From an uncultured Gemmatimonadales bacterium (GTDB lineage Bacteria; Gemmatimonadota; Gemmatimonadetes; Gemmatimonadales; Gemmatimonadaceae): 64,000 nt of DNA. This document shows positions 1-64,000 of the stretch, piece after piece (the stretch's first letter is position 1; each line of letters begins with the position of its first letter). The DNA lies in NCBI GenBank assembly GCA_963793305.1, contig CAWBZV010000005.1, positions 1,056,001 to 1,120,000 of the forward strand, given 5' to 3'. The notes under the pieces are model-generated. The model was not told the DNA's origin, made no database searches, and saw nothing but the letters and a program-made list of their open reading frames with translations. A program made the position numbers and the translations under genes.

Positions 1-1
1 C

Positions 2-1993
2 ATGAAGGCGATCGACCCCGACGTCGAGCCAAAGGAAGGCGGCGCCACGGCGCGAGCGAAGTCGAGCGACCTCGTATTCCTCGACCTGTCTGACTCGAAG
101 GGCGCGGCCGCCGAGGGGCCCAAGGCAAAGCCGCCACGGCCCGACCAGTCGCGCAAGACCGTCAAGCTGCCGCAGCCCGAGGAGCCGGAGCCGGAAGCCG
201 ACATCCTCGATGATCTGCCGCCGCTCGACCTCGAAGCCGAGGTGGAGCCCGAGGCCGAGGACGATCTGCTCCCGCTCCCACCGCTCGACGAGACCGATCT
301 CGAACCGCTCGAGCCGCTCGACCTCGGCGGCCAGGCCGAGGGGCTCGAGACGATGGAAGAGTTCTCGGCGCCCGAGCAAGTAGCGGAGACGGGCCAGATC
401 GCCGGGTTCGAGCAGACCGTGCTCGATCCCGAGATCGACGCGGCATTCCCGGCCGAAACACTGCCCGAGCTCGAGCCGCTCACCGGCAGCGAGTTCGCCG
501 AGCTCGATCTCGGCCCGCCGGCCGATCCGTCGCCGCGCCACAGCACGCACGACCTCGCGCTGCCGGGCCGACTGCCGTCGCTGGATATGCCGAGCGGCCG
601 GAGCCCGCTGTCGCTGACCGGGGAGATGGAGCTCATCATCCCCGAGAGCGACCTGCCGCTCCCGAAGCCTCGGAAGAAATCGCCGAACGGCGCGCCACCA
701 CCGCCGCCGCTGGAGGTCGATTTCACGCCGGAAGTCGACACGAGCGACTTGGATGGTCGCTCTGCGTCAGCCTCCTCGAAATTGTCGCTCACGAGCGGCG
801 CGGACTCGCTCACCTCTGAGCCGCAGGAACAGGAACCCGAGGCCGATGAGGTCGAGCTCCCGGCATGGATGTCGCCGGGAGAAGACGCTCCGCCGTCGGA
901 CGAGGCGCCGGATCTGCCGCTGCTCGATGTCGGCCCCGATCCCGTCAGCCCCGAGCCCGCGCACCATCACTCGCACACGCCGCTGGCGCGCGAGGTGGAC
1001 ACGCTGCGGCAGCGCGCGGCGGCCGAGCCGACAAATTGGACGGTACGCCAGCGCCTCGCGGAAGCGTTGCTCGAGGATGGCGACCGCGAAGAAGGGCTCC
1101 AAGAGCTGGAGGTCGTGATGCTTGGCCTCGAGCGCTCGCACGACTTGGACAGCGCCCGCTCGGTTGCCGACGAGATTATTCGCCTCAACCCGAACTCGGT
1201 TCGGCATCACCAGAAGCGCGTCGAGTACGCGTTCCGAGCCAACGACAAGCCGCGCTTGGCCGAGGCCTATTTGCAATTGGCCGACTCGCTCTTCCGCGCC
1301 GGACACGCGGACAAGGCGCGGGCGGTGTACCAACGGGTCCTCGAGCTCGCCCCTGATGATCCTCGCGCGCAAGCGGCGCTGAGCACCTTCGAGCCCCCGC
1401 CGCGCCAGCAGCCGACCCCGACGGCCGCTGCCCGAGCGGTCCGCCGCGAGCCGACCACGAACGACGACTTCGTGAACCTGAGCGACTGGCTCGCCGAAGA
1501 CCAAGCACCGAAGTCGACGCGCATGGTGGTCGACGAAGAAGCGCCCAGCGGCGATGAAGAAGCCGATTTCGCCGACATGCTGCGCAAGTTCAAGCAGGGC
1601 GTCTCCGACAATGTCGACGAGGAAGACCACGAGAGCCATTACGACTTGGGAGTCGCGTACAAAGAGATGGGCCTGGTCGATGAGGCCATCTCCGAGTTCC
1701 AAAAAGCGCTCCGGGCGCCCCACGGCCGTGTGCGCACCTACGAGGCGCTCGGCCAATGCTTCCTGGAGAAGCAGCAATTCCAGGTCGCGGCGACGATTTT
1801 GGGCCGCGCGCTGAACGAGCCCGGCATCGGGGATGATCAGTTGGTCGGCGTGCTGTATCTCCTCGGCTATTGCTCCGAAGCCCTCCGGTCAAACGCTGAT
1901 GCGCTTACCTTTTATCAGCGGGTGTTCGCCGTAGACATCCAGTTCCGCAATGTCGCCGACCGGCTCGCGCGACTCGAGAAGGTGGGGCGGTGA
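2..1993 (+). CDS. TPR-repeat protein with long acidic/Pro-rich linker, SgmX-like C-terminus (5' part probably outside window)
   Basis: C-terminal TPRs with HYDLGVAYKEMGLVDEAISEFQ motif; acidic low-complexity N-terminal half; stop overlaps next start (GTGA). Confidence 0.75.
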   Translation: MKAIDPDVEPKEGGATARAKSSDLVFLDLSDSKGAAAEGPKAKPPRPDQSRKTVKLPQPEEPEPEADILDDLPPLDLEAEVEPEAEDDLLPLPPLDETDLEPLEPLDLGGQAEGLETMEEFSAPEQVAETGQIAGFEQTVLDPEIDAAFPAETLPELEPLTGSEFAELDLGPPADPSPRHSTHDLALPGRLPSLDMPSGRSPLSLTGEMELIIPESDLPLPKPRKKSPNGAPPPPPLEVDFTPEVDTSDLDGRSASASSKLSLTSGADSLTSEPQEQEPEADEVELPAWMSPGEDAPPSDEAPDLPLLDVGPDPVSPEPAHHHSHTPLAREVDTLRQRAAAEPTNWTVRQRLAEALLEDGDREEGLQELEVVMLGLERSHDLDSARSVADEIIRLNPNSVRHHQKRVEYAFRANDKPRLAEAYLQLADSLFRAGHADKARAVYQRVLELAPDDPRAQAALSTFEPPPRQQPTPTAAARAVRREPTTNDDFVNLSDWLAEDQAPKSTRMVVDEEAPSGDEEADFADMLRKFKQGVSDNVDEEDHESHYDLGVAYKEMGLVDEAISEFQKALRAPHGRVRTYEALGQCFLEKQQFQVAATILGRALNEPGIGDDQLVGVLYLLGYCSEALRSNADALTFYQRVFAVDIQFRNVADRLARLEKVGR

Positions 1994-2979
1994 CAGGACG
2001 AGGGCTTCGGCCGACACTGAATGAAATCCAATCGACGGTCCGCCACGAGCTCGGCGAGGTCGAGGTCGAGCTCCGCCGCATCGTCGATGACGATTCGCCG
2101 CTGATCGCCGCGGTGAGCGGGCACCTGATGGGGATGAAGGGCAAGCTGTTGCGCCCGACGCTCGTGCTCCTGGCGAACGCGATCGATGATCACCCCGGCG
2201 CGTCGGCGACGACCCTGGCGGCGATCCTGGAGTTGATTCACGTCGCGACCCTCGTGCATGACGACGCGGTCGACCACTCCGTGCTCCGGCGCGGCATGCC
2301 CACGCTCAATTCGCTGCTCGGCCACCAGATCTCGGTGATCGCCGGCGATTTCTTGTACCTGCGGGCGCTGAAAGAGTTGGCGCGCCTCGGGAACGTGGAA
2401 GCATTGCGAATTATTACCGATGCGTCGGACGAGATGACGCGGGGCGAGCTGACGCAGCTTACGCGCGATGATGCCTTCGCGGTCAGCGAAGATGACTACG
2501 AGCGCTGGATCGAGGCGAAAACGGCCTCCCTCTTTCGCGCGGCCTGCGAGCTCGGCGCTCTCGCCGGCGCGCCAGAGTATCGCGTTCAACTCGCCAACTA
2601 CGGTCTCAAACTGGGAATGGCGTTCCAGATAGCCGATGACCTGCTCGACTACACGGCCGAGGAGTCCGTGACGGGGAAACCGAGTGGTCTCGACCTGCGT
2701 GAACGCAAGATGACGTTGCCTTTGATCGCCGCCCTTCGCTCAATGTCTCCCGTCTCGCGCGCTCGTGTCGAGTCGCTGTTCGCCAGCGAGTCGCCGAGCG
2801 ATACCGAGATCCACGACGTCATCGGTATCGTCGCCGATTCGGGCGGGTTGGACTACGCGCGCCGGCGTGGGGCGGAGTTCGCTGGACAAGCCGAAGCCGC
2901 ACTGGGCGAGCTGCCAGACACACCGGTCCGTGCCGTGCTCGCCGACACGATCAGCTATGTGACGGAGCGTTCACGCTAA
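1990..2979 (+). CDS. Polyprenyl diphosphate synthase (IspB/HepT-like)
   Basis: GKLLRP, first Asp-rich motif LVHDDAVD..RRG, KTASLF, second motif FQIADDLLD, GKPSGLDLRE. Confidence 0.93.
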   Translation: MTGRGLRPTLNEIQSTVRHELGEVEVELRRIVDDDSPLIAAVSGHLMGMKGKLLRPTLVLLANAIDDHPGASATTLAAILELIHVATLVHDDAVDHSVLRRGMPTLNSLLGHQISVIAGDFLYLRALKELARLGNVEALRIITDASDEMTRGELTQLTRDDAFAVSEDDYERWIEAKTASLFRAACELGALAGAPEYRVQLANYGLKLGMAFQIADDLLDYTAEESVTGKPSGLDLRERKMTLPLIAALRSMSPVSRARVESLFASESPSDTEIHDVIGIVADSGGLDYARRRGAEFAGQAEAALGELPDTPVRAVLADTISYVTERSR

Positions 2980-3269
2980 TGCCACCGCGCACGACAGGCG
3001 GCTCGTCCCGCCACCGGCCCGCGTTCCACGCGATTGTCCTCGCCTGCGGATTCGTGGTCGGCGGGTTCCTCACCCAGTTCGCCCGCAAGTTCCTGCCGGC
3101 CGGGGCCGTCAAGGAGCTTCTGACGACCGGCGTGACCCCATCCATCGGCCCCCTCGGCCTGGATCTCGTGATCCTCAAGCTCAGCATCGGGCCGATCGCG
3201 CTGGATGTCTCGTTGCTCAGCCTGATCGGGGTTTTGATCGCGTATCTGATCGCCAGAAGTTTGTTCTAA
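2979..3269 (+). CDS. Small membrane protein, DUF4321-like
   Basis: Two hydrophobic ends with LDLVILKLSIGPIALDVSLLSLIG; translationally coupled (TAATG). Confidence 0.65.
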   Translation: MPPRTTGGSSRHRPAFHAIVLACGFVVGGFLTQFARKFLPAGAVKELLTTGVTPSIGPLGLDLVILKLSIGPIALDVSLLSLIGVLIAYLIARSLF

Positions 3270-3275
3270 CCTGGC

Positions 3276-3302
3276 TGTCGATTTCGCCGGTTATCGTTCG
3301 TC
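3276..3302 (+). promoter_or_regulatory. Putative ECF42-type promoter TGTCGA-N17-CGTC
   Basis: TGTCGA at 3276-3281 and CGTC at 3299-3302, directly upstream of the YciI-YciI-ECF operon; matches the consensus described for ECF42 sigma factors. Confidence 0.6.
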
Positions 3303-3324
3303 GCCCCAGTAACAGGGAGGGGCG

Positions 3325-3735
3325 ATGCGATTCATGGTCCTGGTAAAGGCCAGCGCGGAAAGTGAGGCAGGCGTTCTCCCATCCCGGGAGATCCTCACTG
3401 CGATGCAGAAGTTCAACGAAGAGTTGGTCAAAGCGGGCGTTATGCTGGCTGGCGAGGGACTCCACCCCAGCTCAACGGGCGCTCGTGTGAAGTTCACGGC
3501 CCCGCATAAGGCGACCGTCGTCGACGGCCCGTTCGCGGAAACAAAAGAATTGCTCGCCGGCTACTGGCTCTGGCAGGTTAAGTCCAAAGAAGAGGCGATC
3601 GAGTGGCTGAAGCGCTCCCCATTCGGCCCGGGGGCCGAGCTCGAAATTCGCCAAGTATTCGACGTCGCCGACTTCGGCGACAACGCCACCCCTGAGCTGC
3701 GGGAGGCGGAAGCGCGCCTTCGCTCCAAGATATGA
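3325..3735 (+). CDS. YciI/DGPF-domain protein
   Basis: DGPFAETKELLAGYW signature; GGGAGG RBS. Confidence 0.92.
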   Translation: MRFMVLVKASAESEAGVLPSREILTAMQKFNEELVKAGVMLAGEGLHPSSTGARVKFTAPHKATVVDGPFAETKELLAGYWLWQVKSKEEAIEWLKRSPFGPGAELEIRQVFDVADFGDNATPELREAEARLRSKI

Positions 3736-4073
3736 AGTACATGGCCCTCTTTCGCCCGACGGAAGAACCCGTCGGATTGCCGTCAGAGGAAGAGATGGCG
3801 GCGCTGGGCACGCTGATCGCCGACCTCTCGAAGGAAGGCGTGCTCGTCGCCATGGATGGGCTGGCGTCGAGCGCGACGGGCGCGCTCCTTCGCCAGACGA
3901 ACGGCACGATCACGGTTACCGATGGTCCGTTCGCCGAAACGAAGGAGTTGGTCGCCGGCTACGCGATCTTGAACGCGCAGTCGAAGGCGCACATGATCGA
4001 GCTCACGAAGCGCATCGCGAAAGCCTTGGGCGGGGACGGCGTGTTGGAGATCCGTCAGCTGCATGAAGGATAG
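3732..4073 (+). CDS. YciI/DGPF-domain protein (second copy)
   Basis: TDGPFAETKELVAGY signature; ATGA overlap. Confidence 0.9.
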   Translation: MKYMALFRPTEEPVGLPSEEEMAALGTLIADLSKEGVLVAMDGLASSATGALLRQTNGTITVTDGPFAETKELVAGYAILNAQSKAHMIELTKRIAKALGGDGVLEIRQLHEG

Positions 4074-5313
4074 CGTTCACCGCGCGATCGAAGCGGTCTG
4101 GCGGATCGAATCCGCCAGACTGATCGCGGGTCTCGCGCGGATGGTGCGCGATGTCGGACTGGCCGAAGACCTCGCGCAGGACGCATTGCTCGCCGCGCTC
4201 GAGAAATGGCCGGAGTCGGGCGTGCCGGATAATCCGGGCGCCTGGCTCATGGCCACGGCGAAACGCCGCGCGATCGATCTCCTGCGCCGCAACACACTGC
4301 TCGACCGCAAGCATGTCGAGCTCGGTCACGATCTCGAGTCGCGACAAGAGGCTGGGGTCACTGCGCTGGACGCGTCCTTAGACGACGACGTTGGAGATGA
4401 CATGCTCCGCCTGATCTTCACGTCGTGCCATCCCGTGTTATCCCCGGAGGCCCGCGTCGCCCTTACGCTGCGTCTCCTCGGCGGGCTCACGACTGACGAA
4501 ATCGCCCGCGCATTCCTGGTCCCGGAACCGACGATCGCCCAACGCATCGTGCGAGCGAAGCGCACGCTGCGCGAAGCGCGCGTGCCATTCGAGATGCCAC
4601 GTCCGGCCGATCGCCCAGCGCGCCTGTCGTCCGTGCTGGAAGTGATTTACTTGATCTTCAACGAGGGCTACGCGGCGACGGCCGGCGAAGACTGGGTGCG
4701 CCCGGGATTGTGCGAGGACGCACTGAGACTCGGCCGCATTCTCGCCGCCCTGATGCCGGACGAGTCCGAAGTCCACGGTCTCGTGGCCCTCATGGCCATC
4801 CAGGCGTCGCGGCTCGCCGCACGTGTTGGCCCGACGGGTGAGCCCATTCTCCTCCTCGATCAGGATCGAGGGCGGTGGGATCACGTCCTGATCAACAACG
4901 GTCTGGCCGCGCTCGAGCGCGCCGAGCGACTGGCCGACACCCTCGGCCCATACACGCTGCAAGCCGCGATCGCCGCGTGTCACGCGCGAGCGCGCACGGC
5001 GGACGAGACCGACTGGCAGCGGATCGCCGCGCTCTATGATGCGTTGGCGTCGCTCGCCCCGTCGCCGGTCGTCGAGCTCAATCGCGCGGTTGCCGTGGGG
5101 ATGGCCTTTGGCCCGGCCGCGGGGCTCGAGCTCGTCGATGCGCTCTTGAGCGAGCCATCGCTCGCGCACTATCACCTCTTGCCGAGCGTGCGCGGCGATT
5201 TGCTCGCCAAGCTGGGGCGCGTGGCCGAGGCGCGTGTCGAGTTCCAGCGAGCCGCGTCGCTCACGCGGAATGCCCGTGAGCGCGCGCTGCTGCTCCATCG
5301 GGCCACTACGTAG
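4063..5313 (+). CDS. ECF sigma factor with C-terminal TPR extension (ECF42-like)
   Basis: AEDLAQDA, NPGAWL, LIFTSCHP, IAQRIVRAK, YLIFNEGY, QAAIAACH motifs; DGPF partners upstream. Confidence 0.92.
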   Translation: MKDSVHRAIEAVWRIESARLIAGLARMVRDVGLAEDLAQDALLAALEKWPESGVPDNPGAWLMATAKRRAIDLLRRNTLLDRKHVELGHDLESRQEAGVTALDASLDDDVGDDMLRLIFTSCHPVLSPEARVALTLRLLGGLTTDEIARAFLVPEPTIAQRIVRAKRTLREARVPFEMPRPADRPARLSSVLEVIYLIFNEGYAATAGEDWVRPGLCEDALRLGRILAALMPDESEVHGLVALMAIQASRLAARVGPTGEPILLLDQDRGRWDHVLINNGLAALERAERLADTLGPYTLQAAIAACHARARTADETDWQRIAALYDALASLAPSPVVELNRAVAVGMAFGPAAGLELVDALLSEPSLAHYHLLPSVRGDLLAKLGRVAEARVEFQRAASLTRNARERALLLHRATT

Positions 5314-7151
5314 ACGTTCTGCTGCCGGTTCGCCGCCTCGATCGCTTTCCGATTGTCGACGATGCGCGCCGCATCGCGCAGGTTCGTCAGGTAGATCTGA
5401 ATCGCCTGGTCGCGCTGCTGCTGCATGAGCGACTGCCGCTGCGCGACTTTCTGCGCCTCCCACACCGCGCGGCTCGACTCGGTCCGTTTGTCGACGCGAA
5501 TCACGTACATCGCATCATCGGTCCCGATCGGCGCGCTGACGGCATTGAGCGGCAATGAGAACGCGGCGCCAATGACTTCGTTGAAGCGCCCGACATCCGG
5601 AACGAATGCCGTGCGATTGAACGACGGGCTGTGAATCACCGAGAGCCCTTCCGCCTTGGCCTCTGCGTCAAGGGAGGTCTTCGCCGCGGCATCCGCGAAT
5701 ATCTGCGCCTTCGTTCGCAGGAGCTCGATCACGCCTCGCCGTGCGAGGATCGCGCGAATCTGCGGCCGGACCGCCGCCTCGGCGCCCCGCGCATTCGGAT
5801 CGACTCCGGGCGTCAGCGAATCGAGGCGCGCGAGGTAGTACGCATCATCGGCGTCAAACAACTCGCTCGACTCGCCAACTTGCGCGCCGGAGAACGCCCA
5901 CGTGCCGACGCTCGGCACCTGGCGTCCGTTCCAGATGAGAGGCTCGTCCTCATTCACGTGCAATTTCACCACCGGGAGCCCAAACGTTTTCGCCGCTTTG
6001 TCGAATTGCCCGCTCAGCTCCGAATGGCCAACGATCTTGTCGAGCGAATCGGCGATATGGTTGGTTCTCGCCGCGGCGGAGTCGCTCTGCTGAATGCGCA
6101 GCAGGATGTGCCGGACGGTGATGGAGTCGCCCTTCTTGGAGTCCACCCGAATCAAGTGAAAGCCGTACGGCGACAGGACGGGTTGTGACAGCTCGCCCGG
6201 CTTGAGAGCAAATGCCGCGCTGTCGAACTGCGGGACAAACCGTCCCCGCGTGACGGTGCCGAGGAGACCACCTTGCGCCGCGGATGCCGAGTCCTGCGAC
6301 TCCCGCTTGGCGACATTGTCGAACTTGGCTCCTTTCTCGATCTGGTCGCGCAGGGCGAGGAGATGAGCACGGGTCGCGGCGGTGTCGGCCGATGTGATCG
6401 TGCGTGGCAGGATGAGCAGCGAGACCGACGCACGCCCTTTCCTCCCCAACTGCTTCTTGTGGGCGACGAAGTACTCGTGCATCGCCTCATCGGTCACGTG
6501 GACCGTCGAGTCGGCCACCTCGTCCGGGTGCCAGGACACGTAGGAGATCTGGGCCGAGTCGTGCCCGTCCCGCCACAGGTTCCACATCTGGGCGTCTGTG
6601 ACGTAGACCGAGGACGCGACCTGCTCGAACAGCTTTTCTTTGGGGATCTGGTCGCGATACATCGCTTCCAGCTGGAGGAGCAGGCCTGACTGCTTGGCCA
6701 TCGGGCTCGAGAGGTACCGCTGGTACTTCTCCGGATCGAACCGGCCGTCGGTCTGCAGCTCCGGAGCCTGGAGGAACGCCGGAGGCGGGTTCGTCTGGGC
6801 TGCCTCCCGAATCTCCTCGTCGGAGACGGCGATGCCGCGTTTCTGGTATTCCTGCTCGAGCAGGATATCCGAGACCATCTCGTCGTAGGTCTGCTGTTCG
6901 AGCTCCTTTTGCTCGTCGAGCGTCAAGGCGCGGCCGGCGCGTTGCTGGGCTTCCTGATAGCGCCGCTGGGTCGCGTTCGACCACTGGATATATGTGATAT
7001 CCTGGCCGTTGACCGAGAAGACCGTTGTCGAGGCTGTGTTCCTGGTCCGGCCCGAGAGGCCGGACGTTTGATACAAAAGAAATCCGACGATAAAGGCCGC
7101 CACCACGAAATACCAAATGTATTTCGCGTTCGCCCGCATCTGTGAGAGCAT
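5172..7151 (-). CDS. SurA/PpiD-family peptidyl-prolyl isomerase chaperone (true 3' end probably about 5306)
   Basis: N-terminal TM anchor, SurA_N domain, parvulin motifs SQDSASAAQGGLLG, F..AAFALKPGELSQPV.SPYGFHLI. Confidence 0.88.
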   Translation of the reverse strand: MLSQMRANAKYIWYFVVAAFIVGFLLYQTSGLSGRTRNTASTTVFSVNGQDITYIQWSNATQRRYQEAQQRAGRALTLDEQKELEQQTYDEMVSDILLEQEYQKRGIAVSDEEIREAAQTNPPPAFLQAPELQTDGRFDPEKYQRYLSSPMAKQSGLLLQLEAMYRDQIPKEKLFEQVASSVYVTDAQMWNLWRDGHDSAQISYVSWHPDEVADSTVHVTDEAMHEYFVAHKKQLGRKGRASVSLLILPRTITSADTAATRAHLLALRDQIEKGAKFDNVAKRESQDSASAAQGGLLGTVTRGRFVPQFDSAAFALKPGELSQPVLSPYGFHLIRVDSKKGDSITVRHILLRIQQSDSAAARTNHIADSLDKIVGHSELSGQFDKAAKTFGLPVVKLHVNEDEPLIWNGRQVPSVGTWAFSGAQVGESSELFDADDAYYLARLDSLTPGVDPNARGAEAAVRPQIRAILARRGVIELLRTKAQIFADAAAKTSLDAEAKAEGLSVIHSPSFNRTAFVPDVGRFNEVIGAAFSLPLNAVSAPIGTDDAMYVIRVDKRTESSRAVWEAQKVAQRQSLMQQQRDQAIQIYLTNLRDAARIVDNRKAIEAANRQQNVYVVARWSSSARSRAFRVSDAARWNSTRASATRPSLASKSPRTLGKR

Positions 7152-7207
7152 GGGTCAAAACCTAGAAGTCACGATCGGCTAAAATCAAGAGAGCGTGTCA
7201 CTTCTGA

Positions 7208-7237
7208 TTGACTTCGCTCGTCAGCAAGGTATATCTT
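7208..7237 (+). promoter_or_regulatory. Putative sigma70 promoter (TTGACT ... TATATC/TATCTT)
   Basis: TTGACT at 7208-7213 with -10-like hexamers 16-18 nt downstream, in the divergent intergenic region. Confidence 0.45.
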
Positions 7238-7260
7238 CCCCGTCCTTACCGAGAGCCAAG

Positions 7261-9276
7261 ATGGCCATATCCGCCCGGATAGAGGAACTGGAAAGGAAGT
7301 TCAACGAGAACCCCCGGCGATACTTCGCGCCGCTCGCCAATGAGTACCGGAAGGCTGGCGACCTGACGCAGGCCATCTCGATCTGTCGCACGTACGTGCC
7401 TCAGCAGCCGGCTCATATGAGCGGCCATATCGTGTTTGGGCAAGCGTTGTTCGAAGCTGGGGAGTTCGAGGAAGCGCGTGGTGTTTTCGAGTCGGCTTTG
7501 CAGCTCGACCCGGAGAACCTCATCGCGCTCCGTCACTTGGGTGACATCGCCCGTGAGCGCGGTGATTTGACCGCGGCACGGACGTGGTACCGCCGCGTGC
7601 TCGATGCCGATCCGCGCAATCCTGAGGTCGTCTCGCTCTTGAGCTCGATCGACGGCTTGCCGGACGCGCAGGTGCATCGCCAGTCGAGTCCGGTCGAGGC
7701 GCTCTCGGGTTGGCAGGACATCAATCCTGAGCGGACACTCGAGCTGCCGCCGACGTTGGCGGCGCCGACGCCGACCCCGCCCGCGGTACCTGAAACCACG
7801 GCCAGTGCGCCTACCCCGGTTCTCACACCCCGCGTAGAACGGCCATCAGCTCCTATAGACGGGTTCTTCAGCGCCGAGAGCGACCTCGAAGAGATGAAGG
7901 CTGCTCCGCCGCCGACCGCGGAAGAGGGCGGGATGGGGTCCGGCTTCGAGTCGATGGAGTTTCAAGCGCCGAAGCGCGAGGATCGCCCGTCGCCTCCGCC
8001 CATCGAGTCGTTGCCGGAGTCGGACACGCCGCAGGCATTCGTCACCGAGACGATGGCCGAGCTGTATCTGCAGCAAGGGTTCCGCGACGAAGCGCTTGGC
8101 GTCTATCGCCAGCTCCTGGCGCAGAACCCGGGCGATGACAATCTCCGCGAGCGCGTCGCGCAGCTGGAGAGCGGATCGCGCTCGAGCATGAGCGTCGCCG
8201 CGGTCTCCGATTCCGTCATCGATGCGGCGCGCGAGCGCCACGGTGCGCCGGCGATGCGCTCGGTGCGCGCGTTCTTCGGCGGCCTGGCGGCGCGCCGCGT
8301 CGTGATGCACGCGTCCGGCCACACGACTGGCGAGCACGCCATCGCCGAGCCCGAAGCTTCGGAGCACGTGCCTCCCGAGCATGAGACGGTCGAGCACACG
8401 ACGGCCGAGAATGCGACGATCGAGCACGCGGCCCACGAGTATGTCCCGCCTGCGCCGGTCGCTGTCCAGCATGTCGCCGTTGAGCCGCAATCCCCCCCGG
8501 AGGCGGAACCACCAGCCGCGATGATGCACGCCGACCCGGCGCCAACACACGAACCGCTGTCGCACGAGCCGCCGTCGCACGAGCCACCGGCCGATCCCGA
8601 GCCTGTGCACGAGACGCCGCACGCCGATGTCGCGGGCTACAGCGACGAGGCATTCTCGGACGATGCGTTCGGGGCGAACTCGTTCACGGGCGGCTACTCC
8701 CCCCGCGCCAGCGGCGGGATGCTGGCCAAAGAAGACTTCGGCAGCGAAGGGCTCGTCTCTCGCGTGACCGAGGAGGTCGATGTCTTTGGCCTCCCCGTGC
8801 GTACCGAGCAATCAGTGCCGGAGCCGGAACCGCCGCGCGCCGAAGCCTCGCCCGAGCCCGAGCCGACGCCGGTCGCCGCGCCGGCCGCGCCGCGCAATTC
8901 GGGTCAGACCGATGCGTCGGTGAACGGGATGTTCAGTGGCTCGACGGTCGCCCCAACGGACGATGCCGCGGCGTCAACGCTCGCCGGCGCATTCGGCGGC
9001 ACCCAGCCCGAGGCCCCGCCCGCGCAGGAGCGCGCGGTTCGTCCGGCGAAGAACGAGCTCTCGCTCGACACGGTCTTCCGCGAAAGCTCGTCGGGCGACG
9101 GCAGCCCGACACGCCGCGAATCGAGCGCGTTCTCGTTCGACCAGTTCTTCGGAAACGACACGAACACCGACAACGTGTCGCCGATCGAGGGCGCGGCCGA
9201 AAACAACAATGATGAAAGCGCGGGTGTCGAGACCGAACAATTCAGCAGTTGGCTGTCGGGACTCAAGAAAAAGTGA
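7261..9276 (+). CDS. TPR-repeat protein with Pro/Glu/His-rich low-complexity C-terminal half
   Basis: RYFAPLANEYRKAGD N-terminal TPRs, TETMAELYLQQG motif, ends FSSWLSGLKKK; ATG at 7261 preferred over 7195. Confidence 0.8.
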   Translation: MAISARIEELERKFNENPRRYFAPLANEYRKAGDLTQAISICRTYVPQQPAHMSGHIVFGQALFEAGEFEEARGVFESALQLDPENLIALRHLGDIARERGDLTAARTWYRRVLDADPRNPEVVSLLSSIDGLPDAQVHRQSSPVEALSGWQDINPERTLELPPTLAAPTPTPPAVPETTASAPTPVLTPRVERPSAPIDGFFSAESDLEEMKAAPPPTAEEGGMGSGFESMEFQAPKREDRPSPPPIESLPESDTPQAFVTETMAELYLQQGFRDEALGVYRQLLAQNPGDDNLRERVAQLESGSRSSMSVAAVSDSVIDAARERHGAPAMRSVRAFFGGLAARRVVMHASGHTTGEHAIAEPEASEHVPPEHETVEHTTAENATIEHAAHEYVPPAPVAVQHVAVEPQSPPEAEPPAAMMHADPAPTHEPLSHEPPSHEPPADPEPVHETPHADVAGYSDEAFSDDAFGANSFTGGYSPRASGGMLAKEDFGSEGLVSRVTEEVDVFGLPVRTEQSVPEPEPPRAEASPEPEPTPVAAPAAPRNSGQTDASVNGMFSGSTVAPTDDAAASTLAGAFGGTQPEAPPAQERAVRPAKNELSLDTVFRESSSGDGSPTRRESSAFSFDQFFGNDTNTDNVSPIEGAAENNNDESAGVETEQFSSWLSGLKKK

Positions 9277-9716
9277 GAATCGCGGTTCTCAACGGCCCCA
9301 GCCTGAATCTCCTCGGCACGCGAGAACCGGCGATCTACGGGACGACGACGCTGGCGGACATTGAGCGTCGATTGACCAGCGTCGGTCGTGAGCTTGCGGT
9401 CGACATCGATTTCGCGCAACACAACGGGGAAGGCGACCTGATCGACGCTATTCACCGCATGCGCGGAACGACCGCGGGTGCGGTGGTCAACGCGGGCGCG
9501 TACAGCCACACGAGTCTCGCGATCCGCGACGCGTTCACCGCGGTGTCGGTCCCGTTCGTCGAGATCCACCTGACGAACGTTTTTTCGCGCGAACCGGAGC
9601 GCCGCACCTCGATGTTGGCTCCCGCGGCGCGCGGCGTCCTCTGTGGCTTCGGCGCTTACGGCTACGAGCTCGCGCTCCGTGGCCTGGTGTCGCTCTTGAA
9701 TAGCCAGCATGCGTGA
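9273..9716 (+). CDS. aroQ: Type II 3-dehydroquinate dehydratase
   Basis: LNGPSLNLLGTREPAIYG, NAGAYSHTSLAIRDA, EIHLTNVFSRE. Confidence 0.95.
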   Translation: MRIAVLNGPSLNLLGTREPAIYGTTTLADIERRLTSVGRELAVDIDFAQHNGEGDLIDAIHRMRGTTAGAVVNAGAYSHTSLAIRDAFTAVSVPFVEIHLTNVFSREPERRTSMLAPAARGVLCGFGAYGYELALRGLVSLLNSQHA

Positions 9717-10801
9717 TCGTCGGCCGGACCGCATTGCCGCGTTGACCGAACGTCATCGCAAATTCGCAGCTCGATGGTCTATTGCTGTCGAGCCCAGCCA
9801 ATATTCGGTACCTGACGGGCTTCTCAGGCTCGTCGGCCTTGGTCTTCATCACTGCGCGAAAAGAGGTGCTGTTCATAACCGATTTTCGCTATAAGACACA
9901 AGTCGCTGACGAAGTGGGCGATCTCGCGCGCGTGATGATCGAGTCGCAGAGCCTCTGGACGGGCCTGTGGCAGGCATTGCCGAATTTCGGCTATGTCGAA
10001 GTCGCGGGCTTCGAGTCGGCCCACGTCCTCCATCGCGATTTCCAACGTCTCCTCGACGCCGGCGCCCGCTGGCAATGGCGCCCGGTGATTGACCTGGTCG
10101 AGTCGTTGCGCGAGCGCAAGGATCCCGACGAAGTCGCGCTCATCGCCAATGCCGCATCGATTGCGACGCGCGCGCTCACGCGGACGTTGCCGGGAGTCCG
10201 TGTCGGCATGACGGAACTGGAAGTCGCTGGCGTGCTCGAACAGGCGCTCCGCGACGAGGGGTCGGAATCGTTCCCATTCCCCTCCATTGTCGCGTCAGGT
10301 GCGAGGTCGGCGTTGCCCCACGCGCGCTCGTCGGCCAAGGCGATCGAAAAGGGAGATCTTTTACTCATAGATTTTGGCGCCGAAACCGGCGGATATTGCG
10401 CCGATGTGACCAGAACGATGATCGTCGGCTCGGCGACCGACGAGCAGCACGAGCTGTACGAAATAGTCAGGTGCGCCAACGAGACGGCGACCGCGCAGGT
10501 GCGGGCGGGGCTCAAGGGAAAGGATGCCGACGCGCTGGCGCGCGACTACATTGAGCGGCGCGGTTACGGTGATGCGTTCGGCCACAGCCTGGGACACGGG
10601 CTGGGACTGGAGGTACACGAGGCGCCGCGTTTGGCGCGGACGGCGGACCAGGTGTTGGCCGTCGGCGCCGTGGTAACTATCGAGCCGGGGATTTACCGGC
10701 CGGGCTGGGGTGGTGTACGGATCGAAGACGACGTGCACCTCGGCCCGGATGGACCGGCCGTCCTGACGCACTTCACGCGCGAATTGCTCGAGGTGGCGTG
10801 A
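9709..10801 (+). CDS. Xaa-Pro aminopeptidase (M24), one apparent +1 frameshift near 9749
   Basis: NIRYLTGFSGS, DFRY, YCADVTRT, HSLGHGLGLEVHE, TIEPGIY, GGVRIEDD; removing one A in CGAACG joins the MRDRRPDR start in frame. Confidence 0.9.
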
Positions 10802-10808
10802 TCGTCCA

Positions 10809-11309
10809 ATGATCGATCTCCGCTATGTCAAAAAGCTGATCGAGCTGCTCGACGGATCGAGTGTCGATTCGATCGAAATATCGTCAGATAAGGGGATGAA
10901 GATCCGGCTGTCGAAGTCGCCTTCGCAGCGTGGTGCGGTCCAAGTCGCGGCCCCGGTCTCGGTGCCCGTCCTGGCCGCCCCCGCTCCGGCTCGACTGACG
11001 CCGGTGGAGGGGGTGGCCACGCAGCCCGCCGAGTCAGATGGGAAGCCGGAGCCGCCGAGACTCAAGTTATTGGAGATCAAGTCGCCGATGGTCGGAACGT
11101 TCTACGCGTCGCCGGAGCCGGGTGCGAAAGCGTATGTCACCGAAGGCCAGCGCATCGCGCGGGGCCAGATGGTCTGCATCATCGAAGCGATGAAGATCAT
11201 GAACGAGATCGAGTCGGAGTTCGCGGGCATGGTCAAGGAGGTCTTGGTCCAGGACGCGCACCCCGTGGAGTACGGACAAGTGCTTTTCCGGATCGATCCC
11301 AATGGCTAG
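10809..11309 (+). CDS. accB: Acetyl-CoA carboxylase biotin carboxyl carrier protein
   Basis: SPMVGTFY and EAMKIMNEI biotinylation motif. Confidence 0.96.
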   Translation: MIDLRYVKKLIELLDGSSVDSIEISSDKGMKIRLSKSPSQRGAVQVAAPVSVPVLAAPAPARLTPVEGVATQPAESDGKPEPPRLKLLEIKSPMVGTFYASPEPGAKAYVTEGQRIARGQMVCIIEAMKIMNEIESEFAGMVKEVLVQDAHPVEYGQVLFRIDPNG

Positions 11310-12474
11310 TCCTGCCGCCGCGACCACCGCGCCGGCGGCCGACGCCGCGCCGGCCGCATTCAACTTCAAGGCGATCCTGCAGGAGATGGTGAAGCAGAAC
11401 GCATCCGACTTGCACCTGAAAGTCGGCCGTCCGCCCACCCTCCGCGTGCAAGGCGAGCTGTCACCCTTGCAGCACGCGGCCATGCGTCCGGAGGACCTGA
11501 AGTCGCTGGCCGAGCAGGTGATGTCGCCGCGTCAGGTCAAGGAATTCGCCGAGAACAAGGAGGCCGACTTCGCGATCGGCGTCCCGGGGATCGGCCGGTT
11601 CCGCGTGAACGTGTATCAGCAGCGCGGCACCATTGCCTATGCGTTGCGGTCGATCCCGTATCAGACGAGCACGGTCGAAGAGCTCAATCTGCCCACGGTC
11701 GTCGAGCAGATCGCGATGCGTCCCCGCGGCCTGGTGTTGGTGACCGGGATCACGGGGTCGGGAAAGTCGACGGCGTTGGCCGCGATGATCCAGCACATCA
11801 ACGAGCAGCGGCACGCGAACATCATTACGATCGAAGACCCGATCGAGTTCCTGCATCGCGATATCAACTGCCACATCAATCAGCGCGAGGTGGGCACCGA
11901 TACGGGGAGCTTTTCGTCGGCGCTCCGTCGTGTGCTCCGCCAGGACCCCGACGTGATCCTGCTCGGCGAGATCCGCGACCTGGACACGCTGGATACCGCG
12001 CTCAAGGCCGCCGATACCGGCCACTTGGTGTTCTCGACGCTGCACACGACTGACGCGACGCAGACCATCAACCGTGTCCTGTCGTTCTACCCGCCGCACC
12101 AACAGGCAGAAGTGCGCTTCTCCCTGTCCTCGGCCCTGCAAGCGGTCGTCTCGCTGCGGCTCGTGCCGCGCCAGGACAAGGCGGGTCGGGTGCCGGCGTG
12201 CGAGGTGCTCATCAACACGGCTGCGGTACGTGATAATATTCGTGATATGACCAAGTCGCTGAACATCCCGGATCTGATCAAAGAGGGCACGATCCAATAC
12301 GGGATGCAGAGCTTCGACCAGTCGATCATGGGTTGGTACACGAAGGGCATCATCTCATACGAGACCGCGGTATTCTATGCGACGACGCCGAGCGAGTTCG
12401 CCCTTCGCGTGCAGGGTGTGGCTGGCTCGAGCGATACCTCATGGGATGCGTTCCAGTCAGACGCCAATAGCTGA
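11302..12474 (+). CDS. pilT: Type IV pilus retraction ATPase PilT/PilU family
   Basis: ASDLHL, RFRVN, Walker A GITGSGKST, TIEDPIE, LRQDPDVI..GEIRD, TGHLVFSTLHT, GMQSFDQ. Confidence 0.9.
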   Translation: MASPAAATTAPAADAAPAAFNFKAILQEMVKQNASDLHLKVGRPPTLRVQGELSPLQHAAMRPEDLKSLAEQVMSPRQVKEFAENKEADFAIGVPGIGRFRVNVYQQRGTIAYALRSIPYQTSTVEELNLPTVVEQIAMRPRGLVLVTGITGSGKSTALAAMIQHINEQRHANIITIEDPIEFLHRDINCHINQREVGTDTGSFSSALRRVLRQDPDVILLGEIRDLDTLDTALKAADTGHLVFSTLHTTDATQTINRVLSFYPPHQQAEVRFSLSSALQAVVSLRLVPRQDKAGRVPACEVLINTAAVRDNIRDMTKSLNIPDLIKEGTIQYGMQSFDQSIMGWYTKGIISYETAVFYATTPSEFALRVQGVAGSSDTSWDAFQSDANS

Positions 12475-13830
12475 GTGTTCAAGAAGATCCTGATCGCCAA
12501 CCGCGGCGAAATCGCGCTGCGGGTCATTCGCGCTTGCAAGGAGTTGGGTGTCCAGACGGTCGCCGTCTACTCGGAGGCCGACCGCGAGTCGCTCCATGTC
12601 CGTTTCGCCGATGACGATGTCTGCATCGGCCCCCCGCCGTCCCGGGACTCGTACCTCAAGATCCCGCGCCTGATCGCCGCCGCCGAAATCACGGGCGCGG
12701 ACGCGATCCATCCGGGCTACGGTTTCTTGGCGGAGAACGCCGAGTTCGCCGAGACGTGCGCGGCGTCCAACATCGCGTTCATCGGCCCCACGGCCGATCA
12801 GATCCGCGTGATGGGCGACAAGGCCGCTGCTCGTTCGGCCATGTCGGCTGCCAACGTCCCGATTATCCCGGGCACTCCGGGCCCTGTCGAAGACGTGGAT
12901 GAAGCCCTCACCTTCTCCAAGCAGATCGGCTTTCCGGTCATTATCAAAGCCGCCGCGGGTGGTGGTGGGAAGGGCATGCGCGTGGCGCGCGATGCCGACG
13001 AGTTCGCGCGCTCGTTCCAACTCGCCCGCTCGGAGGCCTTGTCCGCGTTCGGCTCAGGCGATGTCTACGTAGAAAAATATCTGGATCGTCCCCGTCATAT
13101 CGAATTCCAGATCCTGGGCGACACGCACGGTCACGTCATTCACCTGGGCGAGCGTGATTGCTCGGTCCAGCGCCGCCACCAAAAGCTGATCGAAGAGGCG
13201 CCGAGCCCGGCGGTCAGCCCCGAGTTGCGCCAACGCATGGGTGATGCGGCGGTGAAGGGTGCCAAGTCGATCGACTACGTCGGCGCGGGCACGATCGAGA
13301 TGCTGCTGGACGCCGACGGGTCGTACTTCTTCATGGAGATGAACACCCGCATTCAGGTCGAGCATCCGGTCACCGAGATGCTGACGGGCATAGATCTCGT
13401 GAAAGAGCAGATCCGCGTAGCCGCCGGACTGCCGCTGTCGATCTCGACGCTGCCACCCCTACGCGGCCACGTCATCGAATGTCGGGTGAACGCCGAGGAT
13501 CCGGCACGAGGTTTCCAACCGTCCCCGGGACGCATTATCGCGTTCCATCCGCCCGGGGGGCCCGGTGTGCGCCTCGACACGCATGTCTACGCGGGTTACA
13601 CGGTCCCACCGTACTACGATTCGCTCCTGGCGAAGCTCATCTGTGAGGGGCGCGACCGCGAAGAAGCCCGCCGGCGCATGAAAATCGCGCTGGAGAGTTT
13701 CATTATCGAGGGCGTGACCACCACGATCCCGTTTCTGGCGCGCGTCATGGACAACCCGCGCTTCCGTGCGGGCGAGGTCGACACCAAGTTCCTCGAGCGG
13801 GAGACGGACCTGTTCAAGGAGCCGGCGTAG
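12475..13830 (+). CDS. accC: Biotin carboxylase
   Basis: [61 protein letters not shown]. Confidence 0.97.
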
Positions 13831-14577
13831 GTGCGCTTGGATGTGTTCTTCAAAGTAGGAGAAGTTGCGCCAGCCGATGTCAGCGGCCGCGTGGTCGCGG
13901 TGATCAACGTCCTGCGCGCCTCGACCACGATCGCTGTCGCCCTGGCGAACGGCGCTCGCACGGTCATTCCGTTCGAGAGCTCCGAAGATGTGATCATGCG
14001 CTCGAAATCGTTCACAAAGTCGGAAGTGAAGCTCGCGGGCGAGCGCAAAATGCACACGATCCCGGGCTTTGACCTGGGCAACTCCCCGAACGAATTCACG
14101 CGCGAGGCGGTGGAGGGCAAAACAGTACTCCTATCGACGACGAACGGCACGGCCGCGCTCATGTCGGTGAATGGCGCCCGAGACACGGTCGTAGCGGCTT
14201 TCGTGAACTTTTCCCCGGTTGTCGCGCTGTTGCGCAGTGCGCTCCGTGGTGGGACCGACGTCGCCATTCTGTGCGCGGGCCACGACCGCCATTTCTCGCT
14301 GGAAGATGCCGTCTGCGCGGGCAAGTTCGCGCGCGCGGTCACGAAGGACCTGCCTGGTGTGATCATCAACGACGGCGCCTACGCGGCCGGCATGCTCAAT
14401 GCACGGTTCGAAGACAACCGTGCGCGCGTGTTTGCAGATTCCGAGCACGGCCGTGCCCTGGGCGAAGCGGGGTTCGCGGACGATCTCATCGTTGCGGCCA
14501 CATTGGACGCGTACCCTGTGGTGCCGATCTATCAGGACCGCCAAATTACTAAGCTAGGTCCTGATCGGGAGCGGTAG
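13831..14577 (+). CDS. comB: 2-phosphosulfolactate phosphatase family
   Basis: VI(N)VLRASTT, GER....PGFDLGNSP, STTNGT, FSLEDAVCAG. Confidence 0.85.
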   Translation: MRLDVFFKVGEVAPADVSGRVVAVINVLRASTTIAVALANGARTVIPFESSEDVIMRSKSFTKSEVKLAGERKMHTIPGFDLGNSPNEFTREAVEGKTVLLSTTNGTAALMSVNGARDTVVAAFVNFSPVVALLRSALRGGTDVAILCAGHDRHFSLEDAVCAGKFARAVTKDLPGVIINDGAYAAGMLNARFEDNRARVFADSEHGRALGEAGFADDLIVAATLDAYPVVPIYQDRQITKLGPDRER

Positions 14578-14578
14578 C

Positions 14579-16856
14579 ATCGTTTCAGAGCATGTCCGGC
14601 GCGAGCTTTCCGGCATCGCGCTTCTGTTGTTCGCGATTTTTCTCGGCGGTGCCTTGCTCGCCGGGGGCGGCGGCGCGCCGTGGCTGGCCACGGACCCTCG
14701 CACCTGTCTCACCGTCCATGGGTGGTTCGGGCCCGCCGGCGCGTGCCTGCGCGCTGGCCTGCAGGCCTTCTTCGGCATTCCGGCCGCGCTGTGGCTCCCG
14801 CTGATTCCGGCGATCCACGCCTTGCGATTGTTTGGTCGAATGCAGGAGAGCACGGACCGCTCCTGGCTCGTCTTCCTCGCCGGGGGCGTGCTCTTGCTCC
14901 CGATCGCCCTTGGTCTCGCGGTCGCACCGGCCCCTCCCTCACACGATGATGTCGCGGGTCTCTGGGGCAACCTCGCCGCGTTTTACCTACGCAAGTCGCT
15001 GGGCCCGATCGGATCGTGGATTTTAGTCGCGCTCGCGGGCAGTGGATTGATCGCGGCGACGCTGTCCTACAATCCGATTCGCGCGCTGCTCACGCCTCGG
15101 CCGCCTCGTCCGAAAGTGCCGGTCGCCGAAGCGGACCCGCGCGAATTCCCGGGAGTAGAACCGTCACCGGTCCCCCAGGCTGAATCCAAAGCCCTCGAAG
15201 CCTCCGAAGTCGCCGGGGGAATCGCAGAACCGCCGCGGAAATCACGAGGTCGCGGTCGGCGCGGCGAAGCCGCCGCCGCTGCGCTCATTGACCCGACCGA
15301 GTCGACCGAGCCTCCGCCGCCGAGCCCAGCGACCGACGAGCTCCCGCCGGTCACACTCTTGACGCCGGCCCCGGAAAAGAACGTCGAAGTCGGCAAGCGC
15401 GAGCTCGACGCGATGGGCGACAAACTCCTCGCGGCCCTCCGCACATTTCGGGTCGAGGCCGACCTCGGCGAGCGCACGACCGGCCCGGTCGTCACGCAAT
15501 TCGAGGTGATCCCGGCCGCCGGAATCAAGGTCCGCCAGATCGCGAGCCTGGCGAACGATCTCGCGCTGGCGATGCGCGCCCCGAGTATTCGCATCGTCGC
15601 CCCAATCCCGGGCAAGGGCGCCGTCGGCGTCGAGGTCCCGAACCCCGTCGCCGACATCGTGATGCTGCGCGAGCTCCTCGAGTCGCCCGAGTTCCGCACC
15701 TCGCGCGCCGCCTTACCGTTGATACTCGGCAAGGACCTCGAGGGCCGTCCGGTCATCAACGATCTCGCGAAGATGCCCCACTTGCTGATCGCGGGCGCGA
15801 CCGGCTCCGGCAAATCCGTCTGTGTCAACACGCTGATCACGGCGTTGGTCTATCGTCACACACCGAAGACGCTGCGTTTCTTGATGGTCGACCCGAAGAT
15901 GGTCGAGCTCTCCGTGTACAACGGTCTGCCCCACAAGCGCCTCGACGTCGTCACCGACAATCGCGAAGCCGCCAAGGTCCTCAAGTGGGCGCAGTACGAG
16001 ATGGAACGCCGCTATCGTTTGCTCGCCGAGAACGGCTGCCGCAACGTCCAGGAGTTCAATCGCCGGGTCGATGAGGGCAAGCCAATGCAAAACCCAAAGC
16101 AGCCCGACGTAGCATTCGAAGAACGCACGTACACAGAGGGTCTACTCCCCTATATCGTCGTCGTGATCGACGAGCTCGCCGATCTCATGATGACGGTGCA
16201 AGCCGAGATCGAAACCCCGTTAGCGATGCTCGCGCAAAAGGCCCGAGCGATCGGCTTGCACCTGATCCTCGCCACGCAGCGCCCGAGCGTGAACGTGATC
16301 ACGGGTCTCATCAAGGCAAACTTCCCGAGCCGAATCGCCTTCCGCGTCGCCTCCCAGGTCGACAGCCGCACGATCATCGACGGCATCGGCGCCGAGTCCT
16401 TGCTAGGAAATGGCGACATGCTCTTCATCCCGCCAGGCAAGTCCGAGCCGCTCCGCCTTCAGGGCGCCTACATCTCCAGCGAGGAGACCGAGAAGCTGCT
16501 CGACTGGTACAAGTCACACGGTCCCACGCCCTCCGCCGAGGGCTCTGAGCAAGACATCTTCGAGACGGTCCGCCTGCGCGAGCAGGCCGAGCGCGAGAGC
16601 GCCGAGGGCGGCGGCGATCAAGCCGGCGCCGCCGAGCGCGACCCGCTCTTCCGCGAGGCCGCCCAGGTCTGCATCCAGAACCAACAGGGCTCGACGTCTT
16701 TATTGCAGCGCAAGCTCAAGGTCGGCTACGGCCGCGCCGCCCGCATCATCGACCAGCTCCACTTGGCCGGCGTCCTTGGGCCCCCGGACGCCTCGAAACC
16801 CCGCGATGTGCTCGCGGGCCTCGAGGATCTGGACCGCATTCTGCGGACCGAAGTGA
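14579..16856 (+). CDS. ftsK: DNA translocase FtsK (probable ATC start; apparent +1 frameshift near 16839 extends the track ORF to 17014)
   Basis: 4TM N-terminus, MPHLLIAGATGSGKS, DELADLMM, ATQRPS, gamma domain LLQRKLKVGYGRAAR; removing one T gives ...DLDRICGPK* ending at 16856. Confidence 0.9.
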
Positions 16857-16857
16857 A

Positions 16858-16972
16858 TTCGCACCGCGTTGCGAAAATTTGCGACACGATTGCGAGGTGG
16901 CGAACGCATCTCCGTTTTTCGCATTTTTCGCACGTTGCCGTGCGAATTTCGCGCGACAAAATGCGAATCGCA
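16858..16972. repeat. Cluster of TGCGA/TCGCA direct and inverted repeats upstream of the Rhs gene
   Basis: TTGCGA at 16869, 16879, 16890; tandem TTTTTCGCA x2 at 16915-16932; hairpin TTCGCACG-TTGC-CGTGCGAA at 16927-16946; TGCGA-A-TCGCA at 16962-16972. Confidence 0.75.
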
Positions 16973-17096
16973 GGAATGCCAATTTTGCTAAGGCCCGATG
17001 CGCGTGAGGGTTAGCGCGCAACGGTAACGGGCACTCCGGATGCTAAAGGAGAGGGCTGGAATGTAGTCCCGTTTCAGTCCTTAGCCCGGAGTCGCT

Positions 17097-20000
17097 ATGC
17101 CGCAGGTCCCTCGCCCGCCTGGCCGCTGGTTCAGGCGTCTTCTCATCCTCGCGGGAGTAAGCCTCGTCGCTTCTGTGGCGGCACCACGACTCGCTCGGGC
17201 GCAGACGTGCCAGAACGCGGTAACACGTATCAGCCCCTGCGGCGGCTCGTTGGTCGTTTCGCCCGGAGCCACCAATCAGAAGCAGACCTTCACCGTCTAC
17301 GATCTGACCGCCAAGGGCCAGAGCTTCCTAGTGAGCGCGGCATGCACCGGCTACGTGACGTCGTGCTCGGCGTCGCCGACGACCGCCAATATCAATCCGA
17401 ATAGCTCCACACCGATCACGGTCACGTACAGCGTGAGTAATACGGGAGGCACCGGTCAAATCTCGCTGACCGGTAATGGTGTCACCGGCTACCTGAACAT
17501 CAACTCCCAACACCGACCCGCGATCGTGACGCTGCCGTACTACAACAACGACAACGTGCAGCCGACGCTCTGCTTCGCGAGTTGCTTCGACAAAGTGCTG
17601 ACGTACACGACGCCGGCCTACGTCACGCTGGATACACCGCACAATGTGACCCTCATGTATCGCAGCAATACCGCGAATCCGATGGTCACCGTCCAAGTCG
17701 ACGCGCTGGATAGTTCGACCGTCAGACCGTCGAAGATGTCGCTCAAGATCCAGCGGCCAAACGGCACTTTCGTGATGTTCACGAACGGGACGAACGAGTT
17801 GTATTTCCCGTTCTCGACGTTCGATTATGCCGGAGCGCCTGGCCGGGCAGTTCGCACCGGTGGCGCCGGACACGCTGACCAACGCGTACAACTACACCGC
17901 GATCGTCACCAGTTACTGGACCGATTCAACGGTGCTGTCGGGCAGCACACCGCTCCGGGTTCTCCTCGAGAACGACCGGTCGAGTGTGTTCGGCGCCGGT
18001 TGGACCGTCGCCGGCCAACAGACGATCCACGTGCAGTCGAACGGTGACGTCATGATCACCGACGGCATGGGCGCCATCAGCTATTTCAAGTTGAATACGC
18101 CCGGGTGCGTGCAAAGCTGTACCTTCACCTCCCCGAGCGGCGACTACACCGCGTTGACGACCAAAGCGGTGGATCAATTTGGCCGCCATTACGACCGCCG
18201 GTATCCCGACGGAACGACCTACGAGTTTCTCGGTGGCGGTGCATTGGCGGGCCTCTACGACAAGAACGGCAACCAGACCGTCTACTGGTACGACAGCCAG
18301 GGACGCGATTCGTTGATCAGTGACCCGCTCGGCTCGTCGTTCTCGTACGGCATGCACTTCGCGTACGGCAGTGGCACGGACGGCTGGAAGGCGGGCGCCA
18401 TCCGGCAGATCTACGATCCGTACGGTCGGTACACGTGGTTTGGCGTGGACGCCAACAACGACCAACGCCAGATCGAAGATCCGATGGGCGGTCAGTATGG
18501 TGGCATCCTGCTCACGATCTATGCCTTTTACAACACGCAACACCAGCTGGTCGCGAACATCGATCGCCACCAGGCCGCATGGCACTTCGGCTACGATTTC
18601 GCGGGGAAGCTCCTGGCCGATACGACGCCTCCGGTACTGGCCGATGGGGTGACGCAGGGGGTGGTGACCAAGTATCAATCGTCGGAGTCGACGTTCCTGA
18701 TCAACCCCAGTACTGACTCTGGCTCCGCCACGCTGTCCGCCGGACTCCGAGGCGGCGGTCCATGGGGGGCTTCGACAACGACCCCCGAAGGCCATCAAAC
18801 GAATTTCACGGTCGATCGCTGGGGGCAGCCCCTGACCGTCAACGACGCGAGCGGCGGCACGACGACGTATGCCCGGACCGGACCGTTCGCGACCGTCACG
18901 ACGCATCCCTGGGGCGCGATCGATACCACCACCTACACGAACGGGTTGTTGACGTACGAGCACGACTATCAGCGGCCCGCCATTCACGCCAGCTACGGCA
19001 ACTCGTTCGGCGTGCCCGACAGCGTTTGGGGATCGCACGTGCCATCCCGCCGGGTCTTCGTCCACGCGAATGGCGCCGTCGACAGCATCCGCGTCGCCGG
19101 CGCCTACACGACACACTTCTATTACGACGCGAGATTGCGCGATACGATGATCGTGGATCCGATCGGGCACGCCACCCACTACGCCTATGACCCGACGTTC
19201 GGCAACGAGGACAGCAGCGCAGGGCCCGGCAACGTGGTGGTGAAGCGGGGATTCAATGGCTACGGGCGCAATGTGTCCGAGACGGCGACGGGACTCCCCA
19301 CGTCGAACACGGTGTACGACGCGCTGAATCGCATCACCGAGCAGTACACGACGGGTCTGACGGACACGACCCGCTTCCGGTACGATAGCGCGTACCTCGT
19401 GCGCGTCCAGGATCCGAAGGGACAGGTGTATAAGCAGGATGTGAACGCGCTGGGATGGGGGATACGCACCTACGATCCCGCGGACACGATCAACCGACAC
19501 ACCGATTACACGTTCGACAAGGACGGCCACCGGACGAGCTTCACGAATCGCCGCGGGCAGCTCGTCTCGATCAGCTACGAGGCGCTCGGGCGCGTGAGCG
19601 CGATCAGCGGCGCGGTCGCGGCCGTCGACTCGTTCTCGTACTCCAGTAACCGGCGCGTGCTCGCCGCCTGGAATGCGGTCTCACGCGATACGTTCTACCT
19701 GTCGCCACGACTCTGGACCGACTCGGTGGTCACGCACATAGCGGGACGTCGCTTCTCCAAGGTGGACACCGCGACGCTGGGCGATCAGATCGCGTCGGTC
19801 ACATGGCATTCGGACCTGGGATTGGGCAACGTTCCCGTACGGCCAACGAACTTCACTTGGGACTCGATCTCGGGTGGCCTGGTCAGTTTCGGCATCGAGT
19901 CCGGTATCGGGGTCGACATTTTCTACGACGGCGCGCATCGGCGAGACTCGACGTGGTTCGCGAACATGGGGCTCTCGCGCATCGAGCAGTATACGACGCG

Positions 20001-21705
20001 CAACACGGTGTACCATGTGGCGTATCCCAATTTCGATAATTCGTCGGATTCGACGGCGGATACGGAGTTCGGCCGGTACTACGACTACGACGCACCGGGC
20101 CACATCATCAACGCGATCCAGCATCGCGCCGGCCACCTGAACTATCGCGCCTACGGGTACGACGGCCTCTCCGAACTGCTGCAAGCGACGAATAACGCCA
20201 CCTCGGCGCCGGGAGGATTTCCGGCCGTCGACTCGAGCTTCGGCGTTGGGGTATCCGGTGGCGATTCGACTGTCTTCTGGTACCCGGGGTACGACATCGT
20301 CGGGAACGATACCCTCGATAGCGATGCCCCGAATGTCTACTTCCACAATTCGTTCGCCGTCGGCAACCGCGTCCAGACGCACAATCTGCTGAACTATACC
20401 GAAGATCTCGACGGCAACGTGACCCGCCGCTACGATGCCAATCGCGATATCCGGTTCAACTGGAGCGGCGACGGATACCTGACGAGCGACAGTGTCGCTG
20501 GCACCGGTGAGACATGGCAGTACGACTACAATGCGCTGGGCCAGCTGGTCCGCCGCAGGCACAATGGTAATCCGGACCGATATTTCCTGTGGGACGGCGC
20601 GCAGCTCACGGCGGAGATGGATTCGCTCGCGCAAAACGCCATCGCGGGCTACTACTACTACCCGGGTTCGAACGAACCCGTGGAGATCGAGCACCACACC
20701 GGGAACGACTGGGATCCGGCCGAGTACTTGATCGTCGACCGGACGGGGAGCGTGATCGGTGCCCTGCAGAATGCATCAGGACTAACGGAGGTGCTCACCT
20801 ACGATCCCTGGGGCGTGCTCAATCCCGCGCTGTCGAACCTGTATACGCAGGGACAGGACAATCGACTGCGCTGGAAAGGAATGATGTGGGAAGGGGATTC
20901 GACGCAGCTGTACTACGCCGGGAGCCGGTGGTATGACCCCGTGCTGCGCCGTTTCATGAGCGAAGACCCGCTCGGATTGTCCGGCGGCATCAACGAGTAC
21001 ACCTTCGGTGGGAACGATCCGATCAACGCCGCGGATCCGACCGGCACGTGCGCTTACTGGATGGGTGGGGTCTTGGACAACGCGCCCGTGTTCAGCACCG
21101 GTCATGACCTCAGAGGTGACAACTTGATCTGCAGCGGAAGTAGCCCCTCGGATCCTTGGGTGACCTACATCCAACAGGTGAACGTGACGGCGCCCGCGCC
21201 GATCGCGCCGTCCGACCCGTGGATGGGCGTATCCGCAACGTATACCAACAGCGGGTTCCAGGTGATGGCCGTGCCAGGCTTGGGCAACGTCCACAGTGTC
21301 GATCATGCGTGGAACTTCAACAAAGACTGCGCGATGGCGTTGGGAGCGTTCGCGGCCGTTGCCGCTTCGGACGCGCTGATCGCCGCCAAGGTTGCCAAGA
21401 TCTTCCCGCTGGCATGGGAAGCCGCCAAGTTTGGAACGGCGTCGACGTTAGCTAAGCCGCTCATTTCGGGAACCGCGGCGACCGCCAGACTCTCTCGCGT
21501 GCTCGGCGCGGCGTCGATGTCGTACGCGACGTTGCGTGACGTGCATCTGACGGCCGATGGCCTCGAGTACTTGAATGGCTTGCAAGTCAGCGGCGGGGGG
21601 TCGAACGTGAATGACTTGGGGGATGTGCTCATGCACATCACGCCGTTCTTGGATCTCAAACCGGCCATGGACGACGCCAACGCATCCTGCCAGGAAAATC
21701 AATGA
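17097..21705 (+). CDS. Secreted Rhs/YD-repeat polymorphic toxin (about 1535 aa; one apparent +1 frameshift near 17826)
   Basis: Signal peptide ending ARA|Q, Thr/Ser/Cys-rich beta domain, many YD repeats, Rhs core RWYDPVLRRFMSEDPLG...NDPINAADPTG, then a variable C-terminal domain. Confidence 0.9.
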
Positions 21706-22130
21706 AACAACCAGAGGGAGAGCCGGCCCCATCGCAATGGATGCGGGACCTGCGTTGGGGAGCTGCGATCGGACTCTTCGTGGGGACCGTGCTCTCCCTC
21801 TGGGTCTGTGCGGTTTCCTTAACAACCGGCAGGACGGAGTTCCCGCGGCTGGGAATGAGCCTCGGAGCCGTGGTCGCCTTTTACTACTTGGGTGCCCTGA
21901 TTGTCGGCCTGATCATCGGCCTGCTTCGGCCAGCGACGCGGACCGCATTCGGCGCCATGGCCGTCGGCGTCATCGCCGGGCTGCCGGCGGGAGCGTTGAT
22001 GGACATCTGGACCTACACCGGCCCGCTGACAGGTTGGTTCGAGGCGCGCTGGTGGTTCCCGGTTGTCGTGAGCCTGGCCGTCGGTGCGCCGGCGGGCTAC
22101 ATGATTTGGCGCCAGAATCGCTCGGGATGA
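21702..22130 (+). CDS. Probable Rhs immunity protein, 4-TM membrane protein
   Basis: ATGA overlap with the Rhs stop; 142 aa with four hydrophobic segments. Confidence 0.7.
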   Translation: MKQPEGEPAPSQWMRDLRWGAAIGLFVGTVLSLWVCAVSLTTGRTEFPRLGMSLGAVVAFYYLGALIVGLIIGLLRPATRTAFGAMAVGVIAGLPAGALMDIWTYTGPLTGWFEARWWFPVVVSLAVGAPAGYMIWRQNRSG

Positions 22131-22382
22131 TAGACCAAGGATAGGGATGTCGGCCCCGGGCCGCGCCTGCGCCATTATCCCTAGGTGCCCACTGAAGCCC
22201 AATCCCTCGGCCTACTCTCGCGGGATTCGAAGTCCTCGATGACCTTCGCGGACCAAAGCAGCCAGAATTCCGGCTCGACCGGTCTTGTGACCGAGCCAAT
22301 GTAGTGACGAGATCGCTCGACCCGACATTAGGTGGCGCATGCCCCTGCCTTCGAGTTCGTCACTCCATTGTGAGGTCATCCC

Positions 22383-22862
22383 ATTCGCTCACTTGCCGAT
22401 TTCATCGAATCGACATTCTTCGAAGCCGTATTCATTCCCGTCCTCGTCGTGTGCGTCGGTATTGCCCTTCGCTTGCTCAGCATGCGATCCGATGATCAAC
22501 GTCGGCCAGTCGACGCGTATGCTGCTGGCTGGGATCTCATGGTTGCGGGATCCGTGCTGGCGTGCGAGACGCTCTTTCAACTCCTTCGGTGCTCGCATGA
22601 ACCGGGCATTCCCAACCCGTTCTGCGCTCGGTATTCGCGAATGGCGAGGGCCGCGAACGTGACATCCGATGAGTATGTTACACTCAGCATCGGCTTCTTT
22701 CTCGTCGTCGCCCTGTTGGCCCTCGTCATAACGAGCCTGGTTCGCAGGTTCGGCTGGAACCGCGATGCCAGAGAGTGGCGACTGAACCGCGTCGGCGTGG
22801 TCCTGCCGTGGATTGGTGGACTGATGGTCGTATTTGGCGTGTTCTACTTGAGGGGCTACTGA
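22383..22862 (+). CDS. Hypothetical 4-TM membrane protein (start uncertain: ATT 22383 or GTG 22449)
   Basis: Open frame from 22374 with hydrophobic segments FFEAVFIPVLVVCVGIAL, LSIGFFLVVALLALVI, VVLPWIGGLMVVFGVF; GAGGT upstream of 22383. Confidence 0.55.
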   Translation: MRSLADFIESTFFEAVFIPVLVVCVGIALRLLSMRSDDQRRPVDAYAAGWDLMVAGSVLACETLFQLLRCSHEPGIPNPFCARYSRMARAANVTSDEYVTLSIGFFLVVALLALVITSLVRRFGWNRDAREWRLNRVGVVLPWIGGLMVVFGVFYLRGY

Positions 22863-22864
22863 GA

Positions 22865-23266
22865 ATGCACGCAAAATCGCGGCGGTTTACTGCCACGCTT
22901 ATTTTCGCGACAGCTGGCTTTGGCCTCGTCGGCCTAACCCTGGCGGTATTCACAATGAACGGCCAGCCGGTGAGCGAGCAGTCACGTCTGTGGTATCTGC
23001 CACTCACAATCGCGGGAGGGCTTCTCGCCGCCGCGATTGTTCGAATTTTTGAGTCCTCTTCCAAGCCCGTCTCCATCTGGGAGCAATATCTCATGGGGAA
23101 ACTTGGACCGGTCGACGACGAGCTGTTGCGTCGTATGACCGAAGAGGTGATGGCAGAACTAGTCGAGAAGCACGGGATGACTCTGGAGCGCGCATCCAAG
23201 CCCGAAGCCGGTAGCGCCCGCACCCCGGCTCAGCCCGATCTGTTCGAGAAATTCAGACGCAACTAA
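22865..23266 (+). CDS. Hypothetical 2-TM membrane protein with charged C-terminal tail
   Basis: ATG 2 nt after previous stop; two TM segments then helical acidic/basic tail. Confidence 0.55.
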   Translation: MHAKSRRFTATLIFATAGFGLVGLTLAVFTMNGQPVSEQSRLWYLPLTIAGGLLAAAIVRIFESSSKPVSIWEQYLMGKLGPVDDELLRRMTEEVMAELVEKHGMTLERASKPEAGSARTPAQPDLFEKFRRN

Positions 23267-23328
23267 CAAGGATGATCCCGTCATGAAGCCGATGACGTGG
23301 TTGCCGAACGCAGTGTTTAGCATCGGGC

Positions 23329-23703
23329 ATGCTCACCGATGCCCAAACCCTCGGCCTCCTCGGCGAACGGATCGCCGCGAAATGGCTGCGGCGCCGCGGC
23401 TGGCGGGTGCTGGAGCATCGGTTCAAGAACGGGCACCGGGACCTGGACCTCGTAGTCCAAAGGGGTAAGACCGTCGCGTTCGTCGAGGTCAAAACACGAA
23501 CCGACCTCTGCTTTGGCGGCCCCGTCAGCGCCGTCGACTTCTTCAAACTCCAGCAGCTACGGCGCTCGGCCGTGGTCTGGATGTCGCGCTACGGCCGATC
23601 CGGCCTGGAATACCGGATCGATGTGGTTGCCGTGTGGATAAGTGGCTGCGATGTGAAAATCTACCATGTGGAAAACGCGCATGTTTTCCACTTGGATGGT
23701 TGA
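23329..23703 (+). CDS. yraN: YraN family (UPF0102) PD-(D/E)xK protein
   Basis: GLLGERIA..WL, DLDLV, FVEVKTR, YRIDVVAV. Confidence 0.9.
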   Translation: MLTDAQTLGLLGERIAAKWLRRRGWRVLEHRFKNGHRDLDLVVQRGKTVAFVEVKTRTDLCFGGPVSAVDFFKLQQLRRSAVVWMSRYGRSGLEYRIDVVAVWISGCDVKIYHVENAHVFHLDG

Positions 23704-23717
23704 TTTTCGCCTGTGCA

Positions 23718-23732
23718 GTTCGCATTTTGTTC
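23718..23732 (+). promoter_or_regulatory. Candidate LexA/SOS box GTTC-N7-GTTC in the recA promoter
   Basis: GTTC GCATTTT GTTC immediately upstream of -10-like TATTCT (23737-23742). Confidence 0.6.
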
Positions 23733-23824
23733 GGGGTATTCTGGCGGCCGCTCGCGATGGGTAGATTTACCCACTCCTACGCGGCCAGGCGTGGGCTCAC
23801 CACCAAAAAAATCGGGCGGAACCA

Positions 23825-24880
23825 ATGGCGGTGTCGACGGCGCAAGATGATCGCAAGAAAGCACTGAACCTGGCCATCGCACAAATCGAAAAGAATTGTG
23901 GAAAGGGCTCCATCATGCGGATGGGCCCCGATGCGCCGCGCATCCGCGTCGAAGCAGTATCGACCGGAGCAATCAATCTCGACGCCGCAATCGGCGTCGG
24001 CGGTATTCCCCGCGGTCGCATCACCGAGATCTACGGTCCCGAGTCGAGCGGCAAGACAACACTCTGTTTGCACGTCGTCGCCAATGCTCAGCGCGGCGGC
24101 GGTGTCGCTGCCTACATCGACGCCGAACACGCGCTCGATACCGAATACGCCAAAAAGCTCGGCGTCGATATCGAGAATCTGTTGATCTCGCAGCCCGACA
24201 CCGGCGAGCAAGCACTCGAGATCTGCGAGATCCTCGTTCGCTCGGGCGCCGTCGATGTCATCGTGATCGACTCCGTCGCGGCCCTCGTGCCGAAGGCCGA
24301 GATCGAGGGCGATATGGGCGACTCGCACATGGGCTTGCAAGCGCGCCTCATGAGTCAGGCGCTGCGCAAGCTCACCGGTGCCATCGCCCGGTCGAAGTGC
24401 AGCGTGATCTTCATCAATCAGCTCCGCGAGAAGATCGGCGTCATGTTCGGCAATCCCGAGACGACGACGGGCGGCAAAGCGCTCAAGTTCTACGCCTCGG
24501 TTCGTCTCGATATCCGCCGGATCGGACCGGTCAAAGAGAAAGAAGACGTTATCGGCTCTCACGTCCGCGTGAAAGTCGTGAAGAACAAAGTCGCGCCGCC
24601 CTTCAAGCAGGCCGAGTTCGACATCATGTACGCCGAGGGGATCAGCCACACGTCCCTCCTGGTCGACATCGGCGCCGAGAGCGGCATCATCGAGAAGTCA
24701 GGCGCGTGGTACAGCTACGGCTCCCAGCGCATCGGGCAGGGCCGCGAAAACGCGAAGATGTTCTTGAAGGACAACCCCACCCTCATGGCCGAGATCGAGG
24801 AGAAAGTGAAGGGCATCCTCGGCATGCGGGCAGATCTCGTTGGCGCCGGCGATTCCGGCGAGGCGGCCACGGACGATTGA
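23825..24880 (+). CDS. recA: Recombinase RecA
   Basis: [59 protein letters not shown]. Confidence 0.99.
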
Positions 24881-24904
24881 TTGTGCCGACTATGTCCGGC
24901 CAAG

Positions 24905-25099
24905 AAGGGGGCCGAGGAGACCAACCGCTGTGTGAAGTACAGGGCCCGGATCCCTGTACTGTGCACGGCGACGCTCCTCGGCCTCTTTGCATTCGCAAAG
25001 AGGCCGAGGACCGTCGTCATACGCATTTGCGGCTGTCGCCGCACATGCAGTTCGTTCTCCTCCGGGGGGCGAACCCCAACTACGCCCCCCGGACCCCCC
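24905..25099 (+). other. Highly structured recA-recX intergenic element (alternative hairpins; candidate cis-regulatory RNA or REP-like element)
   Basis: Perfect 16-bp inverted repeat 24975-24990/24995-25010; competing 15-bp stem 24905-24919/24974-24988; further stems 24936-24960, 25023-25048, 25061-25093. Confidence 0.7.
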
Positions 25100-25106
25100 A
25101 AGGGCG

Positions 25107-25738
25107 ATGACACTGCCGGTCATGCTCGACCGTCATATCCTGACGCGCGACGCGAGGGGCGGCTCGCGGTTCTGGTTGACGGCCAACCGGCCGCGGTGGT
25201 CTCGCTCGACGACATAGAGCGCCTCAATCTCCACGTCGGCGCGACGATCGATCCCGCCGCCTTGTCGGAGGCCGACGCGGACTGCGCGCTCTACGATCGG
25301 GCCCTTCGGCTGCTCGCGGCCCGATCTCGATCGGCGGCCGAGATCCGGCGCCGCCTGCGTCGCGACGGCGCCGTGGCCGATCGCATTGAGCGCGTCGTCG
25401 GGACCCTCGTGTCTCGCGGATTCCTCGACGATGCCGCGCATGCGCGAGCGGTCACCCGCTCGCGCGTACGCTCCCGTGCCGCCTCGTCTCGCCGCATCGA
25501 GCAGGAGCTGCGCCGACAGGGCGTGGCCTCCGACGTGGCCACCGAGGCCATCACCGAGGTGTTCGCTGACGAGGCAGTCGATGAGAGCGCGGTCGCACTG
25601 GCGGTCGCGCGCAAGCGCGCCACGCTATTGGCCGATCTGCCCGCCCCGGTGCAACGGCGGCGGTTATATGGGTTCCTCGCCCGGCGAGGCTACAGCCCGG
25701 ATATCGTTCGCGCGGCGGTGGAAGCGGTCCTGAAATAG
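25107..25738 (+). CDS. recX: Regulatory protein RecX (5' end uncertain, probable frameshift near 25130)
   Basis: ALRLLAARSRSAAEIRRRL, GFLDDAAHA, RIEQELRRQGV, RRLYGFLARRGY; follows recA. Confidence 0.88.
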
Positions 25739-25754
25739 CCCGTATATTGGTTGG

Positions 25755-28490
25755 ATGCCGACGATGACCGCCGCCGAGATTCGTAGACGCTTCCTGGAAT
25801 ATTTCCGGGCGCACGGTCACGCCTTGCTCCCGAGCTCGTCGCTCGTGCCGAGCGATGACCCGACGCTGCTGTTCACCAACGCGGGGATGGTGCAATTCAA
25901 GCGCATCTTCCTCGGTCTCCAACAACTGCCCGCCGAACGCCGCGCGACGACGTCGCAGAAGTGCGTGCGCGCCGGCGGCAAGCACAACGATCTCGAGCAA
26001 GTGGGCCGCACCTTCCGGCACCACACGTTCTTCGAGATGCTCGGGAACTTCAGCTTCGGCGATTACTTCAAGCGAGACGCGATCACGTTTGCGTGGGAGT
26101 TCGTCACGCGTGACCTCGGAATCGCCCCCGAGCACCTCCGGGTCAGCGTGTATCGCCCGGACGATGAGGCGCGCTCACTCTGGCGCGAGATCGCGGGTCT
26201 CCCCGACTCTCGGATCTACGGCCTCGGCGAAGCCGACAACTTCTGGCAGATGGGCGACACGGGCCCGTGCGGACCGTGCTCGGAGATTTACGTCGACCTC
26301 ATCCCGTTGGTCAAAGACTGGCGCTTCCCTGAGGGCGCGACCGGCGAGTGGACGGACACGCACCGGGACACGTTCTCGGAGGCTGCCTTCGTCGAGGGCG
26401 CCGAGGCCGGCCGGTTCCTGGAAATCTGGAACCTGGTCTTCATGCAGTTCGACCGCCAGCCGAACGGCGAGCTCGTCCCGCTGCCGAAACCGTCGGTCGA
26501 CACCGGCGCGGGCCTCGAGCGGATCGCGGCGGCGCTCCAGGGCGTCACGAGCAACTATCACACGGACCTCTTCACGCCTTTGCTGAAAGCGGTCGAGCAA
26601 GCCGTCGGCCGCCCGTATCGCGGCCGCGACCCGCTCGCGCCCGTTGAGCGCATCGGCCGCGCGATCGACGATCCCGCGTCCTATCGCGTCATCGCCGACC
26701 ACGCGCGCGCGGTCGCGTTCCTGCTCGCCGATGGCGTGACACCGGCGAACGACGGCCGCGGGTACGTCCTCCGCCGCATCCTTCGCCGCGCAGTCCGGCA
26801 CGCGTGGCTCCTCGGCCGCAACGAGCCTACGCTGGTCAATGTCGTGCAGGCGGTGATCGACACCATGCACGACGTCTATCCGGAGCTCAAGCACCGCCAA
26901 CGCTATCTGCTGGAACAAACGCGGGGCGAGGAAGAACGCTTTCTGGCGACGATCGCCGGCGGCATGTCGCGCTTCGACGAAATCGCTCCCCCGGTCAGCG
27001 CACACGGCCCTGACACGATCAGTGGCGAGGACGCCTTCCGACTGTACGACACGTTCGGGTTCCCGTTCGACCTGACAGAGCTCATGGCGCGGGAACGCGG
27101 TTACACCGTCGACGTTGAGGGGTTTGAGGCCGCTCTCGCGGCGCAGCGCACCATGTCCCAGGAGGAGCGCCGCGCGCGGCAGCTCACCGTTGAGGGCGAC
27201 GAGCTGACTGGCGCCTGGACTGGTGACGCCAAGGCGAAAGACGCCTTCGTGGGCTACGACGAGCTCGAGATCAAGACGCGGGTCGTCGCCAAAAAAGACC
27301 TGAAAGACGGCCGGGTCGCGCTCGTGCTCGAACAGCGCCCGTTCTATCTCGAGTCCGGCGGCCAGATCTCCGACAAAGGTGAGATCGTGGGCGACGGCTG
27401 GCGCATGGACGTCGAGGATGTCAGAAAAGCGGACGAACGGGTCGCGATCATAGGTCGGGTCGATGGCAAATTCGAGCTCGGCCCCGTCACCGCGAGAGTC
27501 CCGCGCGACGTCCGTCTCGACACCGAGCGAAATCACACGGCCACTCACTTACTGCACGCGGCACTGCGTACAGTCCTGGGAGAACACGTACACCAGCGTG
27601 GCTCGCTCGTCGCGCCGGACCGCCTACGGTTCGACTTCAGCCACAACACGCCGATGCGCCCCGAGCAGATCGGCGAAGTCGAGCGTATCGTCAACCGCGA
27701 GATCTGGCGCGCGATCCCCGTGGTCCGCGAGCAACGCCCGCTGGCCGAGGCGCGCGCGGCGGGCGCGATGGCGCTGTTCGGCGAGAAATACGGCGACATC
27801 GTCCGCGTGATCAGCGTTCCGGGCTTCTCGATGGAGCTCTGCGGCGGAACGCACTTGAGGAACACCAGCGAGGTCGGGCTCTTCAAGATCGTCTCCGAGA
27901 CCGGCGTCGGCAGCGGCACGCGACGCATCGAGGCCCTGACCGGCCCCGGGGCATTCGAGCATCTGGAGCAGTACGAGCGCGCGATCACCCGAATCAGCGA
28001 ATCGCTCAAAGCGCCGGCCGAGCCCGAAGGAATCGTGACGCGCGTCGAGCAGGTCATTGCCGACCGCCGATCACTGGAGAAACGCCTCGCCGATGCGCAA
28101 CGTGGCGGCGGGGATGAGCTCCGGCGACTCCTCGACCAGGCGGTCGCCGTCGACGGCGCCCGCGTGGTCGCCGCTCGCCTGGAACCACCACCCGAAGACC
28201 TCAAAGCGTTGCAGACGCTCGGCGATGCGCTGCGAGAGCAGCTGCGCACGGGTGTCGGCGTCCTGGCCGCGTCGTTCCCGGATGGCAAGAACACGTTGCT
28301 GGTCGTCGTCACCGATGACCTCCGCGAGCGCGGTCTGCGCGCGGACACGCTGGTCGGCGAGCTCGCCGCGGCCGCCGGCGGCAAGGGTGGCGGCAAGCCG
28401 CACATGGCGCAGGCCGGCATTCCCGACCCGTCACGCATCGCGGCGGCGCTGGATGCCGTGGTGCCCACCGTGCGGGCGCGCCTGTCGTGA
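25755..28490 (+). CDS. alaS: Alanine--tRNA ligase
   Basis: LLFTNAGMVQFK, HHTFFEMLGNFSFGDYFK, EIWNLVFMQF, DTGAGLER, NHTATHLLH, ELCGGTH, GGKGGG. Confidence 0.99.
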   Translation: MPTMTAAEIRRRFLEYFRAHGHALLPSSSLVPSDDPTLLFTNAGMVQFKRIFLGLQQLPAERRATTSQKCVRAGGKHNDLEQVGRTFRHHTFFEMLGNFSFGDYFKRDAITFAWEFVTRDLGIAPEHLRVSVYRPDDEARSLWREIAGLPDSRIYGLGEADNFWQMGDTGPCGPCSEIYVDLIPLVKDWRFPEGATGEWTDTHRDTFSEAAFVEGAEAGRFLEIWNLVFMQFDRQPNGELVPLPKPSVDTGAGLERIAAALQGVTSNYHTDLFTPLLKAVEQAVGRPYRGRDPLAPVERIGRAIDDPASYRVIADHARAVAFLLADGVTPANDGRGYVLRRILRRAVRHAWLLGRNEPTLVNVVQAVIDTMHDVYPELKHRQRYLLEQTRGEEERFLATIAGGMSRFDEIAPPVSAHGPDTISGEDAFRLYDTFGFPFDLTELMARERGYTVDVEGFEAALAAQRTMSQEERRARQLTVEGDELTGAWTGDAKAKDAFVGYDELEIKTRVVAKKDLKDGRVALVLEQRPFYLESGGQISDKGEIVGDGWRMDVEDVRKADERVAIIGRVDGKFELGPVTARVPRDVRLDTERNHTATHLLHAALRTVLGEHVHQRGSLVAPDRLRFDFSHNTPMRPEQIGEVERIVNREIWRAIPVVREQRPLAEARAAGAMALFGEKYGDIVRVISVPGFSMELCGGTHLRNTSEVGLFKIVSETGVGSGTRRIEALTGPGAFEHLEQYERAITRISESLKAPAEPEGIVTRVEQVIADRRSLEKRLADAQRGGGDELRRLLDQAVAVDGARVVAARLEPPPEDLKALQTLGDALREQLRTGVGVLAASFPDGKNTLLVVVTDDLRERGLRADTLVGELAAAAGGKGGGKPHMAQAGIPDPSRIAAALDAVVPTVRARLS

Positions 28491-28801
28491 CGCACCCACG
28501 TTGGCGCGACGCGGCGACGCCATCGCCCCCGGCCGCGCTCGCCGCGGCTGTCGAGGCGCAACTCGACACGCCGGATGACGTGACTCCGGAAGCGTACCTC
28601 GAAGCCGCCGAACGGCTGCTCGCGGCGCTGCTCAAAGAAGGATGCATCTCGCGCGAGAACGCCCTCGATCTGCTCGTCGCCGACGCGCTCGTCACGTACG
28701 CGTTCGAGGCCGCGAGCGACGCGACCCCGGCCGAGATCATCGCGCTCGGCGCTCGCGCCATGACGCGTATCGCCGCATTCGCCGTCCCAGGCGACTCATG
28801 A
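28487..28801 (+). CDS. Hypothetical small helical protein
   Basis: Overlaps both neighbours (GTGA/ATGA); ALDLLVADALVTYAFEAA segment. Confidence 0.65.
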   Translation: MTHPRWRDAATPSPPAALAAAVEAQLDTPDDVTPEAYLEAAERLLAALLKEGCISRENALDLLVADALVTYAFEAASDATPAEIIALGARAMTRIAAFAVPGDS

Positions 28802-29532
28802 TCGCTCCGCTGGCGCTCCTCAAGGACCGCCGCGGCCTGGCGATTCTCGTCGATCCAGCGCGCACAACGCCAGACGACGCGACCGAGCTCGCGGCTGACG
28901 CTGCCGCGGCGGGCGCTGCGGCGCTGCTCGTCGGCGGCAGTTACGGCATCGACGGGCGCGTGGCTGCCGTTGCTCGTGCACTCAAGGCCGGGGCGCCCAC
29001 GCTGCCATTGCTCCAGTTTCCGGGCGCCGCTTCGCAACTGGTCCCGGACGTAGACGCGGTACTGCTGTTGTCCCTGATCTCCGGTCGCAATCCGCAGTAT
29101 CTGATCGAGGAACACGTCCGCGCGGTCGGATTCTTCGCCGCCCACCCGGATGTCCCATCCCTCAGTACGGCCTACGTGTTGATCGACGGAGGCACGATCA
29201 CCTCGGTCGAATCCGTCAGTCAGACTCGCCCACTCCCATCCGACAAGCCGGAGCTGGTCGCGGCTCACGTGTCGGCGGCGATGTTGATCGGCATGCAGGC
29301 CGTATACCTGGATACTGGAAGCGGCGCGCGGCGTCCCGTGGGGTCGTCGCTCATTCATGCCGCCCGCCGCGCCTCTCGTGGGCTGTTGTTCGTAGGCGGA
29401 GGAATCCGCTCGCCAGACACCGTACGCGCCGCGCGAAGCGCGGGCGCAGATTATGTCGTTGTCGGTACCCACTTCGAGCGAGAGGCGCCGAGTGGGTCGG
29501 CCGTCCGAGAGTTCGTGCTCGCAGCACGCTAG
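28798..29532 (+). CDS. Geranylgeranylglyceryl/heptaprenylglyceryl phosphate synthase (GGGPS, group II-like)
   Basis: ILVDP, LLVGGS, FPG, DAVLLLSLISGRNPQYLI, TAYVLIDGG, YLDTGSGA, VGGGIRS, GADYVVVG. Confidence 0.9.
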   Translation: MIAPLALLKDRRGLAILVDPARTTPDDATELAADAAAAGAAALLVGGSYGIDGRVAAVARALKAGAPTLPLLQFPGAASQLVPDVDAVLLLSLISGRNPQYLIEEHVRAVGFFAAHPDVPSLSTAYVLIDGGTITSVESVSQTRPLPSDKPELVAAHVSAAMLIGMQAVYLDTGSGARRPVGSSLIHAARRASRGLLFVGGGIRSPDTVRAARSAGADYVVVGTHFEREAPSGSAVREFVLAAR

Positions 29533-30281
29533 TGATCGATATCCATTCGCACCTCCTCCCGGCGGTCGACGACGGCTCACAGTCGATCGACCAGTCGGTC
29601 GCGGTCCTGACGCGCCTCGCCGAGCAAGGCGTGGAGCGCCTGGTCTGCACGCCGCACCTCAAAGCCTCGCAGATCACCGTCGTCCCCCACGAGGCATACG
29701 CCGAGCGGTTCGCCGAGCTCGTGGCCGCGGCGCCGCCACGCCCGGTGCTGGCGCGCGGCTGGGAGATCATGCTCGACATCCCGGGCGCCGACCTCCGCTC
29801 GCGTGCCCTCGGCCTCGGCGGATCGACGGCCGTGCTGATCGAGTTCCCGCACACGGGCGTGCCGACCGGCGCGACCGAGGAGCTGTATCGCCTGCGCTCG
29901 TCCGGGATCGTCCCGGTGCTCGCGCACCCGGAGCGGTATTTCGGGTGCACGGTCGACCTCGTGCGCGAATGGCGACAAATTGGCGTGGTGATGCAAGTCG
30001 ATGGGTTGGCGCTCGCCGCCGGTGGCCCGATGGGGAAGCTCGCCCGTGCGCTCCTCGAAAACGGTCTGGCCGATCTCCTCGCCAGCGACAATCACGGCGA
30101 CTCGCGCTCGCTCGCGGCGGCACGCCACTATCTCGCGGAGGACCTGGGAGCGCGAGAGCAGGCCGACCTCCTGACGTCCACGAATGCCCGGCGGTTGCTC
30201 GCTGACGAATCCGTCGTTCCCGTCGGACCGGTCCACCTCCAGCAGGGTCTCATGCAACGCCTTCGCAAACTGTTCACGTGA
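29532..30281 (+). CDS. PHP-family tyrosine phosphatase (CpsB/CapC-like)
   Basis: IDIHSHLLPAVDDGS, CTPH, LAHPERY, ASDNH. Confidence 0.9.
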   Translation: MIDIHSHLLPAVDDGSQSIDQSVAVLTRLAEQGVERLVCTPHLKASQITVVPHEAYAERFAELVAAAPPRPVLARGWEIMLDIPGADLRSRALGLGGSTAVLIEFPHTGVPTGATEELYRLRSSGIVPVLAHPERYFGCTVDLVREWRQIGVVMQVDGLALAAGGPMGKLARALLENGLADLLASDNHGDSRSLAAARHYLAEDLGAREQADLLTSTNARRLLADESVVPVGPVHLQQGLMQRLRKLFT

Positions 30282-31247
30282 TCGCGATCGTCTTCACCGG
30301 CGGGACCATTTCCATGCGCATCGACCCCGCCGCCGGTGGCGCCGTCCCATCGCTCACCGGCGCGAAGTTGGTGGATCTCGCGCCCGGCATTGCAATCGAT
30401 CGCCGAGATCGAGATGCACGAATGGGCGACCATGCCCGGCGCGCATTTCACGGTCGACCAGATGTGGTCCCTGCGCGGCTACATCGCCGATCTCGTCGCG
30501 CGGCCCGACATTGACGGCGTCGTCGTCACGCAAGGGACGGACACGATCGAAGAGACGTTGTATCTCACCCATCGCTCGCTCGTGACGGCAAAGCCCGTCG
30601 TCTTCACGGGCGCCATGCGCACGTCCGAGGACCTCGGCTGGGACGGCCCATTGAACTTGACCGACTCGGTTCGAGTCGCCGCTTCACCGGATGCCAAGAA
30701 CGCCGGCGTGTTGGTCGTATTCAACTCGCGGATCTATACGGCGGGTGACGTCACCAAAGTCCACACGTACATGCTCGATGCCTTCGACAGCCCGGGCCTG
30801 GGCCCGCTCGGCGTACTCGACGAGGGCCGCGTGCTGTTTCGCCGGAGTCTCCCGGGCGATCGCGAGACCCTCACTCCGGAAAAGCCGGCGACGCCCGTCG
30901 ACATCGTCTACGCGTACGCGGGAGCCGATGGTCGGATACTCGATGCCCTGAGATCCGAGGGCAGGGGAGTCGTCGTCGCCGCGCTGGGTCGGGGCAACAC
31001 CCCGCTCGCCATGTTCGAAGCAATCAAACGCTGGATCGCCGACGGCAAGCCCGTGGTGATCACGAGCCGCGCGGCTCGCGGTCGCGTCGGTCCGACGTAT
31101 GGATTCCCGGGCGGCGGCCGCTCTCTTTACGCAGCTGGCGCGATCTTCGCGGGCGCCCGACGGCCAGCGCAGGCGCGTATCGATCTCATGCTCGCACTAG
31201 GCGCCAGGCTCGAGGGCGATCAACTCATCGCCGCCTTCTCGCACTGA
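30278..31247 (+). CDS. L-asparaginase (apparent +1 frameshift near 30394)
   Basis: FTGGTISM in first frame; QGTDTIEET, TGAMR, ALGRGN, SRAARG in second frame. Confidence 0.88.
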
Positions 31248-31392
31248 CACGAATGGGTGGGTTAGATGCTTAAGCACCGAGCTGAGCCATGGGACGAAAG
31301 CGGGTGTGCCAGCAAGTGCAGGATCGAAGAACGCGAGCGCTCAACCTTGCCCAGGTCGGGCTGCCAGTTCGACCTCGTTCCTGCTGTCTACC

Positions 31393-31428
31393 TTGCGAAT
31401 CATAGTGAAGTCACTATGATGTCATCAT
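31393..31428 (+). promoter_or_regulatory. Promoter TTGCGA-N16-TATGAT with overlapping palindromic operator
   Basis: ATCATAGTGA-AG-TCACTATGAT (31399-31420); ATG of the RHH gene 6 nt after the -10. Confidence 0.7.
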
Positions 31429-31639
31429 GAATCGCAAGGGCAGTAACGGATCATCCAAGCGGCGTCCCGCCTCGGTGCGGGTGCCGCTGACGGTGCGGCT
31501 GCCTGAGGACATTGTCGAGCGTATAGACCAGCAGCTCGACGATCGCGACGTTCCGCTTTCTAGAAATAACTGGCTTCTGGAAGCCGCGATTGAGAAATTG
31601 CGCCGCTGTGGACCGGAGGCGTCACTTGGCAAGAAGTGA
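31427..31639 (+). CDS. Ribbon-helix-helix (CopG/Arc-like) DNA-binding protein
   Basis: VPLTVRLPEDIVERID...LSRNNWLLEAAIEKL pattern (beta strand-helix-helix). Confidence 0.75.
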   Translation: MNRKGSNGSSKRRPASVRVPLTVRLPEDIVERIDQQLDDRDVPLSRNNWLLEAAIEKLRRCGPEASLGKK

Positions 31640-32672
31640 TCTGCTGGTGTCACTTATCAAAGCCGGAACGCTCGGCGACAAGCGAAGTTTCCGCAGTGCC
31701 GCCGAGGCGATCATCGCAGAGGAGCGCGCCAAGCACCACAATGTTCTCGCTGACACCCTGGCTGAAGTGGTTCAGCGAAATGGATCGGGCGGCTCGAATG
31801 GGTCAATCGCGATGGCCGCCGTCCAGACGGACGCCTCGCCGCGTGGCCGTGAATTCATTGCCGAAATCACGCCACGTCGACGCCTCGATGATCTGATACT
31901 CCCGGCGGTCGTGCGCCGTGCGGTTAACGAGCTGATTGAGGAACAGCACCGGGCCGACCTGTTGCGCGCCAACGGTCTCGAGCCGCGGCACCGCGTTCTC
32001 CTCGTCGGCCAGCCCGGAACGGGCAAGACGACGCTGGCAGAAGCGATAGCCGAAGCTACGGGTGTGCCGTTGTTCGTGGTTCGGTACGAGGCCATGATCG
32101 GCAGTTATCTCGGCGAGACCGCCACTCGAATGAAGCGCGTGTTCGACTACGCGCGCACGACTCCTTGCGTTCTCTTCTTCGATGAATTCGACGCGATTGG
32201 CAAGGAGCGCGGCGATTTTCATGAGACGGGCGAAATCAAGCGTGTGGTGACGTCATTGCTGATGCAAGTCGATGACCTACCCAGCTACACGATCCTCGCG
32301 GCGGCAACGAACCATCCCGAGCTGCTCGATCGAGCTTCGTGGCGGCGCTTTCAGATCCGACTGCCACTACCGCTCCCTGATGCCCGCGCGCTGACCCGAT
32401 ACATCCAGGCATTCGCAGAACAGATCCGCGAGCCGCTCGGCCTCGAGCCCGCTACCATCGCGCGTCGTCTCGGGGCCATCAGTTTTGCCGAGGTCGAGCA
32501 ATTCTGTATCGACGTCAGACGACGCAGCGTGTTGACGATCGGCGACAAGCTGGTAAAGAACATCGTTGCCGACCAGCTCGACGTTTGGGATTCGCGCGCG
32601 CGTGCAGGACCATCAGGCAAGGGAGGTAAGAGAGGTGGCCGAACGCCCTCTATTGATCCTTCCCGCCGCTGA
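31626..32672 (+). CDS. AAA+ ATPase, IetA-like
   Basis: TTG start after GGAGG; Walker A GQPGTGKT, SYLGET, Walker B LFFDEFD, GEIKRVV, ATNHPELLDRASWRRF. Confidence 0.9.
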   Translation: MARSDLLVSLIKAGTLGDKRSFRSAAEAIIAEERAKHHNVLADTLAEVVQRNGSGGSNGSIAMAAVQTDASPRGREFIAEITPRRRLDDLILPAVVRRAVNELIEEQHRADLLRANGLEPRHRVLLVGQPGTGKTTLAEAIAEATGVPLFVVRYEAMIGSYLGETATRMKRVFDYARTTPCVLFFDEFDAIGKERGDFHETGEIKRVVTSLLMQVDDLPSYTILAAATNHPELLDRASWRRFQIRLPLPLPDARALTRYIQAFAEQIREPLGLEPATIARRLGAISFAEVEQFCIDVRRRSVLTIGDKLVKNIVADQLDVWDSRARAGPSGKGGKRGGRTPSIDPSRR

Positions 32673-34732
32673 GCACATTGGGCCGCCGAAGCTCGGAAGC
32701 GGTGGCTCCAAGCCGATCACTCCGAACGCATCCCGATCGGCCAGTCAGAACGGAAGTCGAGCTCTGGTTTCGGCGCACGGCCGAGCGTCGCGATCAGGCT
32801 GCGCGTGAATTCCGGGCGACCGTCACCGCGGCGGGTGGGGCGATCGTTCATGAGGCGACGATTGCCGAAATCGCCTACCAGGGAGCGTTGATCGACATCC
32901 CCGCCGCCGCGATTCCCGAACTGATCGAGCGGCGCCAAGTTGCACTCGCGCTCGCCGATGACGTGATGTTCTTGCGGCCACAGACGGTGCTCTCGGCCCC
33001 GGGAGAGAGTGATAGCTCTGAAGACGGCCAGCCCTCCGACACTCTGCCTCTTCCCAGCGACGCACCGATCGCCGCACTGCTCGATGGTGTGCCTTTGCAA
33101 GGACACGAGCGCCTGGCGGGCCGCTTGACGCTCGATGACCCGGACGACCTGCAAGAGCTTGCACTCGTCAATCGCCGTTTTCACGGTACCGCCATGGCGT
33201 CACTCATTCTTCACGGCGACTTGAACGTACACAGCTTGCCGTTGAGCCGGCCGCTCTACGTGCGTCCCGTGATGATCACATCCGATAATGCGGCCCTCGA
33301 TGAACATACACCGGCGGACCGTCTGCTCATCGACACGCTCTATCGCGCGATCCTGCGGATCGAGGGCACGCCAGAGCAGCCGGGCATCGCGCCGACCGTG
33401 TTTCTGGTCAATCTGTCCCTGGGCGATCGCCGGCGCCCATTCGCGAATCTCGTCAGCCCACTCGCGCGGCTGCTCGACTTCCTCGCGGCGAAGTACGGCA
33501 TCGTTTTTCTGGTGAGTGCTGGTAACGTCACCGATCAACTGACACTGCCTGAATTCAAGCAGTGGAGCGAGTTCCAAGCCGCAACGTCGGAGACGCGCGA
33601 ACGCGCTGTTCTGTCGGCGTTGTTCGCGGCGAAGCACGAACGCTCGCTGCTCTCACCGGCTGAAGCGGTGAACGCGATCACGGTCGGCGCCCAACACACC
33701 GATAACGTGGTCGATCGCATGGTCGCGAACATGGCGGTCGACCCGTTCGCTGATCCGGCGCTTCCGAATGTGAGCTGTGCCCTCGGCCTCGGTTACCGGC
33801 GCGCGGTCAAACCCGATCTCTATCTGCCTGCCGGCCGCGAGTACGTGCGTATGGCCGCAGCGGGCTCGGACGTGCGCTTGATGTTCGGTCGTCCAAACCG
33901 CATGTATGGTCTCTGCGCTGCCGCACCGGACACAGATCTCGCCGGCAGGTTGAATCGGACCGTCTATACTGACGGGACGAGTGCTGCAACCGCGCTCGCC
34001 ACTCGCGCGGCGCATTCGATTTTCGACTCGTTGATGGACCGCAACGGGGGGTCGCTGCTGGCCGATATCCCGTCTGATTATTACGGCGTCGTGGTCAAGA
34101 CGCTTCTGATCCACAGCGCGCGCTGGAACGAGAAAGGCGACCTCCTCAAGGAGATCTGCGGGCCCAGCGATCCGAAACGGTTCGCCGAACGCACGGAAAA
34201 CGCGACGCGCTTTCTCGGATTCGGCGTGCCCGATATCCGAAGGGTGCTCGATTGCGCCGAAAGTCAAGCGACGCTCGTCGGCTACGGAACGCTGCAGCCC
34301 GACCACGCGCACAAGTATCGCATCCCGCTGCCGCCATCGCTCCAAGGCGTGACGAATCCGCGCGAGCTGGCCATTACGCTCGCGTGGTTCACCTCCGTCA
34401 AGCCTGGACATCAGAGCTACCGCACGGTGAAGCTCGAGGCCGCGCCGATTCGCCCCGATGAGGCGCTCGGCGTCACGCGCTTCAAGGATCAGCCGGGGGA
34501 CCCTTCGGTAAAAAAGGGCACGGTCTTTCATGAGCGGTTGTCAGGCAAGCGAGCCGTGCCTTACATCGACGACGGCCACCTGTCCGTGCAAGTATGGTGC
34601 AAAGACGATGCGGGCAATGGCGGCGCTGCCGTGCGCTACGCGGTCGCAGTAACCATTGAGGCGGGGAAACTACTGCCCATCTATGAGGAAGTGCGCGAGC
34701 GCCTGCGCGTTCGGCCACAGCCGCCCGCCTGA
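32635..34732 (+). CDS. Subtilisin-like S8 serine protease, IetS-like (apparent +1 frameshift near 32726)
   Basis: GGAGGT RBS + GTG; triad motifs ALLDG, FHGTAMASLI, DGTSAATA; NLSLG, VSAGN, AITVGA, VKPDL. Confidence 0.85.
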
Positions 34733-34757
34733 TATTCGCGTTTGCTTTTCATGCTGA

Positions 34758-35177
34758 TCAACCCGAACCGCGCGCCTGCGGGACATAGTCCCACACCGAG
34801 AAACACTGCCACCCGAACTCGCGCGCGGCCCGCACCTGATCAGGTGTGCCGCGTTTATCCACCCAGCCTTCTTGGGCGGCCCGCCACGCGCAGTCCCACA
34901 CGAACGCGAACGTTCGCGCTCTATCGTGGACGATCTCGGCCGCCACCGTCCCCCGGTAGTCGGCGCACCCGGAAATGCCTTCGATGCGCACCCGGTCAAT
35001 GACGAGATCGGGATGCGTCGCGATGAGCTGCGTGATGACCCGCAGCACCTTGATCCGCGGCGCCGCCCGCAGGATGACGACGCGCGAGGCGTCGCGATAA
35101 TCCGCATAGGCCCGGATGTCGGCCTGAAACTCCGGCGTCGATCGCGAGGCCGCCAAGCACGCATTGAGAGAGATCAC
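34758..35177 (-). CDS. Hypothetical protein (Trp/Cys-containing)
   Basis: 139 aa ORF divergent from the CCA gene; SGCADYRG, FVWDCAWRA, PDQVRAAREFGWQCF. Confidence 0.65.
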   Translation of the reverse strand: MISLNACLAASRSTPEFQADIRAYADYRDASRVVILRAAPRIKVLRVITQLIATHPDLVIDRVRIEGISGCADYRGTVAAEIVHDRARTFAFVWDCAWRAAQEGWVDKRGTPDQVRAAREFGWQCFSVWDYVPQARGSG

Positions 35178-35194
35178 CGTATAATTATGCCACC

Positions 35195-36454
35195 GTGCTC
35201 GAACCGCCGCCGGTAGTCCTCGACATTTACGACAAACTCGAACGCGCCGGATACGACACGTGGTGCGTCGGCGGTGCCGTGCGCGACGCGCTCCTCGGGC
35301 TTCCCAATGCTGACTGGGACCTGGCCACCGCGGCCACGCCCCAGGAGGTCATGCGCCTCTTCCGGCGTCACGTGCCGCTCGGCGTCGAGCACGGCACGGT
35401 TGGCGTGCTCGACCGCCATAACGTGGCCCACGAGGTGACCACATTCCGGCGAGACGTTGAGACCGATGGCCGCCACGCGGTCGTGAAATTCGGGGCCACA
35501 CTCGACGAAGACCTCGCGCGCCGCGACTTCACCATCAACGCGATCGCGTACAAGCCGCGCTCGGACGAGATCCGCGACCCGTTCGGAGGCCGTGCCGATC
35601 TCGCCCGCGGCATCGTCCGCGCCGTCGGGAATCCTTCGGATCGCATGCGCGAGGACCGCCTGCGCGCGCTCCGTGCGATCCGTTTCGCGGCCCGCTTCGA
35701 GTTCGACATCGACCCCGACTACCTGGACCGCCATTGTCGCCAGCGTCCCCGATCTCCCGACGACTCTCGGTCGAGCGCGATCACCCAGGAGATCGAGAAG
35801 ACGATGGAGCAAGTGCGCCGCCCGTCGCTGGCGTTTACGCGGTGGCGCTCTTCCGGCGCGCTCGCCAGCTCATGCCGGCATTCAGTGTCCATCGTGAACG
35901 ACGAGGTGACGATCACGTCACTCGATTGTCTTCCCGTTGCCATCTGGGCCACGCGAAGATCCGCGACAAGCGAATCGGCTCGCGGCACTGCTCTTCTCGA
36001 CGGCGAAGGGCGGCGTGCCACTCTCGACTGAGCCTGACGAAGCAGCGCATCAAATGGATCGAGGCGCTCGCCGAATCGTGGTCTGCGCTTACGGGCCGAC
36101 GATCACGGGAGATGCCACGCCGGCACAGATTCGGCAGTGGGTGTCGCGCATCGGCCGACTCAATACCGACCCGTTCTTTCGGATCGCGGCGGCGCGATGG
36201 ACGGCAGCGCCGTGCGACGTTTGCGCCGCCCGCAACCTCGCGCGAGCCTGTACGGACGTCGGTGCGAGCCGCGTTCCACAATCCGGTCGAGATCGGTAAT
36301 CTGGCGATCAATGGGAGCGATCTCCTGTTCTCGTGGCCATCCCGCCCGGACCCGCGCATGGGTCAGATTCTGGAGAGTCTCTTGGACTGAGGTGCTCGTC
36401 GACCCGGTCGCAACACCCGCGATACTTACTCGATGCACGCGCGCAGCTGCATGA
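35195..36454 (+). CDS. cca: CCA-adding tRNA nucleotidyltransferase (multiple frameshifts in 3' half)
   Basis: VGGAVRDALLG, DWDLAT, EVTTFRRD, DLARRDFTINA, EDRLRALRAIRFAARF; LAINGSDL tail in another frame. Confidence 0.85.
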
Positions 36455-36485
36455 CGCGATTCCGTTCTAGTTTTTAAAAATTTCT

Positions 36486-37020
36486 ATGTTTTTCCGCGGC
36501 CGACAACCTGAGAACGTCCATCTGGCGCCGGTTTCGCTCCGGGCTGGATGGCTTCACGTTTCTCAAAGAAGACGGATACTACGCGGCCCACGTGGTCGCG
36601 AACGCGGAGCGCGTGGTGGATCTCTTCTACGTGCTGGCCGAGCACCTGTCGCCGGCGGTCGACGTCGCGATCGAGGACAAGCGGAGCCAGCAGTCGTGGC
36701 GCGGCGAGCGCGTCGCGCTCCCGGACGTGCAGGATGCGATCGGCCGGCTCAAGGTGCCGCTCGCGGCGGCCGGCGGGATCGAGTTCTCCGTCTTCACGGC
36801 CGACGACCAACTCACGCTCAACCCGCAGCTGGAGCTGTTCATCTACTCCCGCAGCGACCGCTGGTACTATTTGCTGACGGGCATGGGCCTCGAAGAGCGC
36901 CGGTCGGTGCCGACGAAGAGCTGGAAAACCTCGCGCCACGCATATGACCCGGCGCCCGATTTGACCGATGCGCTGGCGGCAGCGGCCTCGCGATTGGGCC
37001 TCGCGCAGGCGCCGGCGTGA
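36486..37020 (+). CDS. Hypothetical protein (apparent +1 frameshift near 36513)
   Basis: MFFRGRQPE start joins the WRRFRSG...VVANAERVVDLF frame after removing one A; stop overlaps rarA start. Confidence 0.65.
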
Positions 37021-38345
37021 GCCCTGCTCGCCGTCGCGCCGCCGAGTCTGGCGATTCGCTCTTCGCATCGCAGGTCGGCGAGCCGCTCGCGGCCCGCATG
37101 CGACCCCAAACGCTCGACGAGTTCGCGGGCCAGCAGCGGATCATCGGCCCCGATACGCCGCTCCGCCTGGCGATCGAACGGGGCGTCGTCGACTCGCTGC
37201 TCTTCTGGGGACCACCCGGTTCGGGCAAGACAACACTCGCTCGCCTCATCGCGCGCTATACCGACCGCGTGTTCGTGCCGTTCTCCGCGGTGGTTGATGG
37301 TATTCCGCGCATTCGCGAAGTCGTCGCCGAGGCGGCGGGTCGTCGCGCCGAGGGGCGGGGCACCATTCTCTTCGTGGACGAAATCCACAGGTTGAACCGC
37401 GCTCAGCAAGACGCATTTCTTCCACACGTCGAAAACGGGACATTCACCCTGATCGGCGCAACGACCGAAAATCCGTCGTTCGAAATCAACGGCGCGCTCT
37501 TATCGCGGCTTCGGGTCTTCGTTCTCGACCCGTTGAGCACCGACGACCTCGTCCGTCTCGCCGAGCGCGGCCTGGGTTCGCTCGGCGTACAAGCCGAAGA
37601 AGACGCCCTACGGCTTATCGCCGAAAGCGCGGACGGTGACGCGCGCCGTGCGTTGAATGCGATCGAGGCGGCCGCGATGCAAGTCGGGGCCGGAGGCATG
37701 ATCACCCCGCAAATCGCGGTCGCCGCCCTACAGACGCGCATGCCGCGATACGACAAGTCGGGTGAAGAGCACTTCAATCTCATCTCGGCGTATCACAAGG
37801 CTTTGCGTGGAAGTGACCCACAGGGCGCCTTATACTGGCTGGCAAGAATGATCGAAGGCGGCGAAGACCCTATGTACATCGCCCGCCGAACGGTGCGGTT
37901 CGCGGCGGAAGACGTGGGCCTCGCGGATCCACAAGCGCTGCAAATCGCGATCGCTGCCCGCGACACGTATCACTTTCTCGGGTCACCCGAGGGCGAGCTC
38001 GCCCTCGCCGAAGCCGCGGTCTACCTCGCGACGGCTCCCAAGTCGAACAAGGTCTATCAAGCCTGGGGCGCCGCGCTCGAGCTCGCGCGACGCACGCCGG
38101 CCGCGGCGGTGCCCATGCACATTCGCAATGCGCCGACGCGTCTCATGAAGGAACTGGGATATGGACGTGGGTACCAGTATGCGCACTCGGTGCCCGAGGC
38201 GTACATTCCTCAGGAATATTTGCCGGACGAAGTCGCGGGCGAAGTGCTCTACGAGCCTGGCGCATTCGGGTTCGAGAAAGAGATCGCGAAACGACTCGCG
38301 TGGTGGAAGGAGCTCAAGGAGAAAGGCACATCGCACGATCACTGA
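37017..38345 (+). CDS. rarA: Replication-associated recombination protein A (MgsA)
   Basis: PLAARMRP, WGPPGSGKTT, FVDEIHR, GATTENPSF, ISAYHKALRGSDP, EDVGLADP, APKSN. Confidence 0.96.
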   Translation: MSPARRRAAESGDSLFASQVGEPLAARMRPQTLDEFAGQQRIIGPDTPLRLAIERGVVDSLLFWGPPGSGKTTLARLIARYTDRVFVPFSAVVDGIPRIREVVAEAAGRRAEGRGTILFVDEIHRLNRAQQDAFLPHVENGTFTLIGATTENPSFEINGALLSRLRVFVLDPLSTDDLVRLAERGLGSLGVQAEEDALRLIAESADGDARRALNAIEAAAMQVGAGGMITPQIAVAALQTRMPRYDKSGEEHFNLISAYHKALRGSDPQGALYWLARMIEGGEDPMYIARRTVRFAAEDVGLADPQALQIAIAARDTYHFLGSPEGELALAEAAVYLATAPKSNKVYQAWGAALELARRTPAAAVPMHIRNAPTRLMKELGYGRGYQYAHSVPEAYIPQEYLPDEVAGEVLYEPGAFGFEKEIAKRLAWWKELKEKGTSHDH

Positions 38346-39625
38346 TTTCGCTGACCCCGCCGATCGAACGCGCGCTCCTCATTGGCGCGCCACTCAAGCG
38401 ATCGGCGGACCGCCATCAGATCGACGAGCACCTCGAAGAGCTCGCCCGGCTGGCGGATACGGCCGGTGCGGTCGTCGTCGGCGAGCTGACGCAGAAGCTC
38501 GACCGCCCCGATCCCGCGACGTACCTCGGCAAAGGCAAGATCGACGAGCTCAAGGCTCTCGTGGAGGCGCAGCAAGCAACGCTCGTGATTTTCGACGACC
38601 AGCTGACGCCAGCCCAAGGCCGCAATGTCGAAGAAGTCACCGGTCGCCGCGTGATGGATCGCCCCGAGTTGATCCTCGACATTTTCGCGACCCGGGCGCG
38701 CACCGCCGAAGCCAAGCTGCAGGTCGAGCTCGCGCAACTCGAATACCTGCTCCCGCGCCTGACGCGTATGTGGGCCCACCTCGAAGGGCAACGCGGCGGT
38801 ATCGGCCTCAGGGGTCCCGGCGAAACACAGCTCGAAACCGACCGGCGGCTGATCAACAACCGCATTCGCTTGCTCAAAGACCGCCTGACCGATGTCGAGC
38901 GGGCACGCGCGATCCAACGCCAGTCCCGAAAGAACGCGTTCAGGGTATCGCTGGTCGGGTACACCAACGCCGGGAAATCCTCGATCCTCCGCGCGTTGAC
39001 CGGGGCCGACGACATCGTGGTCGAGGATCGTTTGTTTGCAACGTTGGATCCGTTGACCCGAGAGATCGAGCTCGAAGGCAACTCGCACGTACTGGTTACG
39101 GACACCGTAGGGTTCATTCGGAAGCTGCCGCACAACCTCGTCGCGTCATTCCGAGCGACCCTCGAAGAGGTCACCGAGGCGGATCTTCTCCTGCACGTGA
39201 TCGACGCCAACCATCCCGCATGGGAGGAACAAAAGGCGGTCGTCGAGCAGGTGCTCTCCGAGATCGGGGCGGCCGAGAAACCGGTCATGTACGTCTTCAA
39301 CAAGATGGATACGGTTCCGCTCGCCAACCGAGAACCGTTTATGGAGCGCGTGCGTAATCTCCTTCCGGGCGCGGTTTTCGTGTCGGTGGCCGACAATCGC
39401 CTCGACGAGCTTCGCGGCGCGCTCGTTGCATCCGTGCGAGAATCGAGGCCCATAACGCAGGTCACTTTGTCGGCGACCGATGGGAAGCTTCTCGCGGAGC
39501 TCCATAGGGACGCCGAAGTGCTGGATATACAGAACGACGGTGCCAACGTGGTCGTCAAAGCGCGGTTGGATAACGCACTCGCGGGCCGGTTGCGGCGGGC
39601 CGGCGCACGCGTCTCACAAAGGTGA
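38330..39625 (+). CDS. hflX: GTPase HflX (probable ATC start; track start 38300)
   Basis: LILDIF..RA.T.EAKLQVELAQL, GPGETQLE, GYTNAGKS, LFATLD, DTVGFI, FNKMD. Confidence 0.95.
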   Translation: MARSLISLTPPIERALLIGAPLKRSADRHQIDEHLEELARLADTAGAVVVGELTQKLDRPDPATYLGKGKIDELKALVEAQQATLVIFDDQLTPAQGRNVEEVTGRRVMDRPELILDIFATRARTAEAKLQVELAQLEYLLPRLTRMWAHLEGQRGGIGLRGPGETQLETDRRLINNRIRLLKDRLTDVERARAIQRQSRKNAFRVSLVGYTNAGKSSILRALTGADDIVVEDRLFATLDPLTREIELEGNSHVLVTDTVGFIRKLPHNLVASFRATLEEVTEADLLLHVIDANHPAWEEQKAVVEQVLSEIGAAEKPVMYVFNKMDTVPLANREPFMERVRNLLPGAVFVSVADNRLDELRGALVASVRESRPITQVTLSATDGKLLAELHRDAEVLDIQNDGANVVVKARLDNALAGRLRRAGARVSQR

Positions 39626-39676
39626 GGCTTTGGTAACGCCCACGGTCACACCGACTTTGCCGCTGGCGTCGAGCGG

Positions 39677-41254
39677 GTGACTCCAGCAGAATACTGGAAC
39701 CGCGTGACCAATCTGTTTTCGCCCGAATCGGTCCTTCGTTCCGCGCTCGCGCTTGCCCTGTCGGCAGCGCTCTCCGTCGTCCTCACCTATCTCGTACGCC
39801 AGCGCGCCCGGCGCGCCGGTCTCTTCGACCGCGCCGACGCACGGAAGCTGCACGCGACCGAGATCCCGCGCATTGGCGGCGTCGCCATCGTCGCGTCCGT
39901 CGCGCTCACGCTCGCCGTCCTCGCCGGCGTCATCGGACCGAACGCGTTTCTCGAGAAGGGTTCCGGCCTCCTCGTCGTCCTCGGTGGTGCGCTCGCCATT
40001 CACGTCCTCGGATTGTACGACGATCTCTGGCAGGTCCGCGCCCGCTGGAAATTCCTGACGCAAATTCTCATCGCGCTCGCCGTCTACATCCTCGGCGTCC
40101 GCATGACGACGCTGTCGCTGCCGTTCATCGGCATCGTCAATCTGCCGTTCGCCATCAGCCTGGCGTTCACGGTGCTGTGGTTCGTTGGCATCACGAACGC
40201 GTTTAATCTCATCGACGGTCTCGATGGCCTCGCCGCGGGCGCGGCGCTCTTCGCCTTGATGACGATGTTCGTCGTCGCCAGCGCCAACGGCCGCTCCGGC
40301 GCCGCTCTGGTCACCCTGGTATTGGCCGGCGCCACCCTCGGTTTTCTCTATTACAACTTCCACCCGGCGACCATCTTCCTCGGTGACTCCGGCAGCCTGT
40401 TCCTCGGCTTCATGCTCGCCGGCATCGGTCTCTTGAGCGCCCAGAAATCGCCGACGGTCATCGCCGTTGCGATCCCGGTCGTGTCACTCGGCCTCCCGGT
40501 GCTCGACACGTCGCTGGCGATTCTTCGCCGCTTCCTGCGCCGGCAACCGATCTTCTCCGCTGATCGCGGTCATATTCACCACCGTCTCCTCGGCGCCGGC
40601 CGGTCTCCGCGCGCCGTGGTGCTCATGCTGTATGCCGCGTGCGCCGTGTTGGCCTTGTGCGGCATGCTGCTGGTGAACGAGGGCGGCCACGTCGCGTTCG
40701 TGTTGGCGTTGATTGGGGTGGGAGTCCTGTTCACCGTCCAGCGCCTCAAGATTTACGAGTTCGAGGAAGTCGCGCGGCTGCTGCGCATCGGGGCCCGGCA
40801 GCGCCATACGATTGCGCGAGGGGTGAGAGTCAGAGAGGCCAGTGCACGACTGGCTGATTTGAGCGACCTGGGCGAGGTCTTCGACGCGCTCGAGCGGTTA
40901 TTCGCCGAGGACGGCTGCCCGCGAGTCGAGTTGCAGCTGGCCGCGGCGTTTGTGCAGGAGCCCCAGGATCTCGTGCTCTGGTCCTGGTGCCGCGACCCAC
41001 ACGTCGATGCGACCTGGTGGTCGGTGACGCTCCCGCTGCTCGATGCCCGCGGTCGCCGGATGGGCACGCTGCAGTTCTGGCAAGAGGGCGCGCTCACCAA
41101 GAGCGCGCTGCCCCATTTCCACACGATCGCCGGCGAGCTCCGCTCACAGATCGAGTTCAAGGTCCTCACACTCTGGCGCACCGTGCCTCGCACCCGTCGG
41201 CCCACCGGCGAACGTGAGCGCGTCCCGACCGGATCCGGCCCGCGCGTCGCTTGA
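39677..41254 (+). CDS. WecA/TagO-like UDP-GlcNAc:undecaprenyl-phosphate GlcNAc-1-P transferase with soluble C-terminal extension
   Basis: RKLH..PRIGG, GLYDD, NAFNLIDGLDGLA, IFLGDSGS, ADRGHIHHRL. Confidence 0.9.
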   Translation: MTPAEYWNRVTNLFSPESVLRSALALALSAALSVVLTYLVRQRARRAGLFDRADARKLHATEIPRIGGVAIVASVALTLAVLAGVIGPNAFLEKGSGLLVVLGGALAIHVLGLYDDLWQVRARWKFLTQILIALAVYILGVRMTTLSLPFIGIVNLPFAISLAFTVLWFVGITNAFNLIDGLDGLAAGAALFALMTMFVVASANGRSGAALVTLVLAGATLGFLYYNFHPATIFLGDSGSLFLGFMLAGIGLLSAQKSPTVIAVAIPVVSLGLPVLDTSLAILRRFLRRQPIFSADRGHIHHRLLGAGRSPRAVVLMLYAACAVLALCGMLLVNEGGHVAFVLALIGVGVLFTVQRLKIYEFEEVARLLRIGARQRHTIARGVRVREASARLADLSDLGEVFDALERLFAEDGCPRVELQLAAAFVQEPQDLVLWSWCRDPHVDATWWSVTLPLLDARGRRMGTLQFWQEGALTKSALPHFHTIAGELRSQIEFKVLTLWRTVPRTRRPTGERERVPTGSGPRVA

Positions 41255-42078
41255 CCACGGTCCCACGGCTCCACGTATACAGACGTTGACAGGGAGTTGC
41301 GGCACTCGACTGGGCCGAGCTCTGGGAGTATCGCGAGCTCCTGTACTTCCTGGTCTGGCGCGACGTCGAAGTCCGCTACAAACAAGCCGTGCTGGGCGCC
41401 GGCTGGGCCGTGTTGCAGCCGGCGATGGCGATGGTGATCTTTACGATCATCTTCGGGCGGCTGGTCAAGCTGCCAACGGATGGCTCCCCGTACCCCGTCT
41501 TCGTATACGCTGGTCTCCTGCCGTGGACGTTCTTCAGTAACGCGGTATCCACCGCGTCCAACAGCTTGGTCAACAGCGCGAACCTGATTACGAAGGTCTA
41601 TTTCCCGCGCGTGATCATCCCCCTCGCCGCCGTCGGAGCTGGCTTGGTCGATTTCACGGTTGCCTTCGGCCTTCTCATCATTTTGCTGGTGTGGTATCAC
41701 ATCCCACTGACGCCGTGGTTCGCGCTCGTACCGGTGTTCTTGTTCCTGACCATCATTGCGGCGGTCGGGGTGGGCACCATCCTGTCGGCGCTCACCGTGA
41801 ACTATCGCGACTTCCGCTGGGTTCTCCCGTTCGCGATCCAGGTGTGGCTCTACGCGACGCCGGTGACCTACGCCTCGTCCGTGGTCCCCGAGAAGTGGCG
41901 CGTGGCGTTCGGCCTCAATCCCATGGCCGGTGTGGTCGAGGGATTCCGGTCCGCGGTACTCGGGCGTCCGCCGCTCTGGACGCTCGTCGACACGTCGGCG
42001 GTCGTGGCGGTCACGACCCTGGTGCTCGGCCTGGTCTACTTCCAACGGGTCGAGCGGACCTTCGTCGACGTCGTCTGA
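41251..42078 (+). CDS. wzm: ABC transporter permease Wzm (in-frame TGA at 41287-41289, likely sequence error)
   Basis: ELWEYRELLYFLVWRDV.VRYKQAVLG..W, LITKVYFPR, YATPV.Y, LNPM, ERTFVDVV. Confidence 0.88.
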
Positions 42079-42079
42079 C

Positions 42080-43324
42080 GTGACCGACGCTATCGCGGTC
42101 GCCCATCTGACCAAAGAGTACGTGCTCGGCGGTGCATCGGTGAACCGCGACTACCGAACGATGCGCGACGCGCTCAGTGGGTGGATGTCGACCGCGTTCA
42201 CGAAACGCGGCAAGCCGCGCCGGTTCCGCGCGCTCGACGAGGTGTCGTTTACCGTGCCCCAAGGCGCCACCGTCGGCATCATCGGACGCAATGGAGCGGG
42301 GAAGAGCACCCTGCTCAAAGCGTTGAGCCGCATCACCGAGCCGACGTCCGGCACCATTACGATCCACGGCCGGGTGTCGAGCCTCCTCGAGGTCGGCACC
42401 GGTTTTCATCCGGAGCTGACGGGGCGCGAGAATATCTTTCTCAATGGATCGTTGCTCGGGATGCGCCGGACCGAGATCGTCGCCCGATTCGACGAGATCG
42501 TCGCCTTCTCCGAAATCGACGAGTTCCTCGACACGCCGGTCAAACGCTACTCCTCGGGGATGTACGTCCGCCTGGCGTTCGCGGTCGCGGCGCATCTGGA
42601 ACCGGAGATCCTGATTGTCGATGAGGTCCTCGCGGTCGGTGACGTCGCGTTCCAAAAAAAATGCCTCGGCAAGATGGAGGATATCGGACACAGTGGACGT
42701 ACCGTCCTGTTCGTGAGCCACAACATGGCCGCGATCACACGCCTGTGCCCACGGGTCTTGCTCCTGCGCCAAGGCAAGGTGGTCGGCGACGGCAAGGCCC
42801 TCAATGTCGTGAAGCAGTACTTGAGCGAGGGGTCGAGCGGACACGGGCTGGTCACCGAGCTGCTGAACGAGACCCGTCGCGGCGGCAACTACGGCACCGT
42901 TGCCCGCCTGGCGTCGCTCGAGCTCCGGCCATCGGCGACCGCGCCCGAGTTTCGATTCGGCGAAGACTTCCGGCTCCGCATCAGATTCCGCTCGATCGTG
43001 CCCGTGCTGCACGCCGCCGTGGGCATCGGCATTGACGACATGTACAGCAGCCGGCTCATGACGTTCAATAGCGATGAGTCGGGCGTGACGGTCCACACCG
43101 AGCGTGGTGGCGATTATACCATCGACCTGTGCGTCCCACGCCCCTGCCTCAACCCCGGCCGGTATTCGCTGTCGTGCGCTGTCCTGTCCGGCGGGCAGAT
43201 CCTCGATTTCGTGGCCAACGCCACCGCCTTCGATGTCCTGCCCCTCGACGACGCGTCGGGCGCGCACATCGAGCCGACCGAGGGCGCCGGCCCGATCCGG
43301 CTGCCGTGCTCGTGGACCGTCTGA
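42080..43324 (+). CDS. wzt: ABC transporter ATP-binding Wzt with C-terminal carbohydrate-binding domain
   Basis: GRNGAGKST, GFHPELTGRENI, YSSGMYVRLAF, IVDEVLAVGD; C-terminal LNPGRY. Confidence 0.93.
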   Translation: MTDAIAVAHLTKEYVLGGASVNRDYRTMRDALSGWMSTAFTKRGKPRRFRALDEVSFTVPQGATVGIIGRNGAGKSTLLKALSRITEPTSGTITIHGRVSSLLEVGTGFHPELTGRENIFLNGSLLGMRRTEIVARFDEIVAFSEIDEFLDTPVKRYSSGMYVRLAFAVAAHLEPEILIVDEVLAVGDVAFQKKCLGKMEDIGHSGRTVLFVSHNMAAITRLCPRVLLLRQGKVVGDGKALNVVKQYLSEGSSGHGLVTELLNETRRGGNYGTVARLASLELRPSATAPEFRFGEDFRLRIRFRSIVPVLHAAVGIGIDDMYSSRLMTFNSDESGVTVHTERGGDYTIDLCVPRPCLNPGRYSLSCAVLSGGQILDFVANATAFDVLPLDDASGAHIEPTEGAGPIRLPCSWTV

Positions 43325-44402
43325 TGCCCGACGTCGCCTTCGTCATCGAACACCCGTACATCGACGCGCTGGCGTGTTTCCGCGAGCCGATCAAGGCGCT
43401 GGCCGCGCTCGGCTACGGTGTCAACGTCTACCTGCGCTTCACGACCTGGCACCCGGTGCCGACGTTCACCAGCCGCAACATTCGATTCATTCCGATCGAA
43501 CGTCACGCACTCGGGCACGGCCACGCTCGTCACGCAGCTGATCTCGCGCTTCCCGGGCTACGCCGTGATCTTCACGGTGCCCCAATGGTCGCTCCACTGG
43601 ACCTCCATCGCGTCGCGCATCACGCGCACGCCGATCGCCTACATCTCCGACGAGATTCGGACGCACGAGACGCGGCAAAAGGCCCGCGAGCGCCGCGAGC
43701 ATAAACACTGTGCGTTCACGGTGGCGTTGTCCCAAGAGCGGGCCGACTACATCCGCGAACTCAATCGGCTTCCCGCCGACCATCCCATTTACATCGTACC
43801 CAACGCATCCCCGGGTCCTTCGGTTCGAGTGACGAGCCACTACTACCAGGACCAATTTGGCATAGCGCCGGAGCGCCTCGTGCTCCTGCACGCGGGCTCC
43901 ATGGGGTGGAGCCCGGTGGCGGGCCTGGCCAAAGCGGCGGCGGACTGGGGACCCAACCAACCAGCGCTGGTATTCCAGGGCCGGTTGCCGACGGAGATGG
44001 CGTCACTCGAGTCGCGGGGGTCCGTCTGGTTCGCGCAGACCAGTCTCCCGGCCGACCTGCTCAACTACGCGACCTCCTCGGCGCATATCGGGCTCGCCCT
44101 CTACGATGACCAGAAGGCGAACGATCGCCTCATGGGTGTCGCCTCCGGCAAGCTGTGTCTCTACATGCGGAACGCGCTCCCGGTAATCACGACACGGCTC
44201 GACTGCTTCGAGTGGGTGGAACGCGAACGGTGCGGACTCCGCGTGGCCTCGGTCGACGAGATCCCCGACGCGGCCCGCGCGATAGAGCGCGACTACGACG
44301 CGTACGTGTGCAACGTCCGCCGGTACTACGCGGACCATTCTCGACTTCACGCGGACGTTTCCGCCGGTCGCCGCGGCGGTGGACCGGTTGGCCAACCGCT
44401 GA
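43324..44402 (+). CDS. GT-B fold glycosyltransferase (apparent frameshifts near 43500 and 44338)
   Basis: VPNA, LLHAGS, HIGLALY, ASGKLCLYM...PVI; corrected frame ends ...DRLANR* overlapping next ATG. Confidence 0.7.
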
Positions 44403-45325
44403 TGCCCCCCTCCTCCTGCGCGATCCTCGTGCTCAACTGGAACGGGGTCGAGCACCTCCGCGTGCTCATCCCCTCACTCCGTACGGCGGTCGCCACGCTT
44501 GGCGCACCGGTCCCGATCGTCGTCGTCGACAATCGCAGCACCCAGTCCGACGTCGAGTGGCTGCGCCGCGAGTGCCCGGACGTCGAAGCGGTCGTGGCCG
44601 AGCGCAACGACTTTTTGTTCTCGCTCAATCCCGTGGTTGCCGGGCGGTCCGAGGAGGCCATCGTTATCTTGAACAACGACATGCGGGTCGACGCCGACTT
44701 CCTCGCGCCGCTGCTCGCGCACTTCGACGACCCTGGCGTGTTCGCCGCGACAGCCCGCGTCCTGGACTGGGATGGGACCCGCCAGACGACGGGTCAGCGC
44801 CGCATGGCGATTCGGAACTGCTGGTACTACCAGTGGTGGGATCTCGACGTCCGTCGGCCCGTGTATACGCTGGATGCCGGCGGCGGTTGCGCGGCGTTTC
44901 GGCGAACCTTCTTCGTCGAGTTGGGCGGCTTCGATCCGCTGTATCGGCCGGGATATTTCGAGGATGTCGATTTATCCTATCGCGCATGGATGCGCGGTTG
45001 GCGAACCGTCTTTGAGCCTCGCAGCGTGATCTACCACCGCGAGGGCGCGACCCTGCAAGACCGCTCGCGTGAGGCGCGGTTTCGCACGTTGCTCGCCCGC
45101 AACCAAGCGCTATTCATGCTCAAGAACGTGGGCGGTTGGATCTTTGTGCTTGGGTTCCTGGCGCTGGTTCCGTTGCGGCTGTTGCGATCCGACCCGTATA
45201 CGATCCGGGGCCTACTGCAAGCGGCGCCGCGCGCAGCGCGTGCGCTATTTCAACGGCTCGGCCGCAGGCCGCCGGTGATGACGCCCACACAAATCGCGGT
45301 CGCCGCGGGGGCGGCATTGCCATGA
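44402..45325 (+). CDS. GT2 glycosyltransferase
   Basis: LVLNWNG, VVVDN.S, ILNND, GGFD.LY.PGYFEDVDLSYRA. Confidence 0.9.
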   Translation: MPPSSCAILVLNWNGVEHLRVLIPSLRTAVATLGAPVPIVVVDNRSTQSDVEWLRRECPDVEAVVAERNDFLFSLNPVVAGRSEEAIVILNNDMRVDADFLAPLLAHFDDPGVFAATARVLDWDGTRQTTGQRRMAIRNCWYYQWWDLDVRRPVYTLDAGGGCAAFRRTFFVELGGFDPLYRPGYFEDVDLSYRAWMRGWRTVFEPRSVIYHREGATLQDRSREARFRTLLARNQALFMLKNVGGWIFVLGFLALVPLRLLRSDPYTIRGLLQAAPRAARALFQRLGRRPPVMTPTQIAVAAGAALP

Positions 45326-46314
45326 CCGATCGCCCGATCACCGGACGCCGGATCCTGATCACCGGAGGAACGGGTTCCTTCGGCAATCGCGTCGCGTCCC
45401 ACTTGGTCAAATTCAACCCGCAGCGCATCGTCATCTACAGCCGCGATGAAAAGAAGCAGTGGGAGATGGCCCAGCGCTGGCCCGACTTCGACTTCATCAT
45501 TGGCGATGTCCGCGACCCTACGCGGCTCGCCGAAGCGATGCGTGGTATAGACGTCGTCTTCCATGCGGCGGCCCTCAAGCAGGTGCCCTCGTGCGAGACG
45601 TACCCGTTCGAAGCGGTCCTGACGAACACGGTCGGCTCGCAGTTCGTGTGCGAAGCCGCCCTGGCGGCGGGCGTCGAGACCCTGGTCGCGCTCTCCACCG
45701 ACAAGGCCGTCAAGCCGGTGAACGCGATGGGGACGTCCAAGGCCATGATGGAAAAACTGGTCTGTTCGAAAAACCGCGTGAAGCTCGACACCGTGTTCTG
45801 CTGCGTCCGCTACGGCAACGTGATGGGCAGCCGTGGTTCGGTCATTCCGCTGTTTCGGAAACAGATCGAGGCCGGCGGCCCGGTGACGGTCACGGTGCCG
45901 CAGATGACGCGCTTCATGATGACGCTCGACGAGTCAGTCGATCTCGTCGTGCACGCGATGACGCACGCCGAGGGCGGCGAGATTTTCGTGCGGAAGGCGC
46001 CCGCTGCCGCCGTCGGCGACCTCGCCACGGCGATGATCGCGAAGTATGGCAATGGCGCCAAGGTGCAAATCAAAGTCATGGGCATCCGGCCGGGCGAGAA
46101 GCTGGACGAGGTCCTCGTCAACGAGTACGAGATGCAGCGCACCGCCGAGGCCAAAGAGTACTACACGATCTACCCCGAGTACCGGCCGCTCAACATCGTA
46201 CCCAACGTCCCGCTCGGGACCGAGTACACGTCCGCCAACACGCGTCGCCTGACCAACGTCGCGGAGATTGGTGCGCTGCTCGATCGCATGGGCCTCGTCG
46301 AATATTACGTCTGA
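45322..46314 (+). CDS. UDP-GlcNAc 4,6-dehydratase (FnlA/CapE/WbjB-like)
   Basis: ITGGTGSFG, SRDEKKQ, HAAALKQVP, LSTDKA..PVNAMG.SK, RYGNV.GSRGSV, GIRPGEKL.E. Confidence 0.92.
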   Translation: MTDRPITGRRILITGGTGSFGNRVASHLVKFNPQRIVIYSRDEKKQWEMAQRWPDFDFIIGDVRDPTRLAEAMRGIDVVFHAAALKQVPSCETYPFEAVLTNTVGSQFVCEAALAAGVETLVALSTDKAVKPVNAMGTSKAMMEKLVCSKNRVKLDTVFCCVRYGNVMGSRGSVIPLFRKQIEAGGPVTVTVPQMTRFMMTLDESVDLVVHAMTHAEGGEIFVRKAPAAAVGDLATAMIAKYGNGAKVQIKVMGIRPGEKLDEVLVNEYEMQRTAEAKEYYTIYPEYRPLNIVPNVPLGTEYTSANTRRLTNVAEIGALLDRMGLVEYYV

Positions 46315-47111
46315 TGCGGGTGTTCGTTCTGGGCCATCGAGGGATGCTGGGTCATGTCGTGGCGCGCGCGGTCGCCGAGCGAGGCCACGAGGTCGTGACA
46401 TCGAACGAACGGTACGGCGGTGCGCCGCGGGATCCGTTGATCGAAGCGGTTCGGAGCTCCGGCTGCTCGGCGGTCTTGAACTGCCTCGGCTCCACCAAAC
46501 GCCGCGAGCAGGATCTGCCGGAGCTCTACCGCGCGAACGCCCAACTGCCCGCGCACTTGGCCGCGCGCGTGCGCGCCAACCAGCACATTATTCACGCCAG
46601 CACCGACTGCGTGTTCGACGGCCATCGCGGCAATTATCGCGTGGAGGACGAGCCGACGGCCGACGACCCGTACGGTTTCTCGAAGCGGCTGGGCGAGATG
46701 ATCGCCGGCCGCCCGAATGTCACCGTGCTCCGGGTGTCGATCATTGGCCCCGACTATCGGCCCAATACCCGCGGGTTGCTCGCCTGGTTCTTGTCTTCGC
46801 CCACCCCTGTCGAGGGCTATACGAACTGGCGGTGGAACGGGATCACGACGCTCGAGTGGGCCAATGTCGCGCTCGAGGTGATCGAACGGCGCCACCGCGG
46901 CGAGCCGCTCGCCCCGGTGCTCCAACCGGCGACAATGCCGATCTCGAAGTACGAGCTCTTGGTCAAATTCCGCGATGCGTACCGCACGAGACGCGAGATC
47001 GCGCCCGTCGCCGCGCCGACCGCGATCGACCGCACGCTCGTGCCCACCGAGTCGCGTCCGCCCATCGATGAGCAGTTGATCCGCCTGCGGGAGTGGTACG
47101 CCGAGTGCTGA
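46314..47111 (+). CDS. RmlD-like NDP-sugar reductase
   Basis: LGHRGMLG, STDCVFDG, YGFSK, LRVSIIG, WNGITTLE. Confidence 0.85.
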   Translation: MRVFVLGHRGMLGHVVARAVAERGHEVVTSNERYGGAPRDPLIEAVRSSGCSAVLNCLGSTKRREQDLPELYRANAQLPAHLAARVRANQHIIHASTDCVFDGHRGNYRVEDEPTADDPYGFSKRLGEMIAGRPNVTVLRVSIIGPDYRPNTRGLLAWFLSSPTPVEGYTNWRWNGITTLEWANVALEVIERRHRGEPLAPVLQPATMPISKYELLVKFRDAYRTRREIAPVAAPTAIDRTLVPTESRPPIDEQLIRLREWYAEC

Positions 47112-49498
47112 TTCCTGAGCGTCGTCGGGTCGTCATTCTCACCGAAGACTCGAAGCCGGCGCTGGGCGGGATCGCCGAGTACCTCCACCAGCTGGCCTTC
47201 GCGGTGAGCGCAACCCACGATGTGCTCATCGTGAGCAGCGTCCCCGGCGCGGGCCGCATCGTGGTGCCGCCGCCGAAGCGGGTCGAGTATCGCGAGTGGC
47301 ATTGGCACCGCTCCGATCTCCGGTGGCCGGGCGACAGCTTCATGCCGGCCCGGCGTCTCAACACGGCGATCATTCACGCGACGTCGCGCCAGCGCGTGCG
47401 CCGGAAACTGGCGTCGATCGCCGCCGAGCATCCCGATGCGACGTTCGTCCTCGGCCGGGTGAGCGAGGTCACGCACCCCTGGTGCGAGGCCTGTCGCGAT
47501 CTCGGACTCCCGTATCAAGCGATCGGCTACGGCCTCGAGTTTCTGGAAGCGATTCATGCGCGCGGCGCCGCCCGGCGCCAGGCCAACGTCCTCGGCGCCC
47601 GTCACTGGTTCGTGTGCAGCAATGACACGGGCGCGATCCTCGCCGCAATGGGCGTCGATCGCGAGCGCCAAACGCTGCTCACGCCCGGCGTCGATGCGGC
47701 GAGCGTCGCGGCGCCCGATGAGTCGGCGCGTCGGGCGATGCGCGAGCGGCTGCAGCTGGGCGCGGACCCGTTCCTCTTCACGATGTGCATGCTGCGACCC
47801 CGCAAAGGCGTGGATCTCTCCATCCGCGCCTTCGCCGCGGTCGCGGCCGAATATCCCGCGGTGCGCTACGTGATCGCCGGCGGAGGCCCGGAAGATCCGG
47901 CGCTGCGCCGGCTCGCGCGTGAGACGGGGTTCGGCGACCGCATCGTGTTCGCGGGGCCGGTCGACGACGTCACGCGCAATGCCCTGTTCGCCGAGTGCAC
48001 GGCGTTCGTGATGGCGAATCGCCGACTCCCGCAAGACGTGGAAGGCTTCGGCATCGTGTTCTTGGAAGCGGCGCTCCACGGCAAGCCGGCCATCGGCGGC
48101 CGCAACGGCGGCGTCGTGGATGCGATCGAGGACGGCGTCACGGGATATCTCGCCGACACGGTCGATGGCCCCGACGACATCGCCCGGGCGATGCGCCGGC
48201 TGTTGAGTGATCCCGAGACGTCTCGAATCCTGGGTCAACGGGGAAGGGAACGCGCACTACACGACTTTACCTGGCCTCAGCGCGCCAAGACCTTCACGTC
48301 GACCATCGACGAGCTCGCCCAGCGCGCACGGCCGACCCCATACGGCAACGTGGCGGTGACCGCGGAAGCCCGCGTCCTTACTGGGCGTCTCCGTCTGACG
48401 GCAGCGCATCTCACGGCGCTCGCCGGGCGCCAGCGACTCGGCCACGCGCTCAAACGAGGCGCGCCACCGCCGGATCTCAGTGCGGCGCTCCAGAGCCTGA
48501 GCAGCTGGGTCAACCGGGCGTTTGACGCGGGCGGCGGGGGAGGGGCAGCCGCCTCGTATCACCCGGTTCGAGGCTGGGCGCTGCCGTATCCGGAGATCAC
48601 GGGCTATTTCATACCTACACTCCTGGCGACTGGCCAAGCCGAGCGCGCGTACGGCGCCGGACATTGGCTCGCGTCCACGCGTCTGCCGAGCGGCGCGATC
48701 TGCCGGAAGCAGTGGTTCGAGGGGAACACCACGCCGAGCGTGTTCAATACTGGCCAGGTGATCGACGGCTGGTGCACACTGGCCGAGCGCACCGGTGAGC
48801 CCATCTGGCGCGAAGTCGCGCGCGCGGCCGCGGACTGGCTCCTATCGGTGCAGCAGCGCGACGGCAGTTGGCTGCGTTGGACGTACAACGACCTGGCCCA
48901 AACGTACTACACGCGCGTGGCCGGGCCGCTGGCGAGACTGGCCGTGCTCCTCGGCGAGAGCCGCTATGCCGACGCGGCCCACCGCAACGCGAGCTGGGCG
49001 ATGCGACTGCAGGCGCCGGACGGTTGGGTGCATCGCGCGGGATTTGCCGAGCGCGAAGCGCCGACGACGCACACGATCGGCTACGTCCTGGAAGGGTGGG
49101 TGATGGCCGGTCTCGCGCTGCAGGAGCAGCGATACATCGAGGCGGCCGAGCGCGCGGCCCGTGCGCTGCGCGAGTCGTTCGAGCGCAAAGGGTATCTCGC
49201 GGGGCGGTTCCGCACGGGATGGCGTCCGGCGGCCCGCTGGCGGTGTGTGACCGGCGACGCGCAGGTGGGCGTCGTGTGGTTGGCGCTGAGCCGTGCAACG
49301 GGTGATACGCGCTATCACGATGCCGCTCGTCGTCTCGCGGAGCAGGTTCGAATGACGATCGAGGTGCGCGACGACTGGCCGGAGATTTCCGGCGCTGTCC
49401 CCGGGTCCTGGCCCCGGTGGGGGGACTACGATGCGTACAGCTATCCGACTCACGCCGCGAAGTTCGCGATCGATTTGATCACCGGCCTGGGCCCGTGA
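47105..49498 (+). CDS. GT4 glycosyltransferase fused to alpha/alpha-toroid (prenyltransferase-repeat-like) domain
   Basis: N-half EGFGIVFLEA..GKP.IGG..GG..DAI; C-half YPEITGYFIPTL, FNTGQV, QQRDGSW, QAPDGW, THTIGY, TGDAQ, AAKF. Confidence 0.8.
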   Translation: MLIPERRRVVILTEDSKPALGGIAEYLHQLAFAVSATHDVLIVSSVPGAGRIVVPPPKRVEYREWHWHRSDLRWPGDSFMPARRLNTAIIHATSRQRVRRKLASIAAEHPDATFVLGRVSEVTHPWCEACRDLGLPYQAIGYGLEFLEAIHARGAARRQANVLGARHWFVCSNDTGAILAAMGVDRERQTLLTPGVDAASVAAPDESARRAMRERLQLGADPFLFTMCMLRPRKGVDLSIRAFAAVAAEYPAVRYVIAGGGPEDPALRRLARETGFGDRIVFAGPVDDVTRNALFAECTAFVMANRRLPQDVEGFGIVFLEAALHGKPAIGGRNGGVVDAIEDGVTGYLADTVDGPDDIARAMRRLLSDPETSRILGQRGRERALHDFTWPQRAKTFTSTIDELAQRARPTPYGNVAVTAEARVLTGRLRLTAAHLTALAGRQRLGHALKRGAPPPDLSAALQSLSSWVNRAFDAGGGGGAAASYHPVRGWALPYPEITGYFIPTLLATGQAERAYGAGHWLASTRLPSGAICRKQWFEGNTTPSVFNTGQVIDGWCTLAERTGEPIWREVARAAADWLLSVQQRDGSWLRWTYNDLAQTYYTRVAGPLARLAVLLGESRYADAAHRNASWAMRLQAPDGWVHRAGFAEREAPTTHTIGYVLEGWVMAGLALQEQRYIEAAERAARALRESFERKGYLAGRFRTGWRPAARWRCVTGDAQVGVVWLALSRATGDTRYHDAARRLAEQVRMTIEVRDDWPEISGAVPGSWPRWGDYDAYSYPTHAAKFAIDLITGLGP

Positions 49499-50811
49499 CG
49501 GTCCGCGCGCTGCTGCTCGCGTTCGAGTTCCCGCCGCTCTCGACTGGCGGAGTCCACCGCGCCCTGGGGCTCGCCGAGCACTTGGGCGCGTTTGGCATCG
49601 ACCTCGCGGTGGTCACCGTCCGCTCCGAGGATTACGCCGCTTGGTCTTCGGCTCGCCCCGACCCCGCGCTCGCCTCGCGCATTCCCCCGAGTGTCCCCGT
49701 CTACCGGACGCCGAGCGGATTTCCCGACTGGTACTGGCGCCTCGGCCAATCGCGCCTCGGCTTTCGGGCGCTCCAGTACGCGTATCGGGGCGACCCCGTA
49801 TCGTCATTCTGGTCTGAGCCGGTCCGCCGTGCCGTGGGCGAGCATCGCCCGGACGTTCTTCTCGCGACGATGCCCCCATTCGGCGTGGCTGTCATTGCCC
49901 GGCAGATCGCCAAGCAATACCGACTCCCATGGGTGGCGGACTGGCGCGATCCGTGGACGTATTGGTGCGCCGCTCCATTTCCAACCTACGCGCACTATCT
50001 CTACGCCCGTCAAGCCGAAGGCGCGGTGCTGCGCGAGGCGAACGTATCCGTTGCCACCTCGCACGTCACGCGCGAGGATTGGCTGCGATTCTTCCCAGGG
50101 GTCGATCCATCGCGACTCGTCACCATCTATAACGGCTACGACGATCTCGATCACATCGAGACGGCCGAGAGCAAATCGATCGTTTACGCGGGCAGCTGGT
50201 ACTACGATCCGCAGTCGCGCTCGACGATGCTGCAACCGCCTTGGCGTCGCTCTCCCCAACGCTGGCTGTTCTACTCGCCGCGCCGCGAAGACTGGCTCTA
50301 TCGCTCGCCATATTTCTTCCTGCGCGGCCTCGCGCGGTACCGCGGGCCGGTCAGCGTCGAGTTCGCGGGCACGATCCCCGGATGGCTCCCGGCGATGCTG
50401 CGCGAGACAGGCACGGAAAAGATGGTGCACCTCCGCGGACCAATATCGCACGAGGACGCCATGCGCCTCCAAAGAGGGGCCGGTGCCCTATTGCTGACGT
50501 CAGCCAAGGTCGTGGGAGGCCGAGACTACAGCGTCGCGGGTAAGACGTTCGAATACTTCGGCCTCCGCCGACCTATTCTTGGCGTCCTCACCGATGGCGC
50601 CATGCGCGACCTCGTCGACGAGTCCGGCCTCGGCATCATAGCCGACCCGGATGACGAGAACGCCGTTATCGCCGCAATCGACCGGATAGCTACCGGCCAC
50701 GCTTCGGTGTCGCCCCGCCCGGACGTGCTCGCGCGGTATACCCGCCGCGAAGTCGCGCGCCAGATGGCCGAGAGCCTCCGTCGCGCCGCAGCCGAGGGCT
50801 ACCGCGGATGA
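49495..50811 (+). CDS. GT4-like glycosyltransferase
   Basis: AFEFPP..GG..R, PWVADWRDPW, IYNGYD, GKTFEY. Confidence 0.85.
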   Translation: MTVRALLLAFEFPPLSTGGVHRALGLAEHLGAFGIDLAVVTVRSEDYAAWSSARPDPALASRIPPSVPVYRTPSGFPDWYWRLGQSRLGFRALQYAYRGDPVSSFWSEPVRRAVGEHRPDVLLATMPPFGVAVIARQIAKQYRLPWVADWRDPWTYWCAAPFPTYAHYLYARQAEGAVLREANVSVATSHVTREDWLRFFPGVDPSRLVTIYNGYDDLDHIETAESKSIVYAGSWYYDPQSRSTMLQPPWRRSPQRWLFYSPRREDWLYRSPYFFLRGLARYRGPVSVEFAGTIPGWLPAMLRETGTEKMVHLRGPISHEDAMRLQRGAGALLLTSAKVVGGRDYSVAGKTFEYFGLRRPILGVLTDGAMRDLVDESGLGIIADPDDENAVIAAIDRIATGHASVSPRPDVLARYTRREVARQMAESLRRAAAEGYRG

Positions 50812-52046
50812 CGCGCCGCGTCCTGGTGGTCTCGCCATTCTTCCCGCCGTCCGGCCTTCCGCCGTCTCATCGGGCGCGGTTGTTCGTGCGCCATCTGCGC
50901 TCATATGGCTGGGAGCCGATCGTCCTGACGGTCGATCCGCGCGACCGCGAGGAGGCACAGGAGCCCGCACTGGTCTCTCTCGTCCCTCCAGACCTCCACA
51001 TCGAATCGGTGCGCGCTTTTCGTCGACACGTGGGTGTGGGAGACCTGGGACTGCGAGCACTTCCGACGTTGCTCGCGAAGGCGGTGAGTATCGTGCGCGC
51101 GAAGCGCGCCAATGTGATCCTGCTCATCGTGCCGCCATGGTACGCGCTCTGGCTGGTGAGGCCACTGCGGTGGCTCACAGGTCGCCCGATCGTAATCGAC
51201 TATGTCGACCCATGGCGGATCGAGCCCACCGGCACGCTCAAAAGTCGTCTCGCCGCCCGCGTGGCGGCGTGGAGCGAGGGCTGGTGCCTCGTCGGCGTAT
51301 CGGGCCTCTTTGCTGTATCTCAGGCGATCGTAGCCGAGGTCCAACGTCGGTTTCCGGCCGTCGCGCACGTACCGTCAGGCTCGGCGCCGTATGGATTCGA
51401 TGCCGCCGACATGACCCTCGCGGGGAAGCCGACACCAGGTGACGGTACGCTGCGCCGGATAGTCTATGTCGGCGCACTCTCCGACTCACAGCTTCCCGTG
51501 TTCACGTCCTTCCTCGACGCATTGGCGGCGACGCCCTTGCCGATCCGGGTCGAGCTCTACGGCACGACCTACGCCCCAGGCGCCCGCGCGCGCCCCCGCG
51601 TCGCCCATCTCGTCGCAGCCCGTGGACTCTCGTCCCAAGTGATCGAGCGCCCGGAGCGGGTGCCCTACGCCGAGGCGATGGCGCTGGCGGCTGGTGCGGA
51701 CGCGAACCTCGTGGTCGGCGACCTGACGACATACTACGCGGCGTCGAAGCTCATGCCCACGCTCGCCGCACGCCGCCCGCTCGTGGCGCTGCTCCACGCG
51801 GCCACGGAGCCGGCCGCGCTCTTGCGCGGGCTCAATGCCAAAGGCTTAGTATTGTACGGCGATCAGCCGTCACCGACCCCGGCCGACGCGGTACCGTCGA
51901 TTCGCGCGGTGCTGTCCGATCTGGTTGCCGGACGCATTTCTCCTCTCACGATCGATGTGATGACCGATCTCACGCTGCGGCCCCGTACCGCCGCCGGGAT
52001 GACCGGCGCGCTCGCGGATGTGCTGGCGCGAGTGGTTGATCAATGA
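50808..52046 (+). CDS. GT4-like glycosyltransferase
   Basis: SPFFPP, GWEPIVLTV, IDYVDPW, VYVG, ASKL.P. Confidence 0.82.
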   Translation: MTRRVLVVSPFFPPSGLPPSHRARLFVRHLRSYGWEPIVLTVDPRDREEAQEPALVSLVPPDLHIESVRAFRRHVGVGDLGLRALPTLLAKAVSIVRAKRANVILLIVPPWYALWLVRPLRWLTGRPIVIDYVDPWRIEPTGTLKSRLAARVAAWSEGWCLVGVSGLFAVSQAIVAEVQRRFPAVAHVPSGSAPYGFDAADMTLAGKPTPGDGTLRRIVYVGALSDSQLPVFTSFLDALAATPLPIRVELYGTTYAPGARARPRVAHLVAARGLSSQVIERPERVPYAEAMALAAGADANLVVGDLTTYYAASKLMPTLAARRPLVALLHAATEPAALLRGLNAKGLVLYGDQPSPTPADAVPSIRAVLSDLVAGRISPLTIDVMTDLTLRPRTAAGMTGALADVLARVVDQ

Positions 52047-53002
52047 TCCAGGGCGCCGACCCGTTCTCTGGCATCCGCGGCGCCCCCGTGCTCGTCACCG
52101 GCGGCACGGGATTCGTCGGCTCGAACCTCTGCCGGTTCCTGATCCGCCAGCTCGGCTGCCGGGTGACCGCGCTCGACGATCTCTCCAACTCGTCTCGCCT
52201 GCGCATGGAAGGCTTGCAACTCGTCGTCGGCGACGTTCGCGACAGCGCGGTGGTCGAGCCGTTGCTGGCCGAGCATCCGTGGATTTTTCATCTCGCCTGC
52301 CGGACGATCCTCACCTCAGGGAGTGATCCCGAAGGCGACCTGTCGGTGAACGGGCTCAGCACGCTTCGCATGCTCGAGTTTCTTCGCCATAAGCGTCCGG
52401 CCGGATTGCAACGTTTCGTGTATACTTCATCGACGTCGATTTATGGGAACTGCCGCCATCTTCCCGCCGACGAGCTCGACCCGCCAAATATTCTCAACCA
52501 CTACGCGGCGACGAAGCTGCTCGGCGAGCATTACACCACGCTCTATCACACGGCCTACGGCGTTCCCACCGCGTGCGTACGGTACTCGAACGTCTATGGC
52601 CCGGGCCAGACGACGAGAAATCCGTACTGTGGTGTGATCGGGAAGTTCATCGAAGCCGCCCAGGCAGGCCGTCCGATGACAGTCCATGGCGACGGCGAAC
52701 AGACACGCGACTACACGTATGTCGACGACGCCGTCGAGGGCACCGTCATGGCCGCCGTCGCCCCACAAGCCCTCGGCAATGTCTTCAACATCGGCACCGG
52801 CGTCGAGACGTCGGTGAACACCCTCGCGCGCGAGATCTCGGCGCTCTTCGACGGATCCATCCCGATCGAATACCTCGATCGGCGCGACATCGACAACATC
52901 CGCCGCCGCTCGCTCTCCGCCGAGAAAATCCGTGTGCGCCTCGGCTGGCAACCCCGCGTGCGTTTGCGCGATGGCCTGCGCCGCACCGTGGAGGCGCGCT
53001 GA
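52043..53002 (+). CDS. NAD-dependent sugar epimerase/dehydratase
   Basis: VTGGTGFVGS, YAATK, RYSNVYGP, GDGEQTRDYTYV.D. Confidence 0.92.
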   Translation: MIQGADPFSGIRGAPVLVTGGTGFVGSNLCRFLIRQLGCRVTALDDLSNSSRLRMEGLQLVVGDVRDSAVVEPLLAEHPWIFHLACRTILTSGSDPEGDLSVNGLSTLRMLEFLRHKRPAGLQRFVYTSSTSIYGNCRHLPADELDPPNILNHYAATKLLGEHYTTLYHTAYGVPTACVRYSNVYGPGQTTRNPYCGVIGKFIEAAQAGRPMTVHGDGEQTRDYTYVDDAVEGTVMAAVAPQALGNVFNIGTGVETSVNTLAREISALFDGSIPIEYLDRRDIDNIRRRSLSAEKIRVRLGWQPRVRLRDGLRRTVEAR

Positions 53003-54114
53003 GGCTGGGCATTTTGGCGACGCACCCGATCCAGTACTACGCGCCGTTGTTCCGCGCGCTCGCCGCACGCGGGGATGTCGATCTCACCGTCTACTTCGCG
53101 CATCGCCCGACCGCGGCGGAGCAGGGCATCGGATTCGGCGTCGCCTTCCAATGGGACGTCGACCTGACCGCCGGCTACAAGAGCGTGTTCTTGCGCAACG
53201 TCGCCCCGGGGCCGAACCGCGATCGCTTCGCGGATTACGATACCCCGGAGATCATCTCCATCATCGAGCGCCGTCTGCACGACGCGATCGTTGTCCTCGG
53301 CTGGCGCGCCAGGACCTATTGGCAGGCAATGCGCGCCTGCTGGCGGACCAATACCCCGGTGTACGTGCGCGGCGATTCTCAACTCGACGATGATCGGGGT
53401 ATCAAACGCCTCGCCAAACGCGCGCTGTATCCTCGCTTCGTCGGCCGGTTCGCCGCGTGTCTGGCTGTGGGTACCCGGAGCGAGGCGTATTTTCGGTACT
53501 ATGGCGCCCGTCGGGTTGTGCGCTCGCCGCATTTTGTCGACAACGCCGCCTTTGCGGCCGGCGCGAATCGCGCGCGCGCTTCGCGCAACGCCTTACGTGC
53601 TCAATGGGGCGTCCAGGACGCGGATCTGGCCGTGCTGTTCGTGGGCAAGCTGATCGATAAGAAACGCCCTGGGGACGTGGTCGACGCCTGTCGCCGCGTA
53701 AGCGGCGCGCGTGCTATTATCGTTGGCGATGGCCCTCTCAAGGGCACATTGGCCAATGCGACGCTTCTCGGCTTCCGGAATCAATCTGAGCTCCCGGCGA
53801 TCTACACGGCCGCGGACGTGCTCGTGCTGCCATCCGACCGTCAAGAGACCTGGGGCCTCGTGATCAACGAAGCGATGGCCGCCGGGCTCCCAGTCGTCGC
53901 CTCCGACGCGGTCGGCTGCGTCCCGGACTTGATCACGCCGGGCGTCACGGGTGATCGCTTCCCGCCGGGCAATGTCGACGCACTGGCGGCCGCATTGCGG
54001 GCCTTGGTCGATGATCCGGCGCGCGGCCCGCGGATGGCCGCCGCCGCCTCGGATCGCATCGGCCAGTACTCGGCCGATCGCGCCGCGGCAGGCGTGATGG
54101 AGGCGGTGACATGA
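52999..54114 (+). CDS. GT4 glycosyltransferase (probable CTG start)
   Basis: THPIQYYAPLF, LFVGKL..KK, GFRNQSEL, ETWGLVINEAMA. Confidence 0.88.
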   Translation: MRLGILATHPIQYYAPLFRALAARGDVDLTVYFAHRPTAAEQGIGFGVAFQWDVDLTAGYKSVFLRNVAPGPNRDRFADYDTPEIISIIERRLHDAIVVLGWRARTYWQAMRACWRTNTPVYVRGDSQLDDDRGIKRLAKRALYPRFVGRFAACLAVGTRSEAYFRYYGARRVVRSPHFVDNAAFAAGANRARASRNALRAQWGVQDADLAVLFVGKLIDKKRPGDVVDACRRVSGARAIIVGDGPLKGTLANATLLGFRNQSELPAIYTAADVLVLPSDRQETWGLVINEAMAAGLPVVASDAVGCVPDLITPGVTGDRFPPGNVDALAAALRALVDDPARGPRMAAAASDRIGQYSADRAAAGVMEAVT

Positions 54115-55568
54115 CCGACATGCCCGTGCAAGTGCCGTCATTCGACGCGCCACCGGTCGCCGTCGCGAGAAAGCATCGCCGGTATTTCCTCACGACGGAC
54201 AACTGGTGGTTCATCGTCGGCACGGCATTCACCATCTCGATCGGTTGCATCACGTTCTACGAACGCGACTCGCTGTGGATCGGCCTCGGGTTGTTCTGCG
54301 CGATTATCGTGTTTCTGCACACGCTGCGCGTGTCGCCGACCGTCCCCTGGATTCCGGGTCTCATCTCGATCGTGGGGTTCGTCCAGTGGGTCATCGCCCC
54401 GTGGGCGAACTACCACGTGCCGGCCGACGCCTCGGTGTTCGAGATGACGCTGCAGCCGCCGGAGTATTTCCTCTACGCCGTCCCGGTCACGATCATGTTC
54501 GCGGTCGGGATGTATCTCCCGATGTGGCGCCTCGGCACCACCGACAAAGTCCAGCGGTCCGCGGTCGAGCCACGCGACTTTCGCGTGACGTGCGACATCA
54601 TGATCGTCATCGGGATGATCTCGTTCTTCTTCATCACGCGCGTCGGCCTCAATATCCGGTTCCTGTTCACGCTCCTGACGTACCTCGCGTTCATCGGGGC
54701 CTACGGCCTGATGATGGTGAGCGCCAAGGGGTGGGTCTGGAAGCTCATGCTCGTGCTGGCGATCCGCGTCGCAATGTCAACGTCCGAGGGGCTGTTCCAC
54801 GATCTGCTCCTCTGGGTCGTGTACACCGGCGCGCTCATCATCTTCACGAAGCGCGTGAAGATTCGGACGATCATCCTCGTGGCCGTCGCTGGTGCGTTCT
54901 TTATCGGCGTGCTCGACGAAGCCAAGTTCGCCTATCGGAATCAGATCCGCGAAAATCCGGACATGACGATCCCCGATCGATTCCAGGCGCTCGGCCAGCT
55001 CATCGTCGTGCAAGCGCAGCTGCCGGTCGAGACCTTCACCGGCGACGCGTTGAGCCACTTCGTCACGCGGCTCAACCAAGGCTGGATCATCGCCCGCGTC
55101 ATGTATTGGGTACCGGTGCAGGAGCCCTACGCGAACGGCGAGACGATTATCAATGCGTTCCGCGCCGCGCTCATCCCCCGCGTGCTCGATCCCGGAAAGT
55201 ACGAGGCCGGGGGCGTCGAGTACTTCGAGCGGTTCACCGGGTTCCACCTGTACAACACGAGCATGAATCTCGGCGTCGCCGGCGAGATGTACGCCAACTT
55301 CGGTTTGTTCGGTGGGATGATCGGCGCGTTCTTGTTCGGCTGCGGCATCGGGTTCGTATACCGCATCTTCTTTGTGCTGGCGCGGAGCTCGATCTTTTGG
55401 TGGGCGTGGGCGCCCTACGTCCTTCTCTATTCCATGCAAGCCGAGAACGGGATTGGAGAGGGCGTCAACCACGTCGCGAAGGCGTTCGTCGTCATGCTCG
55501 GTGTCGTGTACACCGTGCCGGCGTGGCGCACGCTTCGGCTGAGGCAAGGGCGCAAGGTCGTTGCGTGA
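54111..55568 (+). CDS. Multi-pass membrane protein, Wzy-like polysaccharide polymerase
   Basis: About 11-12 hydrophobic segments, large periplasmic loop, LIPRVL.P.K and GEMYANFG motifs. Confidence 0.72.
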   Translation: MTDMPVQVPSFDAPPVAVARKHRRYFLTTDNWWFIVGTAFTISIGCITFYERDSLWIGLGLFCAIIVFLHTLRVSPTVPWIPGLISIVGFVQWVIAPWANYHVPADASVFEMTLQPPEYFLYAVPVTIMFAVGMYLPMWRLGTTDKVQRSAVEPRDFRVTCDIMIVIGMISFFFITRVGLNIRFLFTLLTYLAFIGAYGLMMVSAKGWVWKLMLVLAIRVAMSTSEGLFHDLLLWVVYTGALIIFTKRVKIRTIILVAVAGAFFIGVLDEAKFAYRNQIRENPDMTIPDRFQALGQLIVVQAQLPVETFTGDALSHFVTRLNQGWIIARVMYWVPVQEPYANGETIINAFRAALIPRVLDPGKYEAGGVEYFERFTGFHLYNTSMNLGVAGEMYANFGLFGGMIGAFLFGCGIGFVYRIFFVLARSSIFWWAWAPYVLLYSMQAENGIGEGVNHVAKAFVVMLGVVYTVPAWRTLRLRQGRKVVA

Positions 55569-56638
55569 AGGTATTGCACGCGATGCCGAACCTGACGCGT
55601 CCGTTTGGTGGCCCGATCGAAGCCCTGATCGGCTTCGTTGCGGCCGCATCTCCCCCAGCCAGCTCCACCGTCGTTGGGCCACCATGCCCGGATGCCGAGC
55701 GCGATTGGCTCGCCGCTCAACTTCCGCCTGACACGCGCATCGTCTTCGCCTCTCCGTGGGGCCGCACGATCCGCGAGCTCGCCAGCAACGCCAATGTCGT
55801 GCACGTGCACGGCCTCCTCAACCCCTTCAGTTCCTCCGCCGCCTCGGCGACCCTCTCGTCAAGCCGCCCGTTGGTCCTCGGCCCCTTCGGCACGCTGTCC
55901 CGCTACACGTTCACGCACCGCCGTCGTTGGTTGAAGGGGATCTATTTCGCGGCGATCAATGCCCCGTTTGTCCGCCGCGCGCAGGCACTGCATTTCACGA
56001 CCGAGGCCGAGCGCGACGAAGCCGCCTGGCATGGCATCGACTTCACGGGCCGTTCTCACATCGTCCCGCCCCCTTGGCGCTCTCCTGTTCCCTCACCCCA
56101 CTCCCACGGTGGGTCGACAGTTCTGTTTTTGGGTCGCCTCCACCCGAAGAAAGGCCTGGATGTTCTCCTCAATGCGTGGCCGCTCGTCCGGACCCGTCGC
56201 GAGTCGGCACGTTTGATCATTGCCGGGAGCGGCGACAGGAGTTTGGTAAAAGAAATCCCCGGCGTTGAATTCAAGGGGTTCGTCACGGGGGAAACGAAAG
56301 CCGATTGTCTCGCCAATGCCGACGTTTTCGTACTCCCATCGCACAACGAGAACTTCGGCATTGCCGTCCTCGAAGCCATAGCAGCCGGCGTCCCAGTCGT
56401 CGTGAGCCCGGGGGTTCAGCTCGCCCCATGGATCAAAGACCGGGGCCTTGGCATCGTGGCCGACCGCGACCCCAAAGCACTGGCCGACGCGATCCTCGCT
56501 GTGCTCGGTGACGCCGAGCTTCGCTCCCGCGTCGCCCGAAGTGGGGCCGAGGCGGTCGTTGCGGACTTCGGGATGCCGCGCGTGGCTCCCGCACTGCTTG
56601 CCATGTACCGAAGCGCCATCGAACGATGTACGTCTTAG
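55565..56638 (+). CDS. GT4 glycosyltransferase
   Basis: GGP, VHVHG, FLGRLHPKKGLD, LPSHNENFGIAVLEA. Confidence 0.9.
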   Translation: MKVLHAMPNLTRPFGGPIEALIGFVAAASPPASSTVVGPPCPDAERDWLAAQLPPDTRIVFASPWGRTIRELASNANVVHVHGLLNPFSSSAASATLSSSRPLVLGPFGTLSRYTFTHRRRWLKGIYFAAINAPFVRRAQALHFTTEAERDEAAWHGIDFTGRSHIVPPPWRSPVPSPHSHGGSTVLFLGRLHPKKGLDVLLNAWPLVRTRRESARLIIAGSGDRSLVKEIPGVEFKGFVTGETKADCLANADVFVLPSHNENFGIAVLEAIAAGVPVVVSPGVQLAPWIKDRGLGIVADRDPKALADAILAVLGDAELRSRVARSGAEAVVADFGMPRVAPALLAMYRSAIERCTS

Positions 56639-58345
56639 GCATCAACGCATACCACGGCAACGTCTCGGCCGCGCTCCTGCGCGACGGGGTGCTCGTCGCG
56701 GCCGTCGAAGAAGAGCGATTCCGGCGCATCAAGCACTACGCCGGGTTTCCGACGATGGCGATCCGGTCCGTCCTCGCCGAAGCCGGTATCGGCGGCGCGG
56801 AGGTCGACCACGTCGCGATCAGCCGGTCGCCACGCGCCCATCTGGCTCGCAAGGCGCTGTTCGCGCTGACGCATCGACCGAACCTCGCCCTCGTCCGCGA
56901 CCGTCTTCGCAATCGCCGGAAGGTTGCCGAGGTTGGGCTACCCCTCGCCGAGGCACTCGGCGCGGAACCGCGCGCGCTGCATTTCGTCGAACACCACCCG
57001 GCGCACCTGGCGAGCACGTTTTTCGTGTCGCCATTCAACGACGCAGCATGCTGTGCCGTCGACGGCTTCGGCGACTTCGTCAGCACGTCGATGGCGATGG
57101 GCCGTGGGAACAAACTGGACGTCCTGCGCAACGTATTCTTCCCGCACTCTCTGGGGATGATGTACACGGCGGTGACGCAGTATCTCGGCTTCCCCAGCTT
57201 CGGAGACGAATTCAAAGTCATGGGCCTGGCGCCCTATGGAAAGCCGACCGCGGTCGCCGAGATCCGACGACTCGTACGGTTGACCGCCGGGGGAAGGTTT
57301 GAGCTGGACCTCCGCTATTTCCGCCATTGGTCCGATGGTGTGACCATGGAGTGGGACAACGGCTACCCGACGCTTAGGCAGTGTCTTTACCCCACAGCTC
57401 GAGTCTCTGCTGGGACCCAGCCGGAAGCCCGCCGAGCCGTTGACGAGCCGCCACGAAGACCTGGCCCACTCGCTCCAGGTCGTCTACGAAGAGTGCTTCA
57501 CGCACGTGCTCGAGGGTCTCTGGGATCTCACGCAGACCCCGCGCCTGTGCCTCGCGGGAGGCTGCGCGATGAACAGCGTCGCGAACGGCAAGATTCGCCA
57601 ACGCACGCCGTTTCGCGAGGTCTATATCCAACCTGCCTCCAGTGACAACGGCACCGCGCTCGGCGCGGCCTACTACGTCTGGAACCAGATCCTGGGTCGC
57701 GAGCGCGCGTTCGTGATGGAGCACGGCTATTGGGGCCCGGCGCACCTTGATGTCGCGAACGTGCTGGCCCCGCTCGACGGCGCCTATGCCATCGAGCATT
57801 TCGAGACCCCGGACGCCGTTGCGCGGGCTACCGCGCGCCTCATCGCCGATGGCAATGTCGTCGGCTGGTACCAGGGCCGCATGGAATGGGGCGCCCGCGC
57901 CCTCGGCAATCGCAGCATCGTCGCCGACCCCCGCCGCGCGGACATTCGCGAGTTGATCAACGTGAAGATCAAATTCCGCGAGAAGTTTCGCCCGTTCGCG
58001 CCCTCGGTCGCCGAGGAAGCGATCGACGAGTGGTTCGAAGGCGCGGTCCCGGATCCGTTCATGATCCAGGTCTATCCCGTGCGCCCGGATAAGCGCGCCG
58101 TGATTCCCGCCGTCACGCACGTCGACGGCAGCGGCCGCCTGCAAACGGTGAGCGCGCGCACGAATCCCGCGTACTATCGCCTGATCAAAGAATTCGAAGC
58201 GTTGACCGGTGTTCCCATCGTGCTCAACACGAGCTTTAACGAAAACGAGCCGATCGTCGAAACGCCGGCCCAGGCGCTCGACTGCTTCTTGCGCACCAAA
58301 ATGGATGCGATCGTACTGAACACCACGCTGGTGCGCCGCAAATGA
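56626..58345 (+). CDS. NodU/CmcH-family carbamoyltransferase (apparent +1 frameshift near 57376)
   Basis: EEERFRR.KH, EHH.AH, DGFGD, KVMGLAPYG; AGGCAMN, EWGARALGNRS, FRPFAP, HVDGS.R.Q, LNTSFN. Confidence 0.92.
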
Positions 58346-59379
58346 AAGCGGTGCTCCGCCGTGCCCTCCCGTGGGTGGCCGCGGTCGCCGGGCGCGCCGT
58401 CAGGCGCGAGCCGGATGGACCCGGCGCGCTGCCTGATCGGCCAAAGATCCTGCTGCTGCAGCTCCAGCAGGTGGGCGACAGCATGGCGGTCTCCCCGCTG
58501 CTCCGTGCGTTGCACCGGCGCTATCCGGACATGATGCTCGACGTGCTGGCCAGCCCGGCGGCCAAGGCTGTGCACCGGAAGTCCCCCCACGTGCACGCCA
58601 TGCTGACGGCTGCCCGCGGGGTCCGGTACGATTGCGTACTGGCGTGCGTCAATCAGGTATCGTTTCGCTATGCCATGATTGCCGCCCTGACCGGAGCCCC
58701 GCGAAGGCTTGGATTCGATGTCGACAGCGCAGGATTTCTGTTCACCCGTCGCCTGGCCGTTCCCCATGGCGTCAACGTGATCCGGGCCAATATGCTCCTC
58801 GCCGCGGCCCTGGACGCGGACGCCACGAATCCGGTCGAAGAATTCTGGTTCGACGACGCGGACCGCGAAGCGGCCGCGCAGTTGGTGCCCGAGCAGCCGT
58901 ACGTGGTGATACACCCGGGTTCGAACTGGCAGTCGAAAACGTGGTACGCCGATCGCTGGGCCGCCGTCGCGGATGCCCTCGCGCCGCTCGTTCCGGTATT
59001 CGTGGGAACGGCCGCGGACGCGCCGCTCGTCGAAGAGATCGGCCGAGGCATTTCGCTGGTCGGCAAGACCGATCTGTGTCAACTCGGCGCCGTGATGGAG
59101 CGCGCCGAGTTGTGCATTGCGACCGACTCGGGCCCTCGCCACATCGCCGGCGCACTGGGTCGCCCGCTCGTCACGGTGATGAGCTCGCTCGACGAGCCCT
59201 CTCGCTGGACCTTCGATCGCCCGAACGAGATCGTGCTCCGCACCGACCCACCGTGCGCCGCCTGTCTCCTCTCGTACTGCTCCCATCGAACGTGCATGGA
59301 TCGCTTGACGGTCGATGCCGTGCTCTCGGCTTGCGCGCGAGCGCGCCGTCACTCTCAATTACCGACACATGTCGCATGA
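58342..59379 (+). CDS. GT9 (heptosyltransferase-like) glycosyltransferase
   Basis: QVGD, IHPGS...KTW, GKTDL, DSGPRHIA, C..C...C...CM tail. Confidence 0.88.
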   Translation: MKAVLRRALPWVAAVAGRAVRREPDGPGALPDRPKILLLQLQQVGDSMAVSPLLRALHRRYPDMMLDVLASPAAKAVHRKSPHVHAMLTAARGVRYDCVLACVNQVSFRYAMIAALTGAPRRLGFDVDSAGFLFTRRLAVPHGVNVIRANMLLAAALDADATNPVEEFWFDDADREAAAQLVPEQPYVVIHPGSNWQSKTWYADRWAAVADALAPLVPVFVGTAADAPLVEEIGRGISLVGKTDLCQLGAVMERAELCIATDSGPRHIAGALGRPLVTVMSSLDEPSRWTFDRPNEIVLRTDPPCAACLLSYCSHRTCMDRLTVDAVLSACARARRHSQLPTHVA

Positions 59380-60343
59380 CATCGCCGTCGTGACCGGGGC
59401 CGGCGGATTCATCGGCCACCATTTGGTCAAGCGATTGAAGGCCGAGGGCTATCGGGTGCGCGGGGTGGACATCAAGCACCCGGAATTCGAGCCGACCGCC
59501 GCCGACGAATTCGAGCTGTTGGATCTCCGTCGCTGGGAACCGTGCCGCCAGGCTGTTCGCAACGCCTCGGAGATCTACAACCTCGCGGCAAACATGGGCG
59601 GGATCGGCTTCATCGAGCACAACAAAGCCGTGATCATGCACGACAATGTGCTGATCAACATGCACATGTTAGAGGCGGCCCGCGAAGCGGGCGCCAAGAA
59701 GTTCCTGTACACGTCGTCAGCGTGCATCTACCCGCTGTACAAGCAACAAACCCCGGACGTGACGCCGCTCAAAGAAGAAGATGCCTACCCGGCGGATCCC
59801 GAAGACGGGTACGGCTGGGAGAAGCTCTTCAGCGAGCGCCAATGCCGCCACTATTTCGAAGACTTCGGCCTCGAAACGCGCGTCGCGCGGTTTCACAATA
59901 TCTTTGGCCCGCTCGGCACGTACGATGGCGGCCGAGAAAAATCACCGGCCGCGATCTGCCGCAAAGTCGCTCTCGCGTCCAATGGTGGCGAGATAGAAGT
60001 GTGGGGCGACGGCACCCAGACGCGCTCCTACTGCTATATCAATGATTGCGTCGAAGGCGTTCGGCGGCTGATGCAATCGAACCACCGGAACCCACTCAAT
60101 ATCGGCCAGGAGCGTTTGATCTCGATCAACGAGCTGGTCGCGATCGTCGCCACGGTGGCGGGGAAAGGCGTCACGAAGCGCCATTTGCCCGCGGCGCCGC
60201 AGGGTGTCAAAGGCCGTACGAGCGACAACACACGGCTCCGCGCTGTTCTCGGCTGGGAGCCGGTCATCACCCTGGAAGAGGGTTTGCGCCGCACGTACGG
60301 TTGGATCGAAGAACAACTCGCGGCTCGTGCTCCTACTCATTAA
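59369..60343 (+). CDS. NAD-dependent epimerase, GDP-mannose 3,5-epimerase-like
   Basis: GAGGFIG, LAANMGGIGFI, SSACIYP, YGWEKL, RFHNIFGP, GGREKSPAAICRK. Confidence 0.88.
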   Translation: MSHDIAVVTGAGGFIGHHLVKRLKAEGYRVRGVDIKHPEFEPTAADEFELLDLRRWEPCRQAVRNASEIYNLAANMGGIGFIEHNKAVIMHDNVLINMHMLEAAREAGAKKFLYTSSACIYPLYKQQTPDVTPLKEEDAYPADPEDGYGWEKLFSERQCRHYFEDFGLETRVARFHNIFGPLGTYDGGREKSPAAICRKVALASNGGEIEVWGDGTQTRSYCYINDCVEGVRRLMQSNHRNPLNIGQERLISINELVAIVATVAGKGVTKRHLPAAPQGVKGRTSDNTRLRAVLGWEPVITLEEGLRRTYGWIEEQLAARAPTH

Positions 60344-61526
60344 CCAACACTACTACCCAGACGTTGCCTCGACCGGTCAGCACCTGACCGACCTCGCCGA
60401 GTATCTCGCGGCACGGGGCGCCGAGGTGCGGGTGCTGACGGGGCGCGCGCACTACGTCGACGGCCGCCTCGAAGCGCCGGCGCGCGAATCGCGCAACGGC
60501 GTCGTGATCCGCCGGTTTCGCACCACGACATTCGGACGCGCCTCACGTCTGGGCCGCATCGTGGATTACGCGACGTTCTATATACGCGCGCTGTTCGCCC
60601 TGCTTGCGGCGCCGGCCGATGATCTGACGGTGCTGTTCCTGACGACGCCGCCGATGCTCGCGGTGATGGGCTGGTTGGTTGCCGCGCTTCGCCTCCGGCG
60701 CTTCCGCTACGGCATCTGGTCGATGGACCTCCACCCCGACGCCGAGATCGCCGCGGGGATGGTGCGAGCGACGAGCCCGGTCGGGCGGCTCCTGGTCTGG
60801 CTCGACGAACGGGCGTTCCTGGGCGCGGCCTTTGTCGTGGACCTCGGTCCGTACATGAAGCGCCGGATCGTTGCCAAGGGCGTTCCGGAGTCCCGCACGC
60901 ATACGATCCCCGTGTGGGGCCACGCCGAGTCCACGAGCGGGCGGCCGCTCCGGACCGAGCTCGGGCTCGAGGGGCGCTTCGTGGTCATGTATTCGGGCAA
61001 CGCGGGCCTCGTGCACGAGTTCGGCGACATCCTGGCCGCCATGCGTCTCTTGCGCGATGAGCCCAGCATCTATTTTCTCTTTGCCGGCGGGGGCCCCCGC
61101 CGGGCTGAGATAGAGGCGTTCGCACAAGAGGCGCGACTGACGAATTTCAGCTATCGCCCGTACTTCGCGCGCGAGGAGCTCGGCGACGCACTGGCCGTCG
61201 GCAATGTGCATCTCATCGCGCTGGGCGCGCCGTTTGTCGGCGTGTCCGTTCCCGGGAAATTGTACGGCATCATGGCGGCCGGGCGTCCGGCGCTCTTCGT
61301 CGGCCCGTCGTCGTGCGAAACGGCCGACACGATCCGTGACGCTGGTTGCGGTCTCGTCGTAGACCCCACTTCCGGCGCCGCCCCACGGCAGATTGCCGAC
61401 GCGGTGCTCGCCTGGCGCGCCAACCCGGCCTCGGCCCGCGACGCGGGCGAGCGTGGCCGCGTCGCCTTCGAGCGCCAGTTCGGCGCCGAGACCAATTGTG
61501 CGGCCTTCGCGGAAGTCCTGCGATGA
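60327..61526 (+). CDS. GT4 glycosyltransferase (WcaI/WbuB-like)
   Basis: NQHYYPD..STG, MDLHPD, YSGNAG, VPGKLYG.MAAGRP. Confidence 0.88.
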   Translation: MLLLINQHYYPDVASTGQHLTDLAEYLAARGAEVRVLTGRAHYVDGRLEAPARESRNGVVIRRFRTTTFGRASRLGRIVDYATFYIRALFALLAAPADDLTVLFLTTPPMLAVMGWLVAALRLRRFRYGIWSMDLHPDAEIAAGMVRATSPVGRLLVWLDERAFLGAAFVVDLGPYMKRRIVAKGVPESRTHTIPVWGHAESTSGRPLRTELGLEGRFVVMYSGNAGLVHEFGDILAAMRLLRDEPSIYFLFAGGGPRRAEIEAFAQEARLTNFSYRPYFAREELGDALAVGNVHLIALGAPFVGVSVPGKLYGIMAAGRPALFVGPSSCETADTIRDAGCGLVVDPTSGAAPRQIADAVLAWRANPASARDAGERGRVAFERQFGAETNCAAFAEVLR

Positions 61527-62581
61527 AGCTGCTCCATGTGGTGGGCGCCCGCCCAAACTTCCCGAAACTGGCCCCGCTCTCGCGTCAGGCGCGGGCGGTC
61601 GGCATCGACCAAATAGTCGTGCACACGGGCCAGCACTACGATGACGCCATGTCCGCGTCGTTTTTTCGTGACCTCGGCCTGCGCCCGCCCGATATCAACC
61701 TCGATGTCGGATCGGCCACGCACGCGGTGCAGACCGCCCGCGTGATGGAACGCTTCGAGCCCGTCCTCCTCCAGCATCGCCCGGACTGGACGGTCGTCTA
61801 CGGCAATGTCAACTCGACGCTCGCGGCAACGCTCGTCGCCTCGAAGCTCGGATTCCGCGTTGCCCACGTCGAAGCCGGCGTGCGCAGCGGCGACCGGTCG
61901 ATGCCCGAGGAGATCAATCGCATCGTGACCGATCGCCTGGCGGATCTGTTGTTGACCCCATCCCGCACGGCCGATCGCACGCTGCGGGCCGAAGGGGAGC
62001 CGGACGACGAGATCATGTTCGTCGGCAACGTGATGGTGGATGCGCTGCTCTATGCGGTCCAGCGCGCCCGCACGATCGGTTTTCGTGCCCGCCTCGGTCT
62101 GTCGGCCGCTCCCATCACCGTCACCTTGCACCGGCCGGCGAACGTCGACAACCCCGCCCGTCTCACCGCGATCGTGTCGGCGCTGCGCGAAGTGGCGGCC
62201 ATGCGACCGGTCGTTTTTCCCGTGCATCCGCGCACGCGCGGGCAGCTCCAGATGGGGCGTTTCGATATGGGCGCCGTGCGGCTGATCGATCCCGTGGGCT
62301 ATCTGGAGATGGTGGATCTCGTCGAAGGGTCCCACGCGGTGATCACGGATTCCGGCGGGCTCCAGGTCGAAAGCACGGCGCTCGGGGTCCCGTGCCTCAC
62401 GGTGAGAGACACGACCGAGTGGCCCGAGACGATCGAGTGCGGAGCCAATCGCCTCGTTCCGGACCCTAAGGACCTCGTCGACGCGGTCGCATCGATCACC
62501 CGTCTGGATGACGCACCGCGTCCGGAAGGCTGGGATGGGATGGCTGCCGTGCGCGCGGTGGACTGCCTGCGCACACACTGA
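61523..62581 (+). CDS. wecB: UDP-GlcNAc 2-epimerase (non-hydrolysing), copy 1
   Basis: VGARPNF.K, HTGQHYD, HVEAG.RS, MPEEINR, GNVM.D, TDSGG.Q. Confidence 0.9.
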   Translation: MKLLHVVGARPNFPKLAPLSRQARAVGIDQIVVHTGQHYDDAMSASFFRDLGLRPPDINLDVGSATHAVQTARVMERFEPVLLQHRPDWTVVYGNVNSTLAATLVASKLGFRVAHVEAGVRSGDRSMPEEINRIVTDRLADLLLTPSRTADRTLRAEGEPDDEIMFVGNVMVDALLYAVQRARTIGFRARLGLSAAPITVTLHRPANVDNPARLTAIVSALREVAAMRPVVFPVHPRTRGQLQMGRFDMGAVRLIDPVGYLEMVDLVEGSHAVITDSGGLQVESTALGVPCLTVRDTTEWPETIECGANRLVPDPKDLVDAVASITRLDDAPRPEGWDGMAAVRAVDCLRTH

Positions 62582-62585
62582 CGCC

Positions 62586-63638
62586 GTGCATCTCCTGCAC
62601 GTCGTCGGCGCACGGCCCAACCTCCCCAAGCTCGCGCCCGTCTACCGGGCAGCGGCGCGCCGGGCCGGTGTCACGCAGACCGTCGTCCATACGGGCCAGC
62701 ACTACGACGACGCGCTGTTTGCGTCGCTGCTCGCGGATCTCGCCCTTCCAGAACCCGATATTAACCTCGGCGTCGGGTCGGCGTCTCACGCCGTGCAGAC
62801 AGCGCGAATACTCGAGCGACTGGAGCCGATTGTGACCAATGCCCGCCCCGACTGGGTCGTCATCTACGGCGATGTCAACTCGACGGCCGCGGCCGCGGTC
62901 GTCGCGGCCAAGCTCGGCATTCGGAGTGCACACGTCGAGGCTGGCCTCCGGAGCGGGGACCGGACAATGCCCGAGGAAATCAATCGGATCGTCGCCGACC
63001 GATTGGCCTCGTTGCTGCTCACACCATCGCGCGATGCCGATGAGACACTGCGTGCGGAAGGCGAGCCCGAGTGCGAGATCGCCTTTGTCGGAAATGTGAT
63101 GATCGACAGCCTCTTCGAAGCCCTACCGCGTGCCAGGACCCTCGCGCACGGGCGAGGCCACGTTCTTGTCACGCTGCATTGCCCGTCGAATGTCGATGAT
63201 CGATCGCGTCTCTCGGCGCTCATGGCCGCCTTGCGCGACGTGGCCGCGGAGCGGCCCGTCGTGTTTCCTGTCCACCCACGAACGCGCGATAGACTCACCC
63301 AATGGGGAATGGAGACGGGCGCAATACGAACCGTGGAGCCCGTCGGTTACTTGGAGATGGTCGCCCTCACGGACGCGGCACACGCCGTGATAACCGATTC
63401 GGGCGGAGTCCAGGAAGAAACGACGGCGCTCGGTGTTCCATGTTTCACCGTGCGCGAGACGACGGAACGACCCATTACTGTCACCTCTGGCACGAACCGC
63501 CTCGTGCAAGACCCAGCGACCTTGCCGGGCCTTGTTCGGGACGCCACTCGTCCACGAGCTTTGCCCGTGATCGAAGGATGGGACGGGTCGGCCGGCGAGC
63601 GGGTAGTAGATGCATTGATCGCCGGTGCCTTGCCATGA
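62586..63638 (+). CDS. wecB: UDP-GlcNAc 2-epimerase (non-hydrolysing), copy 2
   Basis: VGARPN..K, HTGQHYD, GDVNST, MPEEINR, TDSGGVQEET, TERP.T, WDG. Confidence 0.9.
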   Translation: MHLLHVVGARPNLPKLAPVYRAAARRAGVTQTVVHTGQHYDDALFASLLADLALPEPDINLGVGSASHAVQTARILERLEPIVTNARPDWVVIYGDVNSTAAAAVVAAKLGIRSAHVEAGLRSGDRTMPEEINRIVADRLASLLLTPSRDADETLRAEGEPECEIAFVGNVMIDSLFEALPRARTLAHGRGHVLVTLHCPSNVDDRSRLSALMAALRDVAAERPVVFPVHPRTRDRLTQWGMETGAIRTVEPVGYLEMVALTDAAHAVITDSGGVQEETTALGVPCFTVRETTERPITVTSGTNRLVQDPATLPGLVRDATRPRALPVIEGWDGSAGERVVDALIAGALP

Positions 63639-63708
63639 TCTGCCTGCTCGGTAACATTTTGTTTCTGTCAACATCGCCTGTGACGAACTATCAACAGGGG
63701 TCCGCATT

Positions 63709-64000
63709 GTGACGGCGCCCTCTCGGCGCCGCCCCCGGGTATCCGGTGGCACAGGCGAAGCGCAGGCCGCTCGGGTCTCGACAACCGTCGAGACGAGCCG
63801 GCCATTCCCGATCGTACTGCAAGAGCGCGCACGCATCGCGCGTCGCACGCACGTGGTTCGCGGGATGACGCGGTTCGCGGTCCTGCTCGTTGCCGATGCG
63901 TTCGTGGTCGTGCTGCTCCGCACCCTGTATGGGGAGGCGCGCCAGCTCATCGCGCCGCTCCCGCCGTTGGTCGGCAGCGCATACCCGATGATCGAGTTGA
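63709..64000 (+). CDS. N-terminus of a probable sugar transferase or other membrane protein (runs off window)
   Basis: Open frame from GTG 63709 to window end with hydrophobic RFAVLLVADAFVVVLL; position in polysaccharide cluster. Confidence 0.4.
   Translation, partial: MTAPSRRRPRVSGGTGEAQAARVSTTVETSRPFPIVLQERARIARRTHVVRGMTRFAVLLVADAFVVVLLRTLYGEARQLIAPLPPLVGSAYPMIEL

Follow-up and report, generated by a model that had tools for sequence, protein, structure and literature searches.

How can an Rhs toxin without a type VI secretion system (T6SS) get out of a diderm producer, and how can it get into a diderm target? The question is raised by an Rhs gene encoding 1535 amino acids (positions 17097 to 21705) in the window, i.e., the whole stretch of 64,000 nucleotides of Gemmatimonadota DNA that was analysed; this gene and all other features given with coordinates below are on the forward strand. 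The family of the gene offers parts for both steps: an operon for a type II secretion system (T2SS) is encoded with it, and its cargo has a TonB-box-like motif. It also brings to light a toxin-immunity family without a name and, for this soil phylum, a candidate weapon.

In the reading that we prefer, the locus is a satellite that carries an effector of a polymorphic-toxin platform found across Gemmatimonadota, and to the parts of this reading taken jointly (periplasmic folding and self-cleavage, T2SS export, membrane damage and neutralisation) we assign a probability of about 0.5. The model assumes that a stand-alone sigma-54 activator, encoded elsewhere, turns on the Rhs gene and that Sec brings the protein to the periplasm, where it would fold, form its disulfides and cleave itself at DPxG, with the tip staying in the shell. 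The folded cage would then be exported by a dedicated T2SS, to which the observed gene linkage in the family points. The tip would reach the inner membrane of a rival from the periplasmic face, possibly by way of its TonB-box-like motif, and a disulfide-clamped helical module would there damage or depolarise the membrane. The membrane protein encoded downstream, for which coupling to the tip is observed, would neutralise it.

In the assembly, the Rhs gene is broken by a single spurious base at 17820 into two predicted open reading frames (17097 to 18047 and 17827 to 21705), followed by a gene for 142 amino acids at 21702 to 22130. The surplus base is absent from the contigs of three of four sequencing runs (X1, X3 and X4, that of X1 being near-identical to the window and perhaps from its source sample; X2 has no coverage of the position), and an unbroken allele in L090 encodes exactly 1535 amino acids with 96-98% identity to the window protein. 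The frameshift is therefore an assembly error. One RNA run, containing 0.06 of the words, was left out of the comparison. The earlier note had put the length at about 1535 amino acids, which is right, and had allowed for a genuine frameshift at 17826 with independent halves, which is ruled out by the same contigs and allele. Two further assembly indels are found on the contig, at 16839 and 22864. The former is missing from the X1, X2 and X4 contigs, and because of it the listed ftsK frame extends to 17014, while the true end of ftsK (14627 to 16857, with FtsK domains in Pfam) is at about 16857, where its orthologues end. This gene is the left border of the variable locus, and yraN (23329 to 23703, PF02021) is the right one. 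Two small frames, one hydrophobic (22449 to 22862, start uncertain) and one with two transmembrane (TM) segments (22865 to 23266), may from their position be orphan immunity genes. A repeat search gave nothing informative.

The protein begins with a putative cleavable Sec signal peptide of 35 residues (17097 to 17201), judged by eye and similar to the leaders of sister proteins, and Pfam and NCBIfam searches found no PAAR, VgrG or WXG domain in it, the N-terminus being a hydrophobic leader and an Ig domain; on the second point the earlier note is borne out, and the first agrees with it. With YD repeats, an Rhs core and a bipartite DPxG motif the protein has the make-up of an Rhs polymorphic toxin, and it lacks the PAAR, VgrG or similar leader of a T6SS Rhs effector. 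The remark that there are no T6SS parts holds only locally, since VgrG and TssC are encoded about 310 kb away in the genome. The Ig-like domain (17202 to 17531) is modelled by AlphaFold with a pLDDT of about 90 and matches Ig folds (Z 9-10, rmsd 2.3-2.6; weak fn3_5 match); sister proteins have one to several such domains. It is followed by a teneurin/TLP-like plug (17508 to 17982, approximate bounds) with a CxxxC pair that is invariant in 18/18 alignment rows, and, directly after, by the YD/RHS-repeat shell (17983 to 20964; PF05593, TIGR01643 and Rhs matches in the PDB). The plug is assigned by fold alignment of model residues 108-582 with residues 706-1478 of the TLP structure 9ifo (Z 20.7, rmsd 4.3, 364 aligned). 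The confident model (pLDDT 85) has 475 residues where 9ifo takes 773, and neither this shorter span, the total length of 1535 residues nor Pfam reveals an NHL propeller between plug and shell. The Rhs core matches TIGR03696 above its cut-off (E 3.4e-19) and has the autoprotease motif DPxG-X19-DPxG (20965 to 21045), with DPxG starting at 20965 and 21034; both motifs had been reported before, with a range, 21034 to 21045, that covers the second only. Rhs proteins cleave themselves at DPxG, and the motifs are seen here. The intact allele has 12 Cys residues arranged as six neighbouring pairs.

WapA is a Sec-dependent polymorphic toxin. The window protein has the putative signal peptide, RHS repeats, variable tip and putative immunity gene described for Sec-dependent polymorphic toxins (PMC3482391). 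The table of the same paper gives no neighbourhood signature for the Sec route and one pore-forming family, Tox-WTIP, the RxxR and Wx[ST]IP motifs of which are not conserved in the tip family of the window. There is also a likeness to BiTLP, in which a Sec signal and Ig domains are joined to an FN-plug, a YD shell with bipartite DPxG and downstream immunity, and the disulfide-linked tip of which needs a signal peptide to permeabilise cells (PMC13018210). Its tip is 92 residues long, compared with 219 here, and TLPs are defined by FN-plug, NHL and shell (PMC13018210), whereas the window protein has the FN-plug without NHL. The main text of that paper places TLPs in six phyla that do not include Gemmatimonadota.

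The signal-peptide Rhs family, built of Ig domain, teneurin-like plug, YD shell and polymorphic C-termini without an NHL propeller, occurs in 43/401 Gemmatimonadota genomes, with 60 distinct tips on the conserved scaffold. To illustrate, the ftsK-yraN site is empty in G002, while in G001 it has orphan membrane genes and what is left of an immunity gene, with 90% identity; G003 has the same leader with a different tip there, and L090 a tandem pair of Rhs genes with differing tips. The C-terminal domain thus varies at one and the same locus (G003 and L090), and the earlier note's concern that it might be invariant falls away. Among 15 sister tips scanned there are matches to Tlde1 (E 1e-13), a PLA2-like domain (E 1.6e-6, under cut-off) and, weakly, Ntox28. 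The Rhs gene and its downstream neighbour are very probably an antibacterial toxin-immunity pair. The teneurin-like architecture would also suit a ligand for kin recognition or signalling that is paired with a membrane receptor of its own, and variable ligand-receptor pairs would be expected to be coupled to an equal extent, but the recognised toxin domains of sister proteins and the arrays of orphan membrane genes, typical of immunity, make such a non-toxin function highly improbable.

The start of the downstream gene (21702 to 22130), which encodes the putative cognate immunity protein, overlaps the Rhs stop, as stated before; the four TM segments stated with it agree with four hydrophobic blocks in the alignment, though a hydropathy count gives three strong segments. 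Over 33 members of this unnamed 3-4-TM family, the number of strong segments is four in 17, three in 14 and two in 2. The immunity family is present in 33/401 phylum genomes and has no Pfam family, and ESM Atlas returns unnamed clusters (0.88). A gene of the family lies directly 3' of 13/15 family tips, compared with 0/45 other tips, and tips and downstream genes both differ among relatives at the ftsK-yraN site; two tips from outside the training set are both immediately 5' of an immunity-family gene. Behind one family tip there is a membrane gene of another kind, about 21/37 immunity-family genes have no family tip upstream, and a complex prediction for module and immunity protein scored 0.19 (mark 0.32).

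The tip has 219 residues with four Cys (at 21049, 21130, 21328 and 21688) and no match in Pfam or NCBIfam, in line with the domain of about 220 residues, with Cys and no recognised motif, of the earlier note. A phmmer search with it over 1.84 billion representatives gave four matches, one of them real, and the ESM Atlas leads are all below 0.9 (PT-TG, 0.81, for the tip). Because pairwise BLAST among family tips found no match, the family was reached via the immunity gene; two weak profile matches (G040 and G373), whose frames are not tips, were dropped, and locus scans with narrow queries found two loci each. The tip is a member of an unnamed family with a Cys loop (the first Cys-Cys loop being 21049 to 21132), a TonB-box-like motif, a linker and a helical module (21328 to 21690) which, by family alignment and model, is Ala/Gly-rich, lies between two invariant Cys and is a putative membrane-active toxin. 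The number of Cys residues is even in 54/58 Cys-bearing tips (p 1.6e-12; controls near half), which supports periplasmic folding.

What does the module do? Exactly two module Cys, 103-133 residues apart, occur in 14/14 members, and over 14-17 alignment rows only C, P and C are invariant, with no conserved set of catalytic residues. Its model is all-helical but of low confidence (pLDDT 60, pTM 0.41), and fold searches with it yielded nothing beyond generic helical matches (Z up to 7.4; lowest Foldseek E 1.7), those to colicins Ia and E falling in coiled coils. Pore-forming colicins have a helical pore domain and membrane immunity. Neither Pfam and PDB sequence searches nor this low-confidence model reveal likeness of the tip to a colicin pore domain, and the pore-forming activity inferred in the earlier note stays a proposal. 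The modest hydrophobicity (19-residue hydropathy of at least 1.6 in 4/14 modules only) and variable net charge (-6 to +5) are unlike the hydrophobic hairpin of colicins. On the same platform, the tip could instead bind a target in the envelope (lipid II, undecaprenyl phosphate or a membrane protein) and block it, or it could be an unrecognised enzyme; the membrane protein would then sequester the tip. This would suit the modest hydrophobicity, the partly conserved Asp in helix 1 and the envelope enzymes among sister tips, and membrane immunity does not imply pore formation; an enzyme is poorly supported because only C, P and C are invariant, and amphipathic helices with 25-38% Ala/Gly also speak against this reading, so that we consider this alternative unlikely, albeit worth keeping in mind. 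A membrane-damaging tip, as in the preferred model, is somewhat favoured from its sequence. It has a counterpart in Tse5/Tsi5 of Pseudomonas aeruginosa, where a caged helical tip without enzyme motif depolarises membranes (PMC10684867, PMC9637101), immunity is integral-membrane and the DPxG-X19-DPxG spacing is identical (PMC10684867). There, in contrast, delivery is by T6SS via a PAAR-like leader, and for Tsi5 only two TM regions are predicted; the Tse5 match to the window protein in the PDB is limited to shell and core. The tip family would be a previously undescribed toxin, probably membrane-damaging, with the membrane-gene family as its putative immunity.

For entry, the TonB-box-like octamer at 21169 to 21192 scores 9.4 bits on a matrix built from 34 TonB-dependent receptors of the same genome. 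The median is 3.7 in the tip family compared with -2.6 in other tips (p 2.6e-4) and 17 for genuine boxes, and just 5/14 family tips reach 5 bits, far below genuine boxes. The motif noticed earlier is thus enriched in the family, though weak, and TonB-driven uptake may be put forward tentatively. Group B colicins are imported by way of a TonB box (PMC5821083). Their order of parts, a disordered N-terminus with the TonB motif, a helical domain and 3-4-TM immunity, resembles that of the putative parts here, but they are released by lysis, whereas the window protein is caged, has a putative Sec signal and has neither a LexA box nor a colicin pore-domain match. A bolder version of the model, a "caged group-B colicin", has a sigma-54-run T2SS subtype for folded 160-kDa Rhs cages, a tip that crosses a TonB-dependent receptor by its TonB box, and a module that opens in the inner membrane. 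We consider it rather unlikely; if true, it would give contact-independent Rhs toxins a concrete route across the outer membrane of the target.

For exit, the family is informative. Sister Rhs genes adjoin a T2SS operon and a stand-alone sigma-54 activator, and elsewhere in the same genome gspE-G-F-K-D, activator and Rhs occur together; near the locus in the window there is neither a T2SS gene nor an activator, so that the link holds for the family only. Family Rhs genes are within 20 kb of 27/68 related and 0/50 distant secretins, at a cut-off (E 1e-74) set after the table was seen and with kin that are not independent. Re-reading of further related loci gave an Rhs core at 8/13 and an adjacent activator at 9/13 (controls 0/7). 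No related secretin is within 20 kb of 40/71 family genes, many on short contigs, and none was seen in 14/43 Rhs genomes. In a secretin tree of 28 rows, with a long-branch warning, the secretins next to an Rhs gene belong to two groups with support (5/7 and 10/13 rows) and the 8 rows outside both are without Rhs; the tree does not show a single clade of Rhs-linked secretins. Export by Sec and T2SS appears likely from these sequence comparisons; the earlier note, with its colicin-like Rhs system, had missed the operon and activator linked to the family.

The secretin and pilin genes could also be a display or contact apparatus for a surface-displayed, contact-dependent toxin of WapA or TLP kind, with the octamer as a tip-docking strand in the shell. 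This would fit Ig domains as adhesins, the teneurin-like plug, the low TonB-box scores and the Rhs genes near pilus genes in Bdellovibrio (PMC3818213). The major pilin of the operon, however, scores above the GspG cut-off, a GspK is encoded as well, a lipoprotein or wall anchor was not noticed by eye, and it is a single tip family, not every tip on the same shell, that shows enrichment of the octamer; we regard surface display as improbable. Secretion has a precedent in Bcn-A of Xanthomonas perforans, an Rhs toxin with predicted inner-membrane immunity that is active in the supernatant, is lost in an xpsD mutant and requires ORF2-4 (PMC7259588), and in gspG-linked Rhs families, for which a 2025 preprint states that T2SS export is not functionally confirmed (10.1101/2025.05.08.652813). 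Those descriptions, as far as their text is accessible, tie Rhs to gspG or to the general Xps system and mention neither TonB box nor Cys-clamped tip, whereas here a whole gsp operon and sigma-54 activator adjoin family genes. Each principle has precedent in Bcn-A, gspG-linked Rhs, BiTLP or Tse5, and with Sec- or T2SS-exported Rhs toxins with membrane immunity already in print, "undescribed system" was an overstatement. No paper in the literature searched was found to describe the combination of caged tip, TonB-like import signal and dedicated T2SS operon, and searches by phylum or T2SS link did not turn up such an Rhs weapon in Gemmatimonadota.

How is the gene turned on? GG-N10-GC is the consensus of the sigma-54 -24/-12 element, and the Rhs promoter looks sigma-54-type, with a strict match at 17030 to 17043. 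Upstream is an element that moves with the Rhs gene (16915 to 17015), the inverted repeats of which (16927 to 16946 and 16987 to 17015) are putative activator sites, and similar sequence precedes both Rhs genes of L090, what remains of the Rhs gene in G003, and the C12 paralogue. The strict pattern occurs at -67 to -70 in 4/18 Rhs upstream regions (background 3.6% per 200 nt), and two of its nine matches in the genome precede Rhs genes; three Rhs paralogues behind an activator have no sigma-54 match, and no sigma-70 promoter was found. Sigma-54 control is thus probable. The earlier note proposed instead SOS-induced release in colicin style, from an 11-nt string common to the Rhs and recA promoters and from the adjoining yraN-recA-recX genes. 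The string is mostly spacer, has seven copies in the genome and is lacking in the G003 Rhs promoter, and no lysis gene was seen. The LexA-type box, GTTC-N7-GTTC, inferred from recA and one lexA, occurs in 0/18 Rhs upstream regions and the sigma-54-type element is conserved; DNA-damage induction is therefore not supported, and we reject SOS control and regard this version of release as very unlikely. The box at 23718 to 23732 is that of recA and not of the Rhs gene; boxes with the same spacing precede one lexA gene out of two and the recA genes of G001 and G003.

The region runs from ftsK through the Rhs ORFs, a 142-aa hydrophobic gene and a pair of small hydrophobic ORFs to yraN and recA. As assembled, the Rhs gene is split into two ORFs (17097-18047 and 17827-21705), and the start of the 142-aa gene (21702-22130) overlaps the Rhs stop. 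The Rhs core scores above the TIGR03696 cut-off, DPxG-X19-DPxG lies at 20965-21045, and beyond it remains a 219-aa tip without family match in Pfam and NCBIfam-type scans, in line with the earlier note, which recognised no nuclease or deaminase motif there. The frameshift is an assembly artefact. In a relative's locus (L090), protein P0004 (96-98% identity to the window gene) is continuous across the break in a 1535-aa ORF including the leader, and base 17820 is absent from the contigs of three sequencing runs (X1, X3, X4), while a fourth (X2) does not cover the site. The previously proposed length of about 1535 aa stands, and a real frameshift at 17826, with independent halves, is rejected. 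Relatives carry the labels Gemmatimonadaceae or Gemmatimonadales. X1, which may be the source sample of the assembly, differs from it by three indels within 7.4 kb, and several Rhs paralogues and rpoN are also split; single-base indels are frequent across the whole assembly, so that apparent pseudogenes of this genome need checking.

Judged from its sequence, the window Rhs with its downstream gene is a real, intact Rhs toxin-immunity pair, and its tip and immunity families are both unnamed; neither has a match in Pfam or the PDB. A six-row profile of the immunity family finds matches in 33 of 401 phylum genomes, and the 37 family genes in 30 loci divide into 14 directly 3' of tips with a two-Cys module, 2 after remnants and about 21 orphans. 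The modules ending these 14 tips are helical with exactly two Cys each, and family members share 11-26% identity with the window's, the only invariant residues being C, P and C. With the module profile, two further tips were detected, both immediately 5' of an immunity-family gene. Among the 60 tips collected from loci in hand, the immunity family stands 3' of 13 of 15 family tips, a count that includes training cases and the near-identical allele, versus 0 of 45 others, which is independent; one exception is truncated by the locus edge and the other has a different membrane gene. The predicted module model is all-helical, and weak apart from its ends. At L026:4952-5566 and in L027, tips with a hydrophobic tail precede a soluble gene containing HExxH, a pairing that makes up a second, unnamed family of putative tips and partners.

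Homologues of the Rhs N-terminal region occur at 71 places in 43 of the 401 genomes, mostly in frames of 1450-2050 aa. Modelling of mature residues 1-585 (pLDDT 85) gives an Ig domain, a plug and a shell; the model best matches RhsP (Z 21.3), RhsA (Z 21.2) and the teneurin-like protein 9ifo (Z 20.7). Alignment to 9ifo begins at the plug and jumps about 300 residues, from which it follows that the NHL propeller is missing from this scaffold. Cys occurs in 58 of the 60 tips, 54 of them with an even count, as expected if disulfides form in the periplasm.

Gene linkage suggests that the Rhs family probably has a dedicated export system. To exemplify, at G000:C3:790800-806600 (L094) in the window's genome, a complete T2SS-like operon (gspE, gspG above cut-off, gspF, pilins, gspK, gspD) is followed by a stand-alone sigma-54 activator (345 aa, no sensor domain) and then by a 1870-aa signal-peptide Rhs, an order that recurs in many relatives. 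With a close/distant cut-off set post hoc and kin among the matches not independent, a family Rhs lies within 20 kb (mostly 2-5 kb) of 27 of 68 close matches to the secretin of this operon versus 0 of 50 distant ones, and 29 of 43 Rhs carriers versus 30 of 358 other genomes have a close secretin. When 13 close loci lacking an Rhs match were re-read, 8 had an Rhs core (2 by short matches only) and 9 had a neighbouring activator; both were absent from 7 distant loci. The window's tip family stands beside gsp genes or an activator in four genomes (G162, G225, G116, G344). The window's Rhs gene has no such neighbours, so that use of a T2SS would be in trans. A signal peptide does not suit T6SS delivery; the earlier claim of no T6SS parts holds beside the Rhs genes but not for the genome, where a T6SS cluster (TssC, one VgrG) lies apart from them at G000:C5:751000-763000.

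Under a strict pattern, 4 of 18 Rhs upstream regions have a GG-N10-GC element between -67 and -70 (background 3.6%), and four others show near-matches on inspection by eye; a looser sigma-54 pattern, its expected background rate uncomputed, places a site at -50 to -103 before 7 of 16 additional Rhs starts. The genome has rpoN. Induction by DNA damage, proposed earlier from a motif shared with the recA promoter, is abandoned: GTTC-N7-GTTC, the candidate LexA box of this lineage, is found before recA and before one of the genome's two lexA genes, all 18 Rhs genes lack it, and the shared motif, rejected as an SOS signal, is mostly spacer of this box. The sites are at 23718-23732 (recA) and near G000:C5 1433700 (lexA); the second lexA, on C2, lacks one. 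Upstream of one Rhs subgroup (L025 near 10050-10400; G000:C5 near 1470900) are three to four copies of a 16-18-nt motif that starts like a sigma-54 -24 box, without the -12 GC.

The TonB-box-like octamer (21169-21192) reaches 9.4 bits on a matrix trained without preset pattern on 34 TonB-dependent receptors of the window's genome. Median scores are 3.7 for family tips versus -2.6 for other tips (p 2.6e-4) and -2.2 for the last 70 residues of family tips as a control; no shuffle exceeds 0.5, where the observed mean is 3.7, and 5 of 14 family tips versus 2 of 45 others score at least 5 bits. The motif noticed earlier is thus enriched, though below genuine boxes (median 17), and the apparent signal in the tip family is real but moderate. 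The octamer could be a docking strand, and its role as a colicin-like uptake signal is a testable proposal.

One sequence of events is most likely, in which linkage, coupling and motifs are observed and we infer secretion, uptake, toxicity and protection. Sigma-54 would activate the Rhs gene, and the product would be exported by Sec, then fold and cleave itself in the periplasm; the cage would leave through the T2SS, the tip would be brought to the inner membrane of a rival and damage it, and the downstream membrane protein would neutralise the tip. Toxin-type domains match 3 of 15 sister tips scanned, and since these include Tlde1 and PLA2-like domains, they support a toxin platform directed at the envelope. 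That a strongly hydrophobic stretch occurs in just 4 of the 14 modules speaks against a classical pore, as first proposed.

Bcn-A is an Rhs bacteriocin that depends on xpsD and is paired with membrane immunity, as the window's product would be (PMC7259588); gspG-linked Rhs families are known from Xanthomonas and Ralstonia (10.1101/2025.05.08.652813); BiTLP has a Sec-type cage, as proposed here, and a permeabilising tip (PMC13018210); and Tse5 is a pore-former, Rhs-caged as the window's tip would be, but delivered by T6SS (PMC10684867, PMC9637101). The class is therefore already known. A search of full-text literature, with subscription papers mostly outside its coverage, found neither an Rhs tip with a TonB box, nor a whole gsp operon with activator adjoining Rhs genes, nor this Rhs system in Gemmatimonadota.

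The ftsK-yraN interval is a hot spot, and the variation in C-terminus and immunity anticipated there was found. The interval is empty in G002; in G001 it holds orphan membrane genes and a piece 90% identical to the window's immunity gene; in G003 a window-type promoter and leader are joined through a deletion to a different tip; and L090 has a window-type Rhs, another Rhs that differs from it in the tip, and an additional immunity-family gene. The G005 contig stops at ftsK. At L090:4560-5400 a duplicated ftsK 3' end (gamma domain) flanks an inserted gene, which suggests integration via recombination at the ftsK end. An orphan tip in G003 (L039:5530-5916), followed by a signal-peptide gene, has no match in a Pfam scan; its HxH..S..D pattern presumably resembles JAB domains.

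Other putative toxin loci occur in the window's genome. At G000:C3:1392965-1399283 an activator, a small secreted Ig-like ORF and a 1502-aa Rhs follow in that order, the tip of the last resembling the PLA2-like tip of G001 (L025); in L023, too, an Rhs seems to have such a small Ig ORF on its 5' side. At G000:C5:1480014-1482464 an Rhs tip, which we take to resemble a TreTu-type toxin domain, precedes a candidate immunity gene, and G000:C12:317500-326000 holds a locus presumably of the ABC/Tc toxin complex type, whose TcdB- and TccC-like ORFs are broken up in the assembly.
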